Of a stretch of DNA of 64,000 nucleotides, positions 1 to 64,000 are shown piece by piece; position 1 is the first letter of the stretch, and each line of letters begins with the position of its first letter. The position numbers and the translations under genes are program-made. The DNA is taken from the NCBI GenBank assembly GCA_030390025.1, contig CM059429.1, forward strand, positions 102,424,001 to 102,488,000. The letters are read 5' to 3'. A model generated the notes under the pieces. It did no database searches. It had not been told where the DNA came from and worked only from the letters and a program-made list of their open reading frames with translations. Source of the stretch: Squalus acanthias (taxonomy: Eukaryota).

Positions 1-53
1 GCGGAACAGGCTCGAGGGGCTGAATGGCCAGTCCTGTTCCTACGTTCATATGT
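1..53 (+). mobile_element. CR1 LINE 3' terminal fragment
   Basis: GGCTCGAGGGGCTGAATGGCC..TCCTGTTCCTA matches the CR1 3' end seen in reverse at 11371-11425; truncated by the window edge. Confidence 0.75.
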
Positions 54-597
54 CTACTATGTCAGTGACTTTATTTGAATCCAATGTTCACAGGATGAGG
101 CAACAAAATACTGAACAAAAACAGATTTTGAGCGATTTAATTTTGCCTTTTATTGATAGCTGTTGCAACAGCCCATTTTAGATTTGTAATTTTTTTAAAT
201 TTCATGCTTGATGTTTCAAATCCATGCTTGATACTTGCTCATTTATACATTCTGCACCTGTTCATTTGTGTTTTAGCAGAAATTTCAACAATGAAAAGCA
301 GGTGAAAGTGGGACTCAGAAACTAAAGTGTGACACTTGACATGTGATGTGAAAGTGTGTCAGGCAATAGGAAGTGCATCACCAAAATGTGACAGGCAAAC
401 TGAGCCCTAGATGGGCTGAAATTCCTTGAGCCCACACCAGCGCTGGAAGTAGCAGTGAGGCAGGACTTCTGGCCACCTATCTGGCCCAACAATGACCATG
501 CCCCAAATATTAGGGAGGGGAACATTAGCATAAAAGTGGGCACGTGAGCGTCTGTTATGTGGGAGGTCAGGAAAATCGGAGCAGCTGTCACTCATCT

Positions 598-980
598 CAC
601 CCTTGACACTCCTTCACTCCCTCCATGGCCTCGCCCCTCCCTGTCTCTGTAACCTCCTCCAGCCCTACAACCCTCCGACAACTCTGCATTCCTCTAACTC
701 GGGCCTCTTGAGCATCTCCCACTTCCATCGCCCCACCATTGGCGACGTGCCTTCAGCTGTCTAGGTCCTCAGCTCTGGACTTCCCTCCACAAACCTCTCC
801 ACCACTCTCTCCTCCTTTAAGATGCTCCTTAAAACTGCCTCTTTGACCAAGCTTTTGGTCATCTGCCCTAATATCCCCTATGTGTCTCGGGGTCACACTT
901 TGTTTGATCACGCTCCTGTGAAGCACCTTGGGACGTTGTACGACATTAAAGGCGCTACATAAATGGAAGCTGTTGTCGTC
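598..980 (+). mobile_element. L2 LINE 3' end fragment
   Basis: CTCCTCCAGCCCTACAACCCTCCG..GCCTTCAGCTG..AAAGGCGCTACATAAAT is shared with the L2 copy at 23400-23850. Confidence 0.8.
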
Positions 981-1509
981 AGCGTCCTAGGCCACTGGTG
1001 AGATACAATTCACCTCTACCATAGTTACAGCGGTGGAATGGGGTCACATTTCTATCCTTATTTGTAGGTTCAGTTTTGTAGTATGTGGAGATGACTGGAA
1101 TGAAAAACAATTTCCAGTTTGTAACAGCTTCTAATAATTTTACACAAACTGAAACCAGCCACAGTCTATATTTAAGCCTCACATTGATATATTATGAAGC
1201 AGAATCACTTCCTTATTGAAATTATGGTTTCAGTAAACGGTTATGATCTTTATATTGTACAGGTTTCTATAATTAACCTTCAGTGCTAGTGTACATTTTA
1301 TGTTTATACCAGTAGATTGACCTCATGTGGCTTTACTCACAGGTGGTAAGGGCGCTTGCTCTCAAGTTGGGTTGAAATGCAAGAAACGTGGCTGTAGAGT
1401 TGGCTCAGCAACCCTTTTCTTTTTTATGGTTTTGGGATATGAATGGTCCTTGTTAAGCAGACGGCAGATAATATCACAAAGTTAGCATGGCCAAGTCAGA
1501 AAAGCAATA

Positions 1510-1830
1510 CTTCTTCGGCAGCACCTCCCAAACCCGTGACCTCCACCACCTAGAAGGACAAGGGCAGCAGGTGCATAGGAACACCACCATCTCTACATTC
1601 CCCTCAAGTCACACAGTATCCTCGCATGGACATAAATCGTCGTTCCTTCATTGTCCTTGGGTCAAAATCCTGGAACTCCCTGCCGAACAGCACTGTGGGA
1701 GTACCTTCACCACGTGGACTGCAGCAGTTCAAGAAAGCCCATCACCACCTTTTTCAAGGGAAACTAGGGATGGGCAATAAATGCTAGCCTTGCCAGCAAG
1801 GACCACAGTCTGAAGAATGATAAAGAAAAA
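1510..1830 (+). mobile_element. 3' fragment of the APE-RT LINE family seen at 3818-6548
   Basis: Collinear with 6230-6545 (CCACCTAGAAGGACAAGGGCAGCAGGTGCAT..TAGGGATGGGCAATAAATGCT). Confidence 0.85.
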
Positions 1831-2782
1831 CATTTAGTCAAACATTCATATAGACACAAAACATTTTATTAGTAAGATTTTTTTAACTTGCTCGTACATG
1901 CAAGCCCATTGGTGCTCTATGATGGTAGGAATTGGTAGGACATTATTTGCAAAGTGGATTTTCAATCTCTGCTGTACCAAGTGGGGGGAACAGAACCAAG
2001 GCATTTCTCTTGAGAGGCAGGGCCAATCAAACTGCAAAATCTTTGCACACTTAGTGCATGGATCAAGAACAGCAGATGCCTAGGGAACAGAAAGGGGTCG
2101 ATCTTAACAACGCTGAAACTGTATGAACCGTAGGCGGTAAAGGCCTTAAAACGGGGTCGGTAGGCTTACCATCATTTTGTAAAGGGCCTAACCCTGGGTG
2201 GCTGCAGCCAGCTCTAACCATGCAAACCGGAATCCTAATGATGTAGTTAGAACACTGATTGCAATTCTAAGGGACACATGGGTGGAAGGTGTATAACGCA
2301 CACATGGCCCATGTGTACTGGCATTGAGTGGCCTAAGCAGTTGTCTTTAAAGGGACCGCTGCTGGGCGTTCAGGAAACAACCACAAAAATACTTTACACT
2401 TGTATTTTTATTGAGCCAGAAGGAACGGGGGTGCACCTCCAGGCTCCCTCCCACCCCCTTTCCCGGAGAGCCCTACTCTTCTGCTGTAAGTCTGAGCGTG
2501 AACTTGGAATGATTACTGGAGCTACAATTATTGGGTTGAACTGAGCTGACCATTTGTCGATAAATATCTTGGTTCTTCCGGATTGGCTGCTGTTCATATC
2601 AATTACAGAAAATTCCTTCACTCTTTATTTTGGCTCCAGAATGCAGGTTAATTATCCTTCGCTTCTAAATCCAAATGAACGTGCCAGGACTTGTTCGTAA
2701 ATTAATTCCCTGTGAATTTTGTTTCTGAATTAAAAACCTCAAAGCAACATATACCATGAACCTCTGGAATTTCAAAGTGTAC

Positions 2783-2975
2783 GCACTCCCACCTCTGAGT
2801 CAGAAGGTTGTAGGTTTAAGCCCCACTCCAGTTCTTGAGCTGCTACTTAAGTGCAGCATCGAGACATGGCTTCATTGTCTGAAGTGTCATCCTTCAGCTG
2901 TGACATTAACCAGGTTCCATCTGCAAGTCCGAATGGGTGTTAAAGATCTCATGGCACTATTCAAAGAAGAACAGG
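2783..2975 (+). mobile_element. tRNA-derived Deu-domain SINE, 5' part
   Basis: CCTCTGAGTCAGAAGGTTGTAGGTTTAAGCCCCACTCCAG head and AAAGATCTCATGGCACTATT match the SINE copies at 51732-52270 and 61835-62280. Confidence 0.6.
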
Positions 2976-3817
2976 ATTGTGGAATCGCCTCTTGAATTGA
3001 AATTTATTAAAGGTGTATTAGAAAAACAAAATATGAAATGCACTTATTACTGCACTTTCATGGTATAAGTAATATGACCAATATGATGTATTTTTTTTCT
3101 TTTTTCAATCACAAACCCGAACTTTAATGTTCATGTTATGCAGCTGGGTCAATAATTGTGTAAATGATCTGTGTTGCACTGATCATCTACTGTGAACATT
3201 GCAATGAAGTCGAGTCACCAGATAGATCAACATTGTCTCTCAGACTAGCTTTAAAAAAAAGTATTAAAAATAATGATTTATTTTAAATGAAATACGTATT
3301 ATATATAATAGATAGTGGCAATAGAGGCTGTGGATTAAAGGGATTTAGATAATGTAATAAGCCGTAAGATTGCTATTTGATTTCCCCAAAGATTTTAACT
3401 CTCCCACAGCTCCTGTTTCACAATCTGTCATTTTATGTATTGCACTGTGTATTTTTTTAAGTAGCATCCTGAAATAGATGGATCTTAACATTATAGCTGG
3501 GCTGTGATATTTTGTTTAGATGATCGGTATCATATGAATATTTTCACACAGCTGCACAACATGAAGAACAAAGCAATGAATATGCACTATTTAATTTCCT
3601 GGTTGTGAAAAGGAAAATAAAAAATTACCACAATAAAGGGCATTAACATAGTGACATTACTTTAAATTTCATGTCATTGGCAAATAAATGCAATCAGCTT
3701 GTTTTCGGCAGTAGAGTAGAGGAGGGTTCAGTACACACTGCGTATCATATGAATAACATGTAAAGAATACAGGGGGATTCTCACTAGGGTGCTGCACTGC
3801 ACCTTCCAGCAACCAGT

Positions 3818-6548
3818 CCTTCAGGGAAGGAAATCTGCCGTCCTTACCTGGTCTGGCCTATATGTGACTCCAGACCCACAGCAGTGTGGCTCTTAACTGT
3901 CCTCTGAAATGGCCTAGCAAGCCACTCAGTTGTAAAAAAAAACGCTACGAAAAACAATAAGAATAAAACCGGACGGACCACCTGGCATCGACCTCGGCAC
4001 CGGCTATGGACGCGACAACAGCACACCCAGCCCAGTCGACCCTGTAAAGTCCTCCTCCCCAACATCTGGGCACTTGTGCCAAAATTGGGACAGCTGTCCC
4101 ACAGACTAGTCAAGCAACAGCCTGACATAGTCATACTCACAGAATCATACCTTTCAGCCAATGTCCCAAACTCCTCCATCACCATCCCTGGGTATGTCCT
4201 GGCCCACCCGCAGGACAGACCCTCCAGAGGTGGCGGCACAGTGGCATACAGTCGGGAAGGAGTGGCCCTGGGAGTCCTCAACATTGACTCCGGACCCCAT
4301 GAAGTCCCATGGCTTCAGGTCAAGCATAGGCAAGGAAACCTCCTGCTGATTACCACCTACCGCCCTCCTTCAGCTGATGAATCAGTACTCTTCCATGTTG
4401 AACACCACTTGGAAGAAGCACTGAGAGTAGCAAGGGCACAGAATGTACTCTGGGTGGGGGACATCAATGTCCATCACCAAGAGTGGCTCGGTAGCTCCAC
4501 TACTGACCGAGCTGGCTGAGTCCTGAAGGACATAGCTCCCAGTCTGGGCCTGCGACAGGTGGTGAGAGAACCAACACAAGGAAAAAACCTACTTGACCTC
4601 GTCCTCACCAATCTACCTGTCGCAGATGCATCTGTCCAGTGACCACCGCACGGTCATTGTGGAGATGAAGTCCCTTCTTCACACTGAGGACACCCTCCAT
4701 TGTGTTGTGTGGCACTACCACCGTGCTAAATGAGATAGATTTGGAACAGATCTAGCAGCTCAAAACTGGGCATCCATGAGGCGCTGTGGGCCATCAGCAG
4801 CAGCAGAATTGTATTCCACCACAATCTGTAACCTCATGGCCCGGCATGTCCCTCGCTTACCATTACCATTTAGCCAGGGGACCAACCCTGGTTCAATAAG
4901 GAGTGTAGAAGAGCATGCCAGGAGCAGCACCAGGCATACCTAAAAATGCGGTGCCAACCTGGGGAAGCTGCAACACAGGACTACATGCATACTAAAAAGC
5001 GGAAGCAGCATGCTATAGACAGAGCTAAGCGATCCCACAATCAACAGATCAGATCAAAGCTCTGCAGTCCTGCCACATCCAGTCGTGAATGGTGGTGGAT
5101 CATTAAACAACTAACGGGAGAAGGAGGCTCCATGAATATCCCCATCCTCGATGATGGTGGAGCCCAGCACGTGAGTGCAAAAGACAAAGCTGATGCGTTT
5201 GCAACCATCTTCAGCCAGAAGTGCCGAGTGGATGATCCATATCGGCCTCCTCCTGAAGTCCACAGAAGCCAGTCTTCAGCCAATTCGATTCACTCCACAT
5301 GATATCAAGAAATGGCGAAGCGCACTGGATACAGCAAAGACTATGGGCCCCGACAACATCCCGGCTGCCGTGCTGAAGATTTGTGCTCCAGAACTAGCCG
5401 TGCCTCTAGCCAAGCTGTTCCAGTACAGCTACAACACTGGCATCTATCCGACAATGTAAAAAACTGCCAGGTATGTCCTGTTCCAAAAAAGCAGGACAAA
5501 TGCAATCCGGCCAATTACCGCCCCATCAGTCGACTCTCAATCATCAGCAAAGTGATGGAAGGTGTCATCGACAGTGCTATCAAGCAGCACTTACTCACCA
5601 ATAACCTGCTCACTGATGCCCAGTTTGGGTTCTGCCAGAACCACTCGACTCCAGACCTCATTACAGCCTTGGTCCAAATGTGGACAAAGGAGCTGAATTC
5701 CAGAGGTGAGGTGAGAGTGCCTGCCCCTGACATCAAGGCAGCATTTGACCTGGTGTGGCATCAAGGAGCCCTAGTAAAACTGAAGTCAATGGGAATCGGG
5801 CAGAAAACTCCACAAGCTGGAGTTATACCTAGCACAAAGAAAGATGGTTGTGGTGGTTGGAGGTCAATCATCACAGCCCCTGGACATCGCTGCAGGAGTT
5901 CCTCAGGGCAGTGGCCTAGGCCCAACCATCTTCAGCTGCTTCATCAATGACCTTCCCTCCATCATAAGGTCATAAGTGGGGATGTTTGCTGATGACTGCA
6001 GTGTTCAGTGCCATTCACAACTCCTCAGATAATGAAGCAGTCCATGCCCGCATGCAGCAAGACCTGGACGACAGGCTTGGGCTGATAAGTGGCAGGTAAC
6101 ATTCGTGCCACAGAAGTGCCAGGCAATGACTATCTCCGACAAGCGAGAGTCTAACCACCACCCCTTGACATTCAACAGCATGCAGTGTGTACCATTTACA
6201 AGATGCACTGTAGCAACTCGCCAAAGCTTCTTCGGTAGCACTTCCCAAACCTGCGACTTCTACCACCTAGAAGGACAAGGGCAGCAGGTGCATGGGAACA
6301 CCACCACCTCCAGGTTCCCTTCCAAGTCACACACCATCCTGACTTGGAAGTATATCGCCGTTCCTTCATCGTCGCTGGGTCAAAATCCTGGAACCCCCTC
6401 CCTAACAGCACTGTGGGAGTGCCTTTACCACACGACTGCAGCGGTTCAAGAAGGCGGCTCACCACCACCTTCTCAAGGGCAATTAGGGATGGGCAATAAA
6501 TGCTGGCCTTGCCAGCGACGCCCACATCCCACGAACGAATAAAAAAAA
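3818..6548 (+). mobile_element. Degraded APE+RT LINE (CR1/L2-group) with an internal 3' deletion
   Basis: APE motifs PDIVILTESYL, GGGTVAY, GDINVHH; RT motifs GPDNIP, PANYRPIS, QFGF, DIKAAFDLVWH, GVPQGS, FADD spread over several frames with stops; AATAAA and A-tail at about 6538-6548. Confidence 0.9.
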
Positions 6549-8162
6549 GTTCAAAGCTAGAGTTCTTGAAGCAAATCACCCATCTTCCTTTCTTTAATCG
6601 AAAAAGCCGCACATACAAGCAACATAGAAACTAAAAGTTAAAATTCCCATTGTCTTTTTGGATGCCAAAGGGATTCAGATTTCAGGCTCCCATGCAGCAG
6701 CTAGCCACTATGTTTTGGCAGCTGACCCCAGTAGTGCTTGTTAAAAGTCCTCGCCTTCCAGGATTTAGGCCCCCACCCATATACATCCTGCCGGAGGATC
6801 AGCATAGAGTGAGAAGTCTATCCAACTAATGATATTCATAGTTATGTATCAGTGAACTTGGATGGAGCCTAAAGTGAAAACTGTTGAAAGTGGGTTGGGC
6901 TGAATGAGCTGAAAAACTAGGAGGGACATTTAAAGATAGATACCGGTGCTAGGGTATGGGCTGCAGATGAAAATGTGTTTCAGGAGAGGAATGTGAGGCA
7001 ATTAACAAGGCCCTGAGTAGAAGCGAATGCATAAACATCCATGGAATAATTAGCGGAGATTGTGATATATGAAAGGAAGACTATGGTGTCTGGTTTCTTG
7101 CCATGGATTTGATGATGCTATTTGCCCATTGGCTAACAGATATACCCAAAGTTCACTTTAAATTATCAATAGCTTCTGCCCAGTTGACTGTAAAACCAAC
7201 AAGTAGTTTGGGTGAACACCGAACATAAAACCATCTGACTGCAATGACAGAGCATCTGCAGACACAGCCTGTGACTTTCTGTACAAAGGGAGTGCAGAAT
7301 TTCCTTAAAGGTGCATTCCCCAGTGCGACAGGGCTAAGCTGCCCAAATTTCAAAAGGGCTTTTGGAAAAGTTTACTTTTCATTTGTTTGCCTGTTAGAAA
7401 CTTTACTAGGTGCTGGTATGCAGTGGTGTACTCATTTATTTCCACTCACATCTAAAGTTCCAGCACGGGGTTATATTTTCTAGAGGAAGGGGTGGAGCAA
7501 AGGACTTTTATACCAGTGACCCACCAGACCTTTTTTGGGCCTTGGCCTCTCATCCTGCTGCTCTCTAAAAGTGGCCATGTTTACAATCCAGGCCTCTCAG
7601 GCGAGCCTGCACTGTGGATGTGACCGGGCACCTAGCCCACCTAATTTGGATGCACCTCAGCCTGGACAGGTGTAGCAGGCTGCACTATGGCGTGCTGCAC
7701 ATGCCCAGTGCCGGGGCAAAGGGGAGGGGCAGCAAAAATCACTCCCATTAGCTTGTCATTAATTAGTGAAATCAATTGAAAAACATCCTAACTTTCTGTT
7801 TGTATCCTGTTGAAATTGTTACAGGAACCAATTAGTGAAGCTCTGAACTCATTAGTAAGAAATTCTTATCTGCCAGTCAATGTTTTGTGTTGCACTGATT
7901 AACTGATTCATGAAGTGCTAATTTTAGCACTGATCTACTGTAGTTGCTGTGTCACTGTGATCCCCAAAGTTTAATGTCTGTAAATAAATAAATATAAATA
8001 CACACACACTATGAAACTACTTTGAACAATGGGCGTTGATTTTGTCTGGTAAGATGCTTTCTACAACTTCTACTCATGGATAGTTGGCAGTTTTCCTTTT
8101 TAATATTCTATTAACGTGTACTAATTGGTGACAAGGATGCTAGAAAAGTATCCAAAATTATT

Positions 8163-8844
8163 GGGCCGTATTTTCCGATGCCTATGGGTGTGTACGGGCT
8201 GTGTACACACACGTAGGGACATCGGAAATGCCGGTTTCAGACATGCCAAGCGCACGCGCTGAAAACCGGCATTTCCGATCTGTCAAGAATGCTCTTGATA
8301 GATCGGACGCCTGCCCTGGAGAAGGGCCTCTGCGGGGGGAGAGTTCCGCTTTCTGGAGAACCTCCGCCCGCAGAAAGCCCTTAGAAATCTTACGCCAGGC
8401 CTGCTTTTACCAGCATAAGATTTGAAAAAAGTTTTTTTTTTTAATTTCACTCATTTATCATTTAAAAATACTTTAAAAAAGGTAAGTTTATTTTCAAAAA
8501 ATTGAAGTATTGTTTAAAATATTTAAATTATTGTAATTTCAACTAATTTAAAAAATGTGATGTTTTAAAAAAAAAATTATTTAATGTTTTACAGTGTTTT
8601 TGGGGTGATCTCCATTCATATATTTGGCAGGTCTATCTGTCAAGTGTATGAAGGGAGATTCCCTTCTTTGATTGGCTCCCCGTGGCCCACTTGATCTCAG
8701 ATACCTGGGCCCTGCACATTTCGAGTTTGGAGAGGCCCAGGAGCAGAAGTGTCCAGACCTCGGGAGCCCTCAGGTAAGTCCATAGATTTTTTCCAGATCG
8801 GAGGCCTCCGCACGCGGGAAGCCTCCGATCGGAAAATACGGCCC
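8163..8844. mobile_element. Non-autonomous DNA transposon (PIF/Harbinger-type MITE)
   Basis: Perfect 17-bp TIR GGGCCGTATTTTCCGAT / ATCGGAAAATACGGCCC; AT-rich core and internal palindrome related, in reverse, to 30356-31117. Confidence 0.85.
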
Positions 8845-9283
8845 ATGGTATTTTACTAATAAGCCGGAGCAGTGCAACTAACCTTTAGGCCTTGCACTGT
8901 ATACTTGTATTAGTGTACATCATTCATCTTGTACATTTCAGCAGTGTATACACCCAAAACCTAAAGGAGTTCTTTTGAATGATGTACAATAGCAGCAGCA
9001 GAAGATACATCTGTCACAGGTGGACACAGTCATGATACGGGGAAGACTGTCTGACATCCATGTTATACTTTCTTCCCTATTATCTATTTGCCTCCCAGTG
9101 CCATATGCCATGAGAGAGCAGATAGATGACCTGCATCAGGGTCCCTGCCAGTGTTTGCTTTCAGCGGGGGCACCTCCCAAAGAAAAGGAAGGAAAATAAG
9201 TCTTCCTGGGTTAGTATCATACTCTGTTTAACAGAAAGCTCCACAATGATACAGGCATAGTCCTGGGAACAAGTTGAAAATCT

Positions 9284-10132
9284 GGGCTTAGAAATTGGGG
9301 AACGCTGGAAACCTGCCGATAACATTGGCGGCCAAGGATAACGGCTGCCGGACGAGAGAGCGCAGGCAGTCCCGGCATTTTGGTACTGCCTGCTTATATC
9401 ATCAGCGTGGCAATGATTTGCTAGTGCTAATGTCAGAAGGAGGCCAAAGGTCGCCTCGGTCTCCCACCCACAGTGTAGGGGAGCGGGAAGAAGGAGCGAC
9501 CCGAACAATTGCAGTACATGCTCCAAAAATATTAGCTGCCACCTGATGTTTAGCGATTTTTTTTGTTTGTTTATGTCATGAATGCAGATAAAAGAGATTT
9601 TATCACAGATCATTTTCAATCGTTGCAATGGAGTTCACCCATTGATTTACTGACCCACAAACACAGTCGGCCTCCCGGAAAGCTGCCATAAAATGCAACC
9701 CCCCCCCCACCACCACCCTCTACTGATGAGCAAAAAATGAAAGTTTAAAGGAAGAACCTTGGCGAAGGAGGCGTTTGAAGTTCCGGCCTCCATACTCACA
9801 AGTCCTGCCAGACTCCTCATGGCCGTTAATGCCGCTGAAAGACCTGCTAGCGGCAGCAAATATTGGCGTGATTTAGCATGGCCGTCAATCCGAGCGGACA
9901 ACTCCAAAATGGATGAGCTGGCGTCAACTCGGCGTTGCACGCCAATTGACGTCATGCTCCACCTCATTAAAAATACTCTCGCCATTCTCAGTTGATGGCA
10001 GCGCTGCCGACCTGCCGAAAATGGCGGCCGTCGCGGTACTCGCCTCCGGCTGGCAGAAGAGCGCCGGCCGCTGGTTTTTTCGCCATTTCATGGTGCTAAC
10101 GGGTGGCACAAACCACCTGAATTTTTAGGCCC
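9284..10132. mobile_element. MITE (Harbinger-type)
   Basis: Imperfect TIR GGGCTTAGAAATT / AATTTTTAGGCCC, GC-rich subterminal arms and AT-rich centre. Confidence 0.65.
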
Positions 10133-10599
10133 GAGCCTCTTAGAACATGGTATAGGGGCAGTAAAAAACAGGAGAAAATAACAGACACAAACAGAATTGA
10201 AATACTCTTCTCACTGTCCTAAGAATTGCTGGTAGGTTTAAAGATCATTATCTTTGTTTACTTAATGAGTATATAGTTGTTGAGCAAAAAACTGACTCAC
10301 CTGTCAAGTAAAAAAGGTAAATATAGAATTATTATCTTGGCTGTAGAAGCATTTCATTCCATTCAGCCGCACCTTGGAATTAATTGGATTATTGCCTAAT
10401 CATGGTTTAAGGAGAAAATAACTCTCATTACTGATCTTGTGCAACGACCCACGTGTGATTCCAGAATCTGGCACTTCCAGCAGGGAGTGGCACTCGAAGG
10501 GAACACATGTTGGGAAATCACTGGCGCGACAGCCCACGATTTCCTGGCTATTATTTCTCCACGATTTCCCAAGGTGCCTAATCAACTGCCTGATGTGGT

Positions 10600-10830
10600 A
10601 GTGTTGTTCTAAACCATGCAGACTCGGGAGGTTCTGGTTAGTGGTGAGTTAGCTGCACCCAACGGGGGTGCTGACAGGTGTGCAATAATTGGCTTCAATG
10701 CCTCTAAGGAGAGGGAAAACAACCAAGGTTTCTGCACCTGATCGCTATCCATGTGTGTATGTGAGGGCGTGAGTGGGGAAAGGATGGAGCTCAGCTGCGA
10801 TTCCCCTCTTCCCCCATGGTGGGCTATTGG
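10600..10830 (+). mobile_element. Old SINE fragment (MER131-like)
   Basis: GAGTTAGCTG..AATTGGC..CCTGATCGCTATCC motifs shared with 16345-16630; family name recalled from consensus, not verified. Confidence 0.45.
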
Positions 10831-11370
10831 TGCTTGTGGAATCATAACTTAACATGATTCTCCAGTAAGAAAGGTGAGAACAGGAATAAGTAAACAAAAT
10901 TCAACTTTGATATTGCCTTGCTTTGTTCCTTTTGTAAGAAGCATCTAAAAATTGACAGTAATTAAGTACTTTTCCTTTCTTTTCTGACCAGTACTGTTTT
11001 TTGTTCTGGAAAAGCTGTAGGTGGCAGCTGCTTCCTTGAGCTTGTTGTACTTGATTTTTAACTTCTAAAAGTATGCACCTATTGAGGTTTACGGTTTTGG
11101 CCAGGCCACATGGCATTTATGGGAAGGTACACTGTGGCTCCTACAATTTGGCTTACTCTTCGTGGCCTGGTAAGGACACTCCTCCTGATAAGGGTTTAAG
11201 ACACCAACTAAATGACCAGAAAGGATTTCCCACCTCGCCTCTGGGTGCTGCATTGGCTGCCATTCTGCTCACATTTCCCTTGTTAAAGCACGCACTTTGG
11301 GAACCAAACAAGAAGTGTATTACAATGAGAATAGTGAAACCGAGAGTTCTTTAAAATCAAGTGGCTGATT

Positions 11371-12655
11371 ACATAGAAACATAGAAGATAGGAGCAGGAG
11401 TAGGCCATTCGGCCCCTCGAGCCTGCTCCGCCATTCGATGAGATCATGGCTGATCATCCAAACTCAGTACCCTGTACCTGCCTTCTCCCCATATCCCTTG
11501 ATACCTTTAGCTTTAAGAAATATATCTAACTCATTCTTGAATATATTTAATGACTTGGCCTCAACTACCTTCTGTGGTAGAGAATTCCACAGGTTCACCA
11601 CTCTTTGGGTGAAGAAATTCCTCCTCATTTCTGTCCTAACTGGCTTACCCGTTATCCTTAGATTATGACCCCTGGTTCTGGACTCTCCGACCATCGGGAA
11701 CATTCTTCCTGCATCTAGTTTGTCCAGACCTGTCAGAATTTTATATGTTTCGATGAGATCCCCTCTCATTCTTCTATACTCCAGCGAGTATAAGCCCAAT
11801 CGACCCAATCTCTCCTCATATGTCATTCCTGCCATCCCAGGTATCAGCCTTGTGAATCTTCGCTGAACTCCTTCCATGGCAAGAACATCCTTCCTCAGAT
11901 AAGGCGACCAAAACTGCACACAGTACTCAAGGTGTGGTCTCACCAAGGCCCTGTACAACTGCAGCAGGACATCCCTGTTCCTATACTCAAACCCTTTCGC
12001 TATGAAGGCCAACATACCATTTGCCTTCTTCACCGCCTGCTGCACCTGCATGCTTACCTTCAGCGACTGGTGCACAAGGACACCCAGGTCTCGTTGCACT
12101 TCCCCTTCTCCCAATCTATTGCCATTCAGATAATAGTCTGCCTTTCTGTTTTTGACACCAAAGTGGATAACCTCACATTTATCCACGTTATATTGCATCT
12201 GCCACGCTTCTGCCCACTCACCCAACCTGTCCAAATCATCCTGGAGTTTCTCGGTATCCTCCTCGCAGCACACACTCCCACCCAGCTTTGTGTCATCTGC
12301 AAACTTGGAGATATTACATTTAGTTCCCTTATCTAGATCATTAATGTATATTGTGAATAGCTGGGGTCCAAGGACCGATCCCTGCGGTACCCCACTAGTC
12401 ACTGCTTGCCACTCGGAAAAAGACCCATTAATTCCTACTCTCTGCTTTCTGTCCGCCAACCAGTTCTCTATCCAAGTCAATACCTTGCCCCCAATCCCAT
12501 GTGCCTTAACTTTACACGCTAATCTCTTATGCGGGACCTTATCGAAAGCCTTTTGAAAGTCCAAATACACCACATCTACTGGTTCTCCCTTATCTATTTT
12601 CCCAGTTACATCCTCAAAAAATTCCAGTAGATTAGTCAAGCACGATTTACCTTTC
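11371..12655 (-). mobile_element. Young 5'-truncated CR1 LINE
   Basis: Uninterrupted RT ORF plus CR1 3' UTR ending in (TTCTATGT)-type microsatellite at 11371-11385. Confidence 0.95.
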
Positions 12656-12663
12656 TGACTCAT
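11464..12663 (-). CDS. CR1 ORF2 reverse transcriptase, C-terminal half (5'-truncated, open)
   Basis: GKSCLTNLLEFFE, YLDFQKAFDKVPH, GVPQGSVLGP, KFADDTKL, LVRPHLEYCVQFWSP, RRMRGDLIETYK, NLWNSLP; no stops in 399 codons. The ATG is in flank-derived sequence. Confidence 0.9.
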   Translation of the reverse strand: MSQKGKSCLTNLLEFFEDVTGKIDKGEPVDVVYLDFQKAFDKVPHKRLACKVKAHGIGGKVLTWIENWLADRKQRVGINGSFSEWQAVTSGVPQGSVLGPQLFTIYINDLDKGTKCNISKFADDTKLGGSVCCEEDTEKLQDDLDRLGEWAEAWQMQYNVDKCEVIHFGVKNRKADYYLNGNRLGEGEVQRDLGVLVHQSLKVSMQVQQAVKKANGMLAFIAKGFEYRNRDVLLQLYRALVRPHLEYCVQFWSPYLRKDVLAMEGVQRRFTRLIPGMAGMTYEERLGRLGLYSLEYRRMRGDLIETYKILTGLDKLDAGRMFPMVGESRTRGHNLRITGKPVRTEMRRNFFTQRVVNLWNSLPQKVVEAKSLNIFKNELDIFLKAKGIKGYGEKAGTGY

Positions 12664-12899
12664 TTTCTTTAAATTGCATTGCGTTACATTATCACAAGGT
12701 CAGAAGATAAATAAATTCTTATAAGAGGTAGCAGTGTCCTCACTCATCAAAATTAAATGTTTTTTTGTGCACTGTAGTTGCTTTCTTACTGTTACTATTT
12801 AAATTTTAATTGTGGGAGATGGGTGTCCGTGAGCCAGCTCCTGGTGTCTATGCTACTCAATCCAGCTCTCTTAGCCCGATAGCTGACTCAGAGATTGTT

Positions 12900-14290
12900 T
12901 CAAGGGTGTGTTACTGTAACCATTGTAAAGCATGTTCTTCTTCTGCTCCTCCAGGTGCCCGAGAGAAGGATGCAGCCGAGCCAAATATACAGCCTCAACC
13001 TAGCACCTCACTGCACCTGCGCCACCCATTCCTGTGATACCCAGATGTACCCACTTTGAGGCGGCCTGTTAGAGAGCTGTAGGACGGAATACTTAGGCAA
13101 GCATTGAGAATAAGTGAGAAGAAAAAAGTACAGGTGGTGTTGCAGAAGATACAATCTGCTGGCTGGAGGGCCAACATTAGACCTTTTCCAGCTGTTGTGC
13201 CCAGGGATTCAGACCACACAAAACCTACCTGCAAACATTCTATGACAGCTCAACACCAGCACTTTATTTTAGACTATGCCATGCAGCCTGTACAGTTTAG
13301 GGGCATTATCAGGAAGCCCAGAGCCTGGATCTGTACAGTTCTGCTGGACCATCTGATCAATTTGCCATTGCTTGCTGCAGTGGAGCACGCATTAGCCGAG
13401 ATTCTAAGGTCGGGCCTAGCTTCACCCACATACGCTTTGACTGATCACTGTGGAGACCTTGAGCTTGATCTCCTGCTGGGGAATCAGATTTAGGCAGTAA
13501 TGGCATAAGGCTTGAAATACATCATTGCTGACTAGAGGTTTCATCTCCACAGATTGCGGGCCATTATAAGGAGCAGAAGGTTAGGCAGCAGAAGACACAC
13601 CATAGATTTTGACGAAGGGGAAGCACCAGGGTGAAACAATGAACACAGCAGCCCCATACAGAACAAGAGTTGATTGATACTAGAATGTGCTCTGACAGTT
13701 CTTTTGATAACGGACTGATTCAGGTTGCTGGGGTCAAATGAGGTTGCATTCATGAGTGCTGATATACAGCTGGGTCCAATTGAGAGAAAGCGTTATTTGG
13801 CATAGAGATTGTGATCATGTAAAAGGAACTGGTATGCGCTGGCAAGAAAAAAAGCTATTAATGAAAGGTTTAGCTCCTATCTGATAAATGAAGCAGTCTG
13901 AGCAGCTTGTTCTGCAGGCAATTCTTCTTTCTTATGATTGGTCTCATCTTCTTCTTCAGCTTCTTGCTGCTTTTCTTCTCCTGGCTGATTCATTGTCAGG
14001 CCCGTGATCAGTGCAAGCAACAGAAGCTCTGTTCGAGAATTCTGAAGGTGTGTTCCACTGTGACCCTGGTCGATTTGTGGGCTACATTGTACAGCTGCTG
14101 AGCTCTTTTCCTTGGGCCCCACAAAAGGCATCCCTGGAGTCTTGGCCCTTTAAATATGGCTAGGTCCAGTGACTGCTGCAGGATGAACACACCGTAGGAG
14201 TTGCCAGGGTAATTCTGCACCCTCCTTTGCTCCTTTTGTGTTCTCTTCTTGCTATTGGGCCACTCTGAGAACCTCAAACCTGAGGGGGTT
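12900..14290 (-). mobile_element. Degraded Harbinger remnant (transposase C-terminus on minus)
   Basis: YNVAHKSTRVTVEHTFRILEQSFCCL followed by an acidic tail (QQEAEEEDE) parallels [29 protein letters not shown] at 43750-44050. Left boundary uncertain; 12955-13600 may be the convergent second ORF. Confidence 0.6.
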
Positions 14291-14570
14291 TGGTTGCAAA
14301 GTCCAGTGCCAGTTTCTTGGGTGCCCTACAGCCGCAAAAATAACAAATTGAGGCAAGAGACCGGGGAACACCCCCTTCCCCATCTCATTAGAATTGGAAC
14401 GTGAGCATGCGTCTATTGCAAGTGCAGATCCTGCTCCACTCCTTGGGAGAAGTCCTGGAAATCCCGGGACAACAACCTCTCTTCCCTTTTTCCTGACTTG
14501 TGCATCAGGGATTAGAGAAAAAATTAGGCTAATCTGACTCAGTAGGCTTTGCAGTTAGTTTTGAATAACT

Positions 14571-16338
14571 GTCGCCGCGATTTTGCTGACCTCGGCGGGT
14601 CCATGGCGGGCGATGTAGGTGGTGGGTCCCGACCCCGCTGCTGGCTCCATCCCGCTGTGCAGAATGAATTTCCCTTGACTGGGCTTGTTAAGCCCACCCA
14701 GCGCGTTTCCCAGCCAATTAGAGGAAACGGGTCTGGTGATGTCATTTGATGACTCGTCATCAGCCGGTTTCCTTAAAGAGACCGTGTCCAAATTTATTTT
14801 GGCATTTGTGCTGTCAGCGTTCTACAGCATTGAGGTGCTGCAAACACTGACAAGCACTGCACAGAGGCACAGGGCTGCACCCAGGCTCTCTCATGACATA
14901 TGCTTATGGAGGGAGTCACAGCATGCAAGGAGGTCCTCTTCCCTTCCCATGGGCAGAAGAGACCTCCCCAGGAGATCAACACAGCCTGGTTGCACATTGC
15001 ACAGGAGGACACAAGCAGGGATTTGGTTAGGAGGACCTGGATGCAGTGCCGCAAACATTTCGATGATCTCAGTAGATCACAAAACATTAGTATAAAGCGA
15101 CACTCAACCTCATCCTGCTGTGCCTCTCATCACATCCCCAACACTCTGCCTTCCCTACCCTACTCCTGCATATCCTTACTCACACCAACTTACCTTGCAC
15201 CTCCACCCATCCCTCTCTATCTACATTATCACATCTCCATCTCACAGCCACCCCTCACACTCACCCTCATCCTAGTGCAATCATACCAACTAAGAACACA
15301 CAAGGGTAGGCACTTGGGTGTTTTATCCAATGTTCATGTAAAGTTTCTGTTAATGTGGTGTCAAACATTGAAACCTTTATTTTCAACACTTTGTGTTCTT
15401 GGACAGATTTGTGTGCACCTTTGGAAGTGGCTTAGTGAGTTGCAATGAATGGTGAGACATAACGGTACCCCTCACAATGGCGATGAGTGTGAAAGGTATG
15501 GCTTGGGCATTGTAGGGATGCTTTATGGTGTTGGTGTGGGGTGGTGCCAACCTAGCGCATCATGTGGCAGCCAGGGTGTACAGTGTCAAGTGAAGTAAAT
15601 CTGGCCATGGTGAGGCCATCCCTAGCCTCCCGGGCAGCAATGTGGTCGGGTGCTGATGCCCTGTGTCCTGTGCAGCATCAGGTGATTGCGGAGAATGTTG
15701 GTATGGTTGTTGGTGCTGCTGGTATGCCTGGTGATGCTGGTGTTGGAGCTGATTGTGGTGGGATTCTGAGGACCAAGGTGAGAGAGTTTCAAGGGCACCC
15801 ATGCTGATGGAATAGATGGCAGGTAAAGTAGAGATGACAGAAGCGATCTGTCAATGGTGGGAGAGGTAATGAGGTCAGACTGGATGGAGACTTATGTAAA
15901 GACTTGCAGCATCCTGAATCTGCAGTGAAAATGCAGTTTAGAGAAGCTCGTGGTTAAGGGAACATGTTTCAATCAGCTGGGAGCTTTGACTTGACATTTG
16001 AAGCTGTCAACTCATCAGCTGATTCAATGGCCAATGACCTCCCACCTCAGCTTCACAGACGAGGCCTAGGCACAGCGGGAAATCGGTGGGCAACCTGTCA
16101 AATCCAAAAAGCTGGGAACAAAAACATTGATAAGTGACTGTAAACAAGCCACTAAAGATTTTAATTGGCTCCCCCGCCGCTGCGTGTCGGGTCTGCTCAG
16201 CGCTGACAGACCCGACATTTGGTAAAGGCGCGTGGCAACGGGTTCACAGTGGGGTCCCGACCCGCTGGAGGAAAAAAACATTTTCCCACCCGACCCGCCA
16301 CTGATCGCGCCCACTGACCCCCCCGCAAAATCCAGCCC
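14571..16338. mobile_element. Internally deleted Harbinger derivative with a Myb/SANT fragment
   Basis: Right TIR GCAAAATCCAGCCC with a degenerate left counterpart; 14900-15075 (+) encodes KEVLFPSHGQKRPPQEINTAWLHIAQE..RRTWMQCRKHFDDL, homologous to the Myb ORF at 45946-46188. Confidence 0.75.
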
Positions 16339-16344
16339 TTTGTC

Positions 16345-16630
16345 TCTGAACCATACAGACCAGGTAGATACCAGGCTTTGATCCCTAATCTGTGTTTAAT
16401 TAGCTTACCTCAGCCAGTAGGAGCACTGCAATTGGCCCTAAAGCCAGGGCTCCTGCTCCTGAGCGTCTCCTGCTGGAGATGCACATGTGTGGACAGAATC
16501 AGGCTTGGCTGTGATTAAATAAACGCAGGAGTACTGGCCACTTGGGAATGGTACCTGTGGACGACCACTGCCTGTGGAACCAATAACCAGTAAAGGCAAC
16601 TAAGGAGTGGACAGGAGAATATTGGAGAGA
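16345..16630 (+). mobile_element. Old SINE (MER131-like)
   Basis: TTGATCCCTAATCTGTG..TTAGCT..CTCAGCCAG..CAATTGGCC..GGCCACTTGGG..TGGAACC; related to 10600-10830. Confidence 0.5.
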
Positions 16631-16919
16631 TAATAGTCTAAATGCTTTCTATAAAAAAGCAATTAAAAGTGCAGCACAATTCAAAATCAAACCTACTTAT
16701 ATGATTGCTTTTGTCTAAGAGCTTATCCTATACATATATGTGTGTGTGAGATGCAGCACACATCGGGTTAATTCATTTACTGATTTTTTAAAATAACTTT
16801 CAGGGAGCATGCAGTGTCACACTGGTAGCATGTGGTACAAGTGATACGTCAATGATCAGTAGCTAGACAGGGTTCTGTTGTGTGATTAATCTAGCGTGTA
16901 CTGAGGATGGGAATGTGAA

Positions 16920-17116
16920 TGAATGAGTCAAGCTCCATCGGTGACTGAAGTCACATGAGACTCTGCTGCAGCGCCCAACCCAGCTGTGTTCCTGTAGCAG
17001 AGAGCAGCGGCCACAGAGATAGCAACGTTGTACGCAACTTGAAGGCAGCCACAGTCCCTCACAGCAAACAAAATATCGATCTCTTTGGACACTGCAGTAG
17101 AAATGAGCAGGTAGGC
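16920..17116 (+). promoter_or_regulatory. Candidate promoter/first exon ending at a splice donor
   Basis: TGAGTCA (AP-1, 16924), GTCACATGA E-box, ATG at 16955 open for 52 codons to CAG|gtaggc at 17110/17111. No transcript evidence. Confidence 0.3.
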
Positions 17117-17271
17117 AAAAAAAAAAATCAGCAAAAAAAAAAAAAATTCAACCGGTTTTTAGGGTTTGAGCAGTATATAAGGAGTGAGTGCTGTACCAGT
17201 GGGGAGTGACTGTCAGGAGGCCTGAGAAAAGAAAATGCATTGAAATCAGCTGTACTAGTAAATGGAGATGT

Positions 17272-18016
17272 TCTTCTTATCTCTTCTTAGGCAGTCCCTC
17301 AGAACCGAGGATGACTTGCTTCCACCATTAAAAAAGAGTTCTCAGGTGACTGATGAGTCCAATGCGGGACCTACAGTCTCTGTCACAGGTGGAGCAGACG
17401 GTGGTTGAAGGGGCGGGTGGGGTGCTTGGGTTGACATGCGCTCCTTGCGCTGCTTGCATTTGGCTTCCGCTTGCTCCCGGTGAAGAGACTCGAGGTGTTC
17501 GGCGCCTTCCCGGATGCTTCTCCTCCACTTTGTGCGGTCTTGGGCCAGGGATTCCCAGGTGTCAGTGGGGATGTTGCACTTTTTCAAGGAGGCTTTGAGG
17601 GTGTCCTTGAAGCGTTTCCTCTGCCCACCTGGGGCTCTCTTGCCGTGTTGGAGCTCCGAGTAGAGCGCTTGTTTTGGGAGTCTCGTATCGGGCATGCGGA
17701 CAATGTGACCCATCCATTGGAGCTGATCGAGCGTGGTCAAAGCTTCGATGCTGGGGATGTTGGCCTGAGCGAGAACACTGACGTTGATGCGCCTATCCTG
17801 CCAATGGATTTGCAGGATCTTGCGGAGGCAGCGTTGGTGGTACCTCTCCAGTGCTTTGAGGTGCCTGCTGTACATGGTCCATGTCTCTGAGGCATACAGC
17901 AGGGCGGGTATCACTGCTGCTCTGTAGACCATGAGCTTAGTGCCGGGTTTGAGGTCCTGGTCTTCAAACACTCTCTTCCTCAGGTGACCGAAGGCTGCAC
18001 TGGCACTTCGTCATCA
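17272..18016 (-). mobile_element. 5'-truncated RTE-clade LINE with a 54-bp TSD
   Basis: TKLMVYRAAVIPALLYASETWT..HQRCLRKIL..PDTRLPKQALYSEL..GGQRKRFKDTLK; (AAG)n-like tail; flanking direct repeats 17218-17271 and 18017-18070. Confidence 0.93.
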
Positions 18017-18841
18017 AGGCCTGAGAAAAGAAAATGCACTGAAATCAGCTGTACTAGTAAATGGAGATGTATCAAAACAATTGTACTACAAAGTTAAGAG
18101 TACAGCATATTTTAACTTTCTTTATATGACATTGAGCAAGTTGCAGTATGTGTTCCCTTCCAGTCACAGATTTGTCAAACAACTAACATTATACTTCTAA
18201 ACAAAGATAATTAAAATCTTTATTGTCAGATGTTTAAAAATCTTTTATAAGTAATTCTACATTATCAGGTTATTATAATTGCATGTATTTCCTCCCTTCT
18301 GTTAAGTTCCCCCATGTCACAAACAATTTTCCAGCCAAGAGGCCAAGCAAGTAATCTACTGACAAACCTCTCCTAATGTTGAGCTCGGCACGAAGAGGTG
18401 TGCAACAGTGACCTTGATTGACTCACCAATTGATCCCACCTCACTTACTCACCTTGGCTTTAATTGGTAGCCTGTGAGAGCTTGACCAAGGTTGCAGTGC
18501 CTCTATGAGGGGAATGCAGATGCAAATCATTGGCCTACCACCGTGGCATGGTGTGTTGGCATGCTAATTTACTGTGCCACTCGTAAATGTAGTTTAGCTA
18601 ATGCAGTAAGATTTTGATTTTTTTTGGAACTATCATTTATGCAAGAAGTAAAATTATTGTAAAGCCTGCTAACCCTTACTATGACACCAACACCTTAACT
18701 CATTAGGTTACAATCTGGCTCCAAGGATGCAAATTACATATTTTTGATGCAGAAAAAATTGTGTCATGAATTTTCTATCACAAAATCATGTTAACTTTTA
18801 GCCTACTTGGTCTCAATTAACTGAAAATCCACATAGTCATG

Positions 18842-18970
18842 ACATACAAAAGAGGTCTTACTCTATGCCTCTCCAGGATCCAACTGATCAGCCCAGTATT
18901 TATCCTGGACTAATCACAGGAAGTGATGTAATAAAGTTCGAGTCACAGGAAGCTGTATTGTGTTACCACA
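18842..18970 (-). repeat. 3' LTR, missing the last 65 nt
   Basis: Matches 22230-22358 with a single substitution. Confidence 0.9.
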
Positions 18971-21900
18971 TTCTCCCCCCCCAAAAGATTAGGAGGCCGG
19001 GATGAAGTTCGAGTCACAGGAAGCTGTATTGTGTTACCACATTCTCCCTCCATTTCGTAGCCGCTGGACGAGGGAGAGCCGCACCCGTTTGGGTTCTCGT
19101 AGCGGTAGAGGGCCCCTAGCCCGTTTACCCGCCGTGGGCCGTGGACCAGAGTCCGAGTGATCCAGCCCGCTCTGTGAGGGGTCAGGACGATCCTGACTGT
19201 GCACTGGTGCCCGAACGGGTGTCGGGCATGTATGAGTATACCACCCGAGGGGCGGAAAAACTGAGGTTTCAATTCCGCACAGACTCTGCAGTCCGAGCAC
19301 ATCTTCTTTACATCCCCGGTAGAGAATGGGAGATTTCGGGACCGCACGAAGTGTAGCATGCGAGTAACGCCCGGATGACACAACCCATCATGGATGTCTA
19401 CGAGCGTAGAGGATGCCATGGCGGAGCAGAATGCTCGTGTGAGGGTATCCGGAGCCACATTCTCCTTGCCAGGTCGATAGTGGATGGTGTAACCAAAAGA
19501 GGCCAATTCCAGCCGCCAAAGCTGGATTTTATTATTTTTAATTTTGGTCCGTTTTCGATTATCGAGCATGAAGGCGACCGATCGCTGGTCCGTGATTAAG
19601 GTAAAGTGCTGGCGAGCTAGGAGGTGACTCCACTTCCGTACTGCCTCTATGATGGCTGTAGCTTCTTTCTCGACTGGAGGATAATGTAGCTCAGCCCCTT
19701 GAAAAGTCCTGGACAAAAATGCCACCGGACGACCTTCCTGATTCAGAGTGGCCGAGATCGCCACCTCCGAGGCATCACACTCAACAACAAAAGGAAGACT
19801 CTCATCGATGGAGTGAAGAGCCGCTTTCTCCAACTGTTTTTTCAGGAGGTTAAAGGCTGCAACAGCCGCTGTGTCTAGTGGGAATGTGCTGGCCTTCAGT
19901 AGAGGTTGGATTCGGTCCGAGAAGTTAGGAATCCATTTAGCATAGTATGCAAACAGGCCGAGGGCCCGGCGCAAGGAGGCCGGATTCTTAGGTGGCGGGA
20001 GTTCTTGGAGTGGGCGAAGCCTTTCAGGGTCAGGTTTAATGATGCCATTGCCCACACAATAGCCAAGGATGTTGATGGTTGGTTGTGACTCAATGGATTT
20101 AGCCGCATTTAATGTCAAATTACGGTGCTGGAGTGCATCCCAAAATCGTTGGAGATTGGCGTCATGTTCCCGCTGATTGCGACCTGCGACAGTAATATTG
20201 TCCAGATAAGGAAACGTATCCTTTAAGTCTTCCTGTTTGACCAGGTCATCCATTGCTCGCTGGAAGACAGCCACTCCATTGGTGACCCCAAAGGGGAGGC
20301 GACAAAATTGATACAGCCGTCCATTGGCTTCAAAGGCCGTATACTGCTTGTCTGAGACCTTCAAGGGTACCTGATGATAGGCACTTTTCAGATCATATGT
20401 TGAGAACACCGTGTACTCAGCCAGTTTATTAACCATATCATCGATGCGCGGCAATGGGTATGCGTCCAAGTCCGTATATTGATTGATGGTCTGTGAATAG
20501 TCAATGCACAGCCGTTTCTTGTGAGGTTGTAGAGGGTTCTTAACAATAACGACCTGGGCGCGCCATGGCGACGAACAAGGCTCGATGATATCCTCTGCTA
20601 AAAGCCGAGAAATCTCAGCCGCAATAAAAGACTGGTCTTCCTGACTGAAACGTCGTGACTTTGTTATAATCGGTTTGCATCGAGGAGGGATACTGGTAAA
20701 CAGTGAGGGTTCATCCAGTGAAGCTGCTGACAATGCACAGAACGGTAATCGAGGTCGTATATTAGAAATAGTGAGTTCAGGTTTGGATCCGCCGAACTCA
20801 ATGGTGAGCTTCTTATGCTGCTTTTGAAAATCCAGCCCTAAGATAAGATCACTACATAAGTCCTTGAGCACCGAAAGCCGGGTGGAGGGATACCTGTGAC
20901 CATTAAGTGTTATTTCAACCATACAAAAGCCAGAAATTCTGGTATTAAGTGATGACTGAGCCATCGCAATTGCCTGGTCAGATGGGAAAACATGTAGCTT
21001 TAACTCTGCAACAATCTGTTCCCTAATGAAACTATCAGTGCTACCTGAGTCAATTAAGGCATCTAAAGTATGTCCATTAATTGATGCTTTTGTAGCTGCA
21101 TGGAATAGGTTCTGAGGACAAGCAGCTGTAATTGGTGTCGTTGCACAAAGAGTGGCTGAAACTCTAGGTGTGTTTCTTCGAGAGAAAACCCGAGAGGAAG
21201 CACGATAGATTTTAGCCGGAACATCTTGATAGGCCCTTACCGGGGCAGTTCGGTAGGACTTAGCTTGATAAGCCCTCGTAGAGGCTCTTGATAGGCAAAC
21301 CTTTGCAAAATGACCCTTTTTGTTGCAATGACTGCAAAACGCATTGCGAGCAGGGCAGAATTTCCGAGGGTGAAACTCATCACCACAAAAGAAGCATTTC
21401 TTAGATTGCCAAGAGGCTGCCACAGTGGGGTCATCATCCTCTTCATCAGTGAAGTCATCAGATTGATCGTCAGGGATAAAGTCCTCCCTAATAGAGTTCA
21501 CCTGTGGCCTCTTAAATTGCCTGACTGTAGTTAAGGCAGCAGACCGAGGTCTGGGCACTGTATAAAGGTCTGCATTTCTTTTTGCCAGATCTAGAGAGCA
21601 AGCCATGTCATAAGCTCTCTGAAGCTCAAGTGTCTTACTTTCCAGTAGACGCTGGCGTATAAATGGGGAGGCAAGCCCGCAGATGAAAGCATCACGGATC
21701 ATTTCTTCACGGTACAGCTCAGCTGAGGCCGCCTGAAAGTTACAGTCCATACTAAGTCTGCGAAGCTCTTGGAGGAATTTATCAATGGATTCCTCCGGCC
21801 CTTGTTGGGCTGTAGCTAGTAGATGTCTGGCATAGACCTCATTCGGTGTCTTAGTATATAGTCTTTTAAGCGTCCGAATTGCCTCCTCGTAACTGCCCCA

Positions 21901-22086
21901 TTCCTCGACATACTGAAATACATTCGGGGTGACACAGTTGATGAGTATCCGCAATTTTGAGTCATCATCAGCCTTGCAATATTCGAGAAAATTGTCAAAC
22001 GTGCGATACCAGTGTTTCCACACCTTACCGGCTGCTGGGGTGTTTGGGTCCAAGTCAAGACGCGATGGTTTAAGGATGTTTTCCAT
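18943..22086 (-). CDS. Gypsy gag-pol polyprotein (Gag with two zinc knuckles, protease, RT, RNase H, integrase HHCC only)
   Basis: CFFCGDEFHPRKFC and CSHCNKKGHFAKVC; ALIDSGS; RLCIDY, DLKSAYHQ, PFGVTNG, YLDN; VECDASE, VEKEATAI, TDQRSV; HDGLCHPG..CSDCRVC. Homology ends after HARHPF (about 19215). Confidence 0.93.
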   Translation of the reverse strand: MENILKPSRLDLDPNTPAAGKVWKHWYRTFDNFLEYCKADDDSKLRILINCVTPNVFQYVEEWGSYEEAIRTLKRLYTKTPNEVYARHLLATAQQGPEESIDKFLQELRRLSMDCNFQAASAELYREEMIRDAFICGLASPFIRQRLLESKTLELQRAYDMACSLDLAKRNADLYTVPRPRSAALTTVRQFKRPQVNSIREDFIPDDQSDDFTDEEDDDPTVAASWQSKKCFFCGDEFHPRKFCPARNAFCSHCNKKGHFAKVCLSRASTRAYQAKSYRTAPVRAYQDVPAKIYRASSRVFSRRNTPRVSATLCATTPITAACPQNLFHAATKASINGHTLDALIDSGSTDSFIREQIVAELKLHVFPSDQAIAMAQSSLNTRISGFCMVEITLNGHRYPSTRLSVLKDLCSDLILGLDFQKQHKKLTIEFGGSKPELTISNIRPRLPFCALSAASLDEPSLFTSIPPRCKPIITKSRRFSQEDQSFIAAEISRLLAEDIIEPCSSPWRAQVVIVKNPLQPHKKRLCIDYSQTINQYTDLDAYPLPRIDDMVNKLAEYTVFSTYDLKSAYHQVPLKVSDKQYTAFEANGRLYQFCRLPFGVTNGVAVFQRAMDDLVKQEDLKDTFPYLDNITVAGRNQREHDANLQRFWDALQHRNLTLNAAKSIESQPTINILGYCVGNGIIKPDPERLRPLQELPPPKNPASLRRALGLFAYYAKWIPNFSDRIQPLLKASTFPLDTAAVAAFNLLKKQLEKAALHSIDESLPFVVECDASEVAISATLNQEGRPVAFLSRTFQGAELHYPPVEKEATAIIEAVRKWSHLLARQHFTLITDQRSVAFMLDNRKRTKIKNNKIQLWRLELASFGYTIHYRPGKENVAPDTLTRAFCSAMASSTLVDIHDGLCHPGVTRMLHFVRSRNLPFSTGDVKKMCSDCRVCAELKPQFFRPSGGILIHARHPFGHQCTVRIVLTPHRAGWITRTLVHGPRRVNGLGALYRYENPNGCGSPSSSGYEMEGECGNTIQLPVTRTSSRPPNLLGGENVVTQYSFL

Positions 22087-22164
22087 GATGGGTGATTCCC
22101 TGGATCCTTAGTTCCGAGTTCGTCCAAAAAGTTTGAGTGCGAAGTTTTTCAAAGTTGATTAAAT

Positions 22165-22358
22165 TGTCGTAAGAATGAGCCTTACGCGTGGTGAACTTAA
22201 AGTAAGCTTTAATCAACTAAAAAGGTGCTACATACAAAAGAGGTCTTACTCTATGCCTCTCCAGGATCCAACTGATCAGCCCAGTATTTATCCTGGACTA
22301 ATCACAGGAAGTGATGTAATAAAGTTCGAGTCACAAGAAGCTGTATTGTGTTACCACA
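22165..22358 (-). repeat. 5' LTR (194 bp)
   Basis: Minus strand TGTGGTAAC...CTTACGACA; TATA-like GATAAATA and ATTAAA poly(A) signal. Confidence 0.9.
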
Positions 22359-24462
22359 ACCGCTCCATCACCTTTCTCAACCCTTCCACTACCTCTGCGC
22401 TGTCAGCCTGCTTGTCCAACATTCAGTCTTGGATGAGCTGCAATTTCCCTAAGCTAATCATTGGGAAGACCAAAGCCATTATCTTTGGCCCCTTCCATAA
22501 ACTCCATACCCTTGCTACTGACTCAGCCACTGATCACACCATCCTCCTCAAACGCCTCTCCTCCGTCCTCCAGCTGGGTGGGACTGCCCTCAACTGGTCC
22601 ACTCTTATCTATCCAATCGTAGCCAGAGAATCACCTGCAATTTCTTCTCTTCCCTCTCCCACACCGTTACCTCTGGAGTCCCCCAAAGGATCTAACCTTG
22701 GCCCCCTCCTATTTCTCATCTACATGCTGCCCCTCGGCAACATTATCCAAAAACACAACGTCACATGCCACATGTACGCTGACAACACCCAGCTCTACCT
22801 CACCACCACCTCTCTCAACCCCTCCACTGTCTCTGATTTGTCACCCTGCTTGTCCGACATCTAGTCCTAGATCAGCAGAAATTTCCTCCAACTAAATATT
22901 GGGAAGACCGAAGCCATTGTCTTCGGTCCCTGCCACAAACTCCATTCCCTAGCTACAGACTCCATCCCTCTCCCGGGTCACTGTCTGAGGTGGAACTAGA
23001 CTGCTCGCAACCTTGGCATCCTATTTGACCCTGAGGTGAGCTTCCGACCACATATCCGCTCCATCACTAAGACTGTCTACTTCCACCTCCATTACATCTA
23101 CTGTCTCTGCCCCTGCCTTAGCTCACCCGCTGCTAAAACCCTCATCAATTCCTTTGTTACCTCTAGACTTGACTGCAGGGCTACGGACCAAGAGCTGGGG
23201 AGTGGGTTTAGGCTGGATAGCTCTTTGTTGGCCGGCACGGACACGATGGGCCAAAATGGCCTCCTTCCGTGCTGTAACATTCTATGATTCTATTCTATGA
23301 TTCTATTCCAGTGCTCTCCTGGTTGGCCTCCCATCTTCCATCAGCTTGAACTCATCCATAACTCTGCCACCCGTGTCCTAACTCGCACCAAATCATGTTC
23401 ACCCATCACCCCTTGTGCTCGCTGACCTACATTGACTCCCGGTCCAGCAACGCCTCAATTTTAAAATTCTCATCCTTGTTTTCAAATCCCTCTACGGCCT
23501 CATGCCACCCCACCCCCGCCGCTGATCTCTAATCTCCTCCAGCCCTACAACCCTCCGAGATCTCTGAGCTCCTCCAATTCTGGCCTCTTGCGCCTCCCCG
23601 ATTTTAATCATTCTACCATTGGCGGTCGTGCCTTCAGCTGCATAGGCCCTAAGCTCTGAAATTCCGTCCCTAAGCCTCTCCTCCTCCTTACCTCTCTTTC
23701 CTCCTTAACACCTACCTCTGTGACCAAGTCACCTGTCCTAATATTTCCTTATGTGGCTTGGTGTCAAATTTTATTTGATAACACTCCTGGGAAGCTCCTT
23801 AAGACATTTTATTATGTTAAAAATGCTATATAATTGCACGTTGTTGTTGTCTCAGGTTGAACTAGACAGTTTGCAATCTCCGCGTCCTATTCGACCCCAA
23901 GCTGTGCATCCAAACCCAGATCCTTTCTATGACAAAGACTGCCCACTGCCACCTCCATAACATCACCCGCTTCTGCTTCTGTCTCAGCCATACTGCCACA
24001 GAAAGCCTTATCTATGCCTTTGTCACCTTCAGACTTGACTATTCCAATGCTCTCCTGGCCAGCCTCCCATCCTCCATAGTCTATACACTTCAGCTCATCC
24101 AAAACTCTTAGCCTATATCCCATCCTGCGACAAGGAAGGCTCACCCGTCACCACCTGTGCTCATTGGCTCCAGGTCCCCTGACACATCAAATTTAATCCT
24201 CATCCTCACATTTCATTTCCTTCATGGTCTTGCTTTCCATATCTCTGTAACCTCCTCCAGCCCTACAACCCCCCCCCCCCCTCATTTCTCCCCCCCCCCC
24301 ACCTACCCCTCACATGCCAAACACTCCATTCCTCTGACTCTGGCCTCTCATGCATTCTCTCCCCCCTTCAACCCACTATTGGCAACCATGTTTTTAGCCA
24401 CCTATGCCCCGTGCACTGGACCTGCCTCCCTCTCCTCCTTTAAGACTTGCCTTAAAGCCAAT
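22359..24462 (+). mobile_element. Cluster of L2 LINE RT/3' fragments
   Basis: GSNLGPLLFLIYMLPLG, HMYADNTQLY, IGKTKAI, FVTSRLDY/C, LHWLP-type motifs in about three partial copies. Confidence 0.88.
23175..23305 (+). mobile_element. CR1-type 3' tail inserted into L2
   Basis: GATGGGCCAAAATGGCCTCCTTCCGTGCTGTAAC(ATTCTATG)n interrupts L2 AGACTTGACT|ATTCC. Confidence 0.8.
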
Positions 24463-25118
24463 GGGGGAGAATTTCATTATAGTCCTGTCTGAGGTGCTAA
24501 CTTTTAAAAGTTGAGAAAGTTAGCGCCAGGCGCTAATGTTTTCCAACTTTTAAAAATTTGGTTTTGCGCTCCAGGAAGGAACTGGAACGCTAAATCAAGC
24601 CCTCCACTTCCTTCCTGGAGCGCAACAGGCAGCAGGCGGGGCGGTAGGTGAGCAGCGCTGGACACTGGGCCGTGCAGCGCTGCCGCGTTGGAAGGTTCCT
24701 TCCCTCCCTTAAAGGGAAGGGCCATCGCTGCAGGCTCTGCAAGGGCAAAACTTAGCTGGTCCCCGACGGCAGCCGTGGTCCGGCCCGATCAGCCCGATGC
24801 ACTGCACCTACCTTGGCCACCTCGCCTTTAATTATCGTCCCCGAAGCGCCCGGCCTCCCGAACAACGCCTCCTGCAGCTGTCGGTGTTTTCGCCCGGCGA
24901 TGCTGCAGGGGGCGGAAATGAATTTCAGGTCCGGGACGCTACCGGGCCGATACGCAGTCGGATGACATCACGATCTCCGGGCACAGGAGATCGTGGCGCG
25001 AGGGGCTACCGCCGCCGCAAACTGCTTGGTGAATTTCGCGGGCGGCAAGTCCTAAGCGTCCCATTATCGCCCCCAGGAGGCGCTAACGGGAGGTGCTATG
25101 GCACCGAATTTCTCGCCC
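24463..25118. mobile_element. Harbinger-type MITE (family of 42500-46541, reverse orientation)
   Basis: TIR GGGGGAGAATTTC / GAATTTCTCGCCC; repeated TAGCGCC motifs; interrupts an L2 3' end. Confidence 0.85.
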
Positions 25119-26198
25119 TATCTCTTTAACTAAGTTTTGGTCGCTGTCCTAAAATAGCTCTGTCTCTTGCTCGGCAGCCATTTTTTTTGATTACAGCCTA
25201 GCTAAAGGCAAGTTATATAAATGCAAGTTGCTGATCAACCAGCTAATAGGGTGTCCACAATATTGGCATGGGGTGGCTGGTGCTCTAATTTCTCGCTCTA
25301 TGTGTAGAAACGCTTGGTCCCCCCCTGATGACACATTTGAAATCTGGAACTCGTTGTGTGGTGAATCACAAGCACAAACTTCTGTACTCTGTGGCTGAAA
25401 GATTACTTTTCCAATTAATATTCTTGTCACGATCACTGGCAACAAACAAAGATTTCCTTATGGCCAGCTCTTAGGTTCTACGTCCAAAAATGTGCTGGAT
25501 GGCACTATGGTTACTGCAGCTTTAAAGAGGCATTATTGCCTCGATGGGAACTTTTTCGTTTCTAGGTTATGTTTCTGGAAAAACGAATTCCAAAAAATCT
25601 CACAATAAAAGACGTTTGTGCTGCAGCGGACGTTGTATCTGCTATCCTGTAAAACTATTGACATTATTTTTCAAGGTTACTTAGGTCATGTCGGGAGCCA
25701 GCATTGTCCAGTTTTAAGATTTTGGACACATACAGTGTTAGAAAGGAGCATTGTGTGTAATTATGCAGTTTTAGTTTAACTGGATTTCTAAGTATATTTT
25801 CTGTTGTGACTCAGTTGCAAGTTTGGGTTATGGATTTGAGCCATTCCTTATTGTTGGCTGATCTGTTGTTTATTAAAGGCGCTTGACCATTTACATCTGC
25901 ATTTAGTTATGGCCCCATCTGAGACTGTATTTCTCTCTTACGTGGTACTTTACATAACAAGGTATGACTTGTTATTAAGCGATTTGAGGGATGTTTTTGG
26001 ACTGTAGGGCAAAAAAATGGGTTTTGAGAAGGTTTTTAAAGGAAGAGAAACAATTCGAGGAGTGGACAGTTCTGGGAGGGAGTTCCACACAGCAGGGCCG
26101 AGCTGAAAGCTCTGCCACCAATGGGCCGAAGGGAGGGAAGAATGCACAGTAGGCCAGTCAGAAGACCAAAGGATGCAGAAGGGAAAGTAAGACTGAAG

Positions 26199-26693
26199 CT
26201 CGAGGAACAGCACCGCATCTTTAGTTTAGGCACGCTACAGCCCTCTGGACTCAATATCGAGTTCAACAATTTTAGATCATAACCTCAGCCCCTATCACAT
26301 TTATATTTTACTTTTTCATCCACCCTTTTGTTTGCTCCCCCCCTTTTTTTTCCCTCCTAGAAGCTGGCAGCTGTCCTTCATTCTGCCAGTGCATTTCACA
26401 CTTCTTTTAGCCCAACCTGTCACATTAACACCTCCTCTTGCCTTGATCATCTCTTAATGTCTCTTCATGTCTCTTAATCTCTCCTTTTGTTCTTTCATCC
26501 CCTCCCCCTTTTCCCAGCTTTATCCTTGCCTTAAATCTATTTCATTTCCTGCTATTTCCAGTTCTGACGAAAGGTCTTCGACCTGAAACGTTAACTCTGT
26601 TTCTCTCTCCACGGATGCTGCCTGGCCTGCTGAGTTTTTCCAGCGTTTTCTGTTATTATTTCGGATTTCCAGCATCTGCAGTATTTTGCTATC
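26199..26693 (+). mobile_element. Penelope-like element 3' end with hammerhead ribozyme, 12-bp TSD
   Basis: LEEQHRIFSLGTLQPSGLNIEFNNF (GIY-YIG C-terminus); GTAAGACTGAAG at 26187-26198 and 26694-26705. Confidence 0.85.
26560..26596 (+). ncRNA. Minimal type I hammerhead ribozyme
   Basis: AGTT-CTGACGA-A-AGGTC ttc GACCT-GAAA-CGTT-AACT: conserved core, stem II hairpin, stem I AGTT/AACT, palindromic short stem III. Confidence 0.75.
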
Positions 26694-27009
26694 GTAAGAC
26701 TGAAGGAGGTTGGGTGTAGCAAGACCATGGAGAGATTTGAAGATGAGGACAAGGATTTTAAATTGAATGTGGTGAGTGATAAGAAGCCAGTGTAAATGTG
26801 TGAGGATCGGAGTGGTGGGCAAGCAGGGCTGCACGTGGGGCAGAATAAGGATAGCTGCATTTTTGACAAAGTTGGAGTTTAAGAGCACAGAGGATGTAAG
26901 GCCATTGTTGAAATAATGAAGCCAGTAGATGACTAAAGCATGCTTAAGAGTTTCAGTGGCGAATAGCTGAGGTAAGGGGCAGAAGTGAGAAATGTGGAAA
27001 AGAAAGAAA

Positions 27010-27410
27010 GCAAGACTTCCATTTATATAGTGTCTTTCACAACCTCAGGACATCACAAAGCACTTTGCAGCCAATTAAGTACTTCTGAAGTGTAGTCAGT
27101 GATGTAATGTAGGAAACGCTGCAGCCAATTTGCGTGCAGCAAGTTCCCACAAACAGCAATGTGATAATGACCAGATCATCTGTTTTAGTGATGTTGGTTG
27201 AGGGATGAATGTTGGCCCCAGGACACCAGGAGAACTTCCCCTGCTCTTTTTTGAATAGTACCGTGGAATCTTTTACGTCCACCTGAGGGGGAAGACGGGA
27301 CCTCGGTTTAACGTCTCATCTGAAAGATGGTACCTCCAACAGTGCAGCTCTCCCTCAGTACTACAATGAAGTGTGAGTCTGGATTATGTGCTCAGGTCTC
27401 TGTAGTGGAG
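27010..27410 (-). mobile_element. Deu-domain SINE (SacSINE1-like) with L2-derived tail
   Basis: GCAGCCAATTTGCG..CCCACAAACAGCAATGTGATAATGACCAGAT..CAGGACACC..GTTTAACGTCTCATC; homologous to 61835-62280. Confidence 0.85.
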
Positions 27411-28829
27411 ATTGAAATAAGCAGTCTTGGTGATGGAGAGGATGTGGAGTTTGAAGCACACTTCAGGATCAAACCATTTGGCATCGTATTGTTCAGCCTG
27501 AGCCAAGGAAAGGGATGAAATCAGTCACGGGAGCAGAGTTTGTGGCAGGTGCTGAGGACAATAGCTTTGAGTTTCCTTGCTGTGCATCTGAAGGAAGTTG
27601 TGAATAATCCAAGACTTAATGTCAATTACTTAAAATTATACAAATTTAACACACTTATAGAAATGAGCCAAGTGAGGCTACACTTCAAAGAATTAGAATT
27701 TATGCATTGTTTATAGAATACAGAAAATAACCTTTTCTAGTTGACAAAGTCACTGTTTGTGCCACATGACTATGTTAAGATATAGGCTGCCACTGTTAGA
27801 AGGGTGAATTGTTACAGTAAAATGTACAGAAATGTCTATGATTTTTATCAGAGAATCATGGACCTTTAAATGTTTCATAAGTGTAATCTGGAACACAATA
27901 TTAAGCCACCCAGCTACAAAAAGGCACCAAGAAATCCGACTTTCTAATTGAGCTACAATAAGGCTGCTGTCTCCGCCTCCGAAGCTTCTGTAAAAGTTGG
28001 TAAGTCATTTCCATTATTATAATAAAGTCTAATAATCTATTACATAACCATAAAAACATGCATTGTAAATCCAGTATCGCACTCAATGGTATGTGATAGC
28101 CTTGCTAATCTTCAGCTAGTGATATCCTGTATCCTCTCTCATTTGCTATGTTCTGAATAAATCATTCAAGTACTTGTCCTCGTCTTCTGAAATAGCATCA
28201 CTGTAGACAAACTAGAGCTCCCTGCGGAGTTTGAAGTCTAATGATGTAAGTTGTTTCTTATGTCTTCACAGATGAGTCTACAACATGCCCTATTGAGTCG
28301 ATGCTGGAGGCCATCACAGTTTCCGAGGATGATGGATATATCAGCACAAACTTGCACAGGATCTCAGCCCAGACAGGTGGCGTGCTGCTGATCAGTATTT
28401 AGAAAAGCACATCGCCTCGTCATTGATCCACCACAGGGACTCGGCAAAGTGCATGTGGAACATCGGGAAATATGTCACCCTAATTGGGGAGGCACTGACC
28501 ACACCGGGGAGCCCGCTTGTGCTGCAGAGGAAGTGTAGCACGTGCATGCCAGTGTGCAATGGGGGAACATCCATAGGCACAGTATCATGATACTACTGTG
28601 TACCATAATGTAATGTTGTGAGACAACAGTCGACCTCCTCATTGTAGCTCCAGGATTTTGCCATTCAGAGCTCCTTTTCGGGTTCTGTAATCTCTAGTCC
28701 ATGAGGTTTAGGCTGAGGATCCTCAACCCAGTAGCTCTCTGGAGTAGGATATATGGCAGTTCCTCAACATACTAGTGAAAAGAACAAATGCGCAGTTTTA
28801 ATGTAAGATGACTCAGAAATTATCAAACA

Positions 28830-29135
28830 CAAATCGCACCACGGCAGTTTGAGAATTTGAATTCAGTTTAAAAATAAACCTGGAAGTGAAAAAATAGCTT
28901 GTATCAGTAAACGTGACCATGAAGCTGTTGGATTGCTGTAAGAAACCAACTGATTCACTAATGTCCTTTAGGGAGGTAACCTGCCGTCCTTACCCGGTCT
29001 ATACTATATGTGACTCCACTCTCACATTAACATGGTTGACTCTTAACTGTCCTCTGGAGTGGCCTAGCAATCCACTCAGTTTAAGGATGGACAATAAATG
29101 CAACGCCCACATCCTGAGAATGAATAATTTTTAAA
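28830..29135 (+). mobile_element. Short non-autonomous element sharing both ends with the 3818-6548 LINE
   Basis: 28965-29082 matches 3818-3932; the final GGATGGACAATAAATG..CGCCCACATCC matches 6486-6530. Confidence 0.8.
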
Positions 29136-30355
29136 AATCAACATCATAGTTGGTTTGCATGTTTTTCTAAGGCAAGAAAAATAAGACAACAGATAATGAT
29201 GTTTACAGAGAAACACTTGAGGTTAGAACCTCCACTCCTTCAGGTGACCTGGGAGCGAAGAGGCCGGAAATTGGGGCAGAACCCATCTCTGCTGGGTTTC
29301 TGTCCCTCGATACCTGCCACAGCAAATTGTGATGGAGGAGGACAGGTGTTTCTTCTGTCTGTGGCCCCTCTATCCCGACATCAGTTTGGCGGTTTCCTGG
29401 TATCCCCAGGAAATCCTGTCGGATACACCAGCCATATAGCCAGAGGTAGGTATGCCAGCAGAAAGCAGGTGTACGTGCCGCACAGGACCCCATGTAGGCA
29501 CCACTACAAGGAATTCAAATGGCAATTGATCCCAGAAGGATGTATCGCTGTTTGAATCTGGATCCACCAGTGAGGGAGCATTGAGCATGGGCCTTTGCGA
29601 GGCTTTCAGTCTTCAATCAGACTTGCCTGTGACCTCTCTCCATCCAGGCGCTTGGAGCTGCTCTGAAATCCCAGTAGCTCTGCAGGCTGGGCCCCACAGT
29701 AGCACTGCTAGTGGCGTGGTCACCCGCTCCTAATATTTAAATGACCCTGTCCCCAGCATTTGGAATCATGGCGGGAACAAAGTGGCAAGCAGAAGCTCTA
29801 CCCTTTTATCTTTTTCAGGTGTACATGAATGTAGCAACACTCAAAAACAATGTGTAGTGAACGAGATGCTGGGAAGACTTTCTGCCTGGCAGCATCAGTA
29901 TCCCTGGCAAGATTAAGGCGAGTGCATACTGGGAAATTGGGTGGAAAACATTTCCACTTGTTCCCTGCTGGATTCACGCTCTGACCTACTTTCTATTTAG
30001 GCTGTATTCTCATTTTGAGCAGGGCTCTAATTATACACAGAACCAGCATAGTAATGAGGGCCTTGAACAGTCTCATTGAAACTTGCGATGTTTGGATGGA
30101 AATCCAACCTAGTGGGACTGCCATCCATTAAAATGAGACATTAAAAAGAAGCTGATAAAAGTCCCAATTTAAAGGGGCAGAATGAATAAAAGCTGGAATG
30201 CATTTAATTCCAGATTTTGTATATTTCATTTAGTGCTTAGTGTATGAATATATTTATTTTCCAATTAATGTTTAGTGCATTGAGTACGCTGCTAATTTTT
30301 TTTTAAAAGTTCAACCAATGTTTAAGATATATTAATTTGTTTTGTTCCAGCTAAT

Positions 30356-31117
30356 GGCCCAGAAATTCGGCTCCCTGGCTTCCTGCGGGTGCAAGGATCC
30401 CGTGCGCACCTACCTACCGCGCCTGCCGTTGACCCCTGGGCCCACGGGGACTTCAGCTCCTGGGCCTCCTCCAAGTGCCGGCGCGCAGTGCTTGCGTGTC
30501 CCAGGGGCGTAGTTAGTGCGATGCGTCCCCTGGGATCACGTGGGCCATGGAGAGCCAATGGCAGCAGACCATCTTTCATTCATAGATTTGACAGGAAGAC
30601 CTGTCAAATCTATGAATTGAAATCGGCCCCAAAACAACACCTAAACTTCAAATAATTTTTTTTTTAAACCATCACATTTTTAAAATAACTATAAGTTAAA
30701 TAAATTAACTACTTTAAACAAAAATTTAAATTTTTGAAAAAATTAAAATACTTTTTAACAGTGCTAAAAATAAACTTACCTTTCTTTAAAGTATCTAAAA
30801 AAAATAAACCTGTTGAAAAATTTTTTAAATTGTAATTAATTAACCACTTACCTTGTTGAAAACGGGTCTTGCGCCTCCTTTTTAAAAGCGCAGCTTCTTC
30901 AATACTTACCCTCCCGGAGAAACCTGAAAAAAAACCTAAGTTCGCTGCGTGCGCGCAGCCTCTACCGCGCACGCGGTTCACCTCTGAACCGCTCCCTTCA
31001 TGAGACCGGAAGTTCCGGTTTCCTGCGCATGTGCAGTGCATGCAGGAAACCGGCACTTCAGGAGGCCTTACGGGTGAGTACACAGCGCGTACTCACCCGG
31101 CAAGTGCCGAATTTTTG
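30356..31117. mobile_element. MITE with internal 18-bp-arm palindrome
   Basis: TIR GGCCCAGAAATTCGGC / GCCGAATTTTTG; 30544-31117 is nearly identical to 41473-42020. Confidence 0.85.
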
Positions 31118-31444
31118 TGTTTCATGCATTTCCCCTGTGTTTTCCGGATCATGGAGTGAATCTCTATATAATGAGAGAAGCAGCAGAATTATAGAATTTT
31201 ACTACATTGAAAAAGGTATCCACTTACACCTGCCCTTTGTCCATCGCCTTTAAAATTTTTCTTTTTCAGATTTTTATCCATTTCCTTTTTAAAATCTACT
31301 AAGGATTCTGCTTCCACTAGTAAGGCATTCCATGTCCTAACAACCCACTTTTTAGCATTCTAACCATTAGTACAGAGAAACATACTGTGCAGCAACTCTT
31401 TCTAAGCTTCTGAATAACGGGCAGAGCCATAAAGAAGATGGAGG

Positions 31445-31892
31445 AGCCAATTTTGAGGGGCAGGAAGGGGCAGGAGCACCCTGAACATCACAGTGTCGCG
31501 CTTACCGCCCCATTCCCGTTCCATTTCCGCCCACTGCCATTTTGGTGAAAGTCTCCGCATGCTGGCCCAGGCTGGTTCAGGTGGGAGCCTATTCATAATA
31601 TGCCAATCGGGGTCCTATGACACACAAATGCAATTCTGAGGTGCACACGCTCTGCCTATTGACACCAGACATTGAGTGATCTAACCAGTGGTCCTTAAAG
31701 GGATTGTTGCAGGTCGCTCAGATAAAGGTATGGTTCTGGCTTTTATTAGAGATGTTTGTGGAGCCAGGAGGAGCATGACTGCTCGCTCTGGCCCCACAAA
31801 GATCATCCAACTTGCTGCTGGACAGTCTGCGTACCCACTCCCCTCCCCCCGCCGTGATTGTCTTCCCCCTCCCGTGGATAACATTTCCCCCT
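31445..31892. mobile_element. Degenerate Harbinger-type MITE
   Basis: GGAGCCAGGAGGAGCA..GGCCCCACAAAG core shared with 39250-39811; ends ACATTTCCCCC. Confidence 0.5.
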
Positions 31893-31964
31893 GTAACAGT
31901 ACATACATAACAAAATTGCAATCCTTTCAAAAATGTTTGAAGAATACATTTTTAACATATATAA

Positions 31965-32600
31965 TTTTTTTTCTTGCTGATAGGATTTCTTATTCAATTT
32001 CTGATGGAACTGACTGACTATCACCTAACTAGGGAGTATTGAGATACAGAAGCTCAGACCAGCTGCGTTCCACAGTACAAGGAATCTATTGGTAATGAGC
32101 AGGGGTGGGGATTCTATTTGAATAAGTAATTACCTTTGTAGTTTTCAAAAAAAAAGGATGTCACTAAATTAAACAAATCTTCCACAGTGTATGCAACTTA
32201 ATTGTACAGTGTGGGACCTAGAGCCTGTTCTGTAATTAGGCAATTTCTATTGATATGAATGGGTTGGGGGTGGGGGGGATTGCCCTACAGTTCTTCTACG
32301 AAGCTTCACAGTTCTGTACTTGGATTGCTAATTCTAAAGAATGTCATGGAAAATGCAGTTATATCGAAACAACAAAGCATTTTCAGTTCTAATTTTTATT
32401 GCTGCATTTTTATCTCTGATTAGGGCATTCAGCTGGCCTGTTTGATCAATGCAAATTTTAATTGGTTGATTGGCGATGTTTTTTTTTAACAGGTATTTTA
32501 AAAAAATTATTTTTTTGTTGCTGATAGGATTTCTTATTCAATTTCTGATGGAACTGACTGACTATCACCTCACTAGGGAGTATCGAGATGCAGAAGGAGA
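31965..32600 (+). repeat. Local ~90-bp direct duplication (31965-32055 / 32510-32600)
   Basis: TTGCTGATAGGATTTCTTATTCAATTTCTGATGGAACTGACTGACTATCACCT.ACTAGGGAGTAT.GAGAT.CAGAAG present twice. Confidence 0.9.
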
Positions 32601-34604
32601 CCAAACCCTGCTGAAATATGCAAATTAAATACATTTTTTTTACCAACCATGTGGCTGGTATTCATGGAAATCTATCAGCTCCTGAAATTGCTGCCCCCCC
32701 ACCCCCCATAACCAGTGAGCTGCCTGTGAACGTCAGAACTGCACTCGCAGCCCCCCAGCAGTACTGAAATAAGGCCCGACCATCAAATAGCTCGGGTTTT
32801 GCAGCAAGGACATTGGGAAGGCAGCGCGATCGCACCACTGGCTGCCCAACAGATGTCTGCCCAGAGATAAAGTCAGCTCTGGGATCTGTAAAAGTGTTGC
32901 CACAAATTGAACATTTATTCAATTCAGGGTACACCACAAATACCTTATTGCTGAGTTGCTTTGAAAGCATCTAATCATAATGCTTCATGGTTGAAGTGGA
33001 ACTAGATGAAAGAAAGTATTCAACGGAGATCAGCAGGCAGCAGAGCCAGTTGGTCCACACGCACATTGATGCCAACCAATCAGTTCTGCACCCTCACCTG
33101 GCAATGACATGTGGAATTGGCTCTAAGTTACCATGAAACTGCTTGCAGGTCTCATCTGCTGCAAGGATACTTGTAGCCAACCTGCACTGTAGAGATAGCA
33201 CTGTCAGGTGCAGGCAGGGTTACACTTTGACTTCACCTCCTTCCAGTCAGGCATAGGGATAATCTGCCCTATCAGCCAATGTGCTGCCCACAAATATATG
33301 GATCAATTGACTGATGTATCGTTCAGCATAGCCATGCGTTTTATCTCCTTTGCTGCCGAACGTGCACAAAGAGCATGTCGTAGCTGCCCAGTGTCACTGC
33401 ACTGTTGCATTTCCACAAGTACAGGGGGTCCAGCAGTAAATGTGCAACAGGTAGCTCGGCAACACTTTGTGGCATGCGTACTTGGACCATCTACCTGGGA
33501 AATGGTACCGTTGGGTAAGGTTACTTTGGTCATTTCCTTAAGGCTTGCCATCTCCTTCTACATCTGTTTCCAAATCTTGTGGGAAGTACATGTCGCAGTG
33601 CTGTTATCTGGGCAGAGTGCACTGTAGGACAATCCTGCCCATACAAAACTCATACAATAGTATATTCACCACGTTAGCCATCAAATAGAGAGTTCAGGTA
33701 CTGCATCACCCCATCGTTTGGCCACAGACTCCATTTCCTGCCTCTACATATAACTTGTGTGCCCCTGTTTTTGGCAGTCAGTTTTTTTTTGTCACATTTT
33801 CCCACATAAGACTGCCTATAGAAAGGTTATGGAAACATTCCCTTCGTCAATACAGCCTTTATACAGGCTGCTCCCATATATGCTGCCACATACCTTTTAG
33901 AAGTGGCATCCTTTTTAAATTCTTTACAACGCAATTTCAGCAGCCCTTCTAAGGTTTCTCACCTCCTCCCATCCCTCTAACGAGCCCCGAGTGCCAGGTC
34001 CAATATGGGCCATCCGTGTCCATGCATAAATTTAAATAATTAAAATAGGCCGACCGCAGGAATCCCATGAAGTTGACCTGTGGCAAAGCAGTGGACAGAA
34101 AGTTTCAGCACCAGAACTGGAAAATCTAAGCTGCGGTGTATACTTATGTGTAGAGAAAACACAAGAATATATTAACCTGTAATATTTACCAATTGGTTAG
34201 ATTACACAGTTTATTTCTTATCACTTTTATGTCGAATTTCATATAGTTTGCAAATTTTCAGTTGGATGGCTTTTCCCTTTCAAGATTCAGTCTGTTGTCT
34301 TCTGAAAGACTCTTCCATATGTTGTTCCTCTTGAGTCCTGCTTCAACATATTACTGCAGAAACTATATACAAATATACTTTGATTTTTATACAAATATGT
34401 TGCAAATGCTAATTTTCCCTTAGTATTCATTGAAGTTACCATAGAACTGCTACATCATTTTAATAATACAATAAAACATACAGTGGCTATCAGCAATATT
34501 ATCAGAACTTATTAATACTGTATGATCACAAGACAGGTTTGTAGGAAGAAGGCCCTCTGGCTCATTTGGTTTCATCCTTTCTGAATACCAGTTCTACTAT
34601 AAAG

Positions 34605-35180
34605 TCATAACGGCACAGAAGGAGGCCATTCGGCCCATCGAGTCCGTGCCAGCTCTCTGTAGAGCAATCCAGTCAGTCCCATTCCCCTGCTCTATCCCCG
34701 TAGCCCTGCAAGTTTATTTCCCTCAAGTGCCTATCCAGTCTCCCCTTGAAAACATTGAGTGTCTCCCCTTACACCACTTCCATCGGCAACGAATTCCAGG
34801 TCATCACCACTCGCTGTGTAAAAAGTTTTTCCTCACATTCCCCCTGTATCTCTTGCCCAAAACCTTAAATCTGTGTCCCCTAGTCCTTGTACCATCAACT
34901 AGTGGGAAAAGCCTTTCCTCGTCTAGCCTATCCAAACCCGTCATAATCTTGTACACCTCTATCAAATCACCCCTCAACCTCCTTTGCTCTAATGAAAACA
35001 AATCCAGCTTCTCCAACCTGTCCTTGTAGCTAAGATCCCCCATCCCCGGAACCATTCTGGTAAATCTCCTCTGCACTCTCAAGAGCCTTCACATCCTTCC
35101 TAAAGTGTGGTGACCAGAACTGGATGCAATACTCCAGTTGTGGCCTAACCAGCGCTTTATAAAGGTTCAGCATAACTTCT
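34605..35180 (-). mobile_element. CR1 LINE 3' fragment
   Basis: RVQRRFTRMVPGM..RRLRGDLIEVYKIM..RTRGH plus CR1 3' UTR. Confidence 0.9.
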
Positions 35181-35752
35181 CTTCCAATTACAGCATCCAG
35201 TTTTTTTTTAAAGAAAGCCAGTGTTGATCATCTGGCACCTGTGTCGAACTTATCCTTCACAATCCTGAACCTGTGCTCTCTTGTCTTGTTACCTCAGCAT
35301 GTCTATTGTTCCAGGTTTACTTTCTCTATCAGTATCATAAGCCTCTGTACTGTCCCCTCTGAGACATCTCTTTTGGTGGATGAAGAGCCTCGGTTCCACA
35401 TATCTCATCCTAGTAATTCTCATACAATATCCCTCTTGACACTGGAGATCAGACTTGCTCTCCCCCTCATCGTTTCTAGCAGCTGGATGGCTTTCTTACA
35501 TTGGGCTGACCAAAACTGAATGATGCATCTATGATGAACAAGGGCCTAATCCTGCATCATGTTGTAAAATATGTCCATATCTTTTCATATGAAATTTTAG
35601 CAGTCGGTGGGGATTATCCATCTGCTGTCCCTGCTTGTTTGACAGCTGATTAACTAAAGCGCTCAAACTTCACAGGAAGCTCACTCTGCCCTCTTCTAGC
35701 ATGCCAGTTATGTCATCCCCTGTGTCCTGCCCCTGAGCAGGTAAGACACTTA

Positions 35753-36645
35753 GGGGGAAAAATTCAGTTGGTTGCGCCTCCGGTTAGCGCCTTAAGAGGG
35801 CGCTAATGGGGCGCAAAGCAACTAGCGCCCGGGCGTGGCGATGTTTGCGCCGCTCGCGAAATTAACTAGACATTTTGCGGCGGCGCTAAACACTACCGCC
35901 ACGATCTCCTGCGCCGGCAGATCGTGACGTCAGTCGAGTACACAACGCCCCGGTAGCGCCCCGGAGCGGATATTGAGTGGCGACCCCCTGCCTTACCGCC
36001 TGCCGCTAGCAACGACAGGTTGAGGGGAGCGTTTTGCAGTCAGGAAGGGACTGGGGGAGTGCTATTTAAAGGCGACCGCTTCCTGCCTTTTATTGTTGGT
36101 GACATTTTTGAACCACGCATTCTGAGAAAGAGAGAGAGAGACTTCTGGAGAGATTCAATGCTGTGTGAAGGAGTTTTGGGTACTGAGCAGCACTTTGCAG
36201 GTTCATTTTGATTTGCCCTTCCTTGTATCGATTTAGAGAGACTGTGGGGGCCACACTCTGAGCTCTTTCCCTGGTTCTCTCCATTGTTCTTTCCAGCAGA
36301 TTTGATGTACAGGTCTCTCCAGGCCGAGATTCAAGGCTGCAATGAGCAAGATGTGGATGGAAAGCAAGATCAACCATCCCCTTTAAGAACTGGCTGGCGC
36401 CATTGTGTGTGTGTTCCATTGCTGACTGACATCACATGAGCTTCGCCAGCGCTCTGAGGTAGCGCCTCGCTCCTCAGCCTTTGCGCCTTAAGACAGGTGT
36501 GAAGCGCCTGATTTAGCGCTCCAATCACCTCCAGGGGCGATAAAAGTCAAGTTTGCAGTCGGAGGCGATAATTAGCGCCAGGTGCTAATCTTTGCGCCCG
36601 GCCGATAATTGCGCCCCAAATGGGGCGATACTGAATTTCTCCCCC
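35753..36645. mobile_element. Harbinger MITE, deletion derivative of the 42500-46541 family
   Basis: TIR GGGGGAAAAATTCAG / CTGAATTTCTCCCCC, flanks TTA/ATA; left arm resembles 42500-42820 and right arm 46300-46541. Confidence 0.9.
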
Positions 36646-37171
36646 ATAAGGTCAGCACTTTACAGATGAGGTGTGGCTTCAAGCTGCCATCATTGTGTAT
36701 TGGATGTCCTTTATGAATTGATAATATGTTCTTGGGATAAAATTACCCTGTATGGTCTATTATACTGTGAGGTCAGTGCTCTCTATTTGCCTCCACACGT
36801 CTCTCATATGGTGTCAATGTGTTAAACTTCTTCCAGTCCTGCTCACTTCCTTGGATAGCTGTGTACTCTGATGATGCGCTGCCGCTCTGCATGGCTTTGC
36901 TGCACTTGAAGTTAAAACATCTTACTCTCTGTCAGTAGACAGACTGGCCTTGAATCGTTTTGGATGGGTCAGGTCTCTGCTCCATTATCTTGCCCTCAAC
37001 GGAAGCCACAGATGATTGTGCCGATTTAGCATAGAATGGGCTCCTTTTCACCCCTGCCATGATGCCATTGTTCTTTTTTCTCCTCATGTTTTAACCATTC
37101 TTTTACTTTCTCAAGCTTGCACTGCTCCTCCTTGTGCTTGCATTGCTCCTTTGCAGCTTTCAGTTTAAACA

Positions 37172-37287
37172 CACGTTAAGGAGATTCTCTCATTGCTAAC
37201 TTACCTGACGAAGGAGCGAACTGCTTCGAAAGCTTGTAAAATTAAATAAATCTGTTGGACTATAACCTGGTGTTGTGCGACTTCTCA
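37172..37287 (+). mobile_element. 116-bp hammerhead-containing retro-insert with 14-bp TSD
   Basis: TTTCAGTTTAAACA at 37158-37171 and 37288-37301; hammerhead core then AATAAA. Confidence 0.85.
37201..37239 (+). ncRNA. Minimal type I hammerhead ribozyme
   Basis: TTAC-CTGACGA-A-GGAGC gaact GCTTC-GAAA-GCTT-GTAA; stem I TTAC/GTAA, palindromic AAGCTT stem III. Confidence 0.8.
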
Positions 37288-37984
37288 TTTCAGTTTAAAC
37301 AGTTCTAGCGAGTGCGCACAGACATTGTCATCCCTTCCCAATTCTCTCTGGAACTCTCTTCTATTTGTTGCTTAGCCAGTTCCAGCTTTGTTTTGGGTAC
37401 CAATCCCACCACAGTGACGTCAATATCTGCACATGTGCTCGTTGCAATTGCTAAGTGATTCTGCTTGTGTAACTTAACATCAGCCTGCTGGTCTGCATGT
37501 GAAATTAATATCCCACCTTCGCTACTACCAATTGTTACAACTCGGGTGTCTCCAGTTACTCTTTCTTGTGCCCAGCTCCTGTCGGCAAGCTCACTGCTTC
37601 CCACAAAGTGAAGTGAGACCTTGTGCACAAACTAATTTGGGAAAACTTGCCTAGGGTGAATAAGAAAATAATTTATTGGCTCTGGTTTTACATACCAGAC
37701 GTTTTCCTAACAGACTGAATTAACAAACAGATTTAGTCAGGAATGAAGTAATTTACAACAAGCATTTGCAGACAGTTGTTTGAAATCATATCAAATAACA
37801 CAGGAGCTCTGAATCAATTCACAAAAGTGTTAAACAAACAAGCCAGTCAGTTGAGTTCCTTTGAATAGCTTTTTTTACAGACCTCTCAAGCAATAAATGG
37901 GCAAGCACTTCTCAGAAGGCAATAGTTATCTTACCTCTACCAATTGGAGTCTTTTTTGGAATTACATAAGAATCTTACCTACAC

Positions 37985-38092
37985 CTCCAGCATTACAACA
38001 GTGACTACACTTCAAAAGCACTTCATTGGCTGTAAAGCACTTTGAGACGTCCTGAGGTTGAGAAGGCGCTATATAAATGCAAGTCTTTCTTT
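37985..38092 (+). mobile_element. Deu-SINE 3' end
   Basis: CATTACAACAGTGACTACACTTCAAAAG..GGCGCTATATAAATGCAAGTCTTTC. Confidence 0.8.
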
Positions 38093-39249
38093 TATCTTCA
38101 CACACAGTTCTTCCTTTCTTTCCACCTCTGTTAGATCAAAACCATAACTAAGTAGTACATAAAAAAGATTCAATTCATTACCCCTAAAATTCTTTGAAAT
38201 ACAAGGGCTAATTCCCTAATTGGGCAAAAAGTGGTCCATGTTCTCTGCGCACCCAAGCTGGCTGCATAGTAGCCCAACCTTGTCAGATTGCATGGGAGTA
38301 GGTCATTTAAATAATTTAAATATGCTCCCTGCAGGTTTTTCTCATTCACAAGCAGCATTAACTGTGGCAGGGACTCTGAATGGCTTAAAGGGAGCAGCTG
38401 CTTTTGTTTTCAGGCTGAATGTTTTCTTGGATAACATGACTGGAAGAGAGTGGTAGTACTGGGAGATTTTACAGTCAGGGATAGAGATGACTGTTTCTTG
38501 CAGTCATGATGAAGAGACTCCAATGATATGTTACCTCCTTGGTACTAGGGTAAAGGATATCGTGGAAGGGTATAAAAACTTCTGGGAAGGGCGTGAAACA
38601 GCTAAAAGTTATGGTCCATGTTGGAACCAATGACATGGATAGAAATAGATCTGAGGTTTTGCAGAGGGAGTTTATGGAATTAGGCACTAGATTGAAAAAC
38701 AATTCCTTAAGGATGGTAATCAGATTGTTTCCAGTGCTACATGCTGGACAGGTTAAGGAAAAGATGATTAGGAAGGTCAACAGAGCTGGTGGAGGATGGC
38801 TGGGTACACATTCTTGGGCATTGGAGCGAGTTCTATAAAAAGAAGGACTATACCAAAGGGATGATCTTCATCTAAAATGAACTCACATGAATATCCTTGT
38901 GGAGAGGGTAAATAGAGCAATGGGGATGATTCAAATGAATACGGCAGGGTTTGGGGAAAGTCTAAGTCTGAGACTAGTGAGGGAGAGTAGGATTAATTGG
39001 AATAGTATCAGAAGGCTTAGCTGAAATAACTAATGAAAGAATTATATCGGAGAAGAAAGGAAAGAAAAACTTTTGAAATGAGAAAACCCGGAAAAAGAAT
39101 GGAGTCAGTACTCAGTGGTGTGTAAGTAACTGCACAAAGCATTCCAAACAAAACTGGAGCGTTGGAAGCATTAATAACTATGGAGGAATATGATATAATA
39201 GCTATAACGGAAATGTGGCTTAAGTTTGGACAGGGCTTGAAACTTAATG

Positions 39250-39811
39250 TAGGAGATTTCGAGGCCTGCGGAAAGGGGGCAGTAGCGCTCCGAGAATCGC
39301 GGGGAAGAACTTACTGCCTCATTCCCACCGTTGCTGTGGCCATCGCCATTTTGACGGTGCCCTTGGAATAGGTGGTCCTGGTGGCCACTTGAAGCAAATG
39401 CACAGCTAATTTAGGGATTTAAATCGGGGCCTGATGACATCAGTAGGACCCCAATGCCATTTTAGGATGCGACTAGGTGAAGCGTGTGCCGTGCTGGCGG
39501 TCCAGTGGAGGAGGAGCCCAAAGGTAAGTACTTATTTTTGTGGGGCCAAGAGGAGCAAGAGTACTCCTCCAGGCTCCACAAAGATAAACTGGGCTGCTGC
39601 CACCCCTCCCGAGAACGTACCTCCAACTTACTTATTGTTGGGCCTGGAGACCGGCTGGGCTGCACGATATTGCAGCGGCTTGGAACCCAGTGGACTGTCC
39701 CGGGGTGCTCGGTTTCCGCCTGCAGCCCTATGGATGAGGCCCGACAATCAAAATGGACTGGGCCTCCCATCGCCATGCTCTGAACACTGCATGGAGGGAA
39801 CATCTACCCCA
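39250..39811. mobile_element. Harbinger-type MITE inserted in CR1
   Basis: GC-rich block interrupting CR1 APE; ends ACATCTACCCC; core shared with 31445-31892. Confidence 0.6.
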
Positions 39812-40178
39812 TTATTCCTGGTTAGAACATTGTCAGGAGAGATAAGGACAGAAATGGGATGGCAATGTTATTGAAGGGTTCTATCACAGTGCTGAATGTA
39901 AGGATGTAATTGGGGGTTGTGTTAAGTCAGACTCGATATGGGTAAAGTTTAAAAAATAGGATGTGAAATGGTACCATTACAGGTGTACATTACAGGCCAT
40001 CAAACAATGGAGATGAAATAGAGGTGGAAATCTGCAGACAGTTCAGTGAGATATGTAACAGGGCAATGGTATTTGGTGATTTTAACAATTCCAAGATAGT
40101 TTGGAATAAAATTATTGCATGTGGTCAAAGTGGAGCACGCTTTTTTAAATGCATCCTAAACTGTTCCTTAGATCAGTA

Positions 40179-40343
40179 CAATAGCAAAATACTGCGGATG
40201 CTGGAAATCTGAAACAAACACAGAAAATGCTGGAAACACTCAGCAGGTCAGGCAGCATCGAGGAGAGAGAAACGTTAGCTCTGTTTCTCTCTCCACGATG
40301 CTGCCTGACCTGCTGAGTGTTTCCAGCATTTTCTATTGTTGCT
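40179..40343. mobile_element. Penelope-derived fold-back palindrome with 11-bp TSD
   Basis: Inverted arms GAAAATGCTGGAAACACTCAGCAGGTCAGGCAGCATCG / complement; TTAGATCAGTA at 40168-40178 and 40344-40354; arms match 26590-26690. Confidence 0.85.
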
Positions 40344-40800
40344 TTAGATCAGTATGTTTGTAGTCCAACAAGAAAAGAAACATTGCTTAATTTAATTCTG
40401 GGAAAAGAACTGGGATAAATAATTAATGCAACGATAAGAGAATAATTGCGTAAAAGCACCCACAGTATAGATAAGCTCAGTGTAAGAATAGAAAAGAACA
40501 ATCAAGAGTCAAAGATAACTCAGCAGAATGTAAAAAGGCAAAGTCCAGTCAGATAAGAAGGGACCTGGCCCAAATTCACTGGGAAGAAAAGTTAGCAAAC
40601 ACGCTGACAGTTCAGCGGTTGGAAATCTTCAAATATAAGAGGGATAGAGTACAAAATAAATATATTCCTCTAAGGTGAAAATGAGGTGTATCAAAGAAGA
40701 ATAGAAAGATTAAAACTGAACTATACAATTAAAATTAGGGTAACAACAGCTAAAGGAACTGATGAGGAATATAGAAAGTGGGGAGGTGAGAGGAAGATTA

Positions 40801-42023
40801 GGGGGAAAAGTTGGTTGCTTTACGCCTCCCGTTAGTGTCCCGGGGGGACGCTAACGGGGCGCAAAGCCTCTAGCGCCCGGGCGCGGCACCGCTAACGCCT
40901 CCCACGAAATTCAGTGGGAGATTAGTGACAGCGGTAGCCAGTAGGGCCCTGCGCTGCTGCGCCACCGGCAATGACATCATCGCTGTGCGCAGCGCCCCGT
41001 TCGCGCCCCGGCCGCAAACTTTGGTTGCGCCCCCTGACCTATCTTCGAAAAATATGTCAGACAGGGTCAGGGGGCGTTTTTGCAGCTGCGGCGGCGCAAG
41101 TTAAGGGGCAGGTGTCTGTTGGCCGTTTTTTTTTTGGCCACCTGCCAGCACCTGCCCCCTTCCTCTTTTTTATTCGGGGTGCCGGCTGCGATCGCTCAGC
41201 CCGGCATGTGTCTTGAGTGCCGGGCTGTTCAGCAGGGCCCCGGTGCGCGCAGCGCTAGGCCCCTCCCCTTTAATCAGGGGCGGGAGGCCTGCAATACCAC
41301 GGCGCTACGTGCCGACGTGCGTGGCGCTGTTGCACATAGTGCCGCGATATTCACTTGTAGTGCCCCAAGAAGGAGGTGGAGCGCTTCCAGTAGTGCCCCG
41401 CCTCCTGCTTGGGGCGCTACCACTGAATTTACAGCACAGGGGCGCTAACTTTTTTGGGGCGCTAGAAGTAATGCCATGGAGAGCCAATGGCAGCAGACCA
41501 TCTTTCATTCATAGATTTGACAGGAAGACCTGTCAAATCTATGAATTGAAATCGGCCCCAAAACAACACCTAAACTTCAAATAATTTTTTTTAAAAACCA
41601 TCACATTTATAAAATAACTATAAGTTAAATAAACTAACGACTTTAAACAAAAATTAAAATTTTTGAAAAAATTAAAATACTTTTTAACAGTGCTAAAAAT
41701 AAACTTACCTTTCTTTAAAGTATCTGTTGAAAATTTTTTAAAATTATAATTAATTAACCACTTAACTTGTTGAAAACGGGTCCTGCACCTCCTTTTTAAA
41801 AGCGCAGGTTCTTCAATACTTACTCTCCCAGAGAAACCTGAAAAAAACCCGAAGTTCGCTGCGTGCGCGCAGCCTCTCCCGCGCACGCGGTTCACCTCTG
41901 AACCGCTCCCTTCACCAGACCGGAAGTTCCGGTTTCCCGCGCATGCGCAGTGCATGCAGGAAACCCACACTTCAGGCGGCCTTACGGGTGAGTACTCACC
42001 CGGCAAGTGCCGAATTTTTGGCC
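40801..42023. mobile_element. Chimeric MITE (two families fused)
   Basis: 40801-41472 resembles the left arm of 35753; 41473-42023 matches 30544-31117; ATTA on both flanks. Confidence 0.8.
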
Positions 42024-42991
42024 CATTAAGATAAAAAAATAAAGAATTGCAACAATTTTTTCAAGTGATGTTGGAAGTGTGAATGGAGGTGTAGTGGATA
42101 TGGAACAATTATTAAAGATAACTGTAGAAAAGGAATTGGTTCTGAAAACATTAGCAGAACTCAGGGTGGATAACTCACGAGGCTCTGATGGCAGGTATCC
42201 TAGATCGTTGACAGAAGTCAGAGGAGAGATAGAAGAGGCTCTGGCCACAATTTTTCAACGCTCCTTAAATATGTAAATTGTGGCATTGGCCAGGAGAATA
42301 ACTAATGTACAGCTTTGTTCAAGAAGGGAGAAAAGAATAAACCAGATAACTATAGAACAGTTAGTCTAATGTCAGATATGAGCAAACCCTTAGAACCATA
42401 ATTCATGATAAAATTATCAACATTTAGAAATGCATGGGGTAATCAAAGAAAGCCTGTTAAAGGGAAGTCATGTTTTACAAAATTAATAGAGGAGTGATAG
42501 GGGAGAAATTCAGTTGCTTAGCGCCTCCTGTTAGTGCTGGCAGGGGCACTAATGGGGTGCTAATGAAGTAGCACCAGGGCGAGGCGAATCCAGCGCCGCA
42601 CGCCAAATCCAGTCACCCCTTAGCGCCGCCGCTAACAGTTAGCGCCTGTACCTTTAGCACCAGGCAGATCGTGACGTCAGTGAGCGTGCAACGCTCACTG
42701 GGCGCCCAATCTGCCAAATTGATTATCGCCCCCTGCCTTAGTGTCTCGCCCCGATAACGACAGGAAGAGGAGGCGTGAAGCAGGCAGATGGCGGTTCCAG
42801 GGGCGATATTTAAAGGGATGAGTCGCAGCTGTCAGGTTAGTGCTGTTTCACTGCTTCCTTGTCAGTTTGCGATTGTGCAAGAGTTTAATTCACTCCTTTA
42901 AAGGTTCTTTAGTATCAGGAGTGTCGTGGCTACTAAAAATTTGTTACATTTATTCTGACAAAATTTCAAAGTGCTACACATCGTTACATTA

Positions 42992-44121
42992 ATGGGGGCT
43001 GTACTGGCAGTCGACCTCACCCTCCAGGATCTACTGCGGAGGGAGCAGAGAAAGATTGCAAGATGTGGCCAGAGGGAGGAGGAGGGCCATCAGGGCTCTC
43101 AACAGGAGGCCTTACCCTCCAAGATTCCGAGACCACTTCTCCTACCTCCAATTAAGTGAGGAGCAGTGCATTAGAAGGCTCTGCTTCACCAAGGAGGTGG
43201 TCACAGAACTCTGCCACCTCCTGCAACCAGACCTCTAGCCTCAGATTAGGTCGACCATGGCTCTCTCAGTGGCAGTCAAGGTCAAGATCCTCCCAGTCTG
43301 CAACAGGAGACATAGCTAACATCTCGCAGTTTGCCATCCATCGCTGCATCCGGGAGGTCAAAGTGGCTCTGTACAGTAGGAGAAGGGACTACATTTCCTT
43401 CCCAGAGAGAAGCAGGACGAACGTGCATGTGGCTTTGCCAGGATAGCGGGATTCCCCATTGACTGCACCTACATGGCTTTGCAGGCACTGCATAACAATC
43501 CTGAGGTCTTCCGTAACCACAAAGGCTACCATTCACTTAATGTGCAGTTGGCGTGCAACCACACACAGCGAATCCTCAATGTCAATGCCTGCTATCCTGG
43601 CAGCAGCCACAATGCTTTTATCCTGCCAGACTGGTGTGCCAGCACTCTTCCAGCCACCACATCAAGCTCGCGGCTGGCTGTTCGGAGACAAGGGCTATCC
43701 GCTCTCCACCTGGCTCATGACTCCCCTCCGCAACCCCAAAACTCCTGCTCAGCACTCATACGAGAGCCATGCTGCCACCAGGAACATCATCGAGCAGACC
43801 TTTGGGGTGCTCAAGCAACGGTTCCACTGCCTTGACCGCTCAAGAGGAGCCCTCCAGTACTCGGCTGAGTGGGTGTCCCATTTCATGGTGGTCTGCTGCA
43901 TGCTCCATAATTTGGCCATCATGAGGGACCAGCCCTTACCACCAGGGATTGCGGGACCACCTCAGGAGGAGGAAGAGGGAGCGGAGGAGGAGGACAAGGA
44001 CAAGGAGGAAGAGGAAGACGAGGAGAAAGAGGAGGAACAGGAGCGAGGGAGGAGGCAGCCACCCAATCGGCCTTCTGGAAGAGCGGTCCGTGACCACCTC
44101 AACAGACTGAGGTTCCAATAA
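42992..44121 (+). pseudogene. Harbinger DDE transposase (HARBI1-like), frameshifted
   Basis: [90 protein letters not shown] across frames. Confidence 0.9.
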
Positions 44122-44289
44122 ATTAACCCCAGATCCCTGATGCTCACCACATCCCCATCATTCCATCCCTGTCACAGGCCATATCACAGCACACAGCTGA
44201 AATGAGAGACACCACAAAGTCATCCAAAGCCAATTAATAAATTTATCAATAATCAGTGAACACATATTTACAACAACAATATTAACTAT

Positions 44290-46188
44290 TCACCCTTGTG
44301 CAATTCCTTAGTGCCCCTTGTTACTGTGCCTTTGCCTACTCTAGTCCTCCTACAAAGTGTTGGCCCAGTGGCTGCAGCAAGGCTGGTGGAAGGCTGCCGA
44401 GTGTCTGTGCGGGAGACTTCAGATGGCCTTGCAGGACGCCCTCGACCAGCTCTGGACCTGGAAGCCCTGGCTGTAGACTTCACCACCTCAGCATGGGCGG
44501 CAGCAGTCTGGCTGGCTGGATGACAGGCAGTGACAAGTGCAAAGGCGGAGTGCCAGCGGTGGGAGTAGGAATGCTGTCATCCTGAGAGAGGACAACAGGT
44601 TCCTGCTCCACTGACCCACTGCCACTCCCCTGGGGCAGCACCTCAGCATCACTACCAATCTACTGGAGCACAGATTGCTGGCCTGCTGCAACACCGCAAA
44701 AGCCCCGGTAGACAGTGGTCGACCCAGCCACGATGGCAGCAGTCAAAGCTTGCGTGGCATCAAGCTGAGACTGCATGAGAGCGTCTGAGAAGCGATGGCA
44801 CCAAGCATAGACTGCATTACAGCACTAAGACGTTGCGTGGCTTCCACGTGTGCTGCAATGGAAGCTGCCAGATCGCCCATCCCACGCAGCACGAGGACTG
44901 GGTTTCCACGATCTCCTTGGGAGTCCACCATCCTTTGCAGACTGCAAATAATGGGCTCCATGGTGTGCGCAGAGCTCTGTGCAATGTTGGAGGCGGACTC
45001 CTCCACGCTCCTTACCATTGCCTGAGAGGCTCTCGGGCACCCTTGCCATTGCACCTATCATCTCCGAGTGCATGCCCATCACCCTTCTTCTAAAGGCCTC
45101 CCCATCGGGGTCCTCATCTGAGTCCTGTGCAGCAGAACTCGCACGCGAATTTGTCCCTCCAGGAGCTGGCCCCCGAGCTACCCTTTCCCCCCGGCCTTGC
45201 TGCAGCCCGCTCGTCCCCGGTGCCTCACCCTGTGCAGACCCCGCTACTATACCAGCCTCTAAAGAACACGGAGTACCAGTATCTGAGCTGGTGCCTGCGG
45301 GTGAGAGATGCAGTGACGCGGTGTGTTCTTCCTCCTCCTCTTCTCCTGCCTTGATCTCTACGGTGCCCTCAGGGACAGACTGCTCAGGTGCTTGCTCATT
45401 ATCTGAAAGCATAAAGGCACAAGAGTCGGGTTAAGGTGAGGGGAGGGGGGCAGGAAGGGAGAAATGTATGCATACAGCATGATTAGCTGGAAAGTGGGAA
45501 AGGCTTGTGGGGTGAGGGGGAAGTGGGATGTGAGAAGAAGGAGTAGGATGAACATACTGTTGTTGTCCCCAAGGGGGTCAATGTCGCCGGTGGCCATGGC
45601 GTCCACCACCTGGCTCCCAATGATTTGCAGCACTTTTTCCTCCAGCTCAGGCAGTGGTTGGGTGTCAGGTTGTCCCCCACCTCTGCGTTCCTGCTCTCTC
45701 CTGCTGTGAGCCACCTTGGCCTGTAAGAGAGGAAAGTGTGTGAGTGAGTGTGGAGCAATGTGTTTGGGTGATGTGCCTGCCATAGTTGAATAGCTGTCAT
45801 TGTGTGCAAGGTGTGAGATGTGGGTGTGAGTGTTAGTAGGTGGAGATTGTTGGTGGGTGAGTGCCGGGTGTGTGGTGCTTTGGACAGTGTGTGCAGACTG
45901 TGGTTCAGATGGTGGTATGTAGCATTTGTTGAAGCATTGACTCACCCTGACCACCCGAGTGAGGTTGTTAAATTTCTTCCTGCACTGTGTGTGGGTCCTG
46001 GGGACCACAGTGCTGCCCGAGACATGCTGGGCTACCTCCCTCCACATGGCATGGAAGACTTGCGGCGAGGGCCTCCTGCCACTTGCTGGGCACAGCACCG
46101 CCCGCCGTCTCTCCACAGCGAAGACCAACACCTCCCATGCTTGATCACAGAATCTGCGAGCTCTCTCCCTGGGCCGTTGATCTGCCAT
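44290..46188 (-). pseudogene. Harbinger Myb/SANT DNA-binding ORF, three exons
   Basis: Exon1 46188-45946 (RERARRFCDQAWEVLV..WREVA..RTHTQCRKKFNNL, donor gtgagt), exon2 45720-45558 (ttacag / gtatgt), exon3 from 45402 (tttcag); reading frame is continuous across both junctions; later frameshifts. Confidence 0.85.
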
Positions 46189-47829
46189 AATGACACCTCC
46201 TTCAGTGGTCCGGTTCTCCTTGGCCTTCTGATGCTTGCTGAGACAGCTGCAGAACCAGCAATGCTGAGAATGAGGTTCTGCAGCATGATTGAACCTCCCC
46301 TTAAAGAACTGGAAAAAGCCTGTGGCAATGATGACTTGCGATTAGACTACACCTGAAATTGCTTAGTGTTTGAGTGTGACGTCATGAGCTAGGCCGTTAG
46401 CGTTTGATTTAGCGCTCCCATCCTTTCTTTGAGCGATGACCCTGAATTTTGCTCGCAGCGAGATTCATTAGCGCCTGGCGCTAAATCTCAAACTTTTCCA
46501 AAGTTAGCGCCCACTCCTGGGCTATAATGAATTTCTCCCCCATAGACTTTAACCACAATGAGCAGTGCTGTCCCTTTGCTAGATATGTGAAGGCCAGGCT
46601 CCAGTAGAAGGTACAACTTGGTGAGAGCCTCCTGCAGAAGCATAGACATTGAAGGCAGGTCGCTTCAGACCAGTGGCAGAGCTAGCTTCGGCCGACTGGG
46701 GGGTATCTAACTCGAGATTTGGCCGGCTTGACAGTAAGGGGACCAAGTTGGGAACTGGAGAATGCCAACTTAGCTAGTCTGAAACTGCACAGACTTGCAG
46801 GCCGAACCTGGAGGTCAAAGACACAGGTTCCTGGAAGCAAAATGGAGGCGGTCCGCCAAAGCTGTGTTGGCCGAGCTCGAAATTAATTGGGGGGGGGTCA
46901 TGACCCCACTGGCTCTGCCGCTGCTTCGAACATGTCCAAGTAGGTGTACTTCTGTTGGAATATATAATTCCTGGGCTGCCTGCAGGTGGGCGAACACCTG
47001 CCTTTTCTCTGCCCAAAGGAATTTGTCTTCCTGTACCAAATCCAGGACAGCCACTGGCAGGCGCAGTGGAATGCCTGCCTATGCTGATCACTGTGCTTGC
47101 TGCTATGGGGGACAAATGGTAGCACCAAATATGCTGATGTTGGATGCGTGCACTGAAAAAGAGTTGAACTGAAGAAAAACAGCAAGCAGCAGAAAAAAAA
47201 CACACCAGATACAATACACAAAGTTTAGTTGGCCAAGTCATAAACAGCAATCAAAATGCACCTCTCAAAAATGTTGCAACCTAGCTTTAAGTGGCGGATC
47301 GAACATCTAGGAGGCATCCCCGTGTTCATTTTATACAGGTGCTCAGGGATCGAGCAGCTGCACTGCAGTAGACTATGGGTGATCATTGAAGGACCAATTC
47401 AAATAATTCTGTCAGATTTAATGAGGCCAGCGAAAGCAGATAGCGCTGCCTCAAAGATTTCATAAACTTCTCCTGTGAAATCAGGAGTTCAGCTCTGCAA
47501 GCCTTGTATACTGCCAGTAAAGTGTTACTCCTCGACTGTGACATTGGGGAATTGGCCCTCCCAGCTCTCATTTGAGAAATCAATCTGCAAGGATTGCATT
47601 TTACTTGAACAATGAACAGCTAGTTTTGTAGCAGATATATATAAAGACATGATCATGGCCCACTGTGGTGTCTGGACAGCATTGTCTCTATTAGCACTAA
47701 GTTGATTAGATTATGATGTTGCTTAATGACCTGGTGATAAATGTTAATTGTTCATAGCACTTTATGATTGTTTTTCCAGACACACATGTCTGATAATCAA
47801 CAGTACTGGCTTAATAAAAAGGAAAAATT

Positions 47830-47980
47830 GCAAATGCTCAAAATGTGAAATTAAAACAGGAAATGCTGGAAATAGACAGCAGGGTAGACAGCATCTAGAA
47901 AAAGAAGCAATAGGTTATGATGTTTTCTGTATGTATCTTTTCTTGGTACGTTTTATTTCGGATTTCCAGCATTTGCAGTC
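47830..47980. mobile_element. Degenerate Penelope-derived palindromic remnant
   Basis: AAATGCTGGAAAT..CAGCATCT and ATTTCGGATTTCCAGCATTTGCAG, as in 26640-26690. Confidence 0.5.
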
Positions 47981-48319
47981 CTAACAGTATTAGCCTAATG
48001 GACTTCTTTCCAATATACTTGATGCATGGCCACACAAAGCACATTTTCCAGCATGCAGTTGCAGAAGGTATTTTGAGGGCGGTATCTTTCTTAAAAAATC
48101 ATGTTTTGAACTGCGAAATACAGAAGAGTGCAGATCCATAAACCGTCGACAAAAATACTTAATTTTAATCGAAAATAAGCATTGTTTTATTGAAAAAGCT
48201 ATCCAGGTGCCCATTGTGTCAACATTAGAAATTCCTGGGTTATGCAGATGGCAGGTGTCATTGTTCATTAATACGAAATGCAAACATCGCCCATTATTGA
48301 TAGGAGAACTGAGAGGTTA

Positions 48320-48770
48320 TAACTATTAAGGAAAACTGAACAGGCTGGGGCTCTTTTCTCTAGAAAGTAGAAGTCTGAAGGGTGACCTAATAGAGGTCTT
48401 TAAAATTATGAAGGGGTTTTGTCGGGTGGATGTAGGGAAGATGTTTCCACTTCTGGGGAGTCCAAAAAAAGAGGACACAAATATAAGATAGTCACCAATA
48501 AATCCATTAGGGAATTCAGGAGAAACTTCTTTACCTAGAGAGTGCTTAGAATGTGGAATTTTGCTACCACAAGGAGTAGTTGAAGCAAATAGCGTAGATG
48601 CATTTAAGGGGCAGCTGTTTAAGTACATGAGGGAGCAAAGCATAGAAGGATATGCAGATAGGGTTGGATAAATTAGGGTGGGAGGAGGCTCGTGTAGAGC
48701 ATAAACACCGGCATAGACCGGTTGGGCTGAATGGCCTGTTTCTGTGCTGTAAATTCTATGAAATTCTATG
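48320..48770 (+). mobile_element. CR1 3' fragment
   Basis: GGGTGACCTAATAGAGGTCTTTAAAATTATG..TTGGGCTGAATGGCCTGTTTCTGTGCTGT(AAATTCTATG)2. Confidence 0.88.
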
Positions 48771-49036
48771 TATTGTGTTTGATTGACCATTCTGTATCCA
48801 TGGGCCTCTCAGTCTAAGCTAAATACAGCAGAGTTTTGGCCATATCTTTAGTTCACCTGTTTAGCTTCATTTTGAATTTTGAAACATGGTTCTTTTGGTC
48901 TCAGAGCAGGGTTTAAAATACCAATGAAAGTTAAGTACTGCATTTCTCTAAAGCTGTAGATTTATTTTGCTTCCATATAAATTCAAGTCTTACAATAGAA
49001 TTTTCATACCTATCAGAAAGGTTAGGAATTTATTGG

Positions 49037-50470
49037 AACATAGGAACAGGAGTCGGCCATTTAGCACTCCCGAGCCTGTTCTGCCATTCAATGAGATCAT
49101 GGCTGACCTGTGATCTAACTCCATATGCCCATCTTTGCCCCATACCCCTTAATACCTTTGATTAACAAAAATCTATCAATCTCAGATTTAAAATTAACAA
49201 TTGATCTAGCATCAACTGCTGTTTGCGGAAGAGAGTTCCAAACTTCTACCACCCTTTACTTGTAGAAGTGTTTCCTAAGTACACTCCTGAAAGGTCTGGC
49301 TCTAATTTTTAGACTATGCCCCCTAGTCCAAGACTCCCCAACCAGCAGAAATAGTTTCTCTCTATCTACCCTATCAGTTCCCCTTAATATCTTGAAACTT
49401 CAATCAAATCACCCCTTAACCTTCTAAATTCCAGGGAATACAACCCTAGTTTGTGTAATCTCTCTTCATAATTTAAGTCTAGGAATCCAGATATCATTCT
49501 GGTAAATCTACGCTGCACTCCCTCCAAGGCCAATATATCCTTCCTAAGGTGTGGTGTCCAGAACTGCTCACAGTACTCCAGGTGTGGTCTAGCCAGGGTT
49601 TTGTATAGCTGTAGCATAACTTCTACCCCCTTATACGGTGGCATAGTGGTTAGCACTGGTGCTTCACAGCGCCAGGGACCCGGGTTCGAATCTGACCTCG
49701 GGTGACTGTCTGTGTGGAGTTTGCACATTCTCCCCGTGTCTGCGTGGGTTTCCTCCGGGTGCTCCGGTTTCCTCCCACAGTCCAAAAATGTGCGGGTTAG
49801 GTTGATTTGGCTATGATAAATTGACCCTTAGTGTTAGGGGGGGGATTAAATATGTGGGGTTATGGGGATAGGATGGGATATGTTAGGGGGAATTAAATAC
49901 GTGGGGTTACGGGGATAGGGTTGGATAGGTGCAGGCTCGATGTGGGGATTCTGTGTGAGAAAGCAGGGACAGGGTACTGGATTTGGATGATCAGCCATGA
50001 TCGCATTGAATGGTGGAGCAGGCTCGACGGGCCGAATGGCCTACTCCTGTTTCTATGTTTCTATATTCTAGTCCTCTAGATATAAAGGCCAGCATTCTAT
50101 TAACCTTTTTGATTATTTTCTGTACCTGTCCATGACATTTTAATGATCTATGTACATGGACCCCATAGTCTCTTTGAACCTCCACTGTTTCTAGCTTTTC
50201 ACCATTTAGAAAGTACCATGTTCTATCCTTTTTGGGTCCAAAGTGGATGAGCTCACACTTGCCTACATTGAAATCCATTTGCTTAATCTATTAATATCTC
50301 TTTGTAACTTTATGCTTCCTCCTACACTGCTTACAATGCCGCCTATATTTGTGTCATCGGTAAACTTGGATATGTGGCTTTCTATCCCATCATCTAAGTC
50401 GTTAATAAATATGATGAGTAGTTGAACCCCTAATACAGATCCTTGCAGGACACCACTAGTCACATCCTGA
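49037..50470 (-). mobile_element. 5'-truncated CR1 interrupted by a SINE
   Basis: VTSGVLQGSVLG..SKFTDDT, FNVGKCELIHFG, RPHLEYCEQFWTP; 3' tail at 49037-49070. Confidence 0.9.
49634..50063 (+). mobile_element. V-domain SINE (HE1-like) with CR1-derived tail
   Basis: tRNA head GGTGGCATAGTGGTTAGCAC..GGTTCGAATC, V-domain GTGTGGAGTTTGCACATTCTCCCCGTGTCTGCGTGGGTTTCCTCCGGGTGCTCCGGTTTCCTCCCAC, CR1 tail GGGCCGAATGGCCTACTCCTG. Confidence 0.9.
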
Positions 50471-51731
50471 ATGGTGGGCAACCCATAGTATTTCCAGTGA
50501 CGATCTCAGTGGTACAAGGGTAGATTGTTAACTGAAGCATGTTATCCCGGTCACTTCATGACCAATATTAAGTTTAATTTGATAGAAGCCTGGGCCTGTC
50601 TATGGAAGTTGCTTCAAAAATTACATTTTAAAAATAACACTGTGTTAATTAATGCCAATGGCTTATGATATCCCAATGTCCTGTTTTGTACAGTTAGTCT
50701 ATAATTTTGTTTGCAATAGTTTCAGCAGTGTTTGGTTGCATTTCTTGCTCCATTTGTTTTTCGTTTCTTTTAATTAAGTTCCTGGCTTTTGAAAAACAAG
50801 TGTCTGTTCCCAGTGCGTATTGATGACTGTGGGGCCGGATGTGTCTGTCAGTACTTGTAAAATGGAACATAGTGTTGTAGATTCAGGCTCCGTCATGACA
50901 TGTTTTGTTACTAAGAGAAAAATATTTATGAAATGATTATGTTCATCTGGAGATATTGTATATTTTTTTCTGTCAGTTTTAGGTAGTTAGTGAGGAGTTT
51001 CAAGTTACTTTTGATTTTCTTTTGCCTACTTTTGATTGTCAGTAAAAAAAATTGTTTGCATTACCATCAGCCTCTAATTGAAATCACTTGTTTTTAAGTA
51101 TCTGTGTCGTTTGCTGTAAAAGTTGTGAGGATTCTGGTAGTATGTCATTAATTTTCAGTAGTATGTGGGATTATGTCAAACTGAATTAATCCTGATGAGT
51201 AGCATTTTTCTGTGGCGGTTGGTTGTGTTACATCATGTCAAGATAGTAGAGGTGATGTTATGTTTACGTTCAGCAGACAGCATGGATCAGAGACAGGCAA
51301 CAACACTGAAGCCCCGATTCTGCAACTCTGCTCCCTATGAGCACAGCTTGCGCTGGGAATGTGGGATCAAAGAATCCCCCCAGCACTTATTACATTTCTT
51401 GTAGCAGATCTAAATCTCATTCTTTGCTGTTTAACTCACTGTCTCCAAGTTGGCTAGATTTATCCACAAATGTTTGTTGTGTCTTATGAATATATTTTAA
51501 TGGGTGAGAAATTTTGTGTGGAAATGTTTTTTATTTTTTTGTTAATCCTTTAGCATCTATTTTATTGAGAAGTTTTTTTCTTATTTTTTAATCTTCTCCT
51601 GATTCCCCTTCTGTCCTGAAGGCACTGACTTCTGCTTGGGCAGTTACACAGGCATAATGTAGCAATTCTTAAGAACATAAGAAATAGGAGCAGGAGTAGG
51701 TCATACGGCCCAACTTCTCAGTCCTCTGCTC

Positions 51732-52270
51732 AGTCAGTGGCTCAGTTGGTAGCCTCTGAGCCAGAGGATTGTGGGTTCAAATCCCACTCCAGAGACAAAA
51801 ATCTAGTCTTTCGGATGAGATGTTAAACTGAAGCCCCATCTGCTCTGGACGGGGCCTACAGTGGACGTAAAAGATCCCATGGCACAACTTTGAAGAGCAA
51901 GGGAGTTCTCCCCGGTGTCCTGGCCAATATTTAGCCCTCAATAAACATAAGAACAGATTATCTGGTCATTATCACATTTCTGTTTGTGGGAACTTGCTGA
52001 GCGCAAATTGGCTGCCCCCTTCCCCCACATTACAACAGTGACTACTACTTTCCGCGACCGGTGGGCGCCGCGGGGACTGGAGTGCATCATCACCCCGGGC
52101 TACCAAATTTTAATTTAATTTGTTAAGGTTTATTTAAAGTTTTATTGATTTACAGTTCATCTGGTTTAGTGTCCACACAAAAGAGTACAACAGTGACTAC
52201 ACTTCAAAAAGTACTTCATTTGGGACGTCCGGTGGTCGTGAAAGGCGCTGTATAAATGCTAAGATCTTTC
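51732..52270 (+). mobile_element. Deu-domain SINE carrying a nested Tx1-like insert
   Basis: A box GTGGCTCAGTTGG, B box GGTTCAAATCC, Deu body, tail GAAAGGCGCTGTATAAATG. Confidence 0.88.
52046..52185 (+). mobile_element. Tx1-like LINE 3' end with 15-bp TSD
   Basis: Encodes FRDRWAPRGLECIITPGYQILI* then a T-rich UTR ending CACAAAAGAG; TACAACAGTGACTAC at 52031-52045 and 52186-52200. Clade assignment by motif recall. Confidence 0.75.
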
Positions 52271-52349
52271 TCATCTCAGTCTTGTGTGATTGCAGACAAG
52301 TCACTGGCTCGAAACAGCAGTGTGTTTGGGGTGGGGAAAGAGGGAAGCT

Positions 52350-52512
52350 GGCTGACGGTCACATGACTTCCGGGTTCCTGGCGTGACTGTCAGCTGAGGG
52401 GGCGTCACGTGTTTGAGCGGCCACTCCTCCCCCCCTCCTCTCTCACGCGCACTGACGTAACTTCCGGCGTTGGAGCCGCCGGTTGTCGGGCTGCAGTGAG
52501 CGAGCGGTAAGT
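52350..52512 (+). promoter_or_regulatory. CpG-rich housekeeping-type promoter and non-coding first exon
   Basis: GTCACATGAC (52358) overlapping ACTTCCGG, GTCACGTG (52404), TGACGTAACTTCCGG (52453-52467), consensus donor GCG|gtaagt at 52506/52507; CpG-rich unique sequence to about 52700. Confidence 0.8.
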
Positions 52513-53832
52513 GTGCGGACGGCTTGGCTGCGTCGTGTGTGTGTGGGGAGAGCAGTGAGGGGCACTCATTGAACTTTGTGGCGTCTCTGCCCTGAAGTCG
52601 CCGTCTGTCTCGGTTGCGCATTTGTTATCAACACAGCAGTCTGGTTTTTTTTTGTAACGGCCTCGTTACTTCGAGCGGCCGCCTCGCCCTGTGTTGACAA
52701 CACAACAGCAGCAGCAGGGAGTGTGTGTGGGAGTGGGAGTAGGACTGGGTCCCGGGCAGCCGGTACAAACTTGGCCAGCACTGTCACACAGGCAGTGCAC
52801 TGAGGGCCATCTGGGGCTGCTGGTGTCCACACCACACCTCCGTGTGTTTCAGTGGCGCACCTTATGTAAAAACGGGTCACCTGAAGGCAGGCAGGCAGCT
52901 CCCCCCCCCCCCCCCCCCCTGAGCTTCAAGCACTTGGGGCAATGTCCGTGCAGTTAAAATGCAGCGTTAAATTCGCAATCTGGGCAGGGATTTTTCACTT
53001 GAGTCACTGTTTGCGATTGGTGTAGGTCTGCTGCAATTGCATTCCTCTCCCGGGCTGTAAATTAATATCATCACCAGCAATCATTAATGCCGGTACAACA
53101 CAAGTGCAGCAAAAGGCAACGTACTGCAGGCGCTGGACACACTCCGCAAGTTGGGCAACGTCGGTGGAGAAAGAAAAAAGCGTTGATGTTTCAGGAGTAA
53201 CACTTCGTCAGAACCTCTTGTGATTGCCAATCTTCAAAATCCTTTAGACTGAAATACTGAAAAGCAAAAAGAGGGTAAAGCGAGAAAATTAGACTTCATT
53301 CATTAATGGTGTTGCCCAATTCATTTTTTTGACTCGTGATTATTTAGATCTGTATTTACTGTAACTCATCACCTGAATGCAGTGTACAAAGTATTAGTTG
53401 CCACATCTGGCTGCCAGAGTCTGCTTTCAGGAATTCTTAGTTTTTTTTAGCATTTGGCTGTGTGAGAAGGGCAAATTGCATTGGTCTCTACAGGATACTG
53501 TTTAGTGCTCAAAATGATCAAGATTGAAGCAGATCATAGTGTTGCAGAGCACCACATGCCATCAAAGCAGTTATGCATTCAAATTGGCTCACAAACCTAC
53601 TTTAGTGAAAGGTGTGATCAAATGAGCAATCAAATGCTTTGGAGGCTGGGGAGACAAGGAAGGCAACAGTAGCTTGCATTTTATGTAGTGGCTTTCACAG
53701 AGAAAAATGTCCTTAAGCACTTGAGAGGTGTAATCAGACAAAAATGGATGCTGAGCCAAAGGAGGAGATATTAGTTGGGGTAAGCAAAAACTTGGTCCCG
53801 GGTGGATTTTAAGGAGGGGATGCGGAAGGGTT

Positions 53833-54858
53833 AGAATCATAGAATGGTTACAGCACGGAAGAAGGCTGTTTGGCCAGTTGAGCCCGTGCTGGCTCTCTGC
53901 AGGAGCACTTCAGCTAGTCCCAGTCCCCCGCCCTTTCCCCGTAACCCTGCAAATTTCTTTCCTTCAGATATTTATCCAACTCCCTTTTGAAAGCCGTGAT
54001 TGACTCTGCCTCCACCACCCTTTCAGGCAGTGCATTGCAAATGCTAACCACTCACTGCGTAAAAAAGTTTAAAATTGGTTCTTTTGCCAATCACCTTAAA
54101 TCTGTGTCCTCTGGTTCTCGACCCTTCTGCCAATGGGAACAGTTTCCCTCTATTTACCCAGTCCAGACCCCTTATGATTTTGAACACCTCTATCAAATCT
54201 TCTCTGCTCCAAGGAGAACAACCCCAGCTTCTCCAGTCTATCAACATAGCTGAAGTCTCTCATCCCTGGAACCATTCTTGTAAATCTTTTCTGCACCCTC
54301 TCTAAGGCCTTCACATCCTTCCTAAAGTGTGGTACCCAGAATTGGATACAGTACTCCATTTGGGGACGAACCAATGTTTTATACAGGTTCATAATTTCCA
54401 CACTTTTGTACTCTATGCCTCTATTTATGAAGCCCAGGATCCCGTAAGCTTTTTTAATTGCTTTCTCAACCTGCCCTGCCACCTTCAACGATTTGTGCAC
54501 AAAAATCCCCAGGTCTCTCTGTTCACGCACCCCCTTTAGGATTGTACACTTTAGTTTATATTTCCCCTCATTCTTTCTACCGAAATGTATCACTTCACAC
54601 TTTTCTGCATTAAATTTCATCTGCCACATGTCCGCCCATTCCACCAGTCTGTCTGTCCTCTTGAAGTCTATCACTATCCCCCTCACTGTTCCCTATACTT
54701 CCAAGTTTTGTCATCTGCAAATTTTGAAATTGTGCCCTGTACACCCACATCCAATTCATTAATATATATCAAGAAAAGCATTGGCCCTCGTACCGACCCC
54801 TGGGGAACACCACTGTATACCTTCCGCCAGTTCGAAAAACAACCGTTCACCACTACGT
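53833..54858 (-). mobile_element. CR1 3' fragment
   Basis: WADMWQMKFNAEKCEVIHFG..LVRPQMEYCIQFW..RTRGH; tail AGAATCATAGAAT on the plus strand. Confidence 0.9.
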
Positions 54859-54869
54859 TTCCTATCTTT

Positions 54870-56160
54870 AGGGAGGGAATTGTAGAATGTGGGCCTAGAT
54901 GACTGAAGGGGGCGGGGTGGTGTGTACAAAAAGCAAGAGTCAGAGGATTTAGGGGGAATTGTAGATCTGGAGGAGGTTATGGGGTCAGATAGGACACCGA
55001 GGTAGTGAACACTGTCTGGTTTAGTCTAAGACAATAGTCAGGAAGGGGGATCGAATCGGAGGCGAGGGTGTAGAGTTTGTAGTAGGGGCTATAGACAATG
55101 GTTTTGTCGTCATGTTTGCACTAGTAAATTGCAGGTCATAATTGGAAGTCGGACAAGCAGTCTTGTCAGCGCAGCAGTAGAGGTCAAGAAGGCTGGCGGG
55201 GAAGTAGAGCTGGGTATCCTTAGCATACACATGGAAGCCAATTATGTTTAAGTTTGTGCCACTTTGTCTTAAGTGAAATGGAGGGCATACCAGAGGGTTA
55301 ACCGAGATGGGAGAGAGTAAAGGTTTTTATTAGGACAAGGCTTCAAAGCTGTACATGGGGGAGTGGTTGTGCAGATCGACTGCTGCAGAAGTATTGTGGC
55401 AAATGGAAGGCCAAAGGCTAGACGGGTGCAATTTAGAAAGTGTAATTATAAGTGACTAAGGGGAAAGTTCTTTTAACAGGGATTGGCACAGAAGGAAGCG
55501 GAGAGCAGTGAAGTCAGAGGAGAGGGCAAGGGGAGCTGAGATGAAGATTAAATTCACCAAGGATGTGGTTGCTCAGTACAATCCAAGGGTGGATATTTGT
55601 GCAAAACTCGGTGAGGCTTGGTGGTGGTGGCAGCGGTAGACAACAAGCATTTTAAAGGAGTGGTGAAGTAAGGTTAAGTGCTCAAAGAAGCAGCTACCAG
55701 AGGAGTAGAGGGAACGACCAAGGTGTGATTTGGTGACGAGGACCACTCCGCTACCATGATGGTTTGGACCAGTGAGGTGTTGCCACCCGTGAGCCAAGTT
55801 TGTTAGGATATCAGTGCAATAACCCACAATAAGGTTGGCAAGGTCCTTGAACGCAATTGAACGGATATTCTAGAAGGCAATATGGAGAAGAGGTGATGAT
55901 TGGTCCACTGGGAGATCTAATGCAACAATGGTAGGTAGGGTGAGTTAGATAGGGAGGAGGCTGGCTTCCTGCAGGCGCACTAGGCGGCAACGTTGGCGAG
56001 AGCGGACCATGGGGTAGTTTGGGTTGGTGCATATGAGGTAGCAACGCGTGCCTCAATGGGCCCTTAGTGAAATGCTAAGAGGAGCACAGTGGGTAGTTGT
56101 GGGTTTATAATCGGGATTCAAGCCTGGAACAGTTGCAGGGGTGTAGAAAAGGAGAGGATT
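54870..56160 (-). mobile_element. Old degraded L2 (APE and RT fragments)
   Basis: MYAKDTQLY, SFKMLVVYR-type motifs and purine-rich L2 texture. Confidence 0.55.
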
Positions 56161-56430
56161 AGTGGCCCGATATATCAGCTGCACTATTTATTTTAGAACT
56201 GACATTCTGATTAGAATCTTGTCACCAGCTATGTTGTATTTCTATATTTGGAGGTTCATGGAAACGTGCATAAAAATTGAATTAAGCAATTCAAGTAAAA
56301 TAGCGCTGGAGGCTTTTTGTGTATGTGGGGGGGAAAAAATGAATAGATCACTTGAGTTACTTTGGATTAAAAGGAGTAGAATGTAAACCATTCTGTTATT
56401 TTCTAGTCTTGCACATTGAGAATTTTAGTT

Positions 56431-56655
56431 GGGAAAGTCCCAGTGATAACTTCTATAGGTAACCTCTCTTGTTCTTGGGGAAAGTCCCAGTGATAACTTC
56501 TATAGGTAACCTCTCTTGTTCTTGGGGAAAGTCCCAGTGATAACTTCTATAGTAACCTCTCTTCTTGGGGAAAGTCCCAGTGATAACTTCTATAGGTAAC
56601 CTCTCTTCTTGGGGAAAGTCCCAGTGATCACTTCTATAGGTAACCTCTCTTGTTC
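56431..56655. repeat. Tandem repeat, about 5 x 43-47 bp, each unit with a kB site
   Basis: Unit GGGAAAGTCCCAGTGATAACTTCTATAGGTAACCTCTCTTGTTCTTG; reverse complement of the unit start contains GGGACTTTCC. Confidence 0.95.
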
Positions 56656-56929
56656 TCCAAGAGTAATACTAGTCAATCTCCTTTTGGCATTGCACACGGG
56701 GAGTCAGGACCAAATGTAGTCTTCAGGTGAAGTGGAGTTTGGGGACCAGGACTAATTTGGGCAAGGTGTGCAGATGTAATTCAGTTCTCATTTTAAAGTC
56801 ATACATTCTGTCAATATTTGGATTTGATTATTTATAAAGTCGTTTATATCAATTTGGAAGTAGAGTTGGTTGGAGCATAGGTGTTTTTCTGCAGCACAAA
56901 GTGAGGGGCCAGCAAAAGGAAGGAAGGAA

Positions 56930-57100
56930 GAGCTTGCATTAATGTAGTGATTTTGACAACCTCAAGATGCTCCAAAGTGCCTCACAGCCAATGAAGTACT
57001 TTTGACGTGCAGTCACTTTTGTACTGGAGGCAAACACAGCAGCCAATTTGCACACAGCAAGGTTCCAAAAATAGCAATAAGGTAAATGACCAGATCTGGA
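56930..57100 (-). mobile_element. Deu-SINE 3' half
   Basis: CACAGCCAATGAAGTACTTTTGA..CAGCCAATTTGCACACAGCAAG..ATGACCAGAT. Confidence 0.75.
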
Positions 57101-57699
57101 GAATCAAAACTGAGATGCCACCACTGCGGGAGGGTGGAATTACAGCATAACAAGTTTACATGGATAGTTGTCATTATAAATATGGAGATGGGACTTTTGA
57201 ATACAAAGTTGACAGGAACCTGACAAAAGGATGGGAGATCCTGTAGACAGCAGGTGTGCAGCCGTAAAATTGTAAAGTATGTACTTATTTTGTGCTTACA
57301 TTGTGCAACACCCACTGCTAGCAAGATGGGCAGCCATGCAGGTTACCTGCTCCAAGGTGTCTGCCAGTACTGTTCTGAAACACAATTCAAGGAGTAGCTT
57401 GGGATGATCTTCCTCATTTCTTTCTTCCTTCTATAGGGGAATGCCTGGTGCTCCAAAAGTGGCATGGCTGGGATTGGAAACTTGTGTCCCATCACTTTTT
57501 TTTGCATTGCTGTTTCAAAAAGGTGTGCCACCAGGCTGCTCTGTTGCACATGATTTTATATAATATAGTGTATCAAATGGTTTATTTTCCTCATTCTCCC
57601 TAAGGACTGTTCCCAGGCATCTTCAGATGTTGGTTGAGACAGATGCTGTGAGACATGTGAGCAGATTAAGTTGTTTTCTGGTATTTATAAAATATATAT

Positions 57700-59490
57700 T
57701 CGGTTGGCTGAGGTTGTTCAACACTTCAGTAGAAGACAAGTGGAAAACCTTTAAAGGTATAATGCTCAGCATGCAGGATAAATATCAGATCAGCAAGCTC
57801 AGACTAAACAAATGTGACTCAATGGATTAACAAATTAAAAGCAATATAAAGAGGAAAAATGACAACTACAGATCCTGCAAAGGGAAAGAAATTAACTGGA
57901 ATTAATATAATATGTCGAAACAGGTTAAAGGGGTGGTCAGAGGGGTAAAGAGAGGCAGGAAAATGCATAGCAGAGGCTAAACTTAACAGTAAAAATATTC
58001 TTTCAATGCTAAAGCAGTAAGGGGACAGTCAGCAGCAGTGAAAACCACAAAAGATGCAAATATAATTGAAATTGAGGATAAACATGAGAAAATTCTGGAT
58101 GGTTACTTAAAGTATTGATGAGGTAAGAAATAAATAACTTGCCCTCCCCTGAGGTAACCAAAGTAAAATCAATAACATCAATATAAACGAGATGCAGTTC
58201 GATAGAAGCTAAAAGGACTCAAAACAGTGGGGATAGATGGTATTTATCCAGAGTGCTGAAGAGAATAGGGAGGAGATTTGGGAGGCACTGAGACCCATTA
58301 TGAGGGAGACACTGGAGATGTACCAGCAGATTGGAAACAGGCCAATGTGGTGCTTATATTCAAAAAGGGTGATAAAACAAGTACAGATGCATTGGGGTCT
58401 CTTTAATTATGTGTTATCAGAAGTAAATTTGAGGGTCTGTACAATAATAACCTAGTAAATAGTAGCCAACATGAACTCGGAGGAATATAATACCTGACCA
58501 ACCTTCTCGACTTCTTGAAAGAAGTAACATCCAAAATAGACTGAGGAGAGCCCTACATAAAGTACCCAAACTTCCGAAAGGCATTTGACTAAGTCCTACA
58601 TGAAAGGCTATTCGTCAAACTCAGTTGTGGAGATTCAGTCCCTGGGAATGGACAAGAAACTGGCTGAGGGGTAGAAAGGGAGTACTCGTTAGGACCTATG
58701 TTGCAAGTGGGGGAGGGGGAAGTACTGAGTAGAGTGCCCCAGAGTTTGGTGTTGGGTTGGGGGACCCTTTGTTTTTCATTTACATAAATGAAACTCAATG
58801 GTAAAGTGGTTAGATTTGCTGATACCAAACTGGGAGGGGCAGTAGCATCAGTGGAAACGGCTCAGGTTTCTGATGTAATAGCAAAATACTGCGGATGCTG
58901 GAAATCTGAAATAACAGAAAATGCTGGAAACACTCGGCAGGTCAGGCAGCATCGAGGAGAGAGAAACAGAGTTAACGTTAACTCTGTTACTCACTCCTCG
59001 ATGCTGCCTGACCTGCTGAGTGTTTCCAGCATTTTCAGAAATTAATGTTAACCAAACAAGTACAGTATGTAGACAGATCAAGGACAGATGCAGTTTAATG
59101 CAAGGTACAGCACATAACAAGAACAAAGGAGCAACATATGCACTCAGTGAATGGTGTTGAAATAGCTAAGGATAAGAGACTTAAGAATCCTTTCCTTGAC
59201 ATTTAACATAGCCAATGCAGCAATCTACCAAACCAATAGAATGTTAAACTATATAGCCAACGTAGTAGAATATAGGTCAGAGGACGTCATGATCAGACTA
59301 TATCAAACTAGTAAAAGGCAAATTTAAGATGGATATCAGGAAATTTTTCCGTGATCAATTCAAGGAAAGGACTCCCCAATGGGGTGATGGAGAGGCAAAC
59401 CCTGGAATAATTAGATACTACAATTGGGGACTTTAGGGAACTTCTGGGTTAATGAGTTAAGATGGTTGAATGACCTCCTCATCTGTAATT
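57700..59490 (+). mobile_element. Old degraded CR1 ORF2
   Basis: DGIYPRVL-like, KAFD..H, RFADTKLGG, QFN remnants with many stops. Confidence 0.7.
58876..59037. mobile_element. Penelope-derived fold-back palindrome
   Basis: About 60-bp near-perfect arms (58917-58976 / 58977-59036) centred on GTTAAC|GTTAAC; inserted in CR1. Confidence 0.85.
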
Positions 59491-60248
59491 AACTTGCGTT
59501 ATACGGAATGTTCTAGACAACTTCAAATATTGGCTGAGTAAAGTGCTGCGAGACGAGCAGTGTGTAGACTGAGCTGTTCTCCAGTATTTATTAAATATGA
59601 TTTCTCCCATCACCAGTACATGCCTCCTTGTGTAGAATTATGGGGGTGGGGGGGAGGAGTGAAACTAGCACCCTTCCTTTCATTCCATCACAGTTCTTAT
59701 CTGTAAAGAAAAGTTCTCTCTCTAGATCATTTTTACAAATGAAATACAGACCTGGTGGGAAGATCAATTTTCAGTCTGCTTGCAAGTGATTGGGCAGAAA
59801 GTCACATAGGAAATGTCCGCTGTTGTGGAAGTGCTGAAAAGCAGCAGTCAGGTGCTGGTATAAAGTAGTTAAGTGTTGCGTAGCAAGGTTGCATACCATA
59901 CACTTACAATTGCAATGCTTTTTATATTACAGATGCATAAAATGTTACTTTTTGAAATCTGAGGATAGGAGCTACAATCCTTGATGACAGAACTTTTGTA
60001 TTTTTTAAAGTGGGAGCTGATGGAAAATACCTGATCTTATTTCAATATTGCTACATCATGAGGTCCTTTATTTGCTTTTGAAAGAATTTTTTTGTATTCT
60101 GGGCTGGCAACGAGCAATGTTTTGCTGGCATCCCAAACTCAATGATTCTCAGCAATATGACTCATAACCTACACCTTATCTAAATAACTGAAGCTGGATT
60201 ATATGATTTGCAGAAATGAACATTCATGTGCTAATCTGCTGAATGGAT

Positions 60249-61085
60249 ACATAGGATATACGGCACAGAAACAGGCCATTCGGCCCAACCAGTCCATGCC
60301 GGCGTTTATGCTCCACATGAGCCTCCTCCCGTCTTTCCTCATCTAAATCTATCAGCATAACCCTCTATTCCCTTTTCCCTCATATGCTTGTCTAGCCTCC
60401 CCTTAAATGCATCTATACTATTCGCTTCAACTGCTCCCTGTGGTAGCGAGTTCCACATTCTCGCCACTCTTTGGGTAAAGAAGTTTCTTCTGAATTCCCT
60501 ATTGGATTTCTTGGTGACTATCTTATATTGGTGGCCTCTAGTTATGCTCTTCCCCACAAGTGGAAACATTTTCTCTATCCATTCAATCAAAATTTTTCAT
60601 AATTTTAAAGACCTCTATTAGGTGACCCCTCAGCCTTTTTTCAAGAAAAAAGAGACTCTGCCTGTTCATCCTTTCCTGATATGTATACCCTCACATTTCT
60701 GGTGGTATCCTTGTAAATCTTCTCTGCACCCTCTCCAGTGCCTCTATATCCTTTTTATAATATGGCGACCAGAACTGTACACAGTCCTCCAAGTGTGATC
60801 TAACCAAGGTTTGATACAGGTTTAGCACAACTTCCCTGCTTTTCAATTGTATACCTCTAGAACTAAACCCTAGTGCTTGGTTTGCTTTTTTTATGGCCTT
60901 GCTAACCTCTGTCGCAACTTTTAGCGATTTATGTATTTGTACTCCTAGATCCATTTGTTCCTCTACCCCACCTAGACTCGCACCCTCCAAGTGATAAGTG
61001 ACCTCCCTATTCTTCCTACCAAAATGTAATACCTCACATTTATCTGTGTTGAACTTCATTTGCCAATTATATGCCCATTCTGCAA
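60249..61085 (-). mobile_element. CR1 3' fragment
   Basis: MKFNTDKCEVLHFG..LVRSHLEDCVQFWSP..RRNFFTQRVARMWNSLP plus 3' UTR. Confidence 0.9.
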
Positions 61086-61834
61086 GTTTAGTACTATACA
61101 GTGTCTGTTGCAGTTCAGGCTTTCTTCTAGTACTTTTAACTTGTGTTCACTACAAAATGGCAGTTTCCATAAGACCAAGTTTCCTATGACACTTGCACCT
61201 AGAATCATACAGCACAGAAGGAGGCTATTCTGCCCATTGTGCCTGTGCTGACATGCATGAATGAAACATGCTGAGTGGGATGCAAGCAATCTGATCAGGA
61301 CTGGTGAAGCAGTGCAAACGGTAGATAGTTTTAAAATGTAAACTAAAGCAGGTGGCTGGGTTTGGAATCAGACTGAGTGGGCACAAACAGAGTTATTTTT
61401 TCTTGCTTTTTTTTGTGGTTCAAGCAGCTGGTCTGTACTAACTGCAGCCAATAATACCAGACTGTTGCCACAGACTAATCAGTGATACAGCACTCAATAT
61501 TTTAATGTATTAAATCACACTCGGTTACAATAACAAAAATGACACCTGGGCTTTAATTATTTTACTGTGAAAATGGGCTATAGTGAATATTCACTAGATT
61601 CTTTGAGGTTCTTAATCTGCTGTCGGAAGGTGTACAGGATATTTGCTTAAATAGACAGCATTGTACAAGATGTGGTTTAAGTTCATTTAGGACCAATCTA
61701 TTACACTTAATGAGATTGATAGATTAGTATGTCTCATTATACCAAGGCGAAAACAGTTCCAAATAAGTAGTGAAATAGCAGACCTGTAAAGCTGGAAAAG
61801 TGAGACACTTGCTGACATTGAGCAAGTAAATTAT

Positions 61835-62280
61835 TTAAAAGACTTGCATTTCTATAGCGCCTCTCAATCTCGACATCCCAAAGCACTTTACAGCCAATGA
61901 AGTACTTGGTGTAGTCACTGTTGTAATGTCGGAAACACAGCAGTCAATTTGCATACAGCAAGGTCCTACAAACAGCAAAGTGATAATGACCAGATAATCT
62001 GTTTGTGATGTTAGTTGAGGGATAAATATTGGCCAGGACACCAGGGAGAACTCCCCTGCTTTTCTTCGAAATAGTGCCATGGCATCTTTTACATCTACCT
62101 GAGAGAGCAGACGGAGCCTCAGTTTAACGTCTCATCTGAAAGACAGCACCTCCGATAGTGCAGCACTCCCTCAGTACCGCACTGTGTTGGCCTTGATTTT
62201 TGTGCTCAAGTCCAGACTCGAACCTATAACCTTCTGACTCATAGGCAAAAGTGCTAGCAACTGAGTGAGCCATGGCTGAT
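61835..62280 (-). mobile_element. Full-length Deu-domain SINE
   Basis: tRNA head on minus (CAGCCATGGCTCA..GGTTCGAGTC), Deu body, L2-like tail. Confidence 0.88.
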
Positions 62281-62581
62281 GCTAAGCATTTACCTATAAT
62301 CTTGTGGGGGTGGGTGAGTGTTGATCTCGGTTAAGTTGTGTGGGACTTGGAACGAAACCCTGACTCCAGGTGCTGTTTTAGGCTGCTGCTAAACCGCTCA
62401 GAACTTTTAGTTTGACCATGTTACAAACAAATTTAGGTTCTTTATTGAATTACCGCTATGTATAAATATATACAACAGTAGAGGGTTTTAAAAATGCTCA
62501 TTAAGTGATGAGATCTTGTGAATGATTAATGTGGTAATATAATCCACAACCTTTTTTCACCTTTAACTTTTTTTTACACAG

Positions 62582-62609
62582 GAATCTAATGATGTATTAA
62601 TCTGAAAAG
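62582..62609 (+). other. Candidate 28-nt 5'UTR exon
   Basis: Long polypyrimidine tract ..TTTAACTTTTTTTTACACAG| and donor AAG|gtaagg; contains ATG ATG TAT TAA. Confidence 0.65.
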
Positions 62610-64000
62610 GTAAGGAATATTGACTTACTATTTTTCAGTTTCTGTAGAGCTTTCTAACTTTAATCTAAACATTAATTTGCTGAAATATGAAAGCTGAAAA
62701 TGTTCACATTTGTGCATTTTTGAAGTGTAGGAGGTGGGGAACAATTTTTTAACTAAAGTGCGATTTTGTTTTCTTTGTAAAGTTTGTGTTTGGGGTTTGT
62801 GTATATATACATTTGTAGAGCCAGAGTGGAGTTTTGTACGGTGGCTGTGGCATAAGGGGTCCAGCAGACATCAGACTGAGTAAACCTTCAGCATTTTATA
62901 GTCCTTTTGAAAGTTGGGATTACTTTACAAATTTAAAATACTTCATTTGTTATGCAGCTTTAGTCTTGAAGGTGCTTTTGATTTCAGTGACCAAGTCTCA
63001 TTTGCAATAGTTTACCATGGTTCTTACTAATGTACGTACGTATGGAAGAGATAAAGGTGAAACTTAACATAGACTTGCGTAAATGTATATTTAAAAACTT
63101 GAGTCAGTGGAGTTGGTAATCTCATGATTGGCATGACGGGTACAGCCTTTATGATGTAAGCACTCTGGGGTAGAGTCAAGTGACAGGAAGAAAGATTTTA
63201 TTTAGAGATCTGGTATTTTAGAGAGAAAATAACTGATTACTAGAAGTTTGTTTCAAGATTGCAACAGAAACTTGAAGGGTTCAGATCAAACAGAGAGCTG
63301 GTTCTAAGTGAATTGAGTGTATCATAGCCTTGAATATATATCCCAACTTTTTAAATTTAGTTTTACATAATTGTTTGTATCTTTTGGTCAGAATTTGGAC
63401 ATCTGGCTTTGTATCACATGATGGAGAAGGGAACTTTCCAAGGTTTAGGTTGGACCAGACTTTCAATATCCGCTGTTAAGTATAGTGGTTAAGAAAACTT
63501 GTATTGCACTGCTGTTTGATAAAATACACAATTTTCAGTTTACATTCAGCTGTAGTAGATTTTCAGTCAATCTGTACAGATAATCATATACTTCAATTTG
63601 GTAAAATGTGTTCACAAAAACAAAGTATGTCTGAACCAGAGAATATTTATATCTTGTCACAAGAAAGATTTGTACTCCTGCTGTCAAAATATTTTAGCAC
63701 TAACATGTTATGCTATTACATTTAATAAGTCTAGATTTTAAACTTCCTAACTCTCTTCCGGTCCTGAGTTGCTTTTCAAAATGAGTACTGCTGGTCCAAT
63801 CCAGCTATTTCCATGTCTGAGTAGCAGTGCAACCTCTAATTTCTCCAATGGGTTTTGGATATACTGAGACCATTGTATACAGGCATGCAAATATTCTGTA
63901 CACTGTGTTCTCACATTGATAACCTGTATAATATTTTTGTTATTCTTAATAGAACTTGTTTACAACTCATGCTTCCTTTTTTAACATTGGGCAAGCCAGA

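What the first reader, a model, noticed from the sequence alone, without database searches (positions are those of the whole stretch)
22153..22218. Gypsy element with no tRNA primer site: 11-nt PBS complementary to its own LTR (self-priming candidate)
Seen: directly after the 5' LTR the element strand reads A-TTTAATCAACT (22163-22153) instead of the TGG.. of a tRNA PBS. This is the exact complement of AGTTGATTAAA inside the LTR (22218-22208), which overlaps the ATTAAA poly(A) signal; a CGTAAG/CTTACG hairpin lies in the loop between them. Known: Tf1/sushi elements self-prime using the first 11 nt of their mRNA. Inference: here the partner lies far downstream of the TATA-like box, near the transcript 3' end, so priming could come from the 3' R region or a cleaved fold-back. 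The Gag N-terminus and YLDN RT motif recall the poorly studied 'Smaug' self-primed group (recalled, unverified).
Basis: partly seen in the sequence, partly recalled or inferred. Interest (0 to 1): 0.8.

Follow-up and report, generated by a model that had tools for sequence, protein, structure and literature searches.

The report
Self-priming animal Gypsy retrotransposon clade
This young jumping gene and its distant relatives carry, where a tRNA primer normally docks, a short sequence that pairs with the element's own end-repeat, so the group likely starts copying itself with a piece of its own RNA, a trick shown by experiment in yeast Tf1.

Summary
Observation confirmed. The window holds a defective copy of a very young Ty3/gypsy family (194-bp LTRs, 5-bp target duplications). 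One base after the LTR, 11 bases pair perfectly with LTR nt 141-151, which ends in ATTAAA. None of 40 related elements has TGG there. In 17 of 21 elements whose LTR end is fixed independently of the pairing, the site pairs perfectly (11-19 bp) with the element's own LTR; the 4 misses pair at 11 of 12 positions. The letters change together on both sides (10 of 13 pairs, 12 sequences). A hairpin starts right after the partner in 19 of 22 representatives. The clade has no chromodomain (0 of 40 proteins) and lacks Tf1's third helix, so it works like Tf1 without meeting the Tf1/sushi tests. Self-priming is likely (about 0.85) but inferred. Start site, poly(A) site and cut site could not be mapped, so 'internal primer', 'first bases of the RNA' and '3' R primer' stay open. 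The 'Smaug' label could not be verified. The scan has reported this same signature before, in this genome and others.

The parts
22165..22358 (-). 5' LTR, 194 bp, TG...CA
   Evidence: ends fixed by 3' LTRs and target duplications of sibling copies
22285..22292 (-). TATA-like box (LTR nt 67-74); a second family of this genome has a canonical TATAAATA at the same place
   Evidence: function inferred
22229..22236 (-). two TGTA motifs in a T-rich tract upstream of the hexamer (resembles an upstream poly(A) element; motif role recalled)
22208..22218 (-). predicted self-primer segment (LTR nt 141-151); its last six bases are the ATTAAA hexamer (22213-22208)
22195..22207 (-). hairpin starting at the first base after the primer segment; weak in this family (-0.5 kcal/mol), conserved across the clade; predicted cut site at its foot (22208/22207)
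   Evidence: cut site inferred
22168..22186 (-).
22164..22164 (-). one-base spacer; it does not form a Watson-Crick pair with the base after the primer in any of 23 representatives (one G-T)
22153..22163 (-). primer-binding site, complementary to 22218-22208, no TGG
18943..22086 (-). gag-pol reading frame from the first ATG: Gag with two tandem CCHC knuckles (21396-21295), protease (about 21090-20827), RT with YLDN (20208-20197), RNase H (about 19863-19495), start of the integrase zinc finger; out of register after the deletion
19226..19228 (-). junction of an internal deletion of about 0.9 kb that removes the integrase core in this copy
   Evidence: comparison with a full-length sibling
18971..18982 (-). 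polypurine tract
18842..18970 (-). 3' LTR, truncated after 129 bp (before the primer segment)

Best explanation
The element is a defective copy of a young Ty3/gypsy family without a chromodomain, whose primer-binding site pairs with a segment of its own LTR, and it likely primes reverse transcription with that segment instead of a tRNA. Predicted steps: the 5' leader folds back so that LTR nt 141-151 pair with the PBS. The RNA is then likely cut at the 3' end of that segment (after ...TAAA, at the foot of the adjoining hairpin), by analogy with Tf1 probably by the element's RNase H. The freed 3' end would be extended across the one-base spacer and U5. In this family the segment is probably internal, about 45 nt after a start site set by the TATA-like box (about 60:40 against a start at the helix). 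The same helix would hide the ATTAAA of the 5' LTR, while the 3' LTR copy, which has no PBS beside it, would serve as poly(A) signal. Copying of the primer during plus-strand synthesis would rewrite the PBS from the LTR, which explains why both sides drift together.
For: Register: the helix begins one base after the LTR's CA in 17 of 21 elements with an independently fixed LTR end and in 12 of 19 with an inferred end; the 4 misses of the first set pair at 11 of 12 positions. Covariation: 154 of 156 cells paired, 10 of 13 pairs with changes on both sides, 0 of 500 shuffles as high, slid controls 22-51% paired (12 sequences). Among 23 representatives chosen from those that pair there are 19 different 11-mers, and another element's PBS gives a mean stem of 5.3 bp, with 10 of 506 combinations reaching 11. 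No TGG within 9 nt after the LTR in 0 of 40, whereas older gypsy families of the same genome show TGGC.. a few bases after the LTR in all 6 copies where both LTRs were found. Both sides changed together within one family twice: L058 against L061/L125, and one copy in this genome. A hairpin starts exactly after the primer in 19 of 22 (shuffles: mean 2.4, maximum 6). The family copies itself efficiently: 13 of 18 LTR pairs identical, 2,346 matches to the LTR-PBS junction against 22 for the control. Precedent: Tf1's first 11 bases pair with the PBS and RNase H cuts between bases 11 and 12 (PMC7175516, passages); about half of Tf1 cDNA carries the PBS copied at its 3' end (PMC11042837, passages).
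Against: Nothing was measured on RNA: no start site, poly(A) site, cut or primer. TATA-like boxes were found in only 4 of 22 representatives, and in one (L102) the box sits 31 nt before the helix, which fits a start at the helix. Positions 11-8 of the primer are conserved as A-G-Y-Y, which resembles an initiator (motif recalled) and also fits a Tf1-like start. The hexamer is AATAAA or ATTAAA in only 15 of 23. In the shortest LTRs only 20-23 nt lie between the predicted cut and the LTR end, little overlap for the first strand transfer. The adjoining hairpin is weak in the window's family and absent in that register in the second family of this genome. In folding, the 3' LTR hexamer is only partly free (unpaired 0.10-0.41, against 0-0.17 in the 5' LTR). 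Of 17 in-genome copies with a changed primer segment only 1 has the matching PBS change, and it is a chimera without target duplication; 2 have both LTRs changed with the PBS unchanged.
Confidence: 0.72

Rival explanations
1. Exact Tf1 geometry (a sub-case of the best explanation): transcription starts at or just before the helix, so the primer is simply the first 11-19 bases of the RNA and the TATA-like box is not the working promoter.
For: Conserved A-G-Y-Y at primer positions 11-8 with pyrimidines before it; 11-bp helix in this family, as in Tf1; TATA-like box at -31 in L102 and none in 18 of 22; a primer that ends where the RNA begins would give plus-strand synthesis a clean stop.
Against: Pairing continues past position 11 in 21 of 23 at positions 12 and 13, so the RNA must reach further upstream in most families. 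A canonical TATA box lies 90 nt upstream in the second family and a matching box 74 nt upstream here.
Confidence: 0.3
2. Self-priming from the 3' R copy of the segment, or from a second packaged RNA: the RNA is cut after ...TAAA near its 3' end and this end anneals to the PBS.
For: The segment overlaps the likely poly(A) signal and is therefore present at the 3' end too. This would leave the 5' R intact and ease strand transfer in families with only 20-23 nt of LTR after the segment.
Against: The 5' copy is 44 nt from the PBS and folds onto it with probability near 1, so it would occupy the site first. The known precedent works in cis at the 5' end.
Confidence: 0.13
3. The helix serves to mask the 5' poly(A) signal (or another RNA function) and priming is done by a tRNA fragment or another cellular RNA.
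For: The invariant part of the helix is the AAA of the hexamer. Some primer segments resemble tRNA D-loop sequence (recalled, not tested). The tRNA test here was thin: only Lys and Cys tRNA genes were retrieved.
Against: Masking does not need the helix to start exactly one base after the LTR end. 19 different 11-mers cannot share one cellular primer. The retrieved tRNAs pair at most 7 contiguous bases with the PBS region, not at their 3' end (-5.9 against -9.8 kcal/mol).
Confidence: 0.1
4. Chance, or a DNA-level inverted repeat kept by palindrome correction, with no role in priming.
For: The arms are A/T-rich and only 44 nt apart; template switching at quasi-palindromes is a known process (recalled) and could explain single concordant copies such as L169.
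Against: Same register and 11-19 bp length across families whose RT/RNase H lie up to about one change per site apart; shuffles never reached the observed stem in any of the 29 passing elements; these active elements have no other primer site.
Confidence: 0.03

Closest known systems
Tf1/Tf2 (Schizosaccharomyces pombe), Tj1 and the Tf1/sushi group of chromoviruses
   Same: PBS directly after the LTR's CA, complementary to about 11 nt of the element's own LTR; no tRNA; Ty3/gypsy gene order; single long frame (PMC7175516, PMC4600332, PMC5341516, bioRxiv 10.1101/2022.12.06.519325; passages).
   Different: No chromodomain (0 of 40); no third 'pretzel' helix (0 of 22); the primer ends in a poly(A)-signal-like hexamer and is followed by a conserved hairpin; probably internal rather than at the RNA start; two tandem CCHC knuckles; YxDN instead of YxDD in most members; LTRs of only about 150-230 bp.
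Plant Tcn1 (gypsy chromovirus) and TAR (copia) lineages, predicted self-primers in REXdb
   Same: Called self-priming from sequence alone by the same rule: at least 10 bp of the 5' LTR complementary to a site 0-5 bp after the LTR (PMC6317226, passages). This element meets that rule.
   Different: Plant lineages; Tcn1 groups with Tf1/sushi and TAR is copia. This is an animal gypsy lineage without a chromodomain.
Mag-type gypsy families (label recalled from the tandem CCHC knuckles and short LTRs)
   Same: Two tandem CCHC knuckles in Gag, short LTRs and compact size, seen in older families of the same genome.
   Different: Those families have a TGG-type tRNA site and YLDD, are about 30% identical in RT/RNase H, and form a separate long branch.

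Membership tests
Ty3/gypsy LTR retrotransposon | LTRs TG..CA, PPT, target duplication | tested here: met
   16 of 18 siblings with an exact 5-bp duplication
Ty3/gypsy LTR retrotransposon | order Gag-PR-RT-RH-IN | tested here: met
   integrase core in 39 of 40 aligned proteins, missing only in the window's copy
Tf1/sushi chromoviruses | PBS complementary to own LTR, no tRNA site | tested here: met
Tf1/sushi chromoviruses | chromodomain at the integrase C-terminus | tested here: not met
   no Chromo family in 0 of 40 proteins at E 0.01; feature as stated in bioRxiv 10.1101/2022.12.06.519325, which says 'usually'
Tf1/sushi chromoviruses | three-helix 'pretzel' leader | tested here: not met
   arm between post-PBS sequence and loop: 0 of 22 above shuffles; U5 stem: 2 of 20
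Tf1/sushi chromoviruses | primer is the first bases of the mRNA | tested here: inconclusive
   no raw reads laid; contigs give no ends; TATA-like boxes point upstream in 2 families and to the helix in 1
Tf1/sushi chromoviruses | RT groups with chromoviruses in a tree | not testable with these tools
   no chromovirus sequence could be fetched. Bit scores only: 171 to Ty3 RT/RH, 181 to a Mag-type copy, 169 to an integrase-before-RT element, 344-745 within the clade
Tf1/sushi chromoviruses | RNase H cuts the RNA duplex to free the primer | not testable with these tools
   needs biochemistry
Mag-type gypsy | tandem CCHC knuckles in Gag (feature recalled) | tested here: met
Mag-type gypsy | tRNA PBS and RT grouping with Mag-type families | tested here: not met
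   no TGG; separate branch from six Mag-type copies in a quick tree; the references were labelled by me from their features, not named elements
   no definition found; Repbase and most subscription journals are not held

The most novel reading that the evidence does not exclude
A widespread animal gypsy clade evolved self-priming independently of Tf1/sushi and in a new layout: the primer is cut out of the inside of the capped leader, its 3' end is the poly(A) signal, and one helix both silences the 5' poly(A) signal and makes the primer, with a hairpin marking the cut.
Probability: 0.4. Interest if true: 0.75.

Novelty: new variant of a known kind. Interest (0 to 1): 0.57.

Why it matters
Among animal gypsy elements, the papers read here tie self-priming to the Tf1/sushi chromoviruses. 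A second, large lineage outside them (1,370 proteins at E 1e-50 or better among 8,000 scored, with named hits in crustaceans, cnidarians, a nematode and a shark) would show that tRNA-free priming arose again, or is older than thought. Such elements would escape control by tRNA fragments and are missed by pipelines that demand a tRNA PBS. A family with over two thousand near-identical junctions in one genome makes the primer directly measurable in host tissue.

Tried and rejected
RNA evidence: no listed holder is on record as RNA; the one raw-read RNA run laid 0 reads (no test); contigs of five runs showed no start, end or poly(A) tail. A search for poly(A)-tailed retrocopies in the genome found 0. 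In-genome test of PBS templating: 17 copies with a changed primer segment gave 14 changed in the 5' LTR only (two pairs of these look like duplicates), 2 changed in both LTRs with the PBS unchanged, and 1 concordant chimera; 14 copies with a changed PBS gave only that same concordant copy. Inconclusive. tRNA test: the genome search returned almost only tRNA-Lys and Cys, so no full tRNA set was tested. Chromovirus references: PF16297 gave no match, and the PF24626 loci that held an RT were endogenous-retrovirus-like, so the tree has no chromovirus; it is also the quick tree, as the careful search did not finish. The protein atlas gave no answer. Viral contigs held no relative. No Rfam match; no tRNA gene in the window. 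Dropped rows: of 89 related loci, 41 lacked the Gag start and 10 had no recognisable LTR end upstream (best stems 6-10 bp or out of register where one was scored); 38 were scored. L111 and L112 were mis-anchored by my script and count as misses. Paper searches that found no description of this clade. The original Tf1 papers, one Tf1 review and one Repbase-classification review were not held, so 'not in print' is not established. No supplements were opened.

Full report
What is there. The minus strand at 22358-18842 is a Ty3/gypsy element. Its frame encodes Gag with two tandem CCHC knuckles, protease, RT (YLDN) and RNase H. This copy is dead: about 0.9 kb with the integrase core is deleted near 19226 and the 3' LTR stops after 129 bp. 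The family is very young. A search with the LTR-leader gave 906 candidates, and the 40 scored were all about 100% identical. Of 20 fetched copies, 18 have a second LTR; they are about 4.48 kb long, 13 have identical LTRs, 16 have an exact 5-bp target duplication and 3 have an unbroken frame. The LTR-PBS junction occurs 2,346 times in the genome, against 22 for the reversed control.

The observation. The 194-bp LTR ends in CA at 22165. After one A, the 11 bases 22163-22153 are the exact complement of LTR nt 141-151 (22218-22208), whose last six bases are ATTAAA. Shuffled LTRs give at most 8 bp. The helix forms with high probability for all four RNA starts tried.

Is it selected? Copies of this family are too alike to tell, so I used relatives. 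Of 89 loci from metagenome and genome contigs, 38 had a Gag start and a readable LTR end; with the window's family and a second family of this genome (about 72% identical in pol, 215-bp LTR) that makes 40. Where a 3' LTR fixes the end without reference to pairing, 17 of 21 have a perfect stem of 11-19 bp starting one base after the LTR, and the other 4 pair at 11 of 12 positions in the same register. Where the end is inferred, 12 of 19 pass; two misses were mis-anchored, one has 15 bp one base further on, and the rest carry mismatches. None of the 40 has TGG after the LTR. On a MAFFT alignment of 12 of them, 154 of 156 cells pair, 10 of 13 pairs change on both sides, no shuffle of 500 comes close, and slid structures pair 22-51%. 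Among 23 representatives picked from those that pair, there are 19 different 11-mers, and each LTR fits its own PBS (mean 13.8 bp) far better than another's (mean 5.3). As a control, older gypsy families of the same genome, also with tandem knuckles and short LTRs, show TGGC.. just after the LTR in the 6 copies where both LTRs were found.

Conserved anatomy. The primer segment ends in AAA in 23 of 23, and the hexamer is AATAAA or ATTAAA in 15 of 23. The spacer base never makes a Watson-Crick pair. A hairpin starts at the very next base after the primer in 19 of 22, against 2.4 expected; it is weak in the window's family. The distance from primer end to LTR end varies from 20 to 67 nt.

Mechanism. 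Shown: the sequence, the register, the covariation and the lack of a tRNA-type site. Inferred: fold-back in the RNA, a cut after the AAA, extension from that end. The precedent is Tf1, where the first 11 bases pair with the PBS and RNase H cuts between bases 11 and 12 (PMC7175516, passages; PMC5341516, passages). In Tf1 about half of the cDNA carries the PBS copied at its 3' end (PMC11042837, passages); such copying would let LTR changes pass into the PBS. Two within-family double changes fit this (L058 against L061/L125; one chimeric copy here), but the in-genome count was otherwise uninformative. Where the RNA starts is open. TATA-like boxes 74 and 90 nt upstream of the helix in the two families of this genome, and pairing beyond position 11 in most families, favour an internal primer. 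A conserved A-G-Y-Y at positions 11-8 and a box at -31 in one family favour Tf1 geometry. Reads did not settle it. I put self-priming of any kind at about 0.85: fold-back at the 5' end 0.72 (internal 0.42, Tf1-like start 0.30) and priming from the 3' R or a second RNA 0.13.

Place among known elements. The RT/RNase H has 1,370 relatives at E 1e-50 or better among 8,000 scored candidates; named ones come from crustaceans, cnidarians, a nematode and a shark (their PBS was not seen). In a quick tree of 37 rows, 20 rows from the scored set form one branch (support 100, stem 1.5 changes per site), apart from six Mag-type copies, one integrase-before-RT element and four retrovirus-like rows; one of the 20 (L086) has only a decayed helix. 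No chromovirus could be included. The RT/RH scores about the same against Ty3 (171 bits), a Mag-type copy (181) and the integrase-before-RT element (169), so it is close to none of them. None of 40 proteins has a chromodomain. Papers describe self-priming for the Tf1/sushi chromoviruses (bioRxiv 10.1101/2022.12.06.519325, PMC4600332, PMC3601003; passages) and predict it for plant Tcn1 and TAR (PMC6317226, passages). Passages of PMC13524379, PMC3587641, PMC5055719, PMC5753468 and PMC5443660 showed no such animal clade; in PMC13383693 'Smaug' is a host gene. Ten searches found no description, but Repbase and most subscription journals are not held, so an existing name cannot be excluded.

Earlier notes of this scan report the same signature: 25 notes in this genome fit the look-up and 47 findings in at least 11 genomes held the words, some of them about BEL/Pao elements. 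They are not independent support; the counts above are my own. Verdict: real, likely self-priming, a new variant of a known kind; interest 0.57.

Noticed in passing
window 20208-20197 and homologues P0001-P0121: The RT motif is YxDN or FLDN in 95 of 121 stored proteins and YLDD in 8 (none detected in 18), although the family is clearly active. Three self-pairing loci (L090, L123, L135) keep YLDD, so the Asn is not required for the signature.
   Followed up: partly
window 19041-19002: A 40-bp copy of the LTR start, preceded by its own purine tract, lies about 71 bp before the real 3' LTR; it is present in all 18 siblings with a 3' LTR. Possibly a relic of a shifted plus-strand start.
   Followed up: no
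G000:C1:566513, 570760, 575007 (L149): Three junction matches spaced 4,247 bp apart, with a PPT before the LTR and a PBS after it: tandem elements sharing single LTRs, like the tandem Tf elements in PMC11042837.
   Followed up: no
L140-L147: A second young family of the same clade in this genome (215-bp LTR, about 4.5 kb, 13-bp helix with the same 11-base core, canonical TATA box).
   Followed up: yes
L156; contigs: A subfamily LTR with about 14 differences keeps the 11-mer unchanged and has an extra A before it, which lengthens the helix to 12 bp.
   Followed up: partly
tree; P0009: The two families of this genome group with proteins labelled from cnidarians and a copepod rather than with the shark-labelled protein, and a metagenome protein is 90% identical over most of RT/RH: a hint of horizontal transfer, not tested.
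   Followed up: no
L131-L139: Nine prokaryote genome bins hold eukaryote-type gypsy elements, probably host contamination.
   Followed up: no
window 22359-23200 and repeats D1-D11: The element sits inside LINE-like RT sequence; the window holds several further dispersed LINE- and SINE-like repeats (labels recalled).
   Followed up: no

Follow-up and report, generated by a model that had tools for sequence, protein, structure and literature searches.

The insertion in the window

The locus raises the question of whether a LINE family of Squalus acanthias uses an abundant SINE as its dedicated landing site, as a preliminary description of the window (the whole stretch of 64,000 nucleotides that was analysed) had proposed. 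The proposal came from a 140-bp insert in the 3' half of a SINE, located between two exact copies of the 15-mer TACAACAGTGACTAC (Table 1). The insert and its perfect 15-bp target-site duplication (TSD) were both confirmed. Judging by its anatomy, we take the host SINE to be a putative Deu-SINE/SacSINE1 element. As described, the 15-mer is uninterrupted in two other SINE copies of the window, the second of which starts at 61911 rather than 61910, and with up to two mismatches allowed it has 6 matches in the window compared to 0.15 expected. A DeuSINE/SacSINE1 family has been described in sharks (PMC5499810).

The frame starting at 52050 encodes FRDRWAPRGLECIITPGYQILI followed by a stop, in agreement with the preliminary reading, and this peptide matches the ORF2 C-terminus of a copy that is nearly full-length. 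A poly-A is absent, as had been noted, and the terminal AAAAGAG recurs across the LINE family. The assignment of all 140 bp to the end of a LINE needs a small correction: the first three nucleotides are not element sequence, and 29 other fetched loci align from query base 4 or later, so that the LINE-derived part is 137 bp.

About 150 bp past the SINE is a GC-rich, promoter-like stretch (52340-52520) that contains ACTTCCGG twice as well as CACGTG, with a possible short first exon and a splice donor near 52505.

Table 1. Positions of the features discussed, in window coordinates or as sampled loci
Feature	Location	Strand	Basis or remark
Host SINE (tRNA-like head, body, tail), bounds approximate	51737..52270	+	sequence and alignment to other SINE copies
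TSD, 5' copy, 15 bp, begins with the nick motif TACA	52031..52045	+	sequence
Three additional nucleotides at the 5' junction	52046..52048	+	foreign to the element; other copies align from base 4 or later
Tx1-clade LINE 3' end, 5'-truncated	52049..52185	+	97% identical to the end of the 7.1-kb copy L120
Final 22 ORF2 codons and stop	52050-52118	+	a T-rich 3' UTR then follows to AAAAGAG
TSD, 3' copy	52186..52200	+	sequence
Uninterrupted SINE site in a SINE fragment	37994..38008	+	sequence match
Uninterrupted SINE site in a further SINE copy	61911..61925	-	sequence match
Harbinger of the main target family, complete-looking, 4.0 kb, terminal inverted repeats	42500..46541	-	83% identical over 3.8 kb to the Harbinger at L125
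Site B insertions	L030, L046, L050, L054, L060, L066, L080, L081, L090		9 of 98 sampled ends

Identity and size of the LINE family

A search of the 3.7-Gb genome with the 140-bp query yielded 1,435 first-look candidates, of which 40 were scored. A 12-mer that joins the element end to TACAC occurs 1,849 times in the genome and its reversed control 481 times, from which we estimate about 1,400 family copies. Extension of the long copies produced a 7.1-kb element (L120) with a zinc knuckle in ORF1, an APE-RT ORF2 and FRDRWAPRGLECIITPGYQILI as its final peptide. Pfam domains identified in this copy and in L175 were zf-CCHC in ORF1 and Exo_endo_phos, RVT_1 and zf-RVT.

The ORF2 of L175, read as a frame of 1273 amino acids, is 50% identical over 1262 amino acids to the ORF2 of Xenopus Tx1L (YTX2_XENLA), rising to 54% for residues 1-800, while the match to the human L1 endonuclease is weaker (E 1e-20). 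Tx1L was the closest named element in pairwise protein comparison. The family includes 5'-truncated copies with TSDs and a fixed 3' end, as expected of a Tx1-clade element. These sequence comparisons identify the insert as the 3' terminus of a Tx1-clade LINE, and the membership suggested by the preliminary description holds.

Target sites of the family

To sample insertions independently of their flanks, we selected loci by an exact internal 29-mer (114 matches, the first 100 of them listed). Removal of 13 loci that duplicated the same place left 101 loci with the 29-mer, 98 of which had a junction that could be resolved by script. TACA directly follows the element in 94 of the 98 sampled ends and TACAC in 85. 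TSDs were detected in 79 ends, 56 of which show an exact run of 13-16 bp; they open with the same TACA as the 3' flank, indicating that the motif belongs to the target. The idea that TACAC is solely the element's own terminus was discarded, since TACAC also begins the 5' duplicate. The nick profile of 38 non-redundant dispersed sites read T (27/38) before the nick and T (38), A (36), C (38), A (38) and C (36) after it, with little signal outside T|TACAC, where the bar marks the nick.

Classification of the 98 flanks gave 36 in a first Harbinger target (site A; 32 by script and 4 tandem cases assigned via the upstream flank), 9 in a second (site B), 1 in the SINE, which was the index copy of the window, and 52 elsewhere. 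At least 4 of the 36 site A ends (L011, L021, L028, L086) represent 3' transductions that lie elsewhere, leaving about 30-32 of the 98 on target. A family has been called target-specific when more than 20% of its flanks lie in one repeat (Kojima, PMC4494074). The Harbinger site exceeds this level with 36 of 98 flanks, as well as with the 30-32 that remain without transductions, whereas the SINE stays below it both among the sampled ends (1/98) and among the relatives of SINE-inserted copies described below (1/58).

To estimate what the short motif alone would give, we built a weight matrix from the 38 dispersed sites against a 141-kb background. Under this motif-only model, the 900 site A sequences hold 0.17% of the genome weight, compared to about a third of the insertions observed. 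The preference for Harbinger thus far exceeds what the short motif gives. It is a preference without strict specificity, as 52 of the 98 copies are at dispersed TACAC sites.

Four more repeats were struck two or three times each at one TACAC position (L014/L085/L106, L045/L077/L097, L016/L053 and L072/L075/L252). We also rejected the possibility that target class follows subfamily: on a tree of 135 nucleotides, with few columns and weak resolution, the number of target-class changes was 31 for site A compared to 30.3 after shuffling, and 9 compared to 8.8 for site B.

The SINE as a landing site

Tabulation of the 3' flanks, the check put forward with the SINE proposal, showed no enrichment for the SINE 15-mer (1/98), and TACA in 94 of the 98. 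The SINE is therefore not the dedicated target that the preliminary description had in mind, the index copy being the only sampled end inside it. Genome-wide, exact SINE junctions numbered 4 filled and 57,030 empty (0.007%). All four are genuine, arose independently, share one target base and have duplications, and a fifth insertion at the identical base was found at L243. The SINE site reads CAT|TACAA, a near match to the nick motif.

These five insertions at exactly one base, together with the clustering of two older SINE-inserted copies in the 3'-end tree (98/91), speak for a family or subfamily with the SINE as a dedicated target. Against it stand the ratio of filled to empty sites, the absence of the SINE from the 97 sampled ends other than the index copy, the position of the index copy among Harbinger-inserted and dispersed copies in the 3'-end tree, and the motif-only model, in which the SINE sites hold 0.2% of the genome weight and about 3 of 1,400 insertions would be expected there, compared to the 5 found. 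A search with the 3' ends of the two older SINE-inserted copies, in which 7 of 60 ends were unresolved by script, assigned a SINE position to only 1 of 58 non-self loci, and on this result we rejected a SINE-specific subfamily. We consider dedicated use of the SINE extremely improbable, and SINE targeting is rejected on these observations. The insertion in the window was likely an off-target event on a near match of T|TACAC. The lead was a false one, reflecting a few motif-level events out of over 57,000 sites. The broader idea of a sequence-directed habit aimed at transposons proved sound, with Harbinger sites rather than the SINE as its object.

Structure of the Harbinger targets

Site A is located about 165 bp inside an element of 4.0-4.3 kb that bears short terminal inverted repeats. 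A Myb/SANT gene (Myb_DNA-bind_5, E 1.5e-5) begins about 195 bp downstream of the site, and a DDE_Tnp_4 transposase (E 2e-26) is encoded on the opposite strand. Terminal repeats of 12-13 bp with TAT flanks are present in the element at L125 and in the Harbinger of the window, while the ends of the element at L126 do not match. Target A is, judged from its domains and ends, a PIF/Harbinger DNA transposon. The homologue of the landing site in the window Harbinger, at about 46378, is diverged and empty.

Site B, as read by eye, is located just 3' of the apparent end of the transposase gene in a second Harbinger family. The two sites are non-homologous and have little in common beyond GCRT|TACAC. 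Exact junctions were filled in 89 and empty in 816 cases at site A (about 10%), where the empty pattern also catches regenerated 5' sites and the filled pattern takes in tandem and transduced copies, and filled in 15 and empty in 200 cases at site B (about 7%). Occupancy is thus about equal, with the reservation that the exact filled and empty patterns for the SINE, A and B differ in length.

The long duplication of full-length copies

Truncated copies have a duplication of about 14 bp, whereas full-length copies on target have one of about 141 bp. In seven long on-target copies, the duplicated segment runs from the landing site up to and including a short leader motif. For positions +15..+95, the 5' duplicate was most similar to the 3' copy of its own locus in 6 of the 7 cases (identities of 0.96-1.0 for those six), whereas its average against 18 further Harbinger copies was 0.79-0.90. 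For positions +95..+140, the copy of the same locus was strictly best in one case, tied in two and beaten in four. The upstream part was thus copied from the local target, while the RNA may have supplied the last 45 bp.

The 141-bp segment contains presumed promoter motifs, namely a CCAAT box at +18, CTTAAAG as a TATA-like sequence near +72 and an initiator-like element near +105. The duplicated segment is likely the promoter of the Harbinger Myb gene, a reading of promoter and start site that draws on these motifs and on three 5' ends. The three belong to off-target full-length loci that lack Harbinger positions 0..+100 and start in Harbinger-derived sequence at +100 (L120), +103 (L172) and +110 (one tandem locus), about 25-35 bp after the TATA-like motif. 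No recognisable duplication was found for L120, in a search of 12 kb downstream, or for L172, while the tandem locus is inserted at a foreign site and has a short TACAC duplication. L172 is a rearranged copy that lacks a simple duplication and lies amid fragments of another Tx1 copy. In the flank of L120, LTR-element-like sequence interrupts the downstream Harbinger (oriented positions 9105-10000). Another full-length copy, L169, is rearranged with an internal repeat of about 2.8 kb.

We fetched 30 of 40 matches to intact 5' ends with a query that contained Harbinger +100..+141, which biases the sample toward copies with that part. In 26 of these the element was preceded by the Harbinger segment from the landing site onward, 11 times after the Harbinger left arm and 15 times after another LINE copy plus the segment. 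Of the remaining four, one starts at +19, two (from one tandem locus) start at +110 and one belongs to the sister line described below. The 5' end of the LINE proper is similar to the Harbinger leader. An initial search with the 5' UTR yielded almost only the sister line, and a search by junction pattern gave six matches, four of which were plain Harbingers. Contigs from four runs presumed to be RNA span the stretch; as such contigs do not mark a transcript start, they were left out of the evidence.

Head-to-tail arrays were observed with a period of about 7.1-7.3 kb and up to 7 units. Truncated copies occupy the regenerated site ahead of full-length ones at L121, L037 and L082. Short arrays of truncated 3' ends spaced by the duplication were seen at L024/L025 (213-bp period), L008 (about 450 bp), L029 and L178, and these may have arisen by repeated insertion at the regenerated site or by local expansion.

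A sister line with a different target

A sister Tx1 line (L140-L168 and L193-L196), 90-96% identical and forming a separate branch in the tree, inserts at GCAC|AACAC in a different abundant repeat. This repeat is putatively Penelope-like; an Rfam search of the target flanks gave no match. The sister line has target-derived 5' segments of 15 bp or about 60 bp and forms 7.15-kb tandem arrays. Within ORF2 residues 1-245, a single position distinguishes the two lines, with Q in all 8 readable copies of the Harbinger line and R in all 4 of the sister line.

Proposed mechanism and alternatives

We consider it probable that this Tx1 LINE lands most often about 165 bp inside one family of Harbinger transposons, that its full-length copies duplicate the likely promoter of the target, and that the SINE copy is off-target. 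By analogy to the Tx1L model, the APE endonuclease would nick the bottom strand at T|TACAC and prime reverse transcription. Read-through RNA, for which the four 3' transductions provide evidence, would carry TACAC and downstream Harbinger sequence and could pair with the primer, fixing the 3' end without a poly-A. The LINE RNA would start near +100 in the leader of the Harbinger Myb gene, driven by the Harbinger promoter; the cDNA end would then anneal to the target at +100..+141, with a second cut near +141. The new copy would inherit the promoter and an intact landing site in front of it, and the renewal of both ahead of each copy would build the observed head-to-tail arrays.

A stronger version, in which the RNA guides both ends, with a leader of about 40 nt that pairs 100-141 bp past the nick and read-through sequence that helps to pick the first nick, is put forward tentatively as somewhat less than an even prospect. 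Two points count against the proposed mechanism as a whole: pairing of read-through RNA with site A sequence does not account for the use of a non-homologous site in Harbinger B, and of the three full-length loci that lie off target, two have no clear duplication.

It is also conceivable, if unlikely, that specificity derives solely from an endonuclease that recognises a longer DNA site, or from open promoter chromatin, that the LINE promoter is internal and that the 141-bp duplication is a by-product that plays no part in transcription. In vitro, the Tx1L endonuclease can nick its target with no RNA present (PMC1950540). A single endonuclease position separates the Harbinger line from the Penelope-type sister, and Harbinger B is preferred too; all this would fit such a reading. 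It accounts less well for the off-target full-length starts downstream of the TATA-like motif, for the upstream segment kept at 26 of 30 intact 5' ends, and for sites A and B, which have little in common besides GCRT|TACAC. That the repeat of about 141 bp is instead an inherited 5' head carried in the RNA, or the product of later recombination between Harbingers, we regard as very improbable. The similarity of the LINE 5' end to the Harbinger leader points that way, and some arrays may grow by unequal crossing-over, since six units of the C19 array share alignment values. However, the +15..+95 segment is 96-100% identical to its own 3' copy, the best match in 6 of 7 cases, compared to a mean of 79-90% to the 18 Harbingers, and positions 0..+100 are absent from the off-target full-length copies.

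Comparison with known systems

Targeting of Harbinger by Tx1 is already known. Among Tx1 elements that target DNA transposons are Tx1L in Tx1D, Tx1-Mar in Mariner-N4 and Tx1-9_AMi (PMC4494074, PMC6719617). The last of these, from the American alligator, inserts preferentially near the 5' end of Harbinger, about 300 bp inside (Kojima 2015, PMC4494074). Compared by description only, the shark LINE is likewise a Tx1-clade element with a preference for the Harbinger 5' end; it differs in its site at about 165 bp. The description consulted for the alligator element mentions no motif, long duplication, array or second site, whereas the shark LINE has all four.

Tx1L of Xenopus laevis has the same two-ORF APE-RT layout and inserts into a DNA transposon, and its ORF2 is the one matched at 50% over 1262 amino acids. 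Its target Tx1D is of the piggyBac type (PMC4494074), and its specificity is described as stringent (PMC1950540 and PMC6719617), whereas the shark LINE uses Harbinger and a relaxed T|TACAC. The endonuclease hairpin loop is three residues shorter in the shark LINE than in Tx1L.

The exceptionally long duplication at a fixed multicopy target is reminiscent of R9 in bdelloid rotifers, where it reportedly spans 126 bp. R9 is, however, an R2-group element with a restriction-like endonuclease that inserts into rDNA, while the shark LINE is an APE element, the duplication of which is long only at full length and about 14 bp if truncated. The long target-site duplications of R9 are named in a title cited in PMC12203849. 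R2 elements are co-transcribed from the 28S rDNA, as cited in PMC4494074, and the same paper suggests transcription from the flanking target for SINEU in Mariner-N4. As in R2, transcription of the shark LINE would depend on the target, and the presence of target sequence in a transcript can add to specificity. Unlike in R2, the promoter-like segment is downstream of the nick and must be duplicated to precede the element.

A literature search, which extended to sources other than subscription papers and Repbase Reports, found no SINE-targeting Tx1, no family like that of the shark and no length-dependent Tx1 duplication. Within that scope, the switch between duplications of 14 bp and 141 bp may be unpublished.

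Implications

How the 5' junctions and second-strand cuts of LINEs form is poorly resolved. Here, one element at the same site has two outcomes, a duplication of about 14 bp when truncated and about 141 bp at full length, which makes homology-guided cleavage of the second strand testable. Should the RNA guide both ends, a lineage could change its target with an almost unchanged endonuclease, as the Penelope-type sister line did. The proposed scheme offers a concrete route by which a transposon-targeting Tx1 element gets a promoter, and full-length copies would gain an on-switch of their own along with a new landing site.
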